A stretch of 64,000 nt of DNA from Thecamonas trahens ATCC 50062. Lineage: Eukaryota; Protista; Apusomonadida. The position numbers were made by a program, and so were the translations under genes. The stretch is from assembly GCF_000142905.1 (NCBI RefSeq), contig NW_013657657.1, positions 62,001 through 126,000 on the forward strand, in the 5' to 3' direction. Shown one piece after another: positions 1 to 64,000 of the stretch. Position 1 is the stretch's first letter. Each line of letters begins with the position of its first letter. The notes under the pieces were generated by a model. That model worked only from the letters and a program-made list of their open reading frames with translations, was not told the origin of the DNA and did not search any database.

Positions 1-2042
1 GTGTCGATGGCTGCGCGGAAGTCGGACATGCCGTTGTCGCAAGTCCGCGTTGTGCACTTTGGCGCCGCGTTGCCGCAGCAAGAGTTTGGCGCTGCTGGCG
101 ACGAAGATCTGCTGGATGCGGTGCGAAAGGCGGTGCGCAAGGCGCATCGGCGCGGGCACTGGCTGGTGCTGGAAAACGCACACGCGATGAACGCCTCGTG
201 GTTTGCACACCTCCAACAGTGGCTCGCCAAGGGGCCACGCACCGGCCGGGCGCGTGTTTTTATCTCGTTTGAGCCCGTGGTCCGCCCGGGCGGCTCGCCG
301 CGGATCCCGCTGCCCAAATGGCTTGTGCGTGAGGCGTTCAAGTTTGTGGCGCGCGAGGTCGGCTCGCTCCCGCAAGTGCTCGATCGGACGGTTGCGGCGG
401 TGACGGCTTCGCAGTGGCAGGCTACCCCTGTGGTCATCGGCCTTGCGTACATCCACGCGGTGTTTGTCATGCGCGAGCGGTACTTGGCAGTGGGGTGGAA
501 CGATGAGCACGCCTTTGCGCTCCGTGACTTTGTGTACGGTCTCTCGCTGCTACGAGCGGTGATGGAGTCGTCCGAAGCCGCTGACGTGCCGTACAAGCTG
601 GTGCGGTATCTGGTGACGGAGATCGGGTACGGTGGGCTCATGCTCGACGAGCGCGACGAGCGGACGGTCAACGTGTACGCCGGGCGGGTACTCAAGGCCG
701 ACCTCGATCCGACCTCGCTGCTAGTCACGGCGTCGGGGCTGGACGCCGAGACGGTGGCGAGTGCGGCGGCGAGCATGCCGATGCTCAGCCTCGAGTGGGC
801 TCAGTTGTGGCGCGACGGGCAGCAAGCGCAGTGGTCGAGGCTCGCGAGGCCGAAGCCGAGCTGGAGCCCGGTACGAGCGAGAGCGGCGAGGCACAGCTGA
901 GCCTTGTCTCGCGGGCCGGGCTCGAGCTCGGTGAGCTGGCCGAGATGGACGAGACGGTGCGGCGGCAGGCAGACGCGGCCGAGGCGCGGCAGCGGATCGA
1001 AACGATGCGGGTGCTGATGGAGTCACCGTCGGTGATGCGGTGGCGACTGTCGCAGACGGCGACGGTGGAGAACATGGTGCAGGACTTTCTCGAGCGGCTG
1101 CCGGGCCTGTTTGACCTGGCGGATGTGCTGGAGCGGCTGGAGGGCAAGCAGTCGCCGTTTGTCGACGCGTTTGTGCAAGAAGTCGACCGCGCCAACGGGG
1201 TCATCACCTCGCTCCGCTCATTCCTCGTTCTCCTCGACGCCGGCCTCCGGGCCGAAGTCGCGGTCTCGCCGGGCATGCAGTCGATGATGGAGGCACTGAC
1301 GGCCGGGAGCGTACCTGCGCTCTGGCAGGAGCTGTACATCTCGTCGCTGCGGCCGGTCAAGGGCTGGTTCGCCAACCTCCTCGCCCGCATTGCCATGCTC
1401 CGCGAGTGGGTGACGACGCTCACGCTTCCGGACGTGGTCGACCTCTCGCTCCTCTTTGCGCCGTGGTCGTACCTCTCTGCCATCAAGCAAGTGACGGCGC
1501 GGAAGAACCACTGGGACTATGACAAGCTGACGCTCAAGACCCGAGTCACCGGCCTCGCTGTCGACGGCATGATCCGTCTTCCCAAGGACGGCGTGCTCGT
1601 GACCGGCATGTGGCTCGAAGGCTGCGTGTGGGAGGAAGGCCGCGGCCTGGTGCTCTCGCGGAACCAGCCTGACTACGCGGCGCAGCTCTACACCTCGCAG
1701 TCGAAGCTCTCGGTTGTCCACGTGGTGGCGGTGCAGGAGGCCAAGCGCGGCCCTGCCCGCCGTGGCAAGCGCCACTTTCAGGCCTCTGGCGGCCCGGCGT
1801 GGGGCGAGATCGGCCCGGGCATGGCATCGGTCTTTGACGCCGACCACGACGTCGACGCCGAGGTCCTCGGCCCCGCCAAGCAGCAGGAAGTCGCCGACAA
1901 GCAGTACGAGTGCCCAGTCTACATCTCGCAAGAGCGCGGGACCTCGTACCTCTTCACCTCGCTCCTCGAGACCGACGAGAGCGTGCACGAGTGTGTCGAG
2001 GCAGGTGTTGCCATCGTGCTCGACGTTGCCGAGCAAAAGTAA
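1..2042 (+). CDS. Dynein heavy chain, C-terminal part (AAA6/lid and C-terminal domain); 5'-partial, apparent frameshift near 790-810
   Basis: ORF 1..900 has GHWLVLENAH, LAYIHAVFVMRERYLAVGWN and EIGYGG..D..DER; ORF 795..2042 has FVQEVDR, VPALW, DLSLLFAPWSYLSAIKQ..AR, GVLVTGMWLEG..W, YECPVY and GVAIVL. All are typical dynein heavy chain C-terminal motifs. The two frames join by a -1 shift. Confidence 0.85.
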
Positions 2043-2104
2043 AAAGCCAGCGAGTCGCAAGCTGGGTCTGTGGTGTAACTCGAAAGATGCGTTTAAGAGG
2101 AGGT

Positions 2105-3047
2105 CTAGTGGACAATCTCGGGGAGGCCGATGGCGTCGGACCAGCAGTGGCCACGCGAGGCAGCAGCCTTCTGCATGGCGTCGTTGCAGGTGTAGACGTT
2201 GAGCGAGGTGTCGACGCAGAGCTCGATAGCCTGGAGAATCGGCGGCGAGGAGGTCTCGGCACCGTCAGCCTTGTTGGCCGGCATGCAGAAGACAAGCGGC
2301 GGCATCTGCGCGTCGGTCAGCGCAGACTTGATCTGGTCGAGCGTGTAGGTCTTCGAGTTGGACGGGTAGATGCCGGCCGACTGGAGCGCGTCGAGGACCT
2401 TGAGCTGGGCCTTGAGCTGGAGCACCCCGTTGAAGAACTTGTACTGCGAGCCAAGGACAGAGAGCTCCGCCGCACACGTCCCGTGCTTGGTCCACTCATG
2501 CGCCCAGAAGCCCTCGTTACCCTTCGAGTCGGGCCAGATCGACGCCCACTCGACATTCATCTCCGGCAGCAGCGACGAGATCTGCGACTCGTCAAAGGCC
2601 TCGTGGGTGCACTGCGACGGGCCCGACGTGTCGTTGTTGGTCGGCCAGAGGCCATGGATCGAGAATCCGTTGAGCCCAGACGGCACAGCGTTGCCGCCCG
2701 AGACCGATCCCGGCCACCTGCATTGGGAAGGGACGTGGGGGAGGGAGAGGGGGGGAGGGTGAGTTCCAGGCATTGAAAATATTATTTCTTTGTGTGCGGG
2801 TGGTTGCCGGAACAAATCCGGCCCAGTCGTGTCACGAGCCATCCAATCAAAACGCGGCTCGGCGGTGGAGGGGGGTACCAACGGGAACGGGAACGGGAGC
2901 GAGGGAGAAGGAAGGAAGGGAGCGGTCGACGTACATGAGGCGGAACACCATAAAGTCCCAGTTGACATAGCCCGGGGCAGCAGAAGCCGAGGGCGCGACC
3001 GCCAGCGCGAGGGCGAGCGCAACGAGAAGAACAGCAACAGAGTTCAT
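2105..3047 (-). CDS. RNASET2: Secreted ribonuclease T2 (exons 3047-2935 and 2717-2105)
   Basis: Signal peptide MNSVAVLLVALALALAVAPSASA. A GTACGT...TGCAG intron restores FRLMWPGS. CAS-I FSIHGLWP and CAS-II FWAHEWTKHGTC are present. Confidence 0.93.
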
Positions 3048-3231
3048 GGTCGAGTGCCGCAACCGATGGCGGCGGTGAGAGCCAATCCGCCGCACTCGCA
3101 TCATATTCGCCAACATTCGTTCGCAGACTCAGAACGGGCGGTCAGGTCTGGCTTTGGCTCGCTGCTCGGCCTGACCCCAGGCGACGGGGCCGACGGCCGA
3201 CTACGGCGTGGTATACTCAACTCTTTCGACC

Positions 3232-4954
3232 ATGGCCGACGACCGCTCGAAGGTTATTGTGTGCGACAATGGAACCGGCGTACGTACCCAAGTCCGTGCA
3301 TGGACTTTGCCTTTCCTCCCTCGCTCCCTCTCCAACCCCTGGCTCGTGTGTACCCATGGCCATGGCGGTGTAGCTGTGGCCGTAGCTGTGGCTGACCTCG
3401 AATTCCCATGAAATTTCGTTGCCACCGACGGCTCCTCCCGCAGGCGTCGCGCCCCCGCCCCCCCCCCCAGCGCGACTCCTAAGCGCCCCAGTCTCTCGCA
3501 GTTGTCACCTCGTCATCCTCCGCGTGACTCCCACCATACCGTCATGGGGGTGGCTGATGGGTCGCCATGTCGCCTACGTTCTGCGACATGGAACACGCAA
3601 TCCGACCGCCGAAGGCAAGGGTTGGTCATTTTTTTCGTCATTGGTGGTGTTGGTCGTCGGTGACCGCCATGGCTACTGATCGATCACCGCTGATCGATCA
3701 CCGCTGATCGATCAGTAGCGGCGTCGGCCCAGGTCGGGACAACCCCCCCCCCCCTCCCCCCCGCTCCGGCTGGGGACGACGACAACTCACGCAAAGAGTG
3801 CGGGGCGAATGAGAGGACAGTTTGTGAAGTGCGGTTTTGCGGGAGCCAACTTCCCGACGGCGATCTTCCCGTGCATGGTGGGGCGGCCGATTCTCCGGTC
3901 TGAGGAGAAGGTGGGCAACGTGGAAATCAAGGACATCATGGTGGGTGACGAGGCGTCCAAGGTCCGCTCGATGCTCGACTGCAAGTACCCGCTCAACAAC
4001 GGCATCATCCAGGACTGGGACGACATGCTCCATGTGTGGGACTACACGTTCTCGGAGAAGCTCGGGATCGACCCGAAGGAGTGCAAGATCATGCTCACCG
4101 AGGCGCCGATGAACCCGGCCCAGAACCGCAAGAAGATGATCGAGACCATGTTTGAGCACTACCAGTTTGAGGGCGCGTACATCTCGATTCAGGCTGTGCT
4201 CACGCTCTACGCACAGGGCCTTTCCACCGGTGTTGTCGTCGACTCGGGCGACGGCGTGACCCACATCATTCCGGTCTACGACGGCTTTGCACTCCCGCAC
4301 CTCACCCGGCGCCTGGACGTGGCCGGGCGCGACATTACCCGCTACCTCATCAAGCTCATGCTGCTCCGCGGCTACGCATTCAACCGCACGGCCGACTTTG
4401 AGACGGTCCAGAACATCAAGGAGGAGCTCTGCTACGTCGGCTACGACCTGCCGCTCGAGCGCCAGCTGGCCCATGACACCACCGTCCTCGTCCGCCCGTA
4501 CACCCTCCCCGACGGTCGCGTCATCAAGATCGGCCGCGAGCGCTTCGAGGCCGCCGAGTGCCTCTTCAAGCCCGAGCTCATCGACGTCGAGGCCCCGGGC
4601 GTCGCCGAGATGCTCTTCAACACCATCCAGGCTGCCGACATCGACACCCGCCCCGAGTTCTACAAGCACATTGTGCTCTCCGGTGGTACCACCATGTACC
4701 CGGGCCTGCCCTCGCGCATGGAGCGCGAGATCAAGCAGCTCTACCTCCAGCGCATCCTCAAGGGCGATACCGAGGCCCTCAAGCGCTTCAAGGTCCGCAT
4801 CGAGGACCCGCCGCGCCGCAAGCACATGGTCTTCCTCGGCGGTGCTGTCCTTGCCGACATCATGAAGGACGCCCCCGACTTCTGGATGACCAAGGCCGAC
4901 TACGACGAGCATGGCATCGACTACGTGCTGAAGAAGTGCTTTTCGATGGCGTAA
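3232..4954 (+). CDS. ARP2: Actin-related protein 2 (exons 3232-3279 and 3821-4954)
   Basis: [16 protein letters not shown]|FVKCGFAG is joined across a GTACGT...GACAG intron. Arp2 signatures [33 protein letters not shown] are present. Confidence 0.96.
3665..3723. repeat. Inverted repeat/hairpin made of 14-bp CTGATCGATCACCG units, inside the Arp2 intron
   Basis: GCTACTGATCGATCA (from 3672) and TGATCGATCAGTAGC (ending 3719) are perfect reverse complements. Confidence 0.8.
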
Positions 4955-5014
4955 AGGCTCTCCACACTCCCTCGCTCTTTCCCTCTGTGTTGCGTTTGCT
5001 AAGTCTCTGCCAAT

Positions 5015-8000
5015 TTATGCCTTGCCTTCGAGCCGCGCCAAGTGGCGGAGCTTGAGAGCAAACGCCGCGCGCTGGGCCGTGTGGGTGTAGCTCTTGCCCT
5101 GTCCGACCGTCTGCCACCACGGCGGAATAAAGTGCTCAAACATGGTGGCCATCGATGGGACTGAGAGCAGTGGCTCGGACATGGCCTGCAGGACGGTGCC
5201 GCGGAACGTCCGCGGCACGTCCTCGTCCTCCATCACGGGATTGCCCAGCAGAGGGAGGACGATGACGATCCAGATTTCCAGCGGCACGCCCGACGCCTGC
5301 GCCAGTGCCTGGATCGGATTGCGGCAGGTGCGGGCGAGGGCGTTCCAGTCACGGTTCGGGATCCGGACTGCCCGCTCCAGCACCGGGTGCGAGCCCATGA
5401 GCTGGATGAGGACCGGCGTCGCCGGGTCGATGAGATAGTCGATGATCGAGTTCTCAAGCTCCGAGTGCATGCGCGCGTAGCGAATGCCCTCAAACAGCTC
5501 GTGTGAGGCAGCAAGCGCAGCCTTGTTGGGTGCACCGCGTGTAAGCGCCTGCGTGCTGCTGGCTTCGCGCCGTGCTACCTCGCTGTTGGCCGCACCGCGC
5601 CGTGCCGCCGCTAGCGCCGTCCGATGCATCGACGCGAGGAGGAGCTCGGTCATGGCCTGCGAGCCCTTGCGGGCGGCGGCAGCGAGCGGCGTGAGCCCGG
5701 TGAGCGTCGCCAGCTGAACGCACGCGCCGTGGGCGAGAAGAAGCTTGGCCACATCGGTGTGCTCGTTGTACGCCGCAAAAAAGAGCGGCGTGGCGCCGTC
5801 AAGGCGTGTGGCGTCGACCGAGGCATGGTACGGGTCGAGGAGAACGCGCACAACAGCGGCGTGGCCTTGCTGCGACGCCACAAAAGCGGCGTCGCCCCGT
5901 CCTGCGCCGCAGCCTCGGGGTCGGCCCCGCCGGCGAGCAGCGAGCGTGCCACGTTGACGAAACCGTCGTAAGCCGCAACGTACAGCGGCGTGGTGTGGTC
6001 GTGGTTGGCGCGGTTGACCTCAGCGCCGCGCTCCACAAGGAGCTTGACCACCGCGTCGCGGCCCTCACGGGCGGCGGCGTACAGCGCCGAGCACCCTGTC
6101 GAGTCGCAGACGTTGACGTCGGCACCGGCATTGATGAGCTCTTCGGCGACGGAGGTGTGGCCCTCGCGGGCTGCGACCCAAAGCGGTGTCGTCGCGTTCT
6201 CCTTTGGCTGGTTTGGGTACGCCCCGTGCTCGAGCAGGATGCGAACGACCTCAACATGTCCTGCCCTCGCCGAAGCGTAGAGCGCCGACCACCCGCCAAC
6301 GTAGGTGGCGTTGATAGCCGCGCCGGCCTCGACAAGAAGGCGCACAACCTCGGCCCGCCCGTACCGTGCCGCCACGCACAGCGCCGGCCACCCGCCGTTG
6401 TACGCCTGGTCCACCTTGGCGCCAGCTTCGATGAGCGTCCGCACAATCTTAGTGTGCCCACGTTGCGCCGCCACATACAGCGTGCTCACGCCGTTCTCCT
6501 TGGAGAGGTTCGGATCGGCGCCGGCCTGCAGCAGGTAGTTAACAACCTCGTCATGCCCGTCGTACGCGGCGTAGAGTAGCGGCGTCGTGCCTTCGTGCCC
6601 AGTCCGGTTGACCTTGGCTCCGTGGCGGACCAGGAGCTTGACCACCTCAAGGTTGCCTTCCTTGGCTGCCGTCGACAGCGGCGTCGTGCCCTCGCGGTGC
6701 GAGATGTCCGGCGGCGCGTTCGACTCGAGGAGGACAGCCACAATGTCCACGTGGTTCTTCTGTGCCGCAGAGTACATGGCCGACGTGCCGTCGGCCGCCG
6801 TGATTTGAACCGACGCCCCGTACGCAAGCAGGATCTTGACCACGTTAAGGTGGCCCTTTTCGGCGGCTGCAATGAGCGGTGTGAGCCCGGTCTCCGTCTG
6901 GGTGTTGACCTGAGCGCCCTTCTCGAGCAAGTACAGCACAATAGCGTAGTGGCCCTCGCGTGCCGCCGTGTACAGCGGCGTCCAAGAGTCCTTGTCCTTC
7001 TTGTTGACGTCGGCTCCGTGATCGATGAGGTGGCGGACAACAGTCTCGTGCCCGTCGCGGGCGGCAACCCAGAGCGCAGTCGTTCCGTTGGTCTTGCGCC
7101 GGTCGATCGACGCCCCGTGCTTTAGCAGGAGCTTGACCACGTCGAGGTGCCCGGCCCGCGCCGCGGCGTACAGCGCCGACCATCCGTCAACGTACGAGAC
7201 ATCGACCTGAGCGCCGGCGGCAATGAGCAGCTTGGCCACCTCCAGCCGTCCGTAGCGCGAAGCGACGCAGAGCGACGACCACCCGTGGTCGTAGGTGCGG
7301 TCGACCTCGGCGCCGGCCGCAAGCAAGTCGGCCACCACGTCCGAGAACCCGCGCTTCGACGCCACGTACAGCGGCGTCACGCCCTTTTCCGTCACCGCGT
7401 CAACCGCCGCCCCCCGATGCAACAGCTCGCGCACGCACTCGAGCGCGTTGTTCTGCGCCGCCACGTAGATGGCCGGCCACGGAACTGGTGCCTGCAAGTC
7501 GACCATGTTGCAGTCAAGGAGCGCCCGCAGCGCCGTCACGTGGTTTTCTTGGCATGCGAGGAGAATGAGCGTGTGCATGTCAACCTTGCGCTGCGCCGCG
7601 GAGGCACTGCTCTCGCCGGACGCAGCCGCCACACACTCTTTGGCGAGGCTCGCCTGGAGGTCAGCTGCGTTGGCCTTGACCGCCGCAAACAAGCCGACAG
7701 GCACAACTTTGAGCGCCGCCGGTGAAATTTCCTGGCAGACCCAGCCCTCGTCCGACTCGTCGGTCTCACGCCGGTGCCGCGACGACCCGCCACGCCGCGA
7801 CGACCGCCCGCTCCGCGAAGCTCGCGACCGCCGCCGTCCGCTCCGCGACGACCGCCCGCTCCGCGAAGCTCGCGGCCCGCGCCCTCCACGCTCGCGCTCA
7901 CGGTCACGGTCGCGCTCGCGCTCGCGCCGCGACGACCCAGCCCTGGAGCTCTCAATGTGACCGTGCGTCCGCGCTTCCGTCGCCTGTCCATGACCGACTG

Positions 8001-9147
8001 CCTGCCGTGTCCGGCTGGGTACCGCTGCGCTTCTGCCACCGCCGGCTCGACCGCCGGTGGCAGGCGCGAGGCTGGCAAGTGCGTCTGTGGCGGTCGGCGA
8101 CGGCAGCGGCGCCACTGTGGTGAGCATGGCCGGCACCGGCATCGGGATGGCGCCGACTGTGGGGCCACCGGAAGCCGCTGCCACACCAGCTCCGGCTTCA
8201 GCCCCGGCTCCAGCTCCCGCTCCAGCTCCCGCTCCAGCTCCAGCTCCGGCCCCAGCCTCCGGGAGGCTAGCGCCAATGCTGTCGTTCCCGACGCCACTGG
8301 GCGCCGCCGTGGGTAGACTCTGGGTGTGTGCAGTGCGGGAGGCGCGGCCACGTGGCGCGACGGGTGGATGAGTGCGGTCGTGGGTGCGATTACGGTCGCG
8401 ATCGCCGCCGGTGGCCGGCTCGTCGCTCGAGCCGGAGCGAGAGCGGGAGCGTGATCGCGACCGCGACCTCGACCGCGGACGTGAGCGGGTCCGCGGCGAC
8501 GAGAACGGCGGCGCCGACGACGATGCGGTCGACGCAGCGCTAGTGAGTATCGGCATGGCATGCATGACTGGATGGGCCTGTTGCGAATGCTGGTGCGGGA
8601 GAGCCGGATGGGTGGGCGGAGCGTGGATCCGGGCGTGCGGCGGAGGCGATGCAAGGCGGCGTGGCCCGTGTCCGCCGGCAGGCTGAGTCGTAGCCTGTGG
8701 CGGGCGTGGGGGTGGGGGTGCGTGGGGTGGGTGCGAGTGCGGGTGCGGGTGCGGGTGCGGGTGCGAGTTGCGAGTCGATGCGGCAAAAGCGTTCGCGTCT
8801 GGGAGTTGAGCATGAAGCGGCGGGAGGCCGGGGGTGGGGGTAACCGGAGCTGGCGAGCGGGATCCGAGCGGCGGCGGCCGAGGGCGACCTGCCGGACGAG
8901 CCACATCCAATGTGTGTGGCTGCGGAAAGGCCCTTCGTGACGCCGACGAGCTCGACCGCTGCGGCCGCTGCGGCCGCTGCGGCTCGCCGTGTCCCGCACT
9001 GCCACCGGCGGCCTCTGTGGCGTTGGAAGCAGATACTTCCTGCCGTGTCGAGTCAACTAGTCCTGTCGTCGTTGTGGCCGTCGTTGTACTTGTTCTCGTC
9101 GTGACATTCCCTGCCCCGGGTGGTGAGAGCGAACGAGGCTCGCTCAT
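5015..9147 (-). CDS. Ankyrin-repeat protein (~20 repeats) with a long Pro/Arg/Ser low-complexity N-terminus; apparent frameshift at ~5882
   Basis: Repeated TPLxxAAxxGHxxVVxxLLxxGA units run through ORF 5650..9267 and continue in ORF 5015..5881 (TPL[F]VASQQGH) if one T is added to a T4 run. Start is taken at MSEPRS. Confidence 0.88.
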
Positions 9148-9460
9148 GACGTGGGAGGACGACGCTATGTGAGGGTCGACTGGAGGAGACCCGGGAGTAG
9201 GAGCCGAGGGTGGGAGGATGGGGATGGGGTGGGAGGATGGGGGTGGGTGGGGTGGGTGGATGTACAAGGGACGGGGGGGGGATGGTATGCGGTTGGAGAC
9301 GAGTGGTAGCTGGGCTGGGTGGGAGAGGTAGAGTGCGGTTGGTAATGCTTGCGGCTGTTGGTCGGGTGGCCGTCATGGTGGCGTAGTGTGCGAGTCGCAT
9401 TCTCTGTTTTCCACGACCTTTTTTACGGCCGCCGGCAAAAAAAGGGGACATTCCTTGCGT

Positions 9461-9466
9461 ATCATC

Positions 9467-9523
<57 letters not shown>

Positions 9524-9570
9524 GTCATCATCATCATCATCATCATCAGCATCATCATCACCATCATCAC
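9461..9570. repeat. (ATC)n microsatellite in a divergent intergenic region
   Basis: About 36 ATC/CAT units with few interruptions. Confidence 0.95.
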
Positions 9571-9834
9571 CTTTAGTGGTGTTGATCATGGTTGGGTGAA
9601 AAACGCCCAAAAATAGAAATACTGTACGTTTGAGTGACACGATCCACTCACGTGATTGTTTGTTCCTTGGTACGGGGCTGCCGAGACTGCCTCCTGGCTC
9701 TTGCCGTGGCTTGCCGTCTACCTGCCCATCTTGGTCGGCACGAGAAAATCAGCAAGAAAACAGCAGTGCTGAGCCAGCCGCGCAGGTCGTCGTGCCTGCC
9801 GCGTACACACTCCTCCTCAAGCGCTTGCACAGGC

Positions 9835-11211
9835 ATGAAGGCCATGCGTGTTCCATACATGGTGGCGGCAGTGGTGGTGGTGGTGATAACGGCGGCAGCA
9901 GCCCTGGCTGCAAGCGGAGCGCAGGCGCACGTGACCGGCAACGACGAGCAGATGGTGCAAGCCATCGACTGGGCGCCTGTGCAGGCTGTGCTCGAGGCTG
10001 CGGTGGAGGATGGGGCGTTCCCCGGGTGTGTGGCTGGTGTGGGGACCCGTGACGGCTTTGTCTTTCTCTCGCCGGTCGGCGCCTTTACCTACGGTGACTT
10101 GCCGCCGCTCAACTCGGCCGTGCCAGACATGGTGGCCGACACGCGATTCGACGCCGCATCTGTGACCAAGGTTGTGTCGACGACGTCTGCGGTGATGCGG
10201 CTGTATCAGGACGGGCTGCTTGATCTAGACGCGCCTGTCACGCGGTACCTGGGCAAGGCGTACGGAGTCCATGGCAAGGCGCCGATCAAGGTCCTCAACC
10301 TCATGCTCCACAACGCGGGCTATCCGCCGGACCCGGACCCCAACTACTGGATGCCAGCCTTTGGCTGTCCTGAGACGGCCAAGTACCACCCTGCCGAAAA
10401 CTGGTCGTGCCAGGACAAGATCTTTGCCGGCTTGCTCAACCAGACGCTTATCAACCCGGTCGGCCAGGTCTACGTCTACTCGGACCTCTCCATGATCACC
10501 GCCATGTACGTGGTGGGCTCGGTGGCCAAGGCCGAGGGCATTGTCACGCCTGCGGACCTCATTCCGGGATGCGACCAGGGAGGGCCGGGAGCGCTACAGT
10601 GCTACTACGAGGCGTATGTGGCCAAGCACGTCTTTGGCTACCTTGGCATGAGTAACTCGGGCTTCCTCCCGCGGCTCGCCGAGTGGCCGCTGGCAGCGCC
10701 GACTGAGAACGACACCACCTATCTTCATCGCGTCATTCAGGGCCAGGTCTCGGATGGCAACGCGTACGCGCTCGGTGGTATCTCGGGCCACGCCGGGCTC
10801 TTCCTCACGGTGCCGGACGCGTACATCCTGATGCACCGCCTGATGTTTGCAACCGCCGACGACGTATTTGCGAACGCTACTACCGTCAAGTTCTTCACCA
10901 CCGTCTACAACGTGAGCCAGAGCTCACGCGCCATCGGCTGGGACACCAACAACTACCAGGCCAACACCATCCGCTCTTGCGCCAACCTTTCGTCCGACAC
11001 CTACCTCCACCTCGGGTACACTGGCACCCAGATCTGCAACGACCCGCAGCGAGAGATCTTCACCTTTCTCTTTACCAACCGCGTCTACCCCACCGCGCTC
11101 AACATCAAGATCCGCCAGGTCCGCCAGCTCTTCAACAATGCCGTCGTCGCCGCCTGGGACGCTGTCCACCCGCCGCCACCGTCTGCCTCAGGGCCTCGGC
11201 CACTGCCCTGA
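9835..11211 (+). CDS. Secreted beta-lactamase-family (PBP-like) serine hydrolase, AmiE-like
   Basis: Hydrophobic signal peptide, FDAASVTK (SxxK), [26 protein letters not shown] and HLGYTGT motifs. Confidence 0.88.
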
Positions 11212-11291
11212 GCCCACAGCCTAGTCGGACCCTGTCCCGGAATAACACAGTGAATACTTCCGTACAACCTCTCTGCGCCAGCCTTTGCCGT

Positions 11292-11840
11292 CTACACGTG
11301 GCCCTCTGCCTCGCGAGCCTGGAAGATCTGCTCGTTCCACGCCCGGATCCGCCGCCGCATCTCCTTCTTGTCTTCAAAGCCCGCCGGGAGCGAGATGACG
11401 TAGCCCCGAGCGCGGATCTCGTCGAGCGAGAGCTGCTCGGCCGCAGCATGGCCAGCGCCTCCATTAGCCTCTCCGCCAGCACCATCTGTTGCTTGACCGT
11501 TCTCGCCGGCCTTGCCATCTCGCCCGGCGCTGCCAGACCCACTCGCTCCTGCAGACCCACTCGCATGGGCTTCGACCTCTGCCGCCTCCCGCGCCGCCAC
11601 CAAGTCTTTGATCCACGCCACCATCGCTGCCCGCATGTACACCGGATCCTCAAACACAGCCGGGATAGACATCACGTAGCCATCTTCTCTGCTCCCGGTC
11701 TTTGTCACCACTTCGACGCCTACTCTGGCCCCGACCTCCGCCCCGACCTCTGCCCCGACCTCCGCCCCGACTTCTGCCCCGACCTCCGCCCCGACCTCCG
11801 CCCCAACCTCCGCCCCAACCTCGACAACTCTGTCCGCCAT
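11292..11840 (-). CDS. Hypothetical protein with (AEVG)n tract and an internally duplicated ~33-aa motif; start uncertain (11840 or 11909)
   Basis: Open frame with coding-like codon usage. It contains two similar segments, [14 protein letters not shown]....W.....AREA and [14 protein letters not shown]....W.....AREA, and converges on the beta-lactamase-like gene. Confidence 0.6.
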
Positions 11841-12366
11841 GCTCGTACCCACCCAGACAATGTCTGCTGCGGCGACTACGAGTGCGTCAAGTGGTGGCAC
11901 TGCGTGCATGACGACGGCCACGACGACCACGACGACGACGACCAGCCCACACACCTTCACCCCTCCCCCCCCCCCCNNNNNNNNNNNNNNNNNNNNNNNN
12001 NNNNNNNNNNNNNNNNNNNNNNNNNNNNNNNNNNNNNNNNNNNNNNNNNNNNNNNNNNNNNNNNNNNNNNNNNNNNNNNNNNNNNNNNNNNNNNNNNNNN
12101 NNNNNNNNNNNNNNNNNNNNNNNNNNNNNNNNNNNNNNNNNNNNNNNNNNNNNNNNNNNNNNNNNNNNNNNNNNNNNNNNNNNNNNNNNNNNNNNNNNNN
12201 NNNNNNNNNNNNNNNNNNNNNNNNNNNNNNNNNNNNNNNNNNNNNNGCCCCTCCGCCCACCTCCTCCCCCCCCCACCCCCCACCACACACACACACACCC
12301 TGCCCTTCCTCCCAATTTTCCTCCATCCCACCACCACTCACCCAACCGCACGACCTTTTCCTGCAG

Positions 12367-15300
12367 CAGACGCAGAAGCCATCGAAGAAGCGTGACGATC
12401 TGCTCAACATCCAGGCTGCGGCACAGGCGCGTTGGTCTGCGGAACAGATTTTTGAGCAGGATGCCAAGACGGACATTCCTGCCGGCGAGAAGAACAAGTA
12501 CCTGGTCACCTTTCCCTACCCGTACATGAACGGCCGGCTCCATCTGGGGCATGCCTTCTCGCTCTCCAAGACCGAGTTTGCGGTCGGCTACGAGCGGCTC
12601 AAGGGCAAGGACTGCCTCTGGCCGTTTGCCTTCCACTGCACCGGGATGCCGATCAAGGCATGTGCCGACAAGCTCGCCTACGAGATCGCCACCTTTGGCA
12701 ACCCGCCCGTGTTCCCGGCCGACGAGCCCGAGGCCGACAACGCCGACGAGGCTGACGGCGCCGACGCGGTGGCGTCGTCGTCGATGCCGGGCAAGGCGCC
12801 CAAGGGCAAGCAGCGGTCGAAGGAGAAGACCAAGGGAACCGGCAAGAAGTACCAGTGGAACATCATGCAGGCGCTCGGCATTCCCGACGAGGACATTCCG
12901 GCCTTTGCTGACGCCCAGCACTGGATCGACTTTTTCCCGCCGCGGTGCCAGCTCGACATGCAGGCGTTTGGCGGCAAGATCGACTGGCGCCGCTCGTTCT
13001 ACACCACCGACGTCAACCCGTACTACGACGCCTTTATCCGGTGGCAGTTCCGCCTTCTCAAGGCGCAGAACCGCATCGAGTTTGGCAAGCGCCCGTGCGT
13101 CTTCTCGCCTAAGGACGGCCAGCCGTGCATGGACCACGATCGTTCGTCCGGCGAGGGCGTCAAGCCGCAGGAGTACACCCTCATCAAGCTCAAGCTCCTC
13201 GAGCTGCCGGCGTCGGGTGTCCTCGACGCGCTCGCCGACAAGGCCATCTTCCTTGTCGCCGGCACCCTCCGCCCGGAGACCATGTACGGGCAGACCAACT
13301 GCTGGGTCGGGCCGGACCTCGAGTACGGAGCCTTTGCCCTCGACGCCGACGCCTCGGAGGTCGTCATCTGCACCGACCGCTGTGCCCGCAACATGTCGTT
13401 CCAGAACTCATCGCCGGTCTTTGGCGAGGTGAACAAGCTTGCCTCGCTCACCGGCGCCGACCTCCTCGGCCTCCCGCTGGAGGCTCCGCTCGCCTCGTAC
13501 GAGCGTGTCTACGCCCTCCCCATGATGACCATCAAGCCGGGCAAGGGCACTGGCATCGTCACCTCGGTCCCCTCGGACGCTCCCGACGACTTCCAGGCCC
13601 TCGAGGACCTCAAGCGCAAGGACGCGCTCCGCGCCAAGTTTGGCATCACCGACGAGATGGTCCTCCCCTTTGAGCCCGTCCCCATCATCGACATCCCGTC
13701 CATCGGCAACCTCGCCGCGCCCATTATGTGCAAGCAGCTCAAGATCCAGTCGCAGCACGACCGCAAGAAGCTTGACGAGGCTAAGGAGATTGTTTACAAG
13801 AAGGGCTTTTATGAGGGCGTCTTCCTCGTCGGCGACCACGCCGGGTCCAAGGTCGAGGACGCCAAGGATGCCATCCGCGACGCCCTCATCGCCGACGGCA
13901 AGGCCTTCAAGTACTGGGAGCCCGAGGGCGTCGTCGTCTCGCGCTCGGGCGACGAGTGCGTCGTCTGCCTCGCCGACCAGTGGTACCTCAACTACGGCGA
14001 CCCCGAGTGGAAGGCCCTCGTCGCCAAGAACCTCTCCTTCCTCAACACCTACCACGCCGATACCCGTGCCAAGTTTGAGGCCACCCTCGACTGGCTCCGC
14101 GAGTGGGCCTGCTCGCGCTCTTACGGCCTCGGCACGCGCATCCCCTGGGACGACGAGTGGCTCATCGAGTCGCTCTCCGACTCGACCATCTACATGGCCT
14201 ACTACACCATCGCCCACATGCTGCAGGGCGACATTGGTGGGTCGAGCCCGGGCTCGTCTGGCATCCCGCCCGAGGCTGTCAACGACGCCCTCTTCAACTA
14301 CGTCTTCCTCGGCTCAAACGAGACGTCTGATCTCGCAGACGGCGTCGACGTGGCCGCTCTCGACGCCATGCGCGCAGAGTTTGAGTACTGGTACCCGGTT
14401 GACCTTCGCGTCTCGGGCAAGGACCTCGTCCCCAACCACCTCACCTTTTTCATGTACAACCACGCCTCCATCTTCCCTCAGGACAAGTGGCCACGTGCCA
14501 TTCGTGTCAACGGCCACCTCAACCTCAACGGTGACAAGATGTCCAAGAACACCGGCAACTTCCTCTCGCTCCGCGACGCCATCGAGACCTACTCGGCTGA
14601 CGCCACGCGCATCGTCCTTGCCGACGCCGGCGACGGTCTCGACGACGCAAACTTTGAGGAGGCTGCCGCCAACAAGGCCATCCTCCGCCTCACCGCCTTT
14701 GTCGCCCTCGTCGAGGAGACCCTCTCCGGTGACTTTGCCACCCGTGATGCCGACGCCGACGCCTCGGCCACGCCCGACATTGCCCTCTTTGACAGCATCT
14801 TTGCCGCACACATCGACCGCACCATCCACGCCACAGACGCCGCCTTTGCCGACGCCCTCTACCGCGAGGCCCTCCTCTACGGCTGGCACGAGTTCCAGTC
14901 GACTCGCACCGCCTACTGCGACCGCCTCGGCTCCGCCGCCCTCCCCTCCAAGTCCCTCATCATGCGCTACATCGAGGCCCAGGCCCTCCTCATCGCACCC
15001 TTTGCCCCGCACACCGCAGAGCACGTCTGGGGCCTCCTCGGCAACTCAGAGTCCATCATGCGCGCCTCGTGGCCCGTCGCGAGCGCCCCGGACCAGGCTA
15101 TCCTCGCCGCGGACAACTTTATCAACACCTTCCTCCACAAGTGCCACCGCCACCTCGACCGCCTCGCTCGCAAGGAGGGCGTCACTGTCTCCAAGGGCAC
15201 CATCTTTGTCGCCCGCGAGTACCCGCCCTGGCAGGTTGCCATCCTCGAAGCGCTCGCCCCCATGTACTCGCCCGAGGCTTCGCCGGACGCAAAGGGTCTG

Positions 15301-15590
15301 CCTTCGCACTTCCCGACAACCGCACCATCGCCAAGACTGTTGGCAAGCTCGCCGCCATCCCCAAGAAGCTCAAGAAGAAGGCCATGCCGTTTGCCATGAA
15401 GTGTGTCTCTGAGGCCAACGCCACAGGCCCCGATGCCCTCGCATCCACCCCGTCCTTTGACGAGTTTGGCATTCTCACCACCGTCAAGGATTTCCTCAAG
15501 GCCTCCTTCTCCCTCGACGATCTCTCTATCGAGGAGGCGCCCGCCGACTCCAAGGCCCTCCCGGGCGAGCCGGACTTTGCTTTTGAGTAA
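12367..15590 (+). CDS. LARS1: Cytosolic leucyl-tRNA synthetase; first exon unresolved (gap), apparent frameshift at ~15293
   Basis: [46 protein letters not shown] (editing domain), [10 protein letters not shown] and KMSKNTGN. The C-terminus continues in ORF 15069..15590 (KKAMPFAM...ALPGEP). Confidence 0.95.
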
Positions 15591-16270
15591 AACCTCTCCC
15601 CACCCCGCGTTGGCACCCCACCAACCTCGTCACCCATGTAACATAAGCCGACCGCTTCGCAACAGCGTCCTTGCCTCGACCGGGGCTGCAAACCCCTCAG
15701 GGCCGGCTGCCGTACAACCGTTCCTGGAAACCACACAACGTGGACCCGTGGAACCCCCCCCCCACGTCAACCCCCCCCCCCCCAACCTTGTCTCATCCCT
15801 CCCCACCTGCCCCGAAAGCATGCTATCCGCCCAGCACTTCATACTCGTATTCCTCGTGTGCATTGCGGTGCTTGGCTAGCACCGCATACTCCCGTTGCGC
15901 TTGCCATGTCCCCATGTGCTTGATGTAGGGTTGATGGACTGATGAAGGAAATATTTGTTTCGCTCGGCTCCCCCCCCACCGCCCTACCCCCGCCCCCGCC
16001 TCCCATGTCAAGCCACCAGCTCGCGAACCGTTACATGCATCCGCATGTCGCACACACCAGCAATCACATACGGCTAGTAGACAAGCTGGTCGACCCAGGA
16101 GTCGCTAGCCCTCGGCCGCCGTAGGCGGCAAAGAACTATGATGAAGGATGAGGCGTGATGGCGAAACACTCGTTTTTCGGCAAAAGGCCTTTTCTGGCGC
16201 AGCACCCGAGCTCGTAACTTCATCGGACCTCTCCCCACCGCATCCCCCTGTACCACCAACATCTGTGCCC

Positions 16271-17308
16271 ATGCCACTCCACAGCGAGCTCGAGACCCCA
16301 GAGAACTTGCTTGCCTATTCGGTTGACCCGCTCCTTGCCTCGCTCTTTGACTTTACCCTTTCCGTCGACTCCACGCCTCCGGACAACGGCCGAATCTCGC
16401 CGCCCATTCCGCTGGCGGTCGATCTTCCCCCTTTCCTGCCCATTGCCGGGCCAACACCCCAGCCCCGGTCAACCGTAACACAAGGAGGCTATGGCGGCGC
16501 CACGTTTGAGGTCCGTGAGCCGAGCTCCCACTCGCCCGCACAGCGTCCGTCGGCGCGCCGTTGCCGCCGGTCGCGGCGGACCCGCCGCCGTATGCAGCCG
16601 CGGAAGGAAAATTCGATTTTCAAGTACGCGCGGGATGTAGCCAACTCCCTCGCAGACTATGCCCTCCTCTCCGACCACTCCTTTACCATCTTCGAGCTTG
16701 CGACGAATGCTGACGTCCCACCGCGCCGCACGTCTGAAATCCTCAACATCCTCCGCGGCCTGGGCATGGTCGCCCGCGTCTCGCGCCGCTACCCGCTCTG
16801 CTACCGCGTCACCGACGCGTCGTTCGTTTCGCCGCGCTGGGATCCGGCGGCAGGCTTTGCCTCGCTCGCCCGCTTGGCGGGGACCGACGCAGCAAAGCCG
16901 CGTCAGGCCCGATCGTTGGCCAACCTCGTGGCCCCTATCCTCGCCGCAGTCGCCGCCAGCCCCGAGCCCATTTCGCTTGCCGGCATCATCGCCACTCTCG
17001 GCACCGAGTCGACTCAGCGCATCTCTGCCACTGTCCTTGTTCTCCACGCCATCGGTGCCCTGGTCTCTCCCCCATCGACCTTGCTCTACACCCTCCCTCC
17101 CGCCAGCCGTCACGCCCTCGCCGAGGCCAGCGCCAGTACCAGCACCAGCGCCAGTACCAGCGCCAGCGCCAGTACCAGCACCAGCGCCAGTACCAGCGCC
17201 AGCGCCAGTACCAGCGCCAGCGCCAGTACCAGCACCAGCGCCAGCACCAGCGCCAGCGCCACCATGGCCGCCACATCGTCTGCAGTCCAGTTCGAGCCCA
17301 ATCGCTAG
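16271..17308 (+). CDS. Divergent atypical E2F (E2F7/8/DEL-like) protein with two winged-helix domains
   Basis: RKENSI...FTIFELATNADVPPRRTSEILNILRGLGMVARV and RQARSL...ISLAGIIATLG..QRISATVLVLHAIG align by eye with the E2F DNA-binding consensus RKxKSL...ISLDxxAxxLGVxRRRIYDIxNVLxxL. The C-terminus is an (AS/TS)n tract. Confidence 0.6.
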   Translation: MPLHSELETPENLLAYSVDPLLASLFDFTLSVDSTPPDNGRISPPIPLAVDLPPFLPIAGPTPQPRSTVTQGGYGGATFEVREPSSHSPAQRPSARRCRRSRRTRRRMQPRKENSIFKYARDVANSLADYALLSDHSFTIFELATNADVPPRRTSEILNILRGLGMVARVSRRYPLCYRVTDASFVSPRWDPAAGFASLARLAGTDAAKPRQARSLANLVAPILAAVAASPEPISLAGIIATLGTESTQRISATVLVLHAIGALVSPPSTLLYTLPPASRHALAEASASTSTSASTSASASTSTSASTSASASTSASASTSTSASTSASATMAATSSAVQFEPNR

Positions 17309-17581
17309 CCAGCAGGGGTTGTAATCTTCTCACAAACACACATACATACATACATACATACATTCATACATGCACATACAATCATCAATCCTCCTACTTC
17401 TGCCCATCTAAAGCCGGTTATCCATCGCGTGTCGCAAAAGGCGCGCCGGACGCAAACGTCGCGCCGGAACGCCGCGCCACCCACAACAGCAGCCAACCGC
17501 AAAACGCCAACAGCCACCACCCAACCACCACACCCAGCCACCACCACACCACCACGCCCAGCCACCGCCACCCTCACACAC

Positions 17582-17633
<52 letters not shown>

Positions 17634-17668
17634 TAACGCACACAAACCATACACATACATACACACAT

Positions 17669-17887
17669 ATGTCGAGCGTGGACGCCCCCCTTCTGCTGTC
17701 CAGCTCAACAAGGGCGTCGTGGTCACCCTCGGCAACGGCAGCCAGCCCATTACCTCGGTACGCCTCCCGCCTCCTCCTCTCCCCGTTGACGACGAAGAGG
17801 GGGGTGCTCATTGCACAAAAATATTTTCACCACACTCACCCCCCCACACACACACACACCCCACACACACACACTTACACACGCGCC

Positions 17888-17918
<31 letters not shown>

Positions 17919-20900
17919 CTCAGGCTATCGTCGCGTTCACATACTCGCAAGAGGTGGAGGTCTCGGCCGTGGCCCTGGCACTCGATGCATCGAGTGGAGA
18001 GCTTGTGGGAACGGTGCACTCAGCACAGGCGCGGAATGCTGCCCTACCGTCTGTGGTGCTGCTGAAGCAGACCGAGGCGCCGGCAGGCGCCACCGAGGCC
18101 TTTAAGGTCAGCCAGCTCCCACTCAACAAGCCGCACCTCCAGCTGTACTTTGCGCTCACGGCGTACACCGATGACGGGTTAGCCGCCATGTCAAGTGCCG
18201 TTGTCAACGTCTACAACACGAGCATCGCCTCGGCGCCGCCGATTCTCCTCTGCTCGCTCGATCTCTCGGCCCATGGCCGCCCTCCGTCGGGCACCACCGC
18301 CCTCCTCGCCGCGCGCATGCTCGCGGTTGACATTGCGTCCAACGCGCTCGCGCCCGCTGAGCCCGGCCGTGCCCGCCTCCCGCCGTCGCCGGTCTCGTGG
18401 GTCACCCGCTTCCATGCCCTTGTCCAGCCGTCACAGGCCCGCGACGACGCAGCGCTGGCAGCAGTCGTCGCCTCGTCGGCCCTCGACACCGTGCCCGACT
18501 CGGCCCTCTTCCTCTCGCCGGGCGATGTAGTGTTCTTCGGCGGACCGCGCGAGCTCCAGCTCGACGTCTCGTGGCACACGCCGGGTGCCGCCATCGTTCC
18601 TCCGCCACTCTCGCTCTCTATCGTCGCCTTTGACAGCACCGGCACCGTGGTCGGCGTTCTCTCCAACGCCGAAAATGGCGAGGTCCCGCACGAGTGGGGC
18701 ATGATTGCCGGCTCGGGTCATGCCCTTGTCTCGGACGGTGGCACCACGTCGGCGCTCGTCGCGCTGAGCAAGCTCGAGCCGACTGCCGTCACCCTCGCGG
18801 TCATTGCCCACGGCGCGTCCGAGCTTGCCGCGCTCACCGCGTCAACGCTTCCGTCACGGGTCATGCTTCGCCAGGGCTCGACGTCGGGCGGCCCGCCACG
18901 GCCGGTCGCCGAGTTTGTGCCCTGCCTCGGCGCCGGCATCACTGCGTCGGGAATGGTCCTCGCCGTCGTCTTTCACGACGCCGGCCTTGCCAAGTGGTCC
19001 ATGCGCGCAGTCTCGGCGCCGCTCCAGGGTCCTCCGCTCGCCGGCTACCTCTCGCAGATGAAGATGCACCTCAAGCACTCGCTTCCGGTGGCGCTCGAGC
19101 TCGACGCCGGTGACATGATCAACTTTGAGGGCCCGCGCCGGGTCTCGCTTGCTGTCGGCTGGTCGCCAGCCTCGGCCGATGCCACCCCGGTTGCGCTCCT
19201 CCTCTCGCAAGACGTCGAGCTGCTTGAGGCCGTCGACGCCTCATCGCCGGCCTCGCACTCGGGCGCCGTCACTCTCGCGGCTCGCACCACGTCGGCGTCG
19301 GGCAAGCCCGAGTTTGTCGTCGAGCTTCCGCTTGTCGCCGACGAGACTGCCTTTATTGTCCTCGCTCTGGTGGTCAACACCCGCGGCCGTGGCGCCCGCG
19401 TCGGTGCCGCCACCGCCACCTTTACCAACATCACCGGTGCTGCCGCCCAGCCGCTGGCCGTCTTTGAGTCCAAGTACCCGCCAGACACGTCTGCCGCCAT
19501 CGTCTCGGTCCTCTCGCGCGACGAGGCCACCGGCAAGTGGACACTCAAGGCGCTCGGCCTCGCCTACAACTCGACAGTCCTCTCATACGACGCCATCATG
19601 CCACGTCTCGCCGCCGACCTCTCGGCAGACGTGGCGCAGGTCCTCGACCTCGGCCCGTCGGACGTCCTCGCCTTTCACGGTCCATCGACGGCCTCGGTGA
19701 CCATGGCGTGGTTCGACGGTCCGCCGACCGGCATGCGTGGCCTCTGCCTCCTCTACGACCAACGTGGCTCGCTCCTCTCGTGGGTCGGCTCGAACAAGCA
19801 TGCGCCGCAGGGCGTCTCGGCACTCGTCCGCGCCTCGCCCGACGGCGCCGTCGCCTACGCCTCGGGCCCGGGCCCGGCCTCGCGCACGCCGCGCGGCGCC
19901 ACCGGCTCGGTCACCTTTGAGCTCGCCCTCCCGCACATCCCGCTCGACGTCGGCGTCCTCGTCTTTGCACTCGAGGGCGACACGTCCCGGACCGCCACCC
20001 CGTTTGCCTCGGTCTCGGCCACAATGGCCGTCCTCGCCGACGTCTCCGCCGTCGATCCAGGCCTCCGTCGCGACATTGGCCAGTACGCTTCGTACAAGCG
20101 CGGCAAGCACACTGGCATTGTCCTGGCCCTCCTCTATCGCGACGTGGTCAAGGTCGGCAAGTGGAAGTTCCAAGCTGTCGGTGACCCGGTCCGCGGCTCG
20201 CCGCTCCCGCTCATGTCGCGCATTGCCGGTGCCGCCGCTAACGTCATGGGCTTTGCCGCCGCCTCGCAAGCCGCCCGCGCCGCCGGTGCTGCTCTGCACG
20301 ACGTCGCGAGCAACATCCAGGTCGACGACGTGTCTCCGTCCGCGCCGCCGGTTCCGGTCGACGCCACCTCGCTCGCCCTCCGCAAGGGCGACATTCTCTC
20401 GTTCGAAGGCCCCTCGCGGATTGCAGTCTGCTTCTCCTGGTCGCGCGAGGCCCGCCGCTCCGGCTCGGGCGGCCTCGCACCCGATGTCGATCCTGTCGCC
20501 CTTGCGTGCTACGCTGTGTCGGACTCCTCCGCTATCCTCGAGGTCATCGACGCCGACAATGGATCGTCGGCCTCGGGTGCCATCGTCCACTCGGTCCCAC
20601 GCTCTGGCGTGCCTGGCGTTGAGTCATCCTCGTCGCTCTCGGGTCCATCGTCGCAGGGCTCGGGAGAAGAGACCATCGAGATCGAGCTCGCCGACGTCGA
20701 CCTCACAGCCAACGTCCTTGTCTTTGTGGCCTCGTCGCCAACAGAGAGCGGGCTTGGCGGTCTGCGCTCGCTCAACGTGACGCTCACCGACGTCTCGGGT
20801 GCGTTTGAGCGGCAGATCTGCTCGTACCCGGTCACGTTTGAAGCCTCGTCATCCAAGGTTAATGCGCCGTCGCTCATCACTCTCCTGCTATTCCGCGACC

Positions 20901-22975
20901 CGGCGTCGCAGCTTGTGCTCTCGCAGCAGGCGCGGGCTGCGCCGTCGGCGCTCCTCCCGCCGGGCAAGTGGAAGGCCAAGACGCTCTGCTCACACGTCCG
21001 TGCTGTTGAGCCGCAAGACGTAGTCGACGCGTGGGCTCAGAGCCAGCGCGGCAAGGTCGCGCCAAAGCGCGTTGTCCTCAACCGCGGCGACGTGCTCGCC
21101 TTTGAAGGCCCCGACCGGGTCATCGTTGGCACCGGGTGGGACGTTGACGACAGTCCGCTGGCTGCACCTGAAGTCTCGACCGCCATCCTCCTCCTCGACG
21201 AGCACGAGCAGCTGGTCGGCGTGGTCTCGGCGAGGTCGCCGCGGTGGCCGACCGAAGACTCGCCGCTCTACGCGTTGCACGCGTCAGGCGAGGCTGCAGT
21301 GTGGCCAGCCTCGGTCCACGCGCCGTCGCTCCTCGACTCGGGTGTGGTCATGCACTCGGGCGAGCAAGGTCGCGGCGCTGACGCCGAGGCCGGGCCCTCG
21401 TCGGGCTCGCACGACCCCGAAGCGCTCTTTGTCGAGCTCGACTTGGTCCCGCCGCAGATCGCGCAGCTTGTCGTTGTGGTCTCGGCCTTCCGCTCGTCGT
21501 TTGACTCGGTCTCTGGCGCCTACATCCGCCTCATCAACGCGTCGTCATCTCCCAAGCGCGAGATCGCCATGTTTGACATCGGCGACCTCCGTGGCGACCA
21601 CAACGCCGTCGTCATGTCCTCGCTCTACCGCGACTCGGAGTCGCCGGGCAAGTGGAAGTTCCGCGCGGTCGGCAACCACGCCCTCGGCTCGGGCTACGCC
21701 GACCTGCTCGCCTTTCTGGAACAGTCACGCCACGAAGTCCGACCGGCGACCCAGCACGTGCTCGCCCTCAACGCCGGCGACATGGTCCTCTTTGACGGCT
21801 CGCAGTCGGCCACGGTGGTCGCCGAGTGGGAACTCGCGCCCGGCTCGACCCTCCCGCCGCTCGAGTTTTCGGCGTATGTCTTTGACACCCGCGGCGGGCC
21901 GGTTGGCCGCATCGATGCCAATACCACCGCTGGTTGCTCCGGCTCGGTCCTCTTTGAGCCGCGCCTCAACGCGCCGCACCGCATCGCCGTCCGCCTCGAC
22001 GCCGTCCCGGACTCGGTCATGACGGTCATGTTTGTGCTCACTGCCTTTGGCGCCGACTTTTCCGCCCTCAACAAGCTCACCGTCAAGCTCGCCGACGCCA
22101 CCATCGCCTCGGAGCCCGACCGCGACATTGCCGCCTACGAACTCTTCGATTCGGCCCTCCGCGGCGAGCACTGTGCTGAGCTCGCCGCGCTGCTCTTCCG
22201 CGACGAGGAGTCGGGCGGGCGGTGGAAGTTTAAGGCCGTGGGTGAGGCTCTTGGCGTCGTTGCCTCGCCGGTCGAGCTCGTCTCGGTCCTCCAGCCACGG
22301 CTGGCGTCGGACCTTGCCCGCTCGCTCGCCCTCACCCAGGGCGACATCCTCACCTTTGAGGGCGCATCCAAGGTTGTCTTTGGTCTCGGATGGGACGGGG
22401 CGCAAGGCACGCTCTCGGCCTCGCTCCGCCTCACCGCCGGCGCCCTGCTCCTCGACGACAAAGCCGCCCTCTCCGAGGTCGTGTGGTCGGGCAACACCAA
22501 CTCGGCGGCACAAGGCTGTGTCTCGTTTGTCGACGGCCGCATCGCCGCCGAAGTTGTCGACGACGAGCAGTTTGTCATCAACCTCGATCACGTCCCGCTC
22601 TCGGTCCGCCACATCTTCTTTGTCGCTGCCGGCTTTGAGGTCAACGACTGGCCGCGCGTCGAGCACACCTACATCCGCATGGCCGACGTTTCGGATGGCT
22701 TTGACGAGCGCGAAGTGGCCAAGCTCGACTTGCTCCGCTCCGGGCCGGGCGCGACGAACGCAGTTGTTCTCGGACACCTCTACCGCGAGTTTGACGAGCT
22801 CGACGCGGCACCCATGGCCGCCGGCGCTGGCAAGTGGAAGTTTATGGCCATCGGCCAGCCGGCCGACGGCACCACCTTTGCACAGATGCTGCCAGCCGTC
22901 CGGCCGTATGTGGTCGAGAGCGGCGGTGTTGTGGTTGCGAACAAGGGCTGCTGTGCTGGGTGCGTCGTGTCGTAA
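17669..22975 (+). CDS. Tandem TerD-domain protein (8 repeats) with C-terminal CaaX; exons 17669-17757 and 17924-22975
   Basis: A ~190-230-aa unit recurs: LxxGD(I/V/M)xxFEGxxxxxxxxxW...LYRD..GKWKF.A(V/I)G. It matches TerD family motifs (GLGWD, DDE.F.I.LD.VP, AYIR, LYR, WKFRAVG). Intron GTACGC...CCTCAG. One C is missing in a C6 run of exon 1. The protein ends KGCCAGCVVS. Confidence 0.85.
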
Positions 22976-23001
22976 ACCGATAACTCAAAGTGCATGCCTG
23001 G

Positions 23002-26000
23002 TTACTTGGCCGGTGTGTGGCTCGCCGGGCACGCCGTGATGTTGGCCTGGAGACGAAGGACGAGGTCGATGAGCTGCTGCTGCGAGAGAAGCCTGGGGTT
23101 GACATTAAAGTCGTTAATGACGGGCGCGGTGTAGCTCGCGCCGACCGACGACATCGACCGCGGGCGGTGGGCCGGGTCTGCCACCGGCGAGTACGACGGT
23201 GGAGCATGCGCAGGATTGGACGCAGGCGCAGGCGCAAAGGCCGGCGGCGAGGCAGTCGGCGGGCTGGTGTGTGCAGAGTGCTGCGCCGGCGTCGGGCCGA
23301 GCAGCGGATTGTGCCCCAGCAGCGGGTTGGACGACGTTCGGTTCATCGGATGGTGGGCCGGGGTGCGACCGGCGGCAGTCGCAGCACTCGCCATCGAGTG
23401 GCCGCCGTACGACGAGTGACGCCGCGGTGCACTCGAGCCGCCAGCGGCGCGGTGTGCGGCAATGGAGGCGCCGGCACCGGGTGCTGCGATCGATATCGAT
23501 GGTGACGACGAGGCAAGCGGCGACGCCGAGGACGCGGCGTTGGCGAGAGCCGGGCCAGCCTTGGCGGCGATTTTGCGCGCCATGAGCTCAAAGACAAAGT
23601 TGACGTTGGAGGCCGTGAGCGAGGAGGCTTCGAGGAAGACGGCGCCGAGCCTGTCGCCGAGAGCGACGGCGTCTTCTGAGCGGACAACACGGCGGGCAGC
23701 CTTGTCGGCATGGGTTCCGACGAGAATGATGGGCAGGCCGCGGGTGGGTGCGCCCATGCGGCGGAGGTGGTCCATCATGTCAGAGACGACGGCAAACGAC
23801 GAGGACGAGACGATGGAGAAGACGAGGAAAATGCCGTGGATGGCCGGTGATGCGGCAGTGAGTGCGGGGAGCGTGTTGGTGTTGGCCTCGTGAAGGCGCA
23901 TGTGCTTCTGTACACCGTCGAGCGAGGCGACAACGTTGAACTGTTCGCGCGGATCGGGCGTCGTCGTGTAGCGCGACTCAAACGGCGAGCCGGCGGCGCG
24001 CTTGAGAAGTGCCGTCTTACCGGCGCGCTCCTCGCCGAGGACGATTACGCAGTACGAGTCTGCGACAGGGCGGGCGGCGTTGATGCGGCCGACCGCAGGC
24101 GCGGCGGCGGCGGCGGCGCCGACAGTGGCAGCGGCGGCGCTTGGAGCGCGGCTGGAGGCCGACATGGTGGCAGCCCGGATCGAGGCCGAGACGGTGGCGG
24201 TGTCGTCAAACTCGAGAGCAAGGTCGCCGTCGCCGAGGCGGGCGGCCGGGTTTGGACTGCCTCCGGTCGAAGAGCCGCCCGAGGCCAGGGCGGCGGCGGC
24301 GGCGGCGGTGCGGTACTGCGGATCATCGACGGCCGGCGGCGGGAGCGAGACCGAGGTTGACCGGCGGCGGTTGTTGAGGTCTTCGATGTGGGCCTTGAAG
24401 GTCTCCATCGCAGTGCGAAGGGCAGAGACAAAGGCCTTTTTGGCGCCGGCGGTCGGGAGTGTGATGACGTAGTTGGAGCCGTGGCGAACGTCGGCAAGCT
24501 GGAAGGTTGGCAGCTCGGTGGCGTCGTCGTTGATGACGAGGTCGCGGAGGATGAGCGAGAGCTTGTACTTGTAGCGTTCCTTGTTGGGCTTGGTGAGGAC
24601 AAGCAGATCGTTGAAGAGGAAGTAGTAGCGCTCCTTCTCGCCGTTGAGGACAAACGGGCCCTGGTCGACCAGGCGCCGGGTCGGGTTGACGAGGCCCTTG
24701 GGCGCGGAGATCATCGAGTTGGCGGCAAGAACCACACCGCGCTTGGCTTCGTTGTCACGCTTCTTCTCATTGATGTCGTCGGCGATGGCGCAAATGAGCT
24801 CAAAGGCACGCTCGACTTCGGCACGGCCAGGCGCCAACGGGCCGAGCTCCTTGAGGAGCGCCCGGAGCAGGAGCGGGTACTTACAGATGCGCTGGATGGG
24901 CTTGATGAGAAAGTCGCCGGCGCCAAGGCCGCCAGCGGCGGCAGCGCGGGTGTCGCAGAACGCGGCCATGGCCGACTTTTTCTTGGCTTTGTCCAGCAAG
25001 TTGAGCGCGTTGACCTGGTTGTTACAGTAGTCCGAGTACATCTTGAGGTACTGCGAAACGTTAATGAGAGCGCCTGCAATGGCGGCGACAAGTTGGTCCT
25101 GCGGCGCATCCTTGCGCGCCGCGAGCAAGTCGTTCATGAGCATGGTGTTGGTCTCGAGCAGCGGCTCGATGGTCATAAAGATCTCATTGACCGTGGAGTT
25201 CTCCACAAACTTGGCCGCCCGCAGCGGCAAAATGTATTCGTTGACAATGTAGTGCAGATCCTGGACGTAGCCGACCTCGGTGTCGACGATTTCGTTGATG
25301 ACAAACATGGCGTTCTTGGGTACGACCTCAAACTGCGAGGCGTCAAAGTCGACAATCTGTGGGGCGGTGGCGGTCGCGGGCACAGGCGCAGGAGTGGGTG
25401 CAGGCGCAGGTGCGGGCTCGGGTGTAGTTGCTGCAGGTGCAGGATTCAGCTGCGGCAGTGGCTTGGGCAGCGGCTTGGCCGCAGGCATCGCCGTCGACGT
25501 CGGCGTCGGTGCCGGTGCCGGCGCCGAAGTCGTGTCCCCCGCCGACGGATCGAGCGGCTGCGAGTCGGACATGGCCGAGCGCATGCGCGGCCACAGGGTG
25601 TCCGGCAACTTTTTGGGGAGTGCAAATCCAGTGTGGAGGAGCTGGTGGGCGAGGTACTGCATGACGACGGCCGAGGCGCTGTCGATGGGCTCATCGGGGC
25701 TGGCCTTGACGAGCTTGAGCAGACGGGATCGGTCCTTGTCGGAGAGTGGGGCAGGTGCAGCAGCCTCGCAAGCGGCAAGAACAGCCGCAGCCGAGGGACC
25801 TTGGGGAGCATCGGCAGCCAAGCGAGCATAGGTAGCTTCCCAGGCAGCCTGGTCCGCTTGCGAGTAGGGCGGATCAAGGAGACGAGGAAGCGGACGATGA
25901 GGATGATCGGAACGAGCAGCAGCAGCAGCATCAAGTGGAAGACCAGCCTGAGCCATAGCAATGAGACGAAGAAAAAGATAGAACTCTTCCCGAGAAAGAT

Positions 26001-26187
26001 CACCAGAGGCAGTGGTATCCGCAAGAGACCATACAGCACGGAGTGTCTTCCGAGGAAGGTGCGTGCCACGGGAGAACTGGAGGACAGCCGTGCCAGAGAT
26101 GGTTCCCTCGTCGCTTCCACCAGACAGTTCTTGGAACACCGCAGGATACACTGCAAGCTCCTCGGGGGTGAGGCTGATGGAGCTCAT
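23002..26187 (-). CDS. EH-EH-DH(RhoGEF)-PH-Ras-like multidomain protein
   Basis: EH: LRAVWSLADTTASGDLSREEFYLFLRLI, plus a second degenerate copy ending LPKKLPDTLWP. DH: INEIVDTEVGYVQDL and FLIKPIQRICKYPLLL. PH: RYYFLFNDLLVLTK. Ras-like: VIVLGEERAGKT, IILVGTHAD and FLEASS. Confidence 0.88.
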   Translation of the reverse strand: MSSISLTPEELAVYPAVFQELSGGSDEGTISGTAVLQFSRGTHLPRKTLRAVWSLADTTASGDLSREEFYLFLRLIAMAQAGLPLDAAAAARSDHPHRPLPRLLDPPYSQADQAAWEATYARLAADAPQGPSAAAVLAACEAAAPAPLSDKDRSRLLKLVKASPDEPIDSASAVVMQYLAHQLLHTGFALPKKLPDTLWPRMRSAMSDSQPLDPSAGDTTSAPAPAPTPTSTAMPAAKPLPKPLPQLNPAPAATTPEPAPAPAPTPAPVPATATAPQIVDFDASQFEVVPKNAMFVINEIVDTEVGYVQDLHYIVNEYILPLRAAKFVENSTVNEIFMTIEPLLETNTMLMNDLLAARKDAPQDQLVAAIAGALINVSQYLKMYSDYCNNQVNALNLLDKAKKKSAMAAFCDTRAAAAGGLGAGDFLIKPIQRICKYPLLLRALLKELGPLAPGRAEVERAFELICAIADDINEKKRDNEAKRGVVLAANSMISAPKGLVNPTRRLVDQGPFVLNGEKERYYFLFNDLLVLTKPNKERYKYKLSLILRDLVINDDATELPTFQLADVRHGSNYVITLPTAGAKKAFVSALRTAMETFKAHIEDLNNRRRSTSVSLPPPAVDDPQYRTAAAAAALASGGSSTGGSPNPAARLGDGDLALEFDDTATVSASIRAATMSASSRAPSAAAATVGAAAAAAPAVGRINAARPVADSYCVIVLGEERAGKTALLKRAAGSPFESRYTTTPDPREQFNVVASLDGVQKHMRLHEANTNTLPALTAASPAIHGIFLVFSIVSSSSFAVVSDMMDHLRRMGAPTRGLPIILVGTHADKAARRVVRSEDAVALGDRLGAVFLEASSLTASNVNFVFELMARKIAAKAGPALANAASSASPLASSSPSISIAAPGAGASIAAHRAAGGSSAPRRHSSYGGHSMASAATAAGRTPAHHPMNRTSSNPLLGHNPLLGPTPAQHSAHTSPPTASPPAFAPAPASNPAHAPPSYSPVADPAHRPRSMSSVGASYTAPVINDFNVNPRLLSQQQLIDLVLRLQANITACPASHTPAK

Positions 26188-26322
26188 GCTTGTAGGGGGG
26201 GTAGGGAGGGGGGGGGGGGGTAGGGGGAGGGGGGGGAGGCGTGTTTCCGTGAATGGGGTAAAGTGGTGGGCGTTGCGGACAGGAGGGAATGAACGGAGGA
26301 AAGGGGGGAGGGGGGGGGGGGG

Positions 26323-26394
26323 TCGGCTACTGATCGGCTACTGATCGGCTGCTGATCGGCTGCTGATCGGCTACTGATCGGCTACTGGTCGGCT
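26323..26394. repeat. 11-bp tandem repeat (TCGGCTRCTGA) x6.5
   Basis: Directly visible. It abuts the Grx3 stop codon and lies upstream of the EH-RhoGEF gene. Confidence 0.92.
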
Positions 26395-27474
26395 TTACGA
26401 GGGAGGAGCAAGTGCAGCCTCCAGCTCGCCATCCTCGGCAAGCTCGTGGGCAATGTCATTGCCGCCGATGAGCTTGCCGTGGGCGTAGAGCTGTGGGAAG
26501 GTCGGCCAGTTGGAGTAGGTCTTGAGGCCTTGGCGGACGTCGTCGTCGGAGAGGATGTCGAACGAGCCGTAGGTGATGCCTGTCGAATTGAGCAGCGTCA
26601 CCATCTTGCGCGAGAAGCCGCAGCGCGGCTCGTCGGGCGTGCCCTTGATGAAGACCATGACCGGATGCGAGGCGATGAGCTCGGCGAGCCGGGCGTTGAG
26701 CGCGTCGCGCTTGGCGTACGCCGCAGCAATCATCGGCGCAAGCTCGTCATCTTCGGCGAGCTCGGCCATGATGTCGAGCCCGCCCACAAGCTTGCCCGAG
26801 ATGTACAGCTGCGGGAAGGTCGGCCAGTTGGAGTAGGTCTTGAGGCCCTGCCGGACCGCCGGGTCTGAGAGGATGTCAAACGAGGCAAAGTCGACCGGCG
26901 CACCGCCCACGTCCACGCTCTGCAGCAGACCAATCGCCTTGCGAGAGAACCCGCACTGCGGCGCACTCGGCTCACCCTTCATGAACAGCACCACCGGCGC
27001 CGAGTCGATGATTCCCTGCATCCGCCGCTCGAGCTTCTTCTTTTCCTTGGCCGCAGCCTTGGCCGCCTCCTCGGAGCTCGCCGCGCCGCCCGCAGGCGCA
27101 GCACTGCCCGCGCCGCCCGCAGGCGCAGCGCTGCCCGCACCGCTGGTAGCACTCATGGCGTTGGCCTCGTTGATGATGCGGACGAGGGCCGGGGCGTTTG
27201 CGCCCTCCAGCCGGGCGACCTCCTTGCCGGCAAGAAAGACGACAAAGGTGGGGACCGAGACCACGTTGTGCGCAAGCGAGAGGCCCGGCACGTCCTCGGC
27301 CTCGACCCGCACATGGGTCACGTTCTCTGCAGGGACAGTGTGGACCACAGCCTCCATCTGGCTCGACGGGCCGCACCACGCCGCCCCAAAGTGGACCACC
27401 ACAGGGCCGGCCTGGGCAAGCGCAGCCTTGGCCGCAGCCTCGGTCGTCGGCCGCAGAATCTCCGAGGACGACAT
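26395..27474 (-). CDS. GLRX3: Multidomain monothiol glutaredoxin (Trx-Grx-Grx; GLRX3/PICOT)
   Basis: N-terminal Trx-like WCGPS, then two Grx domains with KG..P.CGFS and YSNWPTFPQLY. Confidence 0.95.
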   Translation of the reverse strand: MSSSEILRPTTEAAAKAALAQAGPVVVHFGAAWCGPSSQMEAVVHTVPAENVTHVRVEAEDVPGLSLAHNVVSVPTFVVFLAGKEVARLEGANAPALVRIINEANAMSATSGAGSAAPAGGAGSAAPAGGAASSEEAAKAAAKEKKKLERRMQGIIDSAPVVLFMKGEPSAPQCGFSRKAIGLLQSVDVGGAPVDFASFDILSDPAVRQGLKTYSNWPTFPQLYISGKLVGGLDIMAELAEDDELAPMIAAAYAKRDALNARLAELIASHPVMVFIKGTPDEPRCGFSRKMVTLLNSTGITYGSFDILSDDDVRQGLKTYSNWPTFPQLYAHGKLIGGNDIAHELAEDGELEAALAPPS

Positions 27475-27696
27475 CTTGTGTAGGTGTAACGGTGAGGGAG
27501 TGGGTGTGAGTGAAGAACGACGTCAAGTGTTGTTCTTGCCGAGAGGGCACCTTGGTCCGTGTCCGAGCCCGAGCCCCGAGCCCTGAGCTCTCCGACTCGG
27601 TCGCCGTGTCGCCGTCTCTCCGTGTCGCAGTTCCACGACCCGACCCAAACCAACCAACCAACTCTGCGCTGACGCAGCCATTGTCCCCCAATCCTC

Positions 27697-28066
27697 AACC
27701 CAATCCCCAACCCAAACCCGACCAGCATCTCTGCGTCTGCGCAACCAGATCCCAACCGCACCAGGTACAACCATTGCAACCGGATCCCCAACCCAAACCC
27801 GACCAGCATCTCTGCGTCTGCGCAACCAGATCCCAACCGCACCAGGTACAACCATTGCAACCGGATCCCCAACCCAAACCCGACCAGCATCTCTGCGTCT
27901 GCGCAACCAGATCCCAACCGCACCAGGTACAACCATTGCAACCGGATCCCCAACCCAAACCCGACCGGCACCTCTGCGTCTGCGCAACCAGATCCCAACC
28001 GCACCAGGTACAACCATTGCCACCCAATCCCCAACCCAAACCCGACCAGCATCTCTGCGCCTGCGC
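27697..28066. repeat. 81-bp minisatellite (~4.5 copies) between divergent GLRX3 and ETFB
   Basis: Unit ATCCCCAACCCAAACCCGACCAGCATCTCTGCGTCTGCGCAACCAGATCCCAACCGCACCAGGTACAACCATTGCAACCGG repeated almost identically. Confidence 0.93.
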
Positions 28067-28106
28067 AATGCTAATTTGACCCATCCCCTCTCCCTCTCTC
28101 CACCTC

Positions 28107-29307
28107 ATGGCGGCAAACGGAGCATTCGGCCGCGTCCTTGTGGGCGTCAAGCGCGTCATTGACTACGCCGTCAAGGTCCGCGTCAAGCCGGACAAGTCCG
28201 GTGTGGAGACGGTTAATGTCAAGCACTCGCTCAACCCCTTCTGTGAGATTGCTGTACGCCGTCGCTCCCTCCCTTTGTCCTTCCCCCCCATGCCCTTCCC
28301 CCCCCCCCTCCCCCCTCCCTCCCACCGCCCAGTCGCACACCGTCACTGCCACAGATCCCCCCCTCTCGCTCACTGCTCCCTCTCTTCACCCCCTCCCTTC
28401 CCTCCCCCATCCCCACCACCACCCGCATCACTATCCTGCCTTCCTTCTCCCCGCCCCCATCCATCTTCCCTCCCTCCCTCCCCCTTCCNNNNNNNNNNNN
28501 NNNNNNNNNNNNNNNNNNNNNNNNNNNNNNNNNNNNNNNNNNNNNNNNNNNNNNNNNNNNNNNNNNNNNNNNNNNNNNNNNNNNNNNNCTCCTCCTCCTC
28601 CCTCCCCCGCCCCCCCCCTTTCCCGTCCTTCCCCTCCCTCCCCCCTCCCCCCCGAAATTTTGCTCACACCCACACACCCACAGGTCGAAGAGGCTGTCCG
28701 CATGAAGGAGGCAGGCCTGGCTACCGAGGTTGTTGCTGTGTGCGTTGGACCCAAGAAGGCGCAGGAGAACATCCGCTCGGCTCTGGCTATGGGCGCCGAT
28801 CGTGGCATTCACATCGAGACGGACGAGGAGGTCGCTCCGCTCAACGTCGCCCGCATCTTGGCCGAGGTCGCAAAGGCCGAGGAGCCGTCCATGTTCATCC
28901 TTGGCAAGCAGGCCATCGACGACGACTCCAACCAGACCGGCCAGCTCCTCGGCGGTTTCCTTGGTTGGCCGCAAGGCACCATGGCCTCCAAGATCGAGCC
29001 GGTCTCAGACACCGCTGTCCACGTCACCCGCGAGATCGATGGCGGCCTCGAGACCCTCGAGCTCTCGCTCCCGGCTGTCGTCACCGCAGACCTCCGCCTC
29101 AACAAGCCGCGCTTTGCCGCCCTCCCCAACATCATGAAGGCCAAGCGCAAGAAGATCGACGCAAAGACCCCCGCTGACTTTGGCGTTGACATGGCCTCCT
29201 CGCTCCAGACCCTCGAGGTCAACGAGCCGCCCGTCCGTGAGGCCGGCATCATGGTCGGCTCTGTCGACGAGCTCGTCGAGAAGCTCAAGGGCGACGGGCT
29301 CATCTGA
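28107..29307 (+). CDS. ETFB: Electron transfer flavoprotein beta subunit (exons 28107-28253 and 28684-29307)
   Basis: [18 protein letters not shown]...NPFCEIA|[28 protein letters not shown] and ADLRLN.PR. The GTACGC...ACAG intron spans an N-gap. Confidence 0.96.
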
Positions 29308-29358
29308 TCGAGCTCCCCGCTGCCCCATCCCTCATCCCAACCCTGTAAACCGCGTTGT

Positions 29359-32300
29359 TTACCCAGACACCCGCAGCGCTCCGTTTTCAAAGCCAAACAC
29401 AAACATCCGCGAGAGCGGGAGCACACGCACCACAGAGAGCGCGTCCTTGGTCCGCACGCACTGCATCCGCAGCATCCGCATCTCGCTACTCTCCAGTGCC
29501 CCGTCGTGGAGCAAGTTTGCCACAGAGAGCAGCGAGCCGCCCACGCCAAACAGCTGCCGCCCGTGGTACGCCAGCGACGCCACCGGATCGCGGTGCCCGT
29601 GCCCGCGCGAGAGCAGCCGCGGCGCCCCGTGTCCGAGTGCGTTCCACACCGCCACGCTGTGGTCCGACGATGACGTCACAAGCACTTGCGGGCCAGAGTC
29701 CAAGCTTAGCAGCTTCATGTCCAGCACCTGCGAGCTGTGCGCCCGCCACGCCTGCACAAAGTTGCCCGCACGCAGATCGAGCGTAGACACGTGCCCGGTC
29801 GAGAGCCCCGCCAGCACCGCACACGCAGGCTCTGACGCCACAAGCGTTCGCACGTACGTCGCTGCCCCCGCAGATGCAGACGCAGGCATGGCGTGCCACT
29901 CGTGGAGCGCACGCGGCGTCCGCACATCAAAGAACCGGATCGTCGACTCGAGCGTCCCGCCCAGCACGAGCGACGCGTGTCCCACGTGCGCAAGCGATAG
30001 CATCGGCGATGTTCCCTCGTACGACGCAACCGTCGCCCCAGTCTCCACATCCCATACGTGCAACTGCGAGTCGCACGAGACTGCGTGCCCCGCAAACGGA
30101 AGAAGGACCACGTCGTGGAGCGCCTCGCTATGCCGCGAGTACACCGCGCTCCGCTCCGTCCCGTCCAGCCGCCACACGCTCGCGCTGCCGTCGCGCGAGG
30201 CAGAGACAAGGATCCGCTCGTCACCAGAGACCGCCACCGCCCGCACCCGGTCGCTGTGACCCTCCAGCACGCCCACCGGGCGGTCCTCAGGCTCCCAGTG
30301 CTTGCGCCACTCGGCAACGCCTGTTCCGCGAAGCGGTGGCATCGCGCCCGCCCACACAGCCACGGGCGATTCGCTATCCAGCGCACGCCGCCGCATCGTC
30401 GGCACCACGCCGGGACCCACTCCGCTCGCCACCAGCTCGTTCGCCTTCAGTTCCGCCGCTCCCGACGAAAGGTGCGTGTACATGAGCGCCTCAATGAGCT
30501 CTGCGTTCTCGATCTCGCGCCGCATCGTTACCTGGCCCACAAGCCGGCAGAGTGTGTGGTACACCAGGCATGCAAACTCAGGCGTGTGAAGGTCGGACGC
30601 CTCGCCGCCGCCAGCATGCCGCCACAGCGGCTCGGCCTCCATGCTCTCATAAAAGTCGTCATAGTCAGCCAAGTACAACGCAAACCGGTCGATTGCGTGC
30701 GCACGCACTGCGTCCGGCCCGATCACCTCGGCCACACGCATGCAGAGCCCGGCTGCGAGCCGGAACACCTCTTCAGAGTCCATCGGCGGGTGGAGAAGAA
30801 AGTCAAACAATGCTGTCGACGGCACGACCAGCGTGTTGAGCACCACCTCGCTGTCAAGCTCGTCCAGGAACGCGCCCACAAGCCGGAGAAGGCCAATGAC
30901 TCCGCTCACCGGCGCGCGGTCGCCGCGCCCCACTGCCCGGCTCAGATGGTACATCACAAACGGAATGACGTGGTGTGAGAGCGCAGGCTCGCCCACGCTT
31001 GCCACGCACCGGATTGCAAGCTCGGTCACAGCCTCGCTCGCCCCACGCGCCACAGCAACAACGAGCGGCATGACCACAAACTTGAGGCCGACCACAGGCA
31101 GGAAGACCTCCACAAGGAGCTTCTCCAGCTGCAGCGCAAGGAGCGACACAAACTCCAGACTTCCATCCACCACAAGCTCGATGACTGCCGGAAGGATCTC
31201 AGTGACCACAAACGCGCCGCCAAACGCCACCATCACGCTCCGCACATACTCGGCGTCCAGCAGGAGCGCCGCGTACTGCGGCTCGCTCGCAGCCTCGGAC
31301 AACTGCCCGTACAGAGCAACTACGCGCGACTTGAGCATCCGCCCGGAGAGTTGAGGCCCCAGGTGCCGCACAAGCGCAAGCACAATTCGTGCCGCGTCCA
31401 CGCTCGCCTTGCTTGCATCCTCGACAGGCAAGCTCACCGGGAGCACAAGCTCGAGCATGTCAAGCTTCGACATGTACGCCGCCCCATCCAGTAACGCCTC
31501 CAGCACAGACAACGGGTCGTGCCCGCTAGCTCGCGCCTCCCGCACTGCCGCCACTGCCTCAAACGCTTCCCGCAATGCGGCAGGGAAGAGGCCCGCCGTC
31601 AGAGCCGCAGCAGCCAAGCCTGATTGCGCTCCGCGAATGGCACTGAGCAGCTGCTCGCCCACGCCAACTCCGTCTTGCATCGCCAGCAGCAGCGGCTCCA
31701 GCACGCCCGCCAGCGCCACGCAGTCTCCCGCCTGCGACCGGCTCTCGCCCGACGCCACAAACGGCTCTAGCCACCGCTGCGCAAGCGCCTCAAACTCGCC
31801 GCATGTCTCGTGCGCGTCGAGCGCGTACGTCAGCGCATCCAGTGCAGCCGTCCGCTCCACCTGAATCGGCGCCGGCGTAAAAAACGGACCAACCCCTGTG
31901 CTGCTGCTTGGTGTCGCACTGCTCGTCACCGACGACGACCGGCGCCGCGCCTCGACCGCAAGTGCCAGCCCGCTGCCGCCGGGCCCGCTGTCGGACCCGG
32001 TAGCGCCGCCTCCGCCGTCGGACACGACCGGCCCGGACCCAGGCCCGATCCCGGCCCCGCCTCCTCCGGGCGAGCCGGTGCTCTTACCCGAGTTTGGGCT
32101 TCCGCCTTGAACAGGCCCTCCCACTGGCGTTCCACTCCGCGGCGCCGGATCCAGGACAGGCAAGCCCGAAGAGGCTGCCGGTGACGACGGGTTGGTCACC
32201 CGCCCGCGCAGCCGCTCGATCGGCTCGGTCAGCCGGCGGAGCGCAGACATGAGGCCTGTCGACGTCGAGCTGCTTGATGCCCCTCCTCCCGGCGCGGTTG

Positions 32301-34062
32301 CTGCCGTCGGTGACACCAGCCGCCTACTGCTTCCGCCGCCCACCCCGCTTGCCGCAATCCCAATCGACGGCGCCGACCGCGAGCCGTGCAGCCTGGCTCC
32401 GCTAACGCTACCAGCCGTCGGGCTCTGCATCTCGCCCGCTGATGCCATTGAGTCGAACGAATCCTGTGTCTGCAGCAGCGTGTCGAGCGCCTTGCAATCA
32501 CCGACCGAAGCGTCCAACTCGGCGCTGGGGACCGCGTACGCGGCGTTGGGCGGGAGCGCCCGGCCGGTCGACCGCACGTGCTTGCGCGGGTGCGGTGCGT
32601 CAAAGAGCTTGACAAAGCCGAGCGCTGAGCCGAGCCCCATGCTCGACGTCGAGAGCGGCACGTTCTTGGCCTGCACCGCGTGCTCGCCCGAGAGCTTGTA
32701 GCCAAAAGTCAGGTCGATCCAGTTGTGCAGTTCAGCTGAGACCGCCGGTGACTCGAGGAGCGCAGCGTGTGCCGCAATAAAGGCCTCGGCCGTCGGCGCC
32801 CACGACGGGAGCGCCAGCGACGGCATGTCCGGGTGGATCGAGTCAAAGATTGACGGGTCGGTGAAGAACTGCGGAATGGCCTCGTCCGGCGACCAGACGT
32901 AGAGCCGCTCCAGCGATGAAGGGTACTCGTTCGGCTCCCACTTGGACCGGACCACCGAAGTGAGAACCTCAACCGGCGTGACCCGTGCCATGTACGCGAA
33001 GAACGTGATGTCCGAGAGCGCGTGCGTAATGTGGTGCGGCGGTGACGCCGCTGAGTACATCATGTCCAGCTGGGCGTCTCCCTTCTTGAGCCGATACTTG
33101 GACTTGCTCAGGTCGCGGAGTGCGCCCGGATCGGAAGCGCTCGCTCCGCTAAAGTCGGTGATCCATGGGAGAATGGCGTGAAAGTGCGGCTCGCCTACCG
33201 TCCGCCCCACCGCCGCATTGAGTGCCATCAGATACTCAAAGTTGCTCACACCGCCCGCCACCCAAGCCGCCGTCAACGAGCTGGTGCCCGCCGGGGCGCG
33301 CAGCACCGCCGCCGCCGCAGCCGCCGCCCGGAGCACCGCCCCGCCGCTCGGCGGATCCATCGTGAGCAGCAGCGCCGGTGAGAACCGCAGCGCCTGCGGC
33401 GCAAGACCGCCGTGCACCACCCCGCGCGCGTGCACCGCTGCAAGCCCCTGTACCGCCTGGTACGCCACAAACAGCCGCTGGTTGAGCGAGAGCGGATGGA
33501 GCGTCGCGTGCGCAAGCACCCGCGTCAAGTCCCACGGCTCGCGTGCTACCTGAACCACACCATTCTCCAGCGTCACTTCACGCGGCAGTGTGGGATGAAC
33601 CGGCTTCAGCCACCGCTCGCCATCCCTCTGGGCATACACCGCGTCGAGCGCCGCCTCCACCCCGCCTTCCACAATCAGCCCGGTGCCCGCCGCCGCCGCC
33701 TCCGACTCGACATCCGCGCCAGCTATGGAGCTCCACGGGCCACCGAGCGAGGCCAAGTACGCATCCAGCGAAATGCTTCCCTCGTGCTCGCTCCCGTTGC
33801 CACCACTGACCGCATCGCCCACCGACAGCGACCACGGCGAGCTGCAGCTGTTCGCGAGGAGCGATCGCCGAGGAATGTGGCCGCGATTGCTGCTCTTGGC
33901 GGAGGCGGCAGCATTGGCCACGCACTCGTGTTTGCCATCTCCACCATTTCCTCCAACTCTGCCACTTGCGCCGTGACCGTCCCTGTCATCGCCGTCCCCC
34001 ACCACGCCGCAGTCGGTGACCACCACCAGCCGCCGCACCTCAGCCCCTTGCCACGCCGACAT
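29359..34062 (-). CDS. WDR81: WDR81/SORF-2-like BEACH-domain WD40 protein
   Basis: Kinase-like segment (LFVAYQAVQGLAAVHARGVVHG), then BEACH (W..G.VSNFEYLMALN, RDLSKSKYRLKKGD.QLD, VRSKWEPNEYPSSLERLY.WSPDE.IP.F, LHNWIDLTFGYKLSG), a helical region and C-terminal WD40 repeats. Confidence 0.85.
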   Translation of the reverse strand: MSAWQGAEVRRLVVVTDCGVVGDGDDRDGHGASGRVGGNGGDGKHECVANAAASAKSSNRGHIPRRSLLANSCSSPWSLSVGDAVSGGNGSEHEGSISLDAYLASLGGPWSSIAGADVESEAAAAGTGLIVEGGVEAALDAVYAQRDGERWLKPVHPTLPREVTLENGVVQVAREPWDLTRVLAHATLHPLSLNQRLFVAYQAVQGLAAVHARGVVHGGLAPQALRFSPALLLTMDPPSGGAVLRAAAAAAAVLRAPAGTSSLTAAWVAGGVSNFEYLMALNAAVGRTVGEPHFHAILPWITDFSGASASDPGALRDLSKSKYRLKKGDAQLDMMYSAASPPHHITHALSDITFFAYMARVTPVEVLTSVVRSKWEPNEYPSSLERLYVWSPDEAIPQFFTDPSIFDSIHPDMPSLALPSWAPTAEAFIAAHAALLESPAVSAELHNWIDLTFGYKLSGEHAVQAKNVPLSTSSMGLGSALGFVKLFDAPHPRKHVRSTGRALPPNAAYAVPSAELDASVGDCKALDTLLQTQDSFDSMASAGEMQSPTAGSVSGARLHGSRSAPSIGIAASGVGGGSSRRLVSPTAATAPGGGASSSSTSTGLMSALRRLTEPIERLRGRVTNPSSPAASSGLPVLDPAPRSGTPVGGPVQGGSPNSGKSTGSPGGGGAGIGPGSGPVVSDGGGGATGSDSGPGGSGLALAVEARRRSSSVTSSATPSSSTGVGPFFTPAPIQVERTAALDALTYALDAHETCGEFEALAQRWLEPFVASGESRSQAGDCVALAGVLEPLLLAMQDGVGVGEQLLSAIRGAQSGLAAAALTAGLFPAALREAFEAVAAVREARASGHDPLSVLEALLDGAAYMSKLDMLELVLPVSLPVEDASKASVDAARIVLALVRHLGPQLSGRMLKSRVVALYGQLSEAASEPQYAALLLDAEYVRSVMVAFGGAFVVTEILPAVIELVVDGSLEFVSLLALQLEKLLVEVFLPVVGLKFVVMPLVVAVARGASEAVTELAIRCVASVGEPALSHHVIPFVMYHLSRAVGRGDRAPVSGVIGLLRLVGAFLDELDSEVVLNTLVVPSTALFDFLLHPPMDSEEVFRLAAGLCMRVAEVIGPDAVRAHAIDRFALYLADYDDFYESMEAEPLWRHAGGGEASDLHTPEFACLVYHTLCRLVGQVTMRREIENAELIEALMYTHLSSGAAELKANELVASGVGPGVVPTMRRRALDSESPVAVWAGAMPPLRGTGVAEWRKHWEPEDRPVGVLEGHSDRVRAVAVSGDERILVSASRDGSASVWRLDGTERSAVYSRHSEALHDVVLLPFAGHAVSCDSQLHVWDVETGATVASYEGTSPMLSLAHVGHASLVLGGTLESTIRFFDVRTPRALHEWHAMPASASAGAATYVRTLVASEPACAVLAGLSTGHVSTLDLRAGNFVQAWRAHSSQVLDMKLLSLDSGPQVLVTSSSDHSVAVWNALGHGAPRLLSRGHGHRDPVASLAYHGRQLFGVGGSLLSVANLLHDGALESSEMRMLRMQCVRTKDALSVVRVLPLSRMFVFGFENGALRVSG

Positions 34063-34966
34063 ACACAGGCAGACACGCACACGCACACAGGCACACACAC
34101 ACACTCACACGCACACGCACACACGCACACGCACACAGTAGTGAAGAAGCCCTCTCCTTTCCCACCTTACTCTGCTTCCCTGCAAGAGTACAGCGACAAG
34201 TATCCCCCCCTGTGTCACCCTGCCCGTCTGCCTGGCCACACACGCTCCGCCCCTGCCACCACCCCCCCCCCCCCCCCCACCCCACCCCCACCACCACCAC
34301 CACCCCCCCGGCATCGCACGAAGATGGCAACGATCTGGAGGTAGATGAGTGTGAGAGGGAGAGAAGCATGAGTATGCGCTGCTGGCTGAGGATATAAGGG
34401 GGCTACAGGCTGGTTTCCCTGCCCATGTATGCCTCCCAGGGGGGAGGGAGGGGCAGGGGGGGAAGAAGGAGGAGGGACTTTGTGCGCGGAGAATTGGTGA
34501 TCACCGAAGATGAGTCGCAGAGAGAGACCTACCTGGTCATGACGGTAGGATGAATCACACATCAGCGGGGATGGGGATGGAGAGGAAGAGGTGGGAATCA
34601 GAAGGTATATATATATACATATGATTTTAAATATGTGTGTGTGTGCATGTATGTGTGTGTGTGTATGCGTGTCTCTCTCTCTCTCTCGCTTTCTCTGTGT
34701 CTGCAGTGCGCAGTTATCCCATGATCAGACCATGATCTCTCTCTGCGATGCACAACGTCACAGCCTACAACACACCACATACATCCTCCACACATGCCCA
34801 ATCCCCAATCAACTCATCCCCCCCCCCCCCTCCTCCCCTCCTCCCTCTCTCCCTCCTTCTTCTCTAATCAAATCGATCCTCCCCCCGAGAGGCAACGGTC
34901 GTCGTCCGGGGCCAACCACGGCCGACCAACAGAGGCCGACACCCGACTCTTTCCACAATGCAGGCC

Positions 34967-35584
34967 ATGGAGATTGAGAGCAACACAGCCGACGTGTGCG
35001 CCATTGCCCAGCCCCTTGCCGACGACAAGCTGACCAAGAAGATCTTCAAGGTCATCAAGAAGGGTACGCCCCCTCTTCCCTCCCCCCCCCCTTCTCCCCT
35101 CCCCCCCCCCCTCCGACAGTCCGGGTGGCTGCCCATCCAGGCCTCCATCCCGCACCCTCTCCCCCCCTCCCCTACCCCCCCCCCCACCCACGCAACCACC
35201 ACTCACTGCCTCCACCCCCTGTACCCTACAACTTGTGTGTGTCCGTGTCCGTGTCTGTATGTGTTTGTGTGAATAGCTGGCAAGGAGAAGCTCATCCGGC
35301 GTGGGGTCAAGGAGGTGGTCAAGGCTATCCGTAAGGGCGGCAAGGGCTTTGTGGTCCTCGCTGGCGACATTTCGCCCATTGATGTCATTTCGCATATTCC
35401 CATCATGTGTGAGGATGCTGGCATCACCTACATCTACGTGGCTTCAAAGGAGGACCTTGGTGCTGCATCGGGTACCAAGCGCCCGACTTCGGTCATCCTT
35501 GTTACTGTCGATGACTCGTTCAAGTACAAGGAGCTGTACGATGAGGCCGTCGCTGCCGCTGCCGCCCTCGCCCCCTCGTTCTGA
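34967..35584 (+). CDS. NHP2: H/ACA snoRNP subunit NHP2 (L7Ae family; exons 34967-35063 and 35277-35584)
   Basis: IAQPLADDKLTKKIFKVIKK|AGKEKLIRRGVKEVVKAIRKG, LAGDISPIDVISHIP and TKRPTS. Intron GTACGC...AATAG. Confidence 0.94.
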
Positions 35585-35740
35585 TCATCAGCGCTCTCCT
35601 CTCTGGCACCGTCGCTGCTCGCCGGGCTCACGCTCGCTTGGCCTCTGCAGTCACTGCGCCTCACTCTTGTCGCTCCCCCCCTCCTCCTCACCACCACACC
35701 TATCGCCGCTGTAAACGGACTCTACACTCTGCAGCCTTGC

Positions 35741-37967
35741 TCACCGCCGTTCAAACGGCACCCGCGGTGCAAGATGCGATCGCAGGTTGACTGCCTGGTT
35801 CAGCTTGAGCTCCATCTGGTCGTGGATGGAGAACAGCAAGCTCTTCAGGCTGCGGATCGTCCGGGTCGATACCTCCAGCTGGCCCATCAGTTGGCGCTTG
35901 GCCACCAGTTCCATCTCCAGCTGCTGCTGGCGCGAGGCAAGCTGCGAGACCACGGTCGACTTTTCCATCTGCGCCGTCTTGATCTTGGCCTTGGCTCGCG
36001 CGAGCAGGTGCTCGTACGCGCCCTGGATGTCCAGCAGCGCCGCCCGGTGCTTGCCCTCGAGCTCGATCTTGAGGGCGAGGACCTGCTCCTCGGACGGCGG
36101 CGCCGGCGGCCGGGGCGATGCCGATGCCTGGGTGCTTGCCGTCGGCGAAGACGCGGCGCGGTTCGATTGGCGAGCCTCAGCCCGCGATGCGCCGCCGGCC
36201 AGCAGCGGCTCGAGCGGGCGCGCCCCAGGATGCCGCAGCGCCGTCTCCAGCATGGCGATGTTAGCCCGTTGGCTCACGCCATGGAAGTCCATCGACGCGA
36301 TGAGCGCGTGCGCCTCGGCGAGCTCGGCGTCTTTGTCGGCGAGCTGCAGCTTGAGCTCACGGACCTCGACCATCAGCTCGACATTGCGCTTTTTGGCCGC
36401 TTTAGCTCGTGCTCGTAGCGCGGCCGATGGCGCCTCGGCCAGCGCGAGGTTGGTCGCCGATGCCGAGTTGGCCATGAGCGCTACGCGCTCGCGCTCCAGC
36501 TCGAGCTGCGCCTCCAGCTTGGCGTTGGCCCGTTCCAACTCGGCAATGCGCTTCATCAGTGCACGCTCCCGGCCCTCAGCCTCCTTCTCGCGCGCCAGGA
36601 ATGTTTGAACGAGCTCAGTGTCCATGCTCGGCACAAGTTGCGTCTCCGACATGCTCCCTGATACCCTTGATGCTTCAGTGCGCGGGCTGCCTCCGGCTTG
36701 CGACCGCGACCGCGACCGCGAGCCTACTGCTCGCTTCTGCCGCCGAGCCTCGCCGTCCTTTTGCGCCTGCGACTTGGATCGCCGCCGCACCAGGCTCGGG
36801 CTTGACTCGGCTTGCATCGAGTCGAGCATGCGCGACTTGTCGTCTGGCCGTCCCACCACAGCCGGAGTCGACTGCCGCCGCTTCATCCTCAGCGCCATCG
36901 CTGTTGCCGCCGCCGATGGCGGCGGCTCGTCTGGAGTCACTGCCTTACCCTCGGCAGCCGCCCGCGAGCGTGATGCCGACCGCGAACGTGAACGCGAGCG
37001 CGAGCGCGAGCGTGATGCCGACGCCGACCGCGAGCCAAACACATCACCACCATCACCGTCACCCGACATGTTGTCGACATCGTGTGCCGTGTCGTCGTCG
37101 CTGTTGTCCAGCAGCGCGTGAACGTATGACGCAACCGAGTCGCCGTCAGTGCCGATGTCGATCAAGACCATCGACTCGCCAGACGCCTGCGCCGCCGCCT
37201 GGTCATCAGAGCCTGCATCGGCTCTGTCGTCTCTTTGTGGCTCGTCCACCTGGCCGCAATCGCTGCCAACGCTCGCTGCGTCGTCGTTGCACTCGGTGGT
37301 CTCTGCCCCAAACTCAGACTTGAACTCTGTGAGCATCGAGTCAGGATCCGACTTGAAAAAGTCGGTGGTCGGCTGCGAAACGTCGGCTGCGGGCTCGTGG
37401 GCAATCTCAACGACTAGCGATGACGGGATGCGACCCTCGCCAGGAATGCCGACCACCGAGCCCATGAGCCATTGCGACGAGATCCTCGACGTGATTGTCA
37501 GCAGATCACCCTTTTCAAAAAAAAGATGCCCACTCGACAGCGGCTCATAGTCGTCGAGCGCCCGGACCGTGTACCCTGACGGCGCGACCACCGACGGCGC
37601 GACCGCCGACAGCGCCGTCGTCTCGAGCTGCGGCCGCCCATCCTCGCTTGCGTCGCTGCTCCCGCTCCCATCAGCGCTTGCCTCGGCCTCACCATCGTCG
37701 CTTGCCTCGACCTCGACGTACTCGACGACTTCTTCGTATTCGTACTCGGCCTCGGCCTCGTCCCCAGCCTCGGCCTCGCCCCCAGCCTCGCCGCCAGCCT
37801 CAGCCTCGACCTTAGCCTCAGCCTCAGCCTCGCCGCCAGCCTCAGCCTCAGCCTCGCCCTCAGCCTCAGCCTCGCCGCCAGCCTCAGCCTCAGCCTCGCC
37901 CCCAGCCTCGCCGTCAGCCTCGGCCTCGGCCTCAGCACTAGCGCCTCGGTCCTGATCAGCCTCTACG

Positions 37968-38005
<38 letters not shown>

Positions 38006-38407
38006 GGCAGTGGCAGCAGTGGCATCCGGAGACACAGGCATGGAACCAATGAGGTCGAGAAAGTTCGAAGGGACATGGCCCTCGATGCCATCTGCGCCAA
38101 AGGCAGTCCACCACCTGCCGGTTGCGTCTGTGACGGTCATGACCTCGCCCTTGACCATGTTGATCTGGCCCACGCGTTGGGCGGAGAAGGCATACTGTGC
38201 GATGGCAAAGGAAGCCCCATCTGGCGGAGTGGCTAAAGTCAGATAGTTTGCAGGCACCAGGCCCTTTGCCTCTCTCAGCGATGCCTCCCACCACTGTCCC
38301 ACAGCCGAGTGCAGCAGGAGCAGGTCGTTGGCGGCAAAGGACAGCTGCCCGCCCTGACTCGCCTGAAAGGTATGCAGCGCACGCGCCACTCTGGGCGTGC
38401 TAGCCAT
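35741..38407 (-). CDS. Protein with three SH3 domains, an acidic linker and a C-terminal coiled coil
   Basis: ARALHTF..QLSF..WW..GLVPANY; AIAQYAF..WW..GHVPSNF; VRALDDY..HLFFEKGD..W..GRIPSS. The C-terminus is heptad-rich. Confidence 0.85.
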
Positions 38408-38566
38408 CACTCCACCTCCCTCTCCACCTGTTTGCTATCCCTCTTCTTCCCCCCTCCCTCCTCTCGCTCTCTTCCAGAGTCGAGTGTGCCTGCCACCGCC
38501 TGCCTCCCCTTCCCCCCCCCCTCCCCCCCCTCCCTCCCTATCCACACCTCACTCCCATCCCCAGCC

Positions 38567-40314
38567 ATGGCCGACCCACTCCTCCTCCCCCCACCCCTCC
38601 CCCTCTCCTACCCATCCTCGACTCCAGCCGCTACCGGGACACCTGTTGTTACCTCCCATCTGGTGGCTACCTCCTCGTACTGGGCGGCAAAGGCAGCAGT
38701 CCGGGCCGAGCTGCTCCCTGCAGGTCATGGTGGACCGCTGCCACACCTGCTGGATGCGCACGATCTGGCGGCTACACTCTCGGACTCTCACTCTGCTCGG
38801 CCTATGCTGGCCACTGCTCACCGCATGCATGCCATGGCTCTTGCTGCGGACGGATCGAGTCTGGCGAGCCCGCGCCGCTCGCTGGCACAAGCTGCTCTTG
38901 CCTCACTCGCTCTCCCCCCGATCACGGAAAGGCAGAGCCGCTAGAGGCAGTTGCCCGTGCTCGCGAGGCGTGGCGGACAGAGGTTGTTCGTGGTCTGCGC
39001 GAGATGCGTGCCAAGCTGGGCCTGCCGTGGGCCCGCCTTCGCAGTGCTGCCGAGCTGGCCGAGGACGACGACGATCGTGCCGTGGCCGAGGACGAGCGCC
39101 TGGTTGCTCTGCTAGACAAGGGCCTTGTCCAGCCGCTGGCGATCAACGCCCTCTTCCGCGCTCTCATCCGCATCACCAACCCAAATGCCACAGCCGCCTT
39201 TACCCGCTTCTTCCCGCTCGGCCTCATCTCGCTCGCTCTTGCTGTTCCGTCCCGTTCCGAGCTTCGCTGTTCGTGGGACGCACTCAGCCTCGGCAACAAG
39301 TGCTGCGACGACTCGCTCGCGCCCGATGGTCCCACCGAGTGGGAGGATGCGCATTACGAGGCCGGCAAGGCGCTACTGGCTACGGGGGACGTCGACGCGC
39401 TCCGCGACTGGGCCCGCCATGGCATCCCATCGTCGCTTCGCTTCGACGCTTGGCTCGCCCTCCTGCTTGTCGCTCCCTCGCATGACAACGCGCTACACTT
39501 TGATGCCCTCCTGGGCGAGGTTGAAGCTTGGGACTTTGCCATCGATGCTCCTCTCCGCGCCGACATCAACGCCACCGCCAACGATGAACACTACTTTGTC
39601 TTTCTGGATCTCATCCGCGACGTCGCCCTGGCCTTTGTCCGCGACCGCACACTGCCGTCGCTCCTTGCCCTGCCCGGTATTAGCCTTGTCGACCCGAGCT
39701 CGGGCGCAGCCTATCCGCCGTGCGGCGTTGTCCCACCCGAGGGCCTCGCCCACATGATTGCTCCCCTTGCGTACCTGTCTTCCGCTCCCGACGGTGTGTA
39801 CTCCGTCTTTCGCGCTCTCTACACCCGGCACCTGGTCCGGCTCTCGGCGCTCGCCTCGGGCTCCGAGTCGCTCCTCACCCTTGCCGCCGCCTTTGAGACC
39901 TGGCTCGCCGAGCTCGATCCTGTCCTTGCCGCCCACTGCACCGCCATCGGCGCACCGCCTCTTCGTGCCGCCTTTCCCTGGCTTGTCCGCGGCTTTTCGT
40001 CGTTTCTTCCACCGGGCCAGCTCCTCGCGCTCTGGGACAGGATCGTCGCCTATGACTCGCTTTACGTCGTGCCCGCCCTCGCTGTCGGCATCTTTACGCT
40101 TCGTGCCTCCTCGCTTCTTGAGTGTGCGTCCCCACAGGACGTCGCCGGTGTGCTCTCCAACCTCTCGGGTATCTGCGTCGTCCAGCTCCTACAGCTTGCT
40201 TTTCTGCCACAACCCGTCTCGACCACTAGCGCGGATCACGAGAACCAGCCCTTGCCGCGGCCCTTGGCCCGCTCGATCTTGACCGAGAGTTCGTTCCACT
40301 GCGACTCGGGGTAG
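38567..40314 (+). CDS. TBC1D19: TBC1 domain family member 19-like; apparent frameshift at ~38927
   Basis: EPLEAVARAREAW..., TANDEHYFVF.D, YPPCGVVP.. and LLALWDRIVAYDSL resemble recalled TBC1D19 segments. The 5' part lies in the adjacent frame and is joined by adding one A to an A3 run. Confidence 0.8.
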
Positions 40315-41843
40315 ACCTGTGCGCTCTGCAGGTACTTGATGAGCTGGCTGTTGGCCTGCATGTAGTACGGCGTCGTCTGGTACTGAAGCACCTTGTGCAT
40401 GATCGAGCCCATGAGCCGCAGCTTGCGAAAGTTGACGTGGCCCGAGCTGAGCACGTCCGGCTGCGCATCGTCGGTCTTGTACAGCAGCGACGAGAAGATC
40501 GAGAGGACCGGCACAAGCGGCGGTGTTGCCTTGAAAAGCGCCGCCTGGTAGTTGGCGTTGTTCTTGCGCGGCTCAAACAAGATCTGTATCGGCTTGAGTG
40601 CTGCCAGCGCAGCCTCGGGCACCGCGCTCCGCAGTACTTTGAGCCGCGCAATGGCGGGCGTTACGTCGAGCGCGATCCACGCGTTGAGTGCGTCGTGAAA
40701 GTTACTCAGCTTAAGAAACTCGTGCGGGAGCGCAAGAAGCTTGGTGTAGAGCCTGATGCGGTCCTTCTTCTTCTGCGGCGCGAGGACAAGGCTCACCAAC
40801 CATGCTCGCATCCGGTTGGTGAATCGAGTCCACGCCGTGAACGCCGGCGCCGCTGCAGGGTCGTCCGAGAACGTCGACCGCAGGCACTCGAGCGGCTCGA
40901 TCCGCGAGAAGAGGCCAAACGAAATGAGGGTCACCTGCCGCGCCACGTCTGCGACATCGAGTGATGCCACAATGCTTGCCGCCTCGGCTGCCGGAAAGGC
41001 CTTTGGATTGGCCGGCGCCAGCCGGTCGAGCACCATTTGCAGCGGTGCGTTGGGCGGCAGGTGCTCGAGCAGTGGCGAGTGGGCCTTGTCCGGCAGCGAA
41101 CCCTCGACATGGATAGCGCAGCGCGCGAGCTCCCGCAGCGCCTCTACTACCTCGCCCGCTGGCCGCATCCGCAACGCCCGGTCAACGAACGTCAACAAGT
41201 TGTCGAGCGTCGCCATCGACTCGCCGTCGGTGCCTGCAAACAGATGCGCGTCGGTCTCAAGCAGCGCACGCATCAGCGCCAGCACCCGCAGCTGCGCCGG
41301 TGCCCCAGCACCGCCCTCGCCCGCGCCTGCTCCAAACATGCTTGCTAGCAGCGACACAAGCTCGTGTGGCGTGGTAAAGTACCGGTAGGTGAGCAGAAAG
41401 TCCTCCAGGAGCGCTTCGTCTCCGCTGCACGACGGATCAACCAGCGCCCACGTCAGCGCCTCCCTCGTCCCACTCACCACGCATCCGTCCTCTTTCACCA
41501 GATCACTGCCGGCAACGTCAACGCCCGCCGCGATCATCGTCGCCTTGGCAACCGCTTCCCCCACCGGCGCCTCGCCCTCGGTCTCGGCCCCATCCGTTGT
41601 CGACATCATCGATGATGACGACGCCGCCAACGACATCGACGACTCGGACCGCGACGCCGCCTGCACAAGGATATGCGGCGGGAGCGCCGATGCCACCCGC
41701 GCACGAGCCGCACCACCACGGTCAGCCCTGGCTCCCACCATTGAATCCCCAGCCTCACCGCCCATCCTTGCAATGACCTCGGACAGCGACGACGACGACG
41801 ACGACAAGCCAGCCTTGTACCCCTGAGTCTCGTCGGTCTCCAT
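40236..41843 (-). CDS. RasGEF (REM + CDC25 homology domain)
   Basis: DFLLTYRYFTTP.EL, VARQVTLISFGLFSRIEP.E, LSNFH, PPLVP.L and VNFRKLR. Confidence 0.9.
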   Translation of the reverse strand: METDETQGYKAGLSSSSSSLSEVIARMGGEAGDSMVGARADRGGAARARVASALPPHILVQAASRSESSMSLAASSSSMMSTTDGAETEGEAPVGEAVAKATMIAAGVDVAGSDLVKEDGCVVSGTREALTWALVDPSCSGDEALLEDFLLTYRYFTTPHELVSLLASMFGAGAGEGGAGAPAQLRVLALMRALLETDAHLFAGTDGESMATLDNLLTFVDRALRMRPAGEVVEALRELARCAIHVEGSLPDKAHSPLLEHLPPNAPLQMVLDRLAPANPKAFPAAEAASIVASLDVADVARQVTLISFGLFSRIEPLECLRSTFSDDPAAAPAFTAWTRFTNRMRAWLVSLVLAPQKKKDRIRLYTKLLALPHEFLKLSNFHDALNAWIALDVTPAIARLKVLRSAVPEAALAALKPIQILFEPRKNNANYQAALFKATPPLVPVLSIFSSLLYKTDDAQPDVLSSGHVNFRKLRLMGSIMHKVLQYQTTPYYMQANSQLIKYLQSAQVYPESQWNELSVKIERAKGRGKGWFS

Positions 41844-42205
41844 GCTCCAGCCGTAGAGCCCCGCAAACAGTACAACGCTACGCCAAGACCACCACCAATC
41901 CTACACAACAGCACACACTTACGCCCACACACAAGCCCACCCAACACCAACCAAGTCGCTCAAGACAAGGCTGCCTACCTCCGCCCTCTGCCCACCTGCC
42001 CGCCCGCCCTGCCAGCCTGCCGCCATTCACCGGGTTCGGCTGACCCCCCCCCCCCCCNNNNNNNNNNNNNNNNNNNNNNNNNNNNNNNNNNNNNNNNNNN
42101 NNNNNNNNNNNNNNNNNNNNNNNNNNNNNNNNNNNNNNNNNNNNNNNNNNNNNNNNNCCCCCCACCCCCCACCCCACCCCACCCCACCCCACCCAGTCCT
42201 CGGTC

Positions 42206-44295
42206 ATGGCTGGGACTTCCCGCAAGCGACGACGGCGACAGTCCAGTCGCGGGAGTCGACGGCGAGCCAGCCGGCGCCGAGAGCCAGGAGTGGTGGTTGG
42301 TGTGCCGTCTTCTCAAGGTGGTGATGACGACCAGGAGGACGTGTACCAGGACAGCGAGGACCAGGACGACGTGTACCAGGACGACGCGTATCAGGACAAT
42401 GACCAGGATACAGGAAGAAGTGTAGCAGCTGCCGAGACTAATGGCCATCATCATGCTCCTCTGCCTCTTCCGCCACCGCCAAGCAAGCGGGCAAGGACTC
42501 TGTCGCACGGCCCACCCTCGCCACAAACTACGACCTTTTCTGGCCGCGCCTCCCTCTCCCGCTCTCGCTCGGCAGCAGACCGCAGGAAGATGGTCCAGCA
42601 GCGCATGCGTGCCCTTCGCAACAAGCGCTCCCTCCCACAGGCCCAGGTTGGTTCGGGCCCAGTGCGTCCGGTCTCACCCTCGGCTTCCCGGTCATCGTCG
42701 GCTTCGCCGGCCGAGCCGCCGCGCCTGTCTGCCCGCTCATCGCCGCGCCCCTCCTATGTCCCTGCCTCACAGAACTCCGAGGCCGATGACGACGAAAGCT
42801 GCGAGAGCGATTGCAGGGATGGCCGCAATGACCGGTGTGGGCCTCACCTGGTTCACGGCGTCAATGCCTCATCGTCCGATGACGACAACCCGTCGCCAGC
42901 GTCACCCCAGGATGGAGTGCCGGCCACCCAATCTTCGCCCATGGCCCTCTCGCAGACATCGGACCTGGATCGGTTCCCTGGAGTCGCCACAATCCGCCAG
43001 GCCCAGAGCAGCTTCAACTTGGCCTGCTCACGCCCGACATCTTTGGCGACTCGCGCCGCGGTGGACTCCGCCGCTCACCATCGGCCTCAACCGGCTCGGC
43101 CACCACTGCTACCGCCGCTACCGCCGCTACCGCCGCTACTGCCGCTACTGCCGCTACTGCCGCTACTGCCACCACTGCTGCCATGCCGGGTGCTAGGTCC
43201 ACTGAGGGCCCGCATCCGCCCACGGTGCTGCAGCTCGACGTGCCACTCTTCCGCGTCTCACCGGCTGCCACCGCTGCAGTCCATGAGCTCAGACTTGAAG
43301 GCCTCGGGCCAGGCCCGGTTCTTGCGCTGCAGCTCCAGTCGTGGCCAGCCCGCCACGCGCATGCCCTGATGGCGTGGACCCGTGAAGGTGTTGCAGTGTG
43401 GCAGGTTTGCGGCGCGGGAAAGCTCGCCGAGCGCGTCCTGCTCATCAACGACAGCGACCACGAGATATCTACCGCCACCCTCGCTGCCGACGGCTCGCGA
43501 GTTGTTGTCGCCGAGTCTGATGCCATTCGCATTATCGATGTCGCCTCTGGCGTCCAGCTTCTCGAGTGGTCCGTCGACGCGGGTGCGACCGTCTCGCACC
43601 TACTCGCCGTCTCACCGTCGGCTATTGTCGCGGCCACTGCCGCCCCGGCGCGGCTGCATCTCTGGACGCTGGCCCTTGGCTGGTCGTCGCCACCAAGTAA
43701 GATGGCGCTCTCTCTCGATCCACTGGTGGCTCCGGCCGATGCCGCGCACCTCTGCCTCTCGGGCCTTGCTGCTGTTCGCGGCGCCGACCACCTTGCCGCC
43801 GCCTGGTCGGCCGCCGGCGTCGCCGTGTGGGACACATCGCCGCTCGCCGGCGGCGCTCTCACCCACCTTGTCAGCTTTACCACGCCAATGTCTCTGGTGG
43901 CGCTTGCTGTCGACCCGGGTCGGAGCGGCGAGCGCGTACTCTTTCTCTACCACACCACCGCCACCGGTCGCATAGCTGTTGCCGCCGCACCTGACGCTGC
44001 GCCGGTCCCGCTTGGCCTCGACCTCGGCGATGCCTCCGCATCCGCCATCGGCGCCAAGTTTGCGGCCCTTGTCCGCCGCTCTCGCTCGCCAGCGAGCCTC
44101 CCGCACCTCGCGCTCTGCCTCGCTGCCACCGGGGACGTCGTCGCCGAGCTCTTGCCGGCTGATGACTGCCGCGCGAGTGCGGCGCCCGGCGACGACACCG
44201 TGGCGCTCGCCGAATCCCCGCTCGCCGTTATCGCCGCTGCTGCGTGCGGGAGCACGTTGGCGCTTGTTACCTTGTCCAAGGCGATACGGCAGTAG
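42206..44295 (+). CDS. Hypothetical protein: disordered basic/acidic N-terminus plus C-terminal beta-propeller-like region; apparent frameshift at ~43020
   Basis: ORFs 42206..43369 and 43183..44295 join as SSFN[F]GLLTPDIFGD. The C-terminal part has WD-like strands (VAVWQV, IRIIDV, LHLWTL, VAVWDT). An NLS-like RKRRRR sits at the N-terminus. Confidence 0.55.
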
Positions 44296-44303
44296 TGTTT
44301 GCT

Positions 44304-47300
44304 TTACACGCTGACAGGCTGGATGAGGTCAAAGGCGCCTGTCCCGGTTGGCACCAGCTGGCCAAGGACGATGCGCGACGAGGGCGATTTGAGCGGGTCA
44401 AAGTCGGCACGCTCGGCCGCGTCCTTGATAACGTTCATGGTCGTCTCAAAGGTCATCTTGGAGAGCGGGGCGACGTCCTTGGCCATGGTCATGCGGTTCA
44501 TGCCGCGGTACCCGCCCTCGTTGGTCATGTAGTCTGCGACGAGGGAGAGGTGGCGCGGCGAGACCGAGATGTGGTAGACGTCGAAGACGGCACCGATCTC
44601 GTTCATCAGCGTCGTCCGCGCAGCCTCGACGCCAAGCGTCTTGAGGATGGCGTAAATGTCGTTGCACGAGATGTGGTCGACGTCGATGAGCTTCTGCGCC
44701 ATCCACGCGGCCTCAAAGTTGACGCCCTGCGACTGGACAGCAAAACGCTTCGAGTCGTCCGGGTGCGGGACGACAAAGCACCGCGAGATGTTGTCGGTCG
44801 ACTGGACAAGCGTCTTGCCGAGCACCAGCTGCACAATGTCGGTCATGAGCAGCCGCGGCACGTTGATTGGGATCGAGACGGTAAACGTGGCCTTGCCATT
44901 CTCGACTCGCACCTCGGAGACCATCTGCGCCGACGACTTGCGGAACGTCGTCGTCCGCAGCTCCTCGATCTCTGCCCGAATGTCAAGGATCTTGCGCGCG
45001 TGCGCCGAGATGCCCTTCATCGTCGTCGCCGCCGAGCTCGAGAACAGCTTGTTCTCGACGTCCATGTCGGCGACGCCCGAGCCGGACGACTTTCCAGCCT
45101 CGGACGACTCGTCGTCCGAGTCCGAGCCGGTCGCCTCGCGCTCATCGTCCGAGTCGGTGTCAAAGAGCGAGTCGGTGTTGGCGCCGTCGTCGGCCTGCGG
45201 GCCAAGCTTCTGCGCCGCCGCGAGCACGGCGTCGTCGTCGCCCTCGCCGGCCTCGCGCTCGTCGTCCGAGAACATGTCGGCCACGTCCTCGTCGTCGGCC
45301 ACTGCCCGCTCGTCGTCCGACTCGTCATCGTCCGAGCTTGCCGCCGCAGCCGACCGCGCCCGCGAAAGCTGTCCTGCCGCTGGTCGCGCGTCGCTCGCCG
45401 GCGCCGCCTCGCCCGAGGCCTCGGTCTCGGCGAGCTCGTCCTCGGACGGGCCGTCGAGCTTGAGCGCGGTGAGCATGTCCACGTCACGGCCTGCGCGCCG
45501 GAGCTCGCGGGTGATGGCCGCATTGAGGTGCACCACAAAGGCGTCGTTAAACGCGTTGCGCACCGCGTCGAGCGACGTTGAGTACTCGGCTTCGAGGACC
45601 TCGGCGTCGACGAGCGTCGAGGTGACCGCAAAGGTGCGGAACCAACCCGAGGCGCCGCGGTCAACAACCGATTCGACGGCCGAGACCCTTGTAACAAGCT
45701 CGAGAAGCTGGAGCCGGTAAAACGACTTGGCAAGCGCAGTCGCGGTCGCCTCGTCGACGTCGGGCTTGAGCGGGAGCAGCATCGTCGGCGTCTTGATGTT
45801 CTTCTGCGCCGTCATGATGATCTCGCGAAGTCGCGGGATACCGAGCGTCACGTTGGCCGCACCGACGCCGGCAAAGTGGAAGGTGTTGAGCGTCATCTGC
45901 GTCGACGGCTCACCAATCGACTGCGCAGCGAGGAGGCCGACAGCCTCGCCCGGCTGCGCCAGCGCGCGGAGGTACCGGGTGTTGAGGAACATGCGGAACT
46001 CGTTAGTCGCCGCCTTGTCCATCTCGGCCTTGGCACAGTACTCGGCGACCTGGGCGTGGAACTTCTCAGAGACCGCGCCGAGATGGGTGTACGGGTCGAG
46101 TTCGGCGAGGACCGGGTCCGGAAGCTCAGCGCCGGTCGCCGCAGCCTCGGCGATCTTGCGCGACTTGCGGAAGCCCTTGGAGATGTCCATAGCACCTGCG
46201 AGCTGGCCGAGCTCCTCGCGATTGAGCAGACGTTCCTTGTTGTCGGCCAGAAAGTCAAAGTGGGTGAGCCGCGACAAGGCCGTCACGTCGAGCGCGTCCT
46301 CGCCGTAGCGGAACTGGACGACCGAGCCTTCGGGCGTGCGGACCGTGGCGTCGTAACCCACCACCAGTCCCTCCATGTGCTTGACCAGGCACCGCTGCAG
46401 GTAGCCGGAGCGCGAGGTCTTGACGGCGGTATCCACGAGGCCCTCACGACCGGCCATGCAGTGAAAGTAGTACTCCTGCGGACGGATGCCCGAGAGGAAG
46501 CGGTCGGTAATGTAGCCACCGGCCCGTGGGTGCGCCTCGTACGGGAGGAAGCACGGGAGCGTCTTGCCCGAGGCCATGATAGGCACGCGCTGGCCCTCGA
46601 GCGACTGCTGGCCGAGGAGGCACGTGATCTGTGCCTGGTTGACGGCAGAACCCTTGGCGCCGGACATGGTCATGAGCGACATGTTGTTGAGCGGGAAGGC
46701 CTTGAGCTGGCGGTGCGGAATCGACTCGGCCATGACGTCCGAGGTGACCTGCGAGAGCGCGCCTGACATGATGCCGTCGAGCGCCGGCTTGGCGTTCTCG
46801 GCGCCAAACGCGGCCTTGAGTGCGCCGCGGAGGAGGCCCGGCTCGACCACGCCTGCGTCGTCCTCGTTGTACCCACAGAACATGGCGGCGGTCTTGACGC
46901 CGACGTCGACGGCGCGGTTAAGGAGCTTCTTGCGCACACCCTCGCCCTCGGGCGTGAGCAGCAGATCGTCGATGCCACAGGTAAAGCCGTTGAACTGGAG
47001 GTAGGCCGTAAAGAGGCGGCCAAAGGCCGTGAGCGTCTGCCCGGCCACCCGTGGGCCAAAGACCGAGAACACGCCGTGGACAAGACCCTGGTTCGTCGCA
47101 CCGAGATGCGCCTTGTCGAGCGCACCGGTGACGAGGACGCCGCGGTGGACGCGGACCATCGACTCGTCGCGGAACGACGCCCAGGTATCGGGCTGGATCT
47201 TGGTCTTGGCCTGCACGGTGAGCGCTGCCGGCGAGCCGGGCGCTTCGCCAGTCAGGTTGTACAGGATGGTGGTGATGACCTGCTTGCCGGTCCAGAGCTT

Positions 47301-49823
47301 GTGCGGCTTGAGGAGCGCAGGTGGGACGGTGACAAACTTGGTGACAAAGGCAGCGCAGGCGGCGTAGACCAGCTGGTGGTACGTCTCCTCGTCGATGAAC
47401 GTGTTCTTGACCGTCAGCCGCACGCCGGCCACAATGTGGTCCTGAATGAGACCACGAATGGGCGAGCCGTCGGTCGGCACAATGTACTGGTTGTCGGTGT
47501 TGGCAATGGTGTAGCCCTCGGCCCGGGCGAGCTCCGACTGGGGAAAGTGGAGGTTGATCTCGTCACCGTCAAAGTCTGCGTTGTAGGTCTTGCAGTTGAC
47601 GTAGTGCATGCGGATGACGTTCTCGCCCCAGAGCACCCGCGCCTTGTGCGCCATGATTGACGGCTTGTGGAGCGTCGGCTGCCGGTTGACAAGAAGCACG
47701 TCGCCCGAGCGCAGGTGCCGGAGCACGTACTTGGGCTTGGGCTGGGCGTCGAGCGACGACGACGGCGTCGTCAGCTGCTGCGCCAGCGTCTCGCGCACCG
47801 CCCGCGACTTGTGCATGAGCGAGACGAGCGAACCGTCCTCGTTGCGGATGTGCGTCGCGCCCGGGTACACGTCCGGCCCGTTGATGACCGCCGCCCGGAG
47901 GAGCTCAAGGTTGTGGTTGCCCACAGGCTCGGGATACGTCAGCGTCATGGCAAACCGGCCGGGCACGCCGATCTCCGACACGTCGATGTTGGGGTCGGGC
48001 GAAATGACCGAACGCGCCGCAAAGTTGACTCGCTTGCCCATCATGTTCTGCCGGAACAGGCCAGCCTTCTTCTCCAGCACTTGCTTAATGCCCTGCGGCG
48101 CAGACATCGGCGACGCCGACAGATCGCGGTCCATGATCCCGTTGACCGCCATCTGCAGCTCCATCCACATCCGCAGCGACTTTTCCACCCGTGACACGCC
48201 CGACATGTCGCCGTACTCGCTCGCCTCGTCGACCTCCTCGGTCATGTACTGGACGAGGACTTGGTTGATGGCAAGGACCTTGGAGAGGAGCACGTTCGAG
48301 TGGTGCTCGGACACCACGCCGCCCACAAACGACGGCGGCCGGAACCGGTTCGGCGCCACAGGCATGACCTCGATGAACAGCGTGTCCGCGCTCGGCAGCT
48401 TGCCGCCGAGCTCCGAGAACATGCAACCCATCATCTGCGGGTGCGCAAGGAAGAGTGCGCGCATCCGCTCGCGGACCTCCAGCGGCGTGATGTACTTGAG
48501 CTTGGACTGCGCCGACATCTTCTTCCGCGCCTCCACCACAGCCTTGGACGTCCGCGCCATGCCGGCCTTACCGGCCACCGCCGCCGCCGCAATCCGCGCC
48601 CCGTCACCATCCTCGCCGTCCGACAACTCGTCGTCCGACGACTCCTCGCCCTTCTCCACAGCCTTGGCCTTGGCCGCCGCCGTCTTGGCCTCCAGCTTGC
48701 GGTGCAGCGAATCGAGAATGTTCGGCTTGACGTCCGCGGCGGCGGCGGCCGCCAGACCGGCCCGCCCGCCGCGGACCGGCGCCGGGCCGCGGAAAAACCG
48801 CCCGCGCTTGTCCCACGTGATCGGCGGCGACTTGCGCGCGCAGTCGGGGCACGTTGCCGCCGCTGCCGCCGCATGCCAAAACTCACGGAGCGTGTCCTGC
48901 AGCATGTTCTCGATGAGCAGCGACTTGTTCGTCCGGTAGTGCGCCCGTAGGTGCTCCAGCCGCTCCAGCGAGACCAGTGTCGTCGTCAGGTCTGCCAGGT
49001 ACTTGGTATACGCCGCCGCAGAGTACGATGTCAGCGTCAGCGTCGCGCGGTCGTCCTCGTAGAAGCCCTGCTCCGGGAGCGACGCCCCAGTCTTGAGCTC
49101 GTCCGAGTGCTGCGCCGCAATCGCAGCCTCGGCTGCGGCACGCCGCTTGCGAGCTGCCTTTGCTGCCTTCTCTGCAGACTTGACCTTCTTGGCCTTGCCC
49201 TTCGCCGCAGCCTTGGCCGCCTCGGCCTCCTCGAGCGCAGCCACGATGGCGTCGACCCGGTCCGGATTCTGCTGATCAGCAGCAACCAGGAGCGGCGCGA
49301 GGTGCGCAATCGGAACAAGAAGTTTGCTGCCTCCGGCCTTCCGCGCCGCCACGGCGTCCTCGTCCTCGTCGATCCACCCGGAAAAGACCCGGAGCGGCGT
49401 GCCAAAGGCAGGGAGCTCGAGCGCAAACCGATGGAGGCCGGCGTTGAGCAGCGAGATGCGGGCAGAGATGTTCGCGAGCTTGATCTCGGGCGCACGGAGC
49501 TTGTGGCAGAACCAGCATTGTGCCCGGAGGAGCTTGTAGATCTTGGGCAGGAAGAGCGGGTGGTAGACCGGGAGAACAAGCTCGATGCGGCCCATATGCC
49601 CCGGGCAGTGGGCCTGGACAAGCGAGCACGTCGGGCAAGTCTGGAACCGTTCGAGTGGGCCCATCGCCGGGTCGTACAGCCCGCCAGACACAAAGTTGCC
49701 CAACGAGTCTGCAGTCACAGGCTGCTCCACCTTGACGTGCGCAATCGACCTCAGCTCGTCAGCCGTGTAGTACCGCAGCCGCGTCGCCGCAATGGTCCCG
49801 GGCGGTGCGCCCCGCTCGGTCAT
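44304..49823 (-). CDS. POLR1A: RNA polymerase I largest subunit
   Basis: GGLYDPAMGP, CPGHMGRIEL, GLFRQNMMGKRVNFAARSVISPD, NRQPTLHKPS, YNADFDGDE and NVTLGIPRLREI. Pol I-type acidic expander region. Confidence 0.96.
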   Translation of the reverse strand: MTERGAPPGTIAATRLRYYTADELRSIAHVKVEQPVTADSLGNFVSGGLYDPAMGPLERFQTCPTCSLVQAHCPGHMGRIELVLPVYHPLFLPKIYKLLRAQCWFCHKLRAPEIKLANISARISLLNAGLHRFALELPAFGTPLRVFSGWIDEDEDAVAARKAGGSKLLVPIAHLAPLLVAADQQNPDRVDAIVAALEEAEAAKAAAKGKAKKVKSAEKAAKAARKRRAAAEAAIAAQHSDELKTGASLPEQGFYEDDRATLTLTSYSAAAYTKYLADLTTTLVSLERLEHLRAHYRTNKSLLIENMLQDTLREFWHAAAAAATCPDCARKSPPITWDKRGRFFRGPAPVRGGRAGLAAAAAADVKPNILDSLHRKLEAKTAAAKAKAVEKGEESSDDELSDGEDGDGARIAAAAVAGKAGMARTSKAVVEARKKMSAQSKLKYITPLEVRERMRALFLAHPQMMGCMFSELGGKLPSADTLFIEVMPVAPNRFRPPSFVGGVVSEHHSNVLLSKVLAINQVLVQYMTEEVDEASEYGDMSGVSRVEKSLRMWMELQMAVNGIMDRDLSASPMSAPQGIKQVLEKKAGLFRQNMMGKRVNFAARSVISPDPNIDVSEIGVPGRFAMTLTYPEPVGNHNLELLRAAVINGPDVYPGATHIRNEDGSLVSLMHKSRAVRETLAQQLTTPSSSLDAQPKPKYVLRHLRSGDVLLVNRQPTLHKPSIMAHKARVLWGENVIRMHYVNCKTYNADFDGDEINLHFPQSELARAEGYTIANTDNQYIVPTDGSPIRGLIQDHIVAGVRLTVKNTFIDEETYHQLVYAACAAFVTKFVTVPPALLKPHKLWTGKQVITTILYNLTGEAPGSPAALTVQAKTKIQPDTWASFRDESMVRVHRGVLVTGALDKAHLGATNQGLVHGVFSVFGPRVAGQTLTAFGRLFTAYLQFNGFTCGIDDLLLTPEGEGVRKKLLNRAVDVGVKTAAMFCGYNEDDAGVVEPGLLRGALKAAFGAENAKPALDGIMSGALSQVTSDVMAESIPHRQLKAFPLNNMSLMTMSGAKGSAVNQAQITCLLGQQSLEGQRVPIMASGKTLPCFLPYEAHPRAGGYITDRFLSGIRPQEYYFHCMAGREGLVDTAVKTSRSGYLQRCLVKHMEGLVVGYDATVRTPEGSVVQFRYGEDALDVTALSRLTHFDFLADNKERLLNREELGQLAGAMDISKGFRKSRKIAEAAATGAELPDPVLAELDPYTHLGAVSEKFHAQVAEYCAKAEMDKAATNEFRMFLNTRYLRALAQPGEAVGLLAAQSIGEPSTQMTLNTFHFAGVGAANVTLGIPRLREIIMTAQKNIKTPTMLLPLKPDVDEATATALAKSFYRLQLLELVTRVSAVESVVDRGASGWFRTFAVTSTLVDAEVLEAEYSTSLDAVRNAFNDAFVVHLNAAITRELRRAGRDVDMLTALKLDGPSEDELAETEASGEAAPASDARPAAGQLSRARSAAAASSDDDESDDERAVADDEDVADMFSDDEREAGEGDDDAVLAAAQKLGPQADDGANTDSLFDTDSDDEREATGSDSDDESSEAGKSSGSGVADMDVENKLFSSSAATTMKGISAHARKILDIRAEIEELRTTTFRKSSAQMVSEVRVENGKATFTVSIPINVPRLLMTDIVQLVLGKTLVQSTDNISRCFVVPHPDDSKRFAVQSQGVNFEAAWMAQKLIDVDHISCNDIYAILKTLGVEAARTTLMNEIGAVFDVYHISVSPRHLSLVADYMTNEGGYRGMNRMTMAKDVAPLSKMTFETTMNVIKDAAERADFDPLKSPSSRIVLGQLVPTGTGAFDLIQPVSV

Positions 49824-50566
49824 GGTCTCTTTCACACACACAGAGAGAGCGCGAGAGAGAGATAGAGGGTATGGGGAGGGGGGGATTCACACAAGTAGCC
49901 GAGCACAGGTGGGATGGCCTTGTTTGCCGAGTGCGGTGTGCCGTCCCGAGTACCGAGTGGGTGCGCGTCGCCGTGGGATGAGCTGGATGAGAGATGGATG
50001 TCTGCCGACAGTATTTGCATCGGTGGGGGGGGGGGGATGGGGGGAGGGGGGGTGGGGGGGGTGACAGAAAGTAGTTTTGGGGACCCCCCNNNNNNNNNNN
50101 NNNNNNNNNNNNNNNNNNNNNNNNNNNNNNNNNNNNNNNNNNNNNNNNNNNNNNNNNNNNNNNNNNNNNNNNNNNNNNNNNNNNNNNNNNNNNNNNNNNN
50201 NNNNNNNNNNNNNNNNNNNNNNNNNNNNNNNNNNNNNNNNNNNNNNNNNNNNNNNNNNNNNNCCGAAGCCGGATCTCCTAGTCGGCTAGTGCAAGTTAGT
50301 CCTCGCGAAGGCGCAGGGGAGTCGTTGTCGGCGGGGGCGGAGCAACGTCAAAGGTCGCGACGAAAGCATTTCGGCGTTGGCGCCGGTTGAGCCGTCGTTG
50401 CGGCCGGGCGTGGTCACCACGGCGTTGCCGGAGGGGGGGGGGGGGGGGCACAAGGGAAGGGATGACAAGGGGGGTAGGGGAACGGGGAATACTCACTACT
50501 TGCTGTGGCTGATGCTTTGGCTGTGGATGCACGTGGGTGGGCGTGTGGGTGGGGGAAATGGGACAG

Positions 50567-52457
50567 CACGCTCACTTCGCTCAACATCACGCCCTCGCTG
50601 GTGGGGAGGGCACTCGGTTCGGTCCGCTCGGCGTCTGCTGTTTCGGGCGCCATTCAGAGCGCGCTTGGTCACCACAAGGCGCTGGCTGAGTACGTGGAGC
50701 ACTACGCCGGGTTGTGCAACCCGGATGCGCTGCATGTGTGCGACGGGTCCGAGGGCGAGTACACCACGTTTATGGAGACGATGGTCGAGGACGGCTCGAT
50801 GTTCAAGCTCAACGAGGCCAAGCGCCCGAACTCGTACCTCGCCCGCTCGGACCCGCGCGACGTGGCCCGCTCGGAGGAGAGCACCTTTATCTCGTGCGTC
50901 AACGAGGAGGACGCAGGACCGACCAACAACTGGCGCGATCCGGTCGAGATGAAGGCCACCATGGCCAACCTGTACAAGGACTGCATGGTCGGCCGGACCA
51001 TGTTTGTTGTCCCGTTCTCGATGGGCCCCATCGGCGGGCCCATCTCGCACATTGGTGTCCAGCTGACCGACTCGATGCACGTGGCGGCGTCGATGCGGCT
51101 GATGACTCGCATGGGCAAGGCCCCGCTCGAGGCCCTCGGCACCGACGGTGAGTTTGTCAAGTGCATGCACTCGGTCGGCTACCCGCTCGCCGACGGCAAG
51201 GCCGATGTCGCGTGGCCGTGCGATCCCGACAACAAGTACATCACCCACTACCCGGAGGAGAACCTCGCCGAGTCGTACGGCTCGGGCTACGGCGGCAACT
51301 CGCTGCTCGGAAAGAAGGCCTTTGCGCTGCGCCTGGCGTCAGCGATGGGCAAGCGCGAGGGCTGGCTCGCCGAGCACATGCTCATTCTTGGCGTGACCAA
51401 CCCCGAGGGCAAGAAGAAGTACGTCGCCGCCGCCTTCCCGTCGGCGTGTGGCAAGACCAACTTTGCCATGCTCGAGCCGACCATGCCCGGCTGGAAGGTC
51501 GAGTGCGTCGGTGACGACATTGCCTGGATGAAGTTTGGCCCCGACGGAAAGCTCTACGCCATCAACCCCGAGAACGGGTTCTTTGGCGTTGCGCCGGGAA
51601 CTTCGATGGGGACCAACCCGAACGCCATGCGCTCGCTCGACCGCGACTGCATCTACACCAACGTGGCCATGACCGCCGACGGTGACGTGTGGTGGGAGGG
51701 CATGACGGAAGAGACCCCCGAGGGTATGACCAACTGGCTCGGCGAGCCGCACAACCCGGCGTCGAACACGCCGGCCGCGCATCCCAACTCGCGCTTCACT
51801 GTGCCCATCGCCAACTGCCCGGTCCTCGACCCGAACTTTGAGGCCCTCGAGGGCGTGCCCATCGACGCCATCATGTTTGGCGGCCGCCGGCCGACCACCA
51901 TCCCGCTTGTCCACGAGGCTTTCTCCTGGAACCACGGCGTGCTCATGGGCGCGTCGGTCGCCTCGGAGAAGACCGCCGCCGCCACCGGTGACGACATCGG
52001 TGAGATCCGTCACGATCCGTTTGCCATGCTGCCGTTCTGCGGCTACAACATGGGCGACTACTTCCAGCACTGGATCGACATGGGCAAGACCGAGGGCGCC
52101 AAGCTCCCGTCCATGTACCTTGTCAACTGGTTCCGCCAGGACCCGGAGACCGGCAAGTTCATCTGGCCGGGCTTTGGCGAGAACTCGCGCGTCCTCAAGT
52201 GGATCTTTGAGCGTACCGACGGCGTGACCGACAACGCCGCAAAGACCCCCATTGGCTACGTCCCCACTCCTGATGCCCTCGACACCGACGGCCTCGCCGG
52301 CATCACCAACGACGAGCTCACCGAGCTCCTCCGCGTCGACCCCGACGCCTGGCAGCGCGAGATCAACCAGAGCGACGAGTACCTCACCTCGACCTTTGGC
52401 CCCAAGCTCCCCGCCGAGCTCAAGAACGAGATCGAGTCGCTCAAGAAGTCGTTCTAG
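50567..52457 (+). CDS. PCK: GTP-dependent phosphoenolpyruvate carboxykinase; 5' exon unresolved, possible mitochondrial presequence
   Basis: [48 protein letters not shown] and WPGFGEN. Putative acceptor GGACAG ends at 50566. Confidence 0.95.
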
Positions 52458-52478
52458 CCACCCTAAACACGATCTTCT

Positions 52479-54176
52479 TCACTCACTATCCTTCGTCCAA
52501 GGCGCCGCGAGAACTCGCGCCGCCACCTCGGCAGCCGCCGCGATGCAGTCGTTGACGCCAATGCCTGAGTAGCCATTGCCCAACAGCGTGATCGGGAGCT
52601 GAGCCTCAGCGAGGGCGTGGTGCATGCCGAGCACCCGCTCGATGTGCCCAGCCTCGTACTGGGCGATAGCGTGCGAGAGGCGCGCCACACGCGTCGCAAT
52701 CGGACTCGCTCTCACGCCCACCTGTCGCGCCAGCGTCTCCAGACACAGCGCGACAACATCGTCGTCAGTGACGTGCTTCGCCTCCCACCCACGGTGAACT
52801 GCCCCGCCAATCATGACTGTCACACGAGTCACGTCCCGCCGCGGACCAGCGTCCGGGAACGTGCACGAGTCAAAGATGACTCCGAGGACCGGCTCGCCCA
52901 TCCATGACGGCACAAGATAGCCAAAGCCGCGGTAGTCGGCCGGAAGCACTTCGCCTTCAAACGCGAGGTTGACCACCGCCAATGATGCGTGGTCAACTCC
53001 GTTGAGCTCGGCCGCCACCTGCGGCGCAGCGTCGGCGATTAGCCTCGCTGCGCCACGCATGCCAGTCGCCACAAACACATGATCAAACGTTTCGCTGTCG
53101 GCCTCGCCGCTGGCCAGTGTCCGCGTTACCACTGCCGCGCCGGCGGCGTTGCGGAAGACGCCCGCAACACGGGCGCCAAGCTCGATACGGGTCGTCTCCG
53201 GTGGGAGCGCGTCGGCCAGCGCGTCAAGGAGCGTAGAGAGACCACGCGGCTGGAACGAAAATACGCCGGGAATGCGGTACGGAGCTTGTGCCCGAGTCAG
53301 TGTCTGCCATGCCGAGCGGAACAACGAAATGAGGCCCTCTGCGATTGCGCCGCGGACAACCGAGCCGTAGATGGCCTCCAGCCGAACAATCTGCGGAAAG
53401 ACGCCGCGAATCGAGAGCCGCGCCGAGGAGCCGGCAAAAATGCCGAGGAGCATTGGATCAAACAGCAGCCGCGCCATCCGCGGCGAGAACCGGCGGCTGA
53501 TAAAAGCGGCAATGGTCTCGTCGCTCTCGACCGGCGGGCCCGCCCGCGGCAACAGCGCCTCGGTCGCGATGGCAGGCAACAGTGGCGCAATGAGTGGCGA
53601 GGTGAGCATGCCCACGACCGACCGCGGCAGCGCGTGCATCCGTGCCTCGCCAGCATTTGGTTTGCTCCCCTCGTCCTCTGCCGCCGCCGCGTCCATGTAC
53701 AGCATCCGGTTGCGCGAGACCGGGTCAGCGACCATGACCTTGTCGGTGAGGCCGAGCTCGTCGATAAGCGCCATGGTCGTGACGCCGCCACCGGCCGGGC
53801 GCAGCGACCTCGGCCCGTCCTCAAACAAGCACTCGTTCCCGATGTCCGACCAGCCGATCCACCCGCCGGGCCTCTCGCCGGCCTCGTACACCACAATCTC
53901 CAGCGGATGCTCGCGATCACGCGAGAGATAGTATGCCAGAGCCAAACCAGACACCCCTCCGCCCACAATCGCCACTCGCTTTGGGCGGCTACTTGGCGGT
54001 GGCGGCAGCGCCCGTCCCGATCCCACCTCGGCATCGTACAGCTGGCGCCGGACCAGGGTAATTGCCACAAGCACCACACCGACCAGCGCAACCAACGCCG
54101 CAACGAACCCACTGCCGCCCGGCCACACCAGCGCAACCATTCCGCCGGCAACCAGTACAGCACCTGCAAGGATCAT
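52479..54176 (-). CDS. PPOX: Protoporphyrinogen oxidase (HemY/PPOX) with hydrophobic N-terminal extension; start uncertain
   Basis: VAIVGGGVSGL, GGWI, FEDGPRSLR, GFGYLVP, LGVIFDS, AIAQYEAGH and GIGVNDCI. Confidence 0.9.
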   Translation of the reverse strand: MILAGAVLVAGGMVALVWPGGSGFVAALVALVGVVLVAITLVRRQLYDAEVGSGRALPPPPSSRPKRVAIVGGGVSGLALAYYLSRDREHPLEIVVYEAGERPGGWIGWSDIGNECLFEDGPRSLRPAGGGVTTMALIDELGLTDKVMVADPVSRNRMLYMDAAAAEDEGSKPNAGEARMHALPRSVVGMLTSPLIAPLLPAIATEALLPRAGPPVESDETIAAFISRRFSPRMARLLFDPMLLGIFAGSSARLSIRGVFPQIVRLEAIYGSVVRGAIAEGLISLFRSAWQTLTRAQAPYRIPGVFSFQPRGLSTLLDALADALPPETTRIELGARVAGVFRNAAGAAVVTRTLASGEADSETFDHVFVATGMRGAARLIADAAPQVAAELNGVDHASLAVVNLAFEGEVLPADYRGFGYLVPSWMGEPVLGVIFDSCTFPDAGPRRDVTRVTVMIGGAVHRGWEAKHVTDDDVVALCLETLARQVGVRASPIATRVARLSHAIAQYEAGHIERVLGMHHALAEAQLPITLLGNGYSGIGVNDCIAAAAEVAARVLAAPWTKDSE

Positions 54177-54826
54177 GCTGCAGGGATATGCCAAAGAGTG
54201 ATGTGTGACCCACTCACCTTCTCGGCTCTCTCCACTAGTCCATCTCTCGCGCTGTGTCAGCGCCAGCAGCGTGTCGCGTCGTCAGCCGTATGGCGTCGCT
54301 GCAGGGCCAATGATATGATCAGGTCAGGTCATCAGGTCGTCACACTGGCCATAGACGCCACAGGACAAGTGAAGACCAGTACAGCACCAAACCCATCCCA
54401 TGATGCCGATAACTACCATTCTCCATCCCCCAGTCCATCCGCTACCCTCTCCGATCCCCCCCCCCCCCCCCNNNNNNNNNNNNNNNNNNNNNNNNNNNNN
54501 NNNNNNNNNNNNNNNNNNNNNNNNNNNNNNNNNNNNNNNNNNNNNNNNNNNNNNNNNNNNNNNNNNNNNNNNNNNNNNNNNNNNNNNNNNNNNNNNNNNN
54601 NNNNNNNNNNNNNNNNNNNNNNNNNNNNNNNNNNNNNNNNNNNNNNNNNNNNNNNNNNNNNNNNNNNNNNNNNNNNNNNNNNNNNNNNNNNNNNNNNNNN
54701 NNNNNNNNNNNNNNACCCGTCCTATGTCACGCACCTTCCGCCGCCACAGCCTGCCCCCCACCCACCCACCCACCACCACCCACCCACCCACCTGCCCACC
54801 ACCCAACCGGCGCTTCGAAAGTCATC

Positions 54827-55288
54827 ATGTCGCACATCTTCCCCTGGCCCACCCTCCGCACTGCTGAGCCGAGTTCTGCTGTCGGCTATCAGCTCCTGGC
54901 CACCGGGCCGGAGCAGACGGTGGCGGTGGTCTCGCTGCACTCGCCGCCTGTCAATGCCCTCTCCCACGCCTTGCGCAAGGGCATTGCTGCTGGACTTGAT
55001 GCTGCTGTGGCTGATGGTGCTGCTGCTCTTGTCATCGTGGCAGAGGGCAAAACATTCCCGGCTGGCGCAGACATCTCCGAGTTTGCCACCGGCAAGGCCA
55101 TGGCCAAGCCTGTCCTCACCGACCTCATCGCCGACCTCGACGCCCCCGATCTCCCACTGCTGACCCTTGCCGCCATGCATGGCACTGCCTTTGGTGGTGG
55201 CCTCGAGCTCGCGCTCGCAACCCACTACCGCATCGCTTTGCCCGGTACCCTCCTCGGCCTGCCCGAGGTCGGCCTCGGCTTGCTGCCC

Positions 55289-55321
<33 letters not shown>

Positions 55322-57076
55322 CTCGGCCTCGTCGACGCCGCAAAGGCCATCACCACTGGCCGCCCCATCAAGGCCGACAAGGCTCTCAAGGCCGGCCTCC
55401 TCGACGCCGTCGTCAGCCCGCCGCCGCCGCCAGGCACCCCGCTCACCGCCGCCCTGGCCAACACCGCCGTCGCCTACGCTGTCGACATTCTCGCCGCCCA
55501 TGCCGCCGCAGGCACGTCGCCGGCCGCTACTCGCAGGGTTTCGGCCCTCCCGGTGCCTGGCGGCGCGAGCAAGGCCATGATCGAGGCCATCAAGGCCAAG
55601 ACTGTCGCCGCCTCGCGCGGCTTTGAGGCCCCGGGCGTCATCATCGACGCCATCGCCGGCGTCCTCGAGCCGACCTTTGACGAGGGCCTTGCCGTCGAAG
55701 CCAACGCCTTTGTGCAGCTCTTCACCTCGACCCAGGCCCGCGCCTTGCAGGCGTTTTTCTTTGCCGAGCGCGCTGCATCCAAGGTCCCGGGCGTGAACCC
55801 GCGTGACGCCGTCGCCCTGCGCAAGCTCGGCATCGTCGGCGCGGGTACCATGGGCTCCGGCATCGCACTTGCGGCGCTCAAGGCCAAGCGCCCGCTTGCG
55901 GTTGTCCTCCTCGACGTCTCGCGCGACTCGCTCGACGCCGCCGCCGACCGGATCGTCGCCTACTTGGACTCGCGGGTGGCCAAAGGCCGGATGACCCGCG
56001 CTGCCGCCGACGATGCCCTCGCCCGCATCACTTACGCCACCGACTACAGCTCGCTCGCCGACGCCGACATGGTCATCGAAGCCGTCTTTGAGAAGCTTGC
56101 CCTCAAGAAGAAGATCTTTGCCTCGCTTGACGCCGTTTGCAAGGCGGATGCCATTCTCGCCTCCAACACCTCGACGCTCAACATCGATGCCATCGCCGCC
56201 GCCACCTCCCGCCCACATGCCGTCGTCGGTACGCACTTCTTCGCCCCTGCTCATGTCATGCCGCTGCTGGAGAACATCCGCGGCGCGGCCTCGGGCTCCG
56301 CCGCCCTCGCCTCCTCCATGGCCCTCGGCAAGATCCTAGGCAAGAAGGCCATCATGGTCGGCAATTGCCCGGGCTTTCTTGCCAACCGCATCTTTGCCAA
56401 CTACTTTAACGAGTCAGCCCTGCTCGTCGAAGAAGGAGTGCCGTACGACGCTGTCGACGCCGCCGCCCGTGCCTTTGGGCTGCCCATGGGCCCGTTCCAG
56501 ACCGCGGACCTCTCCGGCCTCGACATTGGCGCCTCCATCCGCAAGGAAAAGGTCTACGCCGCCATCCATGGCGCGCGCACCTCGTCGCTGCCCGATAAGC
56601 TCGTCGACGCTGGCCGCTACGGCCAGAAGACAGGCGCAGGCTGGTACAAGTACGACGGCCGCAAGGCTGTCGTCGATCCCTACGTCACCCGCCTCGTCAC
56701 CGAACACATCGCCGCCCTTCCGTCGTCCACTGCCGCAGGTGCCCCGCCGCTCGACTCAGATGACGCCATTGTTCTCCGCCTCCTCCTCCCTGTCGTCCTC
56801 GAGGGCCTCCGCTGCCTTGAGGAAGGCATCGCCCTCCGTGCCTCGGACATCGACGTCGCCGCTGTCTATGGCTACGGCTGGCCGCGCTACCGCTGCGGGC
56901 CCATGTGGTGGGCCGAGAACGAGCTCGGCTGGGACGATGTCCTCGATGCCTGCAACGACATGCAGCCGCTCTGGGCTGGCCAGCCCTATCTCCGGCCACC
57001 GGCCCTCCTCACCCTCCTCGCCGAAGAGGATATGACCCTCCGGGAGTGGGCCAAAGCCAACACGTCCAAGCTCTAG
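54827..57076 (+). CDS. EHHADH: Peroxisomal bifunctional enoyl-CoA hydratase / 3-hydroxyacyl-CoA dehydrogenase
   Basis: PPVNAL, AGADI, GGGLELAL, LPEVGLGLLPGAGGTQRLPRL, GAGTMG, SNTSTL and HFFAP. C-terminal PTS1 SKL. Confidence 0.92.
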
Positions 57077-57403
57077 CTCCTGCCGCGCCGGCCGAACCTG
57101 CCGACGCTCATCAAAGCCGCAGAGATCCACGCCCACAGCACGCACAGGCACGACACACACACGGCGGCGTGCCTTTGGCTGAGGCATCGCGGGTGGCAGA
57201 CTCGATCGCGCGCGGGGGGGGGGGAGGGAGGAGGACCACTGGTTGGTTGACTCGAGGACCGCTGCCCTTGGTCCGGGGCAGCCCGCTCGGCCCGCGACGG
57301 GTCAGGCCACCCAAGCCGTCTCGGCCTGTGCCCCGTACACTCGACGCCCGCCGCACACACCACACACACTTCACGACACACCACAGACAGCACGCCGCTT
57401 GCA

Positions 57404-59383
57404 ATGCATGCACGTCGCGGAGTGGTGGACAGTGCTGTGGCGGTCGTCCTTCTCTTCGCCCTCGCCCTCGCCCTCGTGGCCCCGCCGCTGCCTGTCTCGG
57501 CGTCGCGGGCGTTTCCGGCTGGCCAAGACGGGCAGGACGGACATGTTGGCCAAGACGCACAGGACGGACATGTCGGCGAAGGCGGACAAGGCGGGCAAGG
57601 TGGAGGCCGTGGACAAGGGGAAGATCGTGACCTCTCTTCGCGTACCGCTCTTCGGTCGAGCGATGGACTGAATCGGTCGGCACAGGAGCTGGTCGTTGCC
57701 ACGACAGTGGTGGCAAGCTCGTCGTTGACTGCGTATGTGGCGCCCGATGGGTCAGACTCGCCGTCGTGTGGGCCGCCGTCGCTGCCGTGCGCAAGCATCG
57801 GATACGCGTTCAACATCTCGCGCGAGGGCCTTCCCACGGCGTCCGGTCTGACGCTGAGTCTGGCGCCCGGCGTGTATGAGGGCGGCGACAACTGTGGGTT
57901 GGCACCGTCTCTGGCGCAGCTGGCCTCGCTTCGCCGACTCACCATCGAGTGCAGCGGCGGAAGTCGTGCCGGCGCGAGCTGCGCCCGCATATCCTGCCCG
58001 CACGCCCCGTTCTTCCTCTGGCTGACCAATTGTCTCGAGACAACGTACCTGCTCGAGGTGACGCTTGCGGCCCTCACGATCTCACATGGCGGTTTGGCGC
58101 TGGCACCGGCCGCCCGTGCCGATGTCGGCGGCGTCTTTATCGACTGGCCGTCGCAGCTCACCGCCGATGACATCAAGTTTGAGGGCAACGTGGGTCGTCT
58201 CGCTGGTGGCCTGTGGCTGGGTTCGGGTGCCGGTCCGCATACGCTTTCTCGCGTCACGTTTGTGGACAACGCGGCGACAGAGAGTCTGGTTCCTGGGTTT
58301 GAGGCTGGCGGCGCCGAACTGATATCGGGCGGCGGCGGGCTCCGTGTCGAGCCGGCGTCGCACTCCCGCCGAGTGGTGTTTCAGCTCACAGCCTCGACCT
58401 TTACCAACAACACCGCCGGGACCGGTGGCGGCCTCGGCCTACTCGGCCTCGCCAACATGTTTGTGGCCGACACAGTCTTTACCGCAAACACTGCAGCATT
58501 TGGTGGTGGGCTCTACACCCGTAACATGTACGCCCACCGCAGCTCGGGTGCTGCGCTGGTCAACTCGACCTTTGCCGGCAACTCGGCGTTGATCGGTGGT
58601 GGGCTGGCCGTTATGGGCGGTTCCGGCCAGGCCAACGAGTGCCGCCTCGTCCGCAACGAGGCTAGTGTCTACGGCGGTGCCCTTTATCTCGCGTACTCGG
58701 GCACGCTCAACATGACTGCCGCGGTAGTGACGGGCAACTCTGCCGGCAAACGTGGAGGCGGCGTCTTTGCAGTCTACTCGGAAGGCCTGGTCCTCTTCTC
58801 GAGCACGGTCGAGGCCAACAAGGTGGCGAGTCGCAGCTCCAGCTTTGACACCCGCGGCTCGGCCGGCTACCTGGCGCATGTCGACGGCATGGCGGCATTT
58901 CCGGGCACGCTCCTGGCAGGCGACGACGCGCTATTCTGCGACCATGCGACGTCCAAGTCCGGCTGTGTACCCTGCCACGCCGATGCGTGCGCTGTGTGCT
59001 TCGCCCGTGACACCGGATGCGTAGCGAGTAGCGGGGCAGGGCGCGGGCCGGTGGTGTGCGCCACGCTCTCGCCAAGCGCGTTTGCGGACAACGCGGTGAC
59101 CGGCGAGCCCGGCTCGCTGCAAGCGTGCTCGTGTGCCGACACCGACTCTGCGTGCTCGGGTGCAGGAGCGTGCTGGTGGGACTTTGGTGATGACGGCTAC
59201 TGCATGTGCACAGACTCGCGGACGGGAGCGACGTGCTCGCTGCCACGCAAGCTCATCCTGATCTTCTCAGCCGTGCTGGTGGGAGTCGTCGCCGCAGCGG
59301 CGCTCGCTCTCTGCACCATGCACGGCCGGCTGGTGTGGCACGGCCGGCGGCAGCGGCGGAGCCACGAGCTGCTCGTCAACTGA
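57404..59383 (+). CDS. Type I membrane protein with Pmp/pectin-lyase-like beta-helix repeats, Cys-rich/EGF-like region and TM helix
   Basis: Signal peptide; YVAPDGSD..CG....PC.SI..A; repeated FxxN.A..GGGL/GGAL; CSGAGAC...C.C....G..C; hydrophobic TM followed by a basic tail. Confidence 0.75.
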   Translation: MHARRGVVDSAVAVVLLFALALALVAPPLPVSASRAFPAGQDGQDGHVGQDAQDGHVGEGGQGGQGGGRGQGEDRDLSSRTALRSSDGLNRSAQELVVATTVVASSSLTAYVAPDGSDSPSCGPPSLPCASIGYAFNISREGLPTASGLTLSLAPGVYEGGDNCGLAPSLAQLASLRRLTIECSGGSRAGASCARISCPHAPFFLWLTNCLETTYLLEVTLAALTISHGGLALAPAARADVGGVFIDWPSQLTADDIKFEGNVGRLAGGLWLGSGAGPHTLSRVTFVDNAATESLVPGFEAGGAELISGGGGLRVEPASHSRRVVFQLTASTFTNNTAGTGGGLGLLGLANMFVADTVFTANTAAFGGGLYTRNMYAHRSSGAALVNSTFAGNSALIGGGLAVMGGSGQANECRLVRNEASVYGGALYLAYSGTLNMTAAVVTGNSAGKRGGGVFAVYSEGLVLFSSTVEANKVASRSSSFDTRGSAGYLAHVDGMAAFPGTLLAGDDALFCDHATSKSGCVPCHADACAVCFARDTGCVASSGAGRGPVVCATLSPSAFADNAVTGEPGSLQACSCADTDSACSGAGACWWDFGDDGYCMCTDSRTGATCSLPRKLILIFSAVLVGVVAAAALALCTMHGRLVWHGRRQRRSHELLVN

Positions 59384-59402
59384 GGAGTGGGGGAATCCGC
59401 AG

Positions 59403-60478
59403 CTACGGCTTGGGCTCAAACTCGAGCCGCTCCGGATTGCCAGATGACGGCATCGAGTCACGGTAGATCTCGGTGCGCGAAATGAAGAACGAGTACGGCA
59501 CTTCGGGGTTGAACACTAGCGAGGCTTCCGAGACGCCGGATCGGCCCTTGATGATGTATGAGCACTCGGCGAGGAGGCGCGCGTCGATGAGGACCGACTC
59601 GCCCTTGACGTAGTTGGCCAGCGAGTGGTCCTTGTGCAGCGGAACGGTGTCGGAGCTCGACTTGCGCGGCGCTTCCGAGGCGACAACCGGGACCGGGGCA
59701 AACCGCTCGCGGGTCTGCTCCAGGAACTCGGCCTCGTCAGTGGCCACAAAGATCGAGTACGGGTACGCCGATGCGTCGCCCGAGCCTTCGATGGCGGCCG
59801 AGGCTTTGCTGCGGGCGTGGACCTTGGGCGGCAGCGGGAGGCCGCGGGAGACGAGGACGTGGGCCATCTCGTCCCAAAAGTATCCGTACTCGATCTTGTA
59901 GTACGGGTAGTGCTGGACAGTGTCGAGGCCGCGGTAGTGGACGCCGAGTACAAAGTCGGAGTGGAAGTTGTCGTCGACAAAGGTATCAACCTTGGCCAGC
60001 AGCGCAGGCTGGAACGCAAAGTACTTGGTCATCAGCCGCGAAAGCTCCTTCCGGTCCAGCGCGTGGGTCATCGGGTAGAGGTAGCCCTTGGAGCCGTACA
60101 CGATGTGGCCAAACCCTCCAAGTCGTCCATAGCGCCGGACGTACGAGTTGAGGTGGACCTCGGGCGGCGAAGCTGCGCCGGCCTCGGGCTTCTTGAGCCA
60201 CATGGTGTCGGGCGTGAAAAGTACGACCACCACGAGTTGCCGCGGCCCTTGTCGAGGTACATCGGCGTGTCGAGGTGCGGCCGTACAGCCGCTGCCCCGT
60301 GAAGTTCGGCATACTTGAGCGCGCCGAGCATGGCGTGGAACTCGGACATCATACCTGAATCCCATCACATACATTAGCCCGGGGACAACGTCATCAGCAA
60401 GATCGACGCGGCGTGTCGTGGACATACACGCCATGGTGGTCGGTCACAGAGCGACGTCGGTCCGTGCCACCACACGCA

Positions 60479-60509
<31 letters not shown>

Positions 60510-60824
60510 ACACACTCCCTCCTCCACCACATACACACACATACCATGAGTAAACACACACACACACGCAAACACACACATACACACAGACCTCCCCAGC
60601 CCAGCCCTATGTGCACCACCTCGCTCAATCGTACCTGCGCAGTCGTCCTCCGACCACAGCCCGCAGCGGGCGTAGACGACCATGATGCGGCCATCGACGG
60701 CCTGGTCGAGCATGCCCGAGGAGACTGCGTGGCGGGCACCGGCATAGACCGGGTAGGCAGCAACCAGCAGGCCGAGGACAAGCTTCCACCGCACGATGAG
60801 GGTGGTGATGAGCCACTTGCCCAT
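59403..60824 (-). CDS. NodZ-like fucosyltransferase, type II membrane protein (exons 60824-60635 and 60354-59403; apparent frameshift ~60218)
   Basis: N-terminal TM. Intron GTACGA...GCTAAT...TTCAG restores CAGMMSEFHAMLGAL. NSWWSYF, LGVHYRGLD, IFVATD and D..LLAEC..II...SGVS are fucosyltransferase motifs. Confidence 0.8.
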
Positions 60825-61636
60825 GGCCGACACAAAGGGCCCGTGTCCGCCCACCGCACTCCGCCCACGCCCCGGACGCCCATGCGCTGCAGACGACAGT
60901 GCGTCCAGCCGGGACCTCATGCCTCCCGCCTCCATATCCCCACGCATGCCTTCTCTGCCCTGCGTCAAGTGTGTCCTTCCCCCTCCCCCCCCCCCCCCCC
61001 TCTGTCGCAGGGTGTGTGGTTGGTTCATCCAGTGCAGGATCTTAGGCGTCGATGACTTGACACGGTCACGCTTTGCCTTTGAAAGCAATGTGACATAGCG
61101 CTACTACGCGTACGGTACCTTGACCGTGTCTTGCCTTTTGTCTTCACCATAAGTCACAATCCCGCACATACCTCGCGGACAATTCAGTTTCTTAGTTGAC
61201 ACAGCCTCTGGTGATCTTTTGCAAAGTGACTGATCTTACCGCTAGAGTTCTCAGGTGTTCAAAAGCGTCCCTTGCTGCACCACTAGCTCCAACTCAACAT
61301 GGCCGGTGCACGCGATGTGACCCTGCCGGATCCGGTCGACGCCGCANNNNNNNNNNNNNNNNNNNNNNNNNNNNNNNNNNNNNNNNNNNNNNNNNNNNNN
61401 NNNNNNNNNNNNNNNNNNNNNNNNNNNNNNNNNNNNNNNNNNNNNNCACCCCTCCACTCGGATCCTGCCTTCCAAGCACGCCCCATCGCCCGCCATCGCC
61501 CAAATACACACATCACCACGCACACGCACGCACACGCACATGCACGCACACATGGATACAGACACATGCACACTCTTTAATATCTCTTCAAAATCTATGT
61601 GGTGCGGTGTGGTGTGGGTTTGAGCGCGTGGCGGCA

Positions 61637-62638
61637 TCAGAGCAAACGGGGGCGGTCAGCGGACGTGCACTGCTGCAGGTCAGCTCCGACGGACTTGGAC
61701 TTGGACTTGGACTTGGACTTGGACTTGGACTTGGTGACAATCGGACGCGGAGCACCAAGGGCCGGTCCGTACTGGTTCGCCATGCGCATGTACCGCTGCA
61801 TGCGCGCAACGTGGCGTCGGACATCGCCCTGCGGATGGCCAGGAGCGTACTGACCACCCGGGCCGCTGTAGATCGGCCCGCCGTACATTGGCCCGCCGCC
61901 ATGGATCGGCTGGCGCCCGTGGCCAGGGTGACCGTAGTTGGGCGGTGGTGGGCCGTGGCCGTAAGTCGGCGGCGGCGGCATTGGGCCGGCCGCCGGCGGC
62001 GGGCCGTGCGGCGGCGGGCCATGCGGCGGCGCAGGTGTGGGGATTGTCATTGGTGGAAGCTCTGGGTAAGCCGACGGTGGCGCAGGTCCCGGGGCCGGGG
62101 CCGGGGCCGGGGCCGGGGCCGGGGCCGGGGCCGGGGCCGGGGCCGGGGACGGAGTAAACGGCGGCGGTGGGCCGGGAGCCGGCATCTGAGGCTGGGACGG
62201 CGGCGGGACATCCGGCACAAAGTGGATGCGGAGGCAGATCTCGCCGGCGTCGTGGCAGGCGCCAGGATTGGGCGGAACAACCGGGTACCATCGCGTGGTG
62301 GTCTCCATGCCGGCAAAGACCGGAAGATGGACGTTGCCGAGCGGATCGTCAGCAGACGCGGTGTCCTTGTCCCACAGCTCGACAACCAGATCCTCAAAGG
62401 CGTTTGACTCGATGGTGAACTCCTCCTTCCACCGCCACATGGTGTCTGCGCCCGGCCGATCTGCGCTCCCGGCCTTGACCGTCGCCGTCTTGTGCTTGGT
62501 CGGCGGATTGCCAGCCTTGACCACTGCGTACGCCTGCGGAGGGCCAACCAGGTCGGTCATGAGCAGCCCCTGTGCCGCTACCACACCCACCGTCAGCTTT
62601 CCGGCCACTCCAGGCATGCCACTCTCCGTGCTCGTCAT
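61637..62638 (-). CDS. C2-domain protein with Pro/Gly-rich tail
   Basis: KLTVGVVAAQGL, AYAVVK, W.WKEEF, LVVELWDKD..SADDPLG and GEICLRIHF, followed by (PA)n and (SK)n tracts. Confidence 0.85.
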   Translation of the reverse strand: MTSTESGMPGVAGKLTVGVVAAQGLLMTDLVGPPQAYAVVKAGNPPTKHKTATVKAGSADRPGADTMWRWKEEFTIESNAFEDLVVELWDKDTASADDPLGNVHLPVFAGMETTTRWYPVVPPNPGACHDAGEICLRIHFVPDVPPPSQPQMPAPGPPPPFTPSPAPAPAPAPAPAPAPAPAPGPAPPSAYPELPPMTIPTPAPPHGPPPHGPPPAAGPMPPPPTYGHGPPPPNYGHPGHGRQPIHGGGPMYGGPIYSGPGGQYAPGHPQGDVRRHVARMQRYMRMANQYGPALGAPRPIVTKSKSKSKSKSKSKSVGADLQQCTSADRPRLL

Positions 62639-62677
62639 TGCTGCTGCTTCTCACTGCCGGAAAGTCGAGTGCGTTCA

Positions 62678-62915
62678 CGCCTGTCGCTTGCGCCGCCTGT
62701 CGGTCGTTTGCGCCGCCAGTCGTTGGTTGCGCCGCCTGTTGGTTGCTTGCGCCGCCTATCGGTCGGTTGCTTGTGCCGCCAGTCGGTCGCTTGCGCCGGC
62801 TATCGGTTGCTTGCGCCGCCTATCGGTTGGTTGCGCCGCCTGTCGGTTGCTTGCGCCGCCTATCGGTTGCTTGCGCCGCCTATCGGTTAGTTGCGCCGCC
62901 TATCGGTCGCGCCGA
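62678..62915. repeat. ~20-bp degenerate tandem repeat (CGCCGCCTATCGGTTGCTTG) x~11
   Basis: Directly visible upstream of the C2 gene in a divergent intergenic region. Confidence 0.9.
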
Positions 62916-63066
62916 CGTCAGAGGGTGCCCGGGAGGGAGGGCCGGAGGGCCCATCGGACGGACTTCCGGCCAATGCTGGCAAATGCTGGCCAATGCCCAC
63001 CACCTGCTGGCTGGTGGCTGGTGCTTCGAGGGCTTTGATATCGGGGGCGGAGAGATCAGTACGATC

Positions 63067-63254
63067 ATGGGGCTTTTGCCACAGATACCACATCCGTTCC
63101 GGTACCAGCAAGGGTACGCAACACCCCCCGCATCACCGCCACCTAAATCACACCACATCCAACACACATCTTCAAGCCCTTCCCTTATCCCCCCTCTCCA
63201 TCCCCTCGATCTCCAGCCCCAGCCCCAGCCCGAGCCTCAGCCCACACCACCCCA

Positions 63255-63339
<85 letters not shown>

Positions 63340-64000
63340 ACTCTACCCCCGCACCCCTCCCTTCCTACACATACACACGCAGTATGTCCCGCGGAGAGGA
63401 CGGGGGCCTACGGCAGACCAACCAGTACCTCGCAGGCCGCCTGCCGGTCTCGGCCAATGCTGCCCGCTTCCACCTGCTGGAGCTGTCCGATGCTCTCCTG
63501 GTAGAGTCGAGCTCTCCGTCTGCTCTGGCCTCGGCTGGCGGTGTATCGGTGGGACACTCCCATGCGCAGGCTACCCTATCGTCTGCTCAGTCCTCGGTGG
63601 GGGGCAGTGATGCCGTGTCGTCTGCATCTCAGCTGGGCACGCTCGGTGCGGTGCCTGTTGCTGGTCTCGGACTCGCCCACGGCTCTGACCACGGACGAGG
63701 TGGTGGTGATGTTGACGGCGGCGGTACTGGCGAGGCCCAGGGAGGTGGAAAGGCTGATCGTGGAGAAATGACAGCTGGTGGGAGTTTGGCAGAGGTTGAT
63801 GCGTCGGGCGCCGATGCCGTGGCCGTTTCAGCCATTCCCATCGCTCTCGCGGACGACGAGGCGCTCAAGCGGCTTGGCTCGTCGAAGATCAACGCCGCGC
63901 TCAAGGGCGGGCTGATGTACCCGGAAATTGTGGTGGAGACGCCGCGGTTTGCCGCGGCGGTGGTGGCGGCTCTGGCGGCTGTGTCGGACAAAAAGGCACT
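63067..64000 (+). CDS. Hypothetical protein, 3'-partial (exon 63067-63113, intron, exon 63383->64000)
   Basis: ATG at 63067, GTACGC donor at 63114 and CACGCAG acceptor ending 63382 give an in-frame join. The frame stays open to the window end. Confidence 0.6.
63257..63337. repeat. (CA)n microsatellite in a predicted intron
   Basis: About 40 CA units. Confidence 0.95.

What the first reader, a model, noticed from the sequence alone, without database searches (positions are those of the whole stretch)
17669..22975. Giant eukaryotic protein of eight tandem TerD domains with a CaaX/palmitoylation membrane anchor
Seen: the ~1,700-aa spliced product is almost entirely eight ~200-aa units. Units 2-8 start L-x-x-G/S-D-(I/V/M)-x-x-F-x-G, have a conserved W, and end (L/V)(Y/F/S)(R/H)D/E...(G)KW. 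Unit 1 is degenerate but regains the N-terminal QLNKG motif once the exon-1 frame is repaired. The protein ends KGCCAGCVVS. Established: these are TerD-family motifs (bacterial ter stress/tellurite operons; Dictyostelium cAMP-binding CABP1), and such proteins usually carry one or two TerD domains. CVVS is a farnesylation-type CaaX and the upstream cysteines are typical palmitoylation sites. The acidic metal-binding GDN..G.GDGDDE loop survives only partly (unit 6 HSGEQG...HDPE, unit 8 DDEQ). Inference: several TerD paralogue-like modules are fused into one membrane-tethered array, possibly a cortical stress or ligand-sensing scaffold. I do not know of a description of this architecture.
Basis: partly seen in the sequence, partly recalled or inferred. 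Interest (0 to 1): 0.85.

Follow-up and report, generated by a model that had tools for sequence, protein, structure and literature searches.

The report
Lipid-anchored eight-TerD-domain protein of Thecamonas
This is a real gene of the gliding flagellate Thecamonas trahens: a ~1,700-residue chain of eight TerD beta-sandwich domains that have lost the usual calcium-binding residues and end in a conserved Ras-like lipid-anchor signal, an undescribed but not unprecedented use of a 'bacterial stress' domain in eukaryotes.

Summary
One open frame (17429-22975, +) carries eight ~200-residue TerD units. Pfam TerD scores 192 bits on the whole frame. Units 4, 6, 7 and 8 pass the Pfam cut-off alone. Units 2, 3 and 5 are recovered by a profile built only from a paralogue. 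Unit 1 is weak by sequence but folds, with the help of a TerD-rich alignment, as a TerD sandwich (pLDDT 90).

The genome is Thecamonas trahens. A metagenomic orthologue (57% identity) has the same eight units, the same first intron and its own C-terminal CaaX box. The three sequences end CVVS, CALM and CSVM, each preceded by extra cysteines, so farnesyl plus palmitoyl anchoring is likely but untested. In the assembly the ATG at 17669 is one base out of frame with the conserved exon-1 motif. This is probably an assembly error in a run of six C.

None of the eight units keeps the full acidic calcium-ligand set. A second eight-TerD gene in the same genome (named 'stress protein' by NCBI) keeps the set in most units and has no CaaX box. 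Multi-TerD proteins also occur in other eukaryotes, including Chlamydomonas radial spoke protein 1.

Verdict: a new variant of a known domain family, most likely a membrane-tethered scaffold. Its function is inferred. Interest is moderate.

The parts
17669..17757 (+). Exon 1 (89 nt). The ATG at 17669 is in frame 2. The conserved TerD N-terminal strand motif (V-Q-L-N-K-G-V-V-V-T-L...P-I-T-S) at 17698-17757 is in frame 1. A run of six C at 17685-17690 lies between them, so a one-base frame discrepancy sits in this interval.
   Evidence: The orthologue's exon 1 (L001:1594-1671, 26 codons) runs in frame from its ATG through the same motif to a GTACG donor at the same codon.
17758..17923 (+). Intron 1 (166 nt, GT...AG). 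It is rich in CA and CT microsatellite. It contains no stop in frame 2, so the unspliced reading from the ATG also stays open.
   Evidence: The orthologue has a 107-nt intron at the same position. No read evidence covers this stretch.
17924..22975 (+). Exon 2: 1683 codons plus the TAA stop.
   Evidence: It aligns end to end with orthologue P0001 at 57% identity.
17924..18481 (+). TerD unit 1, the most divergent. Its first strands are encoded in exon 1.
   Evidence: Paralogue-only profile E 1e-4. AF2 pLDDT 90.3. Foldseek matches 3ibz, 2kxt, 2qng and 2qz7 at probability 1.0. 48% identical to unit 1 of the orthologue.
18491..19078 (+). TerD unit 2
   Evidence: Paralogue-only profile E 5e-8. No Pfam hit on its own.
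19082..19621 (+). TerD unit 3
   Evidence: Paralogue-only profile E 6e-21. No Pfam hit on its own.
19631..20233 (+). TerD unit 4, followed by an Ala-rich linker (20234-20359).
   Evidence: Pfam 26.2 bits. Paralogue-only profile E 6e-16.
20360..21043 (+). TerD unit 5. A Ser/Gly-rich insert replaces the metal loop, and there is a second insert before the KW motif.
   Evidence: Pfam 16.8 bits, below the cut-off. Paralogue-only profile E 2e-16. The inserts have pLDDT below 50.
21059..21739 (+). TerD unit 6, the best Pfam match. It has a long insert and a partly acidic loop.
   Evidence: Pfam 70.1 bits. Paralogue-only profile E 1e-34. Aligns to 2kxt.
21749..22309 (+). TerD unit 7. The metal loop is deleted.
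   Evidence: Pfam 28.6 bits. Paralogue-only profile E 1e-21. Loop columns are gaps.
22313..22915 (+). TerD unit 8. It keeps 4 of the 7 conserved acidic/ligand columns (D..DDE).
   Evidence: Pfam 60 bits. Paralogue-only profile E 2e-31. Column table.
22916..22972 (+). Flexible C-terminal tail. It ends with two cysteines (22949-22954) and the CaaX box C-V-V-S (22961-22972).
   Evidence: The tail has pLDDT below 50. The orthologues end C-C-C-A-L-M and C-C-C-S-V-M.

Best explanation
This is one real protein-coding gene of Thecamonas trahens. It has two exons, and its product is about 1,713 residues, about 175 kDa and acidic.

Shown:
- The protein is a string of eight TerD-fold beta-sandwich domains. 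The domains are old and diverged, 15-31% identical to each other.
- It has no signal peptide and no transmembrane segment.
- Across all eight domains the acidic residues conserved in single-domain TerD proteins are largely replaced, deleted or interrupted by disordered inserts. These are the D-x-D motif and the G-D-N...G-D-D-E loop.
- The last residues form a CaaX box of the farnesyl type with two upstream cysteines. This layout resembles the H-Ras C-terminus. It is kept in orthologues even though the 'aaX' letters differ.

Inferred:
- After farnesylation, -aaX cleavage, methylation and palmitoylation, the protein hangs from the cytosolic face of a membrane, most likely the plasma membrane.
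- There it acts as an elongated modular scaffold or spacer, not as a TerD-type calcium binder.
- Its soluble paralogue, which has eight TerD domains, intact acidic loops and no CaaX box, would keep the calcium-linked role.
For: - TerD identity. In the four-unit model each core aligns to 2kxt, 3ibz or 2qz7 with target TM-score 0.69-0.73.
- One gene, conserved: orthologue P0001 (1682 aa, 57% identity, 99% coverage) has the same eight units in the same order. Each window unit pairs with its orthologous unit at 99-100% support. A third, intron-rich relative (L019) is collinear from unit 2 to unit 7.
- Gene model: the orthologue has an in-frame exon 1 with the same motif, the same donor position and an intron at the same place.
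- Lipid signal: the three sequences end CVVS, CALM and CSVM, each after two or three extra cysteines.
- Lipidation enzymes: the genome encodes three prenyltransferase beta subunits, ICMT and about 24 DHHC enzymes.
- Topology: no hydrophobic 19-mer scores above 1.96, and the best ones are beta-strand cores.
- Loss of the acidic set: window units keep 0-4 of 7 conserved columns. The orthologue shows the same losses. Paralogue units 1, 2 and 7 keep 7 of 7 and unit 3 keeps 6 of 7.
- Presence in RNA libraries: seven short contigs that fit without a mismatch (100% identical) lie between 18639 and 22746.
Against: - In the assembly the ATG (frame 2) and the conserved exon-1 motif (frame 1) do not join. 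No read covers exon 1 or the intron. The start of the protein is therefore a model.
- Nothing here demonstrates lipidation, localisation or scaffold function.
- The inter-domain geometry is not predicted reliably. The four-unit model has pTM 0.33 and mean pLDDT 66.5.
- Unit 1 has only a weak sequence signal. Its fold model was built on an alignment rich in TerD sequences, so it is not independent evidence.
- The RNA-library contigs are short and could come from contaminating DNA.
- Which residues bind calcium in TerD comes from my recollection of the 2kxt study. What I measured is conservation among 20 single-domain TerD proteins.
Confidence: 0.62

Rival explanations
1. It is a soluble calcium-binding or stress-response TerD protein. 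It would work like bacterial TerD/TerE or the 'stress protein' paralogue, and the CaaX box would be incidental.
For: Same domain family. Unit 8 keeps 4 of 7 conserved acidic columns and unit 6 keeps an acidic loop. The paralogue carries the NCBI name 'stress protein'.
Against: The D-x-D motif is absent from all eight units, and the G-D-N...D-D-E loop is complete in none. The same losses are seen in the orthologue, so they are old and tolerated. The cysteine at position -4 and the upstream cysteines are conserved in three sequences while the neighbouring residues change.
Confidence: 0.12
2. It is a membrane-tethered sensor of a small nucleotide-like ligand. Comparative-genomics work has proposed that TerD domains recognise a specialised nucleotide derivative. 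Eight such sites would sit at the membrane.
For: The literature proposal that TerD may bind specialised nucleotide derivatives (PMC7159879, read). The conserved core residues of each unit (W, R, the KW motif) persist.
Against: No enzyme of a ter-like nucleoside pathway lies next to the gene; its neighbours are unrelated eukaryotic genes. No ligand site is defined for TerD, so nothing could be tested. The loops that differ most between units are long, disordered inserts.
Confidence: 0.12
3. It is a decaying pseudogene or a mis-assembled gene model. The exon-1 frameshift would be genuine and the long frame a relic.
For: The ATG and the conserved motif are in different frames. No read evidence exists for exon 1.
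Against: There are 5,049 bases of exon 2 without a stop in a 65% GC genome. Every unit is under visible constraint against the orthologue, at 47-71% identity. Identical contigs occur in RNA libraries. The paralogue on C9 shows the same kind of one-base break inside a conserved domain where its orthologue is intact, which points to indel errors in this assembly.
Confidence: 0.07

Closest known systems
Bacterial TerD/TerE/TerZ/TerA proteins (Pfam PF02342; structures 2kxt, 3ibz, 2qz7, 2qng)
   Same: Same beta-sandwich fold and core motifs: the L-x-K-G start, G-W, R-L, R...W-K-F...G and a terminal helix.
   Different: Those proteins have one or two domains, keep the acidic D-x-D and G-D-N...D-D-E residues and are encoded in ter operons. 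This protein has eight domains, has degenerate acidic sites, is encoded by a eukaryotic gene with an intron, and carries a CaaX tail.
Thecamonas trahens 'stress protein' paralogue (P0002; G000:C9:99149-103677, minus strand) and its metagenomic orthologue P0003
   Same: Same genome. It also has eight tandem TerD units. It is the second-best match among 1.84 billion representative proteins (E 1.5e-45).
   Different: The paralogue keeps 5-7 of 7 acidic columns in six of its units. It ends without cysteines or a CaaX box. It evolves more slowly (68% against 57% identity to the respective orthologue). No unit-by-unit correspondence between the two arrays was found.
Chlamydomonas radial spoke protein 1 (chains in 7jrj, 7jtk and 8glv)
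   Same: A eukaryotic structural protein with several TerD-like domains in a row. It matches the unit profile at E 8.5e-17 with 2 stretches. It is the top Foldseek match of the four-unit model (E 3e-17, 504 aligned columns).
   Different: It belongs to an axonemal complex and is not membrane-anchored. It has fewer TerD domains. No specific orthology to the window gene is shown.
Trypanosoma brucei FAZ28 and FAZ30
   Same: Eukaryotic TerD-domain proteins located at a membrane-cytoskeleton junction, the flagellum attachment zone (PMC10953051).
   Different: Known to me only from that paper's domain listing. Domain number, lipidation and relatedness were not tested here.
H-Ras-type C-terminal membrane signal (CaaX farnesylation plus upstream palmitoyl-cysteines)
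   Same: A cysteine four residues from the end. X is S or M, the farnesyltransferase class. One to three cysteines lie just upstream. There is no polybasic stretch.
   Different: It is attached to a 175-kDa TerD array rather than a small GTPase. Modification was not shown.

Membership tests
TerD domain family (Pfam PF02342) | Score above the Pfam gathering threshold (25.3 bits) | tested here: met
   Whole frame 192.3 bits. Units 4, 6, 7 and 8 pass alone. Unit 5 (16.8 bits) and units 1-3 do not, but they are found by a paralogue-only profile.
TerD domain family (Pfam PF02342) | TerD beta-sandwich fold | tested here: met
   The unit 1 model (pLDDT 90.3) and the model of units 5-8 match 2kxt, 3ibz, 2qz7 and 2qng at probability 1.0, with target TM-score 0.57-0.73. 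The models rest on alignments that contain TerD sequences.
Calcium-binding TerD proteins (as in Klebsiella TerD, 2kxt) | Conserved acidic ligand set: the D-x-D motif and the G-D-N-x-T-G-x-G-x-G-D-D-E loop | tested here: not met
   Seven such columns are conserved in at least 80% of 20 single-domain TerD proteins. Of these, the window units keep 0-4: unit 8 keeps 4, unit 6 keeps 2 and the others keep 0-1. D-x-D is absent from all eight.
ter operon stress system | Genomic association with TerB, TerC and the associated biosynthetic genes | tested here: not met
   The gene is eukaryotic and has an intron. Its neighbours are an E2F-like gene and an EH-DH-PH RhoGEF. The orthologue's neighbour is a release-factor gene.
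CaaX-prenylated proteins | Cysteine at position -4 of the true C-terminus, with X of the farnesyl class | tested here: met
   C-V-V-S followed by stop. The orthologues have C-A-L-M and C-S-V-M.
CaaX-prenylated proteins | Processing machinery present in the organism | tested here: met
   Three prenyltransferase beta-type genes, ICMT and about 24 DHHC genes. A CaaX protease was not searched for.
CaaX-prenylated proteins | Actual farnesylation, palmitoylation and membrane association | not testable with these tools
   This needs metabolic labelling, or localisation with and without the cysteines.

The most novel reading that the evidence does not exclude
The protein is a building block of the apusomonad pellicle. 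[quoted passage not shown] As far as I know its molecular composition is unknown. In this reading the lipid tail pins rows of calcium-insensitive TerD sandwiches to the inner face of the membrane. It would be the first identified component of a lineage-defining cell-cortex structure in the sister group of opisthokonts.
Probability: 0.12. Interest if true: 0.7.

Novelty: new variant of a known kind. Interest (0 to 1): 0.42.

Why it matters
TerD is a widespread domain whose biochemical role is still unclear even in bacteria. Several points follow from this gene.

- **A paired comparison in one organism.** Both proteins are eight-domain TerD arrays. One is lipid-anchored and has lost the conserved acidic sites. 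The other is soluble and keeps them. This is a natural experiment on what the TerD fold does without calcium.
- **A pattern in eukaryotes.** Together with radial spoke protein 1 and the trypanosome FAZ proteins, it suggests that eukaryotes reuse TerD sandwiches as structural modules at membranes and cytoskeletal assemblies.
- **A candidate cortex protein.** Thecamonas belongs to the sister lineage of animals and fungi. A lineage-restricted cortical protein there is a candidate component of its unexplained pellicle.
- **An annotation warning.** Two TerD genes in this assembly carry one-base frame breaks, which matters for gene models.

Tried and rejected
- **Read evidence for the intron and the C run.** The single read-laying run gave only short contigs inside exon 2. 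Nothing covered 17400-18600, so splicing and the frameshift remain untested.
- **Unit-to-unit correspondence between the two eight-unit arrays.** The tree is a star below the orthologue pairs and the identity matrix shows no diagonal. I cannot say whether one ancestral octad was duplicated or two arrays grew independently.
- **Shape of the array.** The four-unit AlphaFold2 model has pTM 0.33. I draw no conclusion on rod, ring or packing.
- **Word-indexed protein search for long relatives.** It returned one relative for the window protein and three matches for the paralogue, one of them its own NCBI record. It missed proteins that the exhaustive search later found, so its blanks mean little.
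- **Literature.** There is no paper on TerD in Thecamonas, on tandem TerD arrays, or on TerD in radial spokes in the held library. The 2012 comparative-genomics paper on Ter systems is not held under the PMC number I recalled for it, which may be wrong.
- **Bacterial contamination or recent transfer.** Rejected. The gene has an intron conserved with the orthologue, eukaryotic neighbours and a CaaX box.
- **Joining the exons.** All searches used exon 2 or single units by reference, so unit 1 was always analysed without its first strands.
- **Terminator/promoter scan of the 3' end.** Irrelevant for a eukaryote, and it found nothing.


Full report
**What is there.**
The plus strand is open from 17429 to 22975, 1848 codons, in a window of about 65% GC. 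There are seven starts of the form L-x-x-G/S-D-x-x-x-F-x-G. There are six K-W ends, one R-W end, and a C-terminus of C-C-A-G-C-V-V-S.

Pfam TerD (PF02342) scores 192 bits on the whole frame (E 7e-57, six stretches). The solved TerD chains 2kxt and 3ibz match by sequence.

**Eight units.**
Scanned one at a time, Pfam passes units 4, 6, 7 and 8. It gives unit 5 a sub-threshold 16.8 bits and misses units 1-3.

I then built a profile from the sixteen units of a paralogue and its orthologue only, with no window sequence in it. This profile finds eight units in the window protein. E-values run from 1e-34 (unit 6) to 5e-8 (unit 2). Unit 1 scores a weak 1e-4.

I folded unit 1 with a 44-row alignment of units and single-domain TerD proteins. 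The model has pLDDT 90.3. Its significant PDB matches are the TerD structures 3ibz, 2qng, 2kxt and 2qz7, plus a radial-spoke chain. That alignment is rich in TerD sequences, so the model is supportive but not independent.

A model of units 5-8 built on six rows has mean pLDDT 66.5 and pTM 0.33. It shows four sandwich cores, each followed by a helix. The inserts and the tail are disordered. The cores match TerD structures with target TM-scores of 0.69-0.73. The arrangement of the domains is not reliable.

The units are 15-31% identical to each other, mean 23%. The array is therefore old and not a recent tandem duplication.

**Organism and gene model.**
A paralogous frame on a 584,593-base contig is 99% identical to an NCBI protein of Thecamonas trahens ATCC 50062 named 'stress protein'. 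The genome is therefore that apusomonad.

The window gene has a small first exon.
- The conserved TerD opening, V-Q-L-N-K-G-V-V-V-T-L...P-I-T-S, is encoded at 17698-17757.
- It is followed by a GTACG donor.
- A CT-rich tract with an AG ends at 17923.
- Exon 2 starts at 17924 with A-I-V-A-F-T-Y.

A metagenomic orthologue, P0001 on L001, is 57% identical over 99% of exon 2. It has the same arrangement: an ATG, 26 codons including L-S-K-G-V-V-V-T-L, a GTACG donor at the same codon, a 107-nt intron, then A-V-I-T-F-T-Y.

In the window the only nearby ATG (17669) is one base out of frame with that motif. A run of six C (17685-17690) lies between them.

The C9 paralogue in the same assembly has a similar one-base break inside a conserved domain, where its orthologue is intact. 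For that reason I consider an assembly indel the likelier cause, but I could not test it. The one read-laying run returned nothing over exon 1 or the intron.

The unspliced reading from the ATG is also open, which is why the raw frame looks continuous.

Every search used exon 2 or single units by reference.

**Conservation.**
Among 1.84 billion representative proteins there is one full-length relative, the P0001 cluster. Next come the T. trahens paralogue (E 1.5e-45) and a four-TerD euglenid transcript (E 1e-33).

Several short metagenomic fragments match specific junctions of the window protein better than they match the paralogue. One lies on a 4.9-kb contig (L019, 52% GC) that is collinear with units 2 to 7 across several frames. 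This is a more distant, intron-rich orthologue. Others come from marine metagenomes, including TARA.

In a tree of all units, each window unit pairs with the same-numbered orthologue unit at 99-100% support. Deeper nodes are unresolved. All 32 apusomonad units separate from 14 single-domain proteins at only 88% SH-aLRT.

**The tail.**
The three available C-termini are C-C-A-G-C-V-V-S, C-C-C-A-L-M and C-C-C-S-V-M. The cysteine at -4 and the cysteines just upstream are kept, while the 'aaX' residues differ. X is S or M, which by the established rule marks farnesyltransferase substrates.

The layout, with no polybasic stretch and cysteines just upstream, is that of H-Ras.

The genome encodes three prenyltransferase beta-type genes, an ICMT and about 24 DHHC palmitoyltransferases. 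The protein has no signal peptide or membrane-spanning segment, so it is cytosolic, as CaaX processing requires. Lipidation itself is inferred.

**Loss of the acidic sites.**
Seven acidic or ligand columns are conserved in at least 80% of 20 single-domain TerD proteins. These are the D-x-D motif and the D-N...D-D-E loop.
- Window protein: unit 8 keeps four, unit 6 keeps two and the others keep none or one. D-x-D is missing from all eight. The orthologue shows the same pattern.
- Paralogue: seven of seven in units 1, 2 and 7, six in unit 3, and four to six in units 6 and 8.

In units 5 and 6 the loop is replaced by long Ser/Gly-rich inserts that are predicted to be disordered. That these columns are the calcium ligands of Klebsiella TerD is my recollection of the 2kxt study (Pan et al. 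2011, cited in PMC8779313). What I measured is their conservation.

**Context of TerD in eukaryotes.**
The architecture is unusual but not alone.
- The same genome has the second eight-unit gene on C9.
- It also has TerD fused to leucine-rich repeats.
- It has TerD fused to an NDK plus Dpy-30 module that matches radial spoke protein 23 / NME5.
- Notes by other readers of this scan mention further TerD fusions in this genome (unchecked).
- Chlamydomonas radial spoke protein 1 matches the unit profile at 8.5e-17 and is the best fold match of the four-unit model.
- T. brucei FAZ28 and FAZ30 are listed as TerD proteins of the flagellum attachment zone.

**Interpretation.**
The shown facts are a conserved, single, long gene, eight TerD folds, degenerate acidic sites and a conserved Ras-like lipid signal.

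The inferred mechanism is a farnesylated and palmitoylated protein held at the cytosolic face of a membrane. There it would serve as a modular scaffold or spacer, and the soluble paralogue would retain calcium-linked functions.

The most interesting reading that is not excluded is a role in the apusomonad pellicle, which lies directly under the dorsal membrane. I put this at about one in eight.

**Verdict.**
This is a new variant of a known domain family, of moderate interest.

Noticed in passing
G000:C9:99149-103677 (minus strand); L014:3114-7759: A second eight-TerD gene in the same genome, named 'stress protein' by NCBI. It has canonical acidic loops in most units and no CaaX box. In the assembly it is split by a one-base frame break at about L014:4280 (...L-E-F-E-G-P-T-T-stop / V-T-L-G-V-G-W...), and the NCBI model stops there at 1156 aa. 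The metagenomic orthologue P0003 (1508 aa) reads through.
   Followed up: partly
L018:891-4700 (G000:C68): A 1270-codon open frame with a TerD domain followed by a nucleoside diphosphate kinase domain and a Dpy-30 motif. The NDK plus Dpy-30 part matches Chlamydomonas radial spoke protein 23 and mammalian NME5 (E 1.6e-43). This would be a radial-spoke-type protein carrying a TerD domain.
   Followed up: partly
L016:3694-7134 (G000:C36): A 1147-codon open frame that combines a TerD domain with C-terminal leucine-rich repeats.
   Followed up: no
PDB chains 7jrj_F and 7jtk_A (not in the window): Chlamydomonas flagellar radial spoke protein 1 matches a TerD unit profile at E 8.5e-17 in two stretches. 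It is the best Foldseek match of both models. I found no open paper that calls these domains TerD.
   Followed up: partly
window 22973-23004: The stop of the TerD gene (TAA at 22973-22975) and the stop of the convergent EH-DH-PH gene on the minus strand (23002-23004) are only 26 bases apart. Their 3' untranslated regions must overlap.
   Followed up: no
window 17547-17672 and 17828-17923: CA and CT microsatellites fill the 5' leader and most of intron 1. The intron has no stop in the frame of the ATG, so the unspliced reading gives a continuous frame with a low-complexity T-H/S-L stretch.
   Followed up: partly
L019:440-4885; L020-L023: More distant relatives of the window gene in public assemblies. 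One is an intron-rich 4.9-kb contig (52% GC) collinear with units 2-7. Four others are near-identical 1.0-1.7-kb contigs from marine metagenomes (one from TARA) that span a unit junction.
   Followed up: partly
P0004, P0019 and P0112 (database proteins): Other eukaryote-like TerD fusions in metagenomes: EF-hands plus TerD (848 aa); three TerD plus RanBP zinc fingers (1560 aa); C2 plus TerD plus RanBP zinc fingers (772 aa).
   Followed up: no
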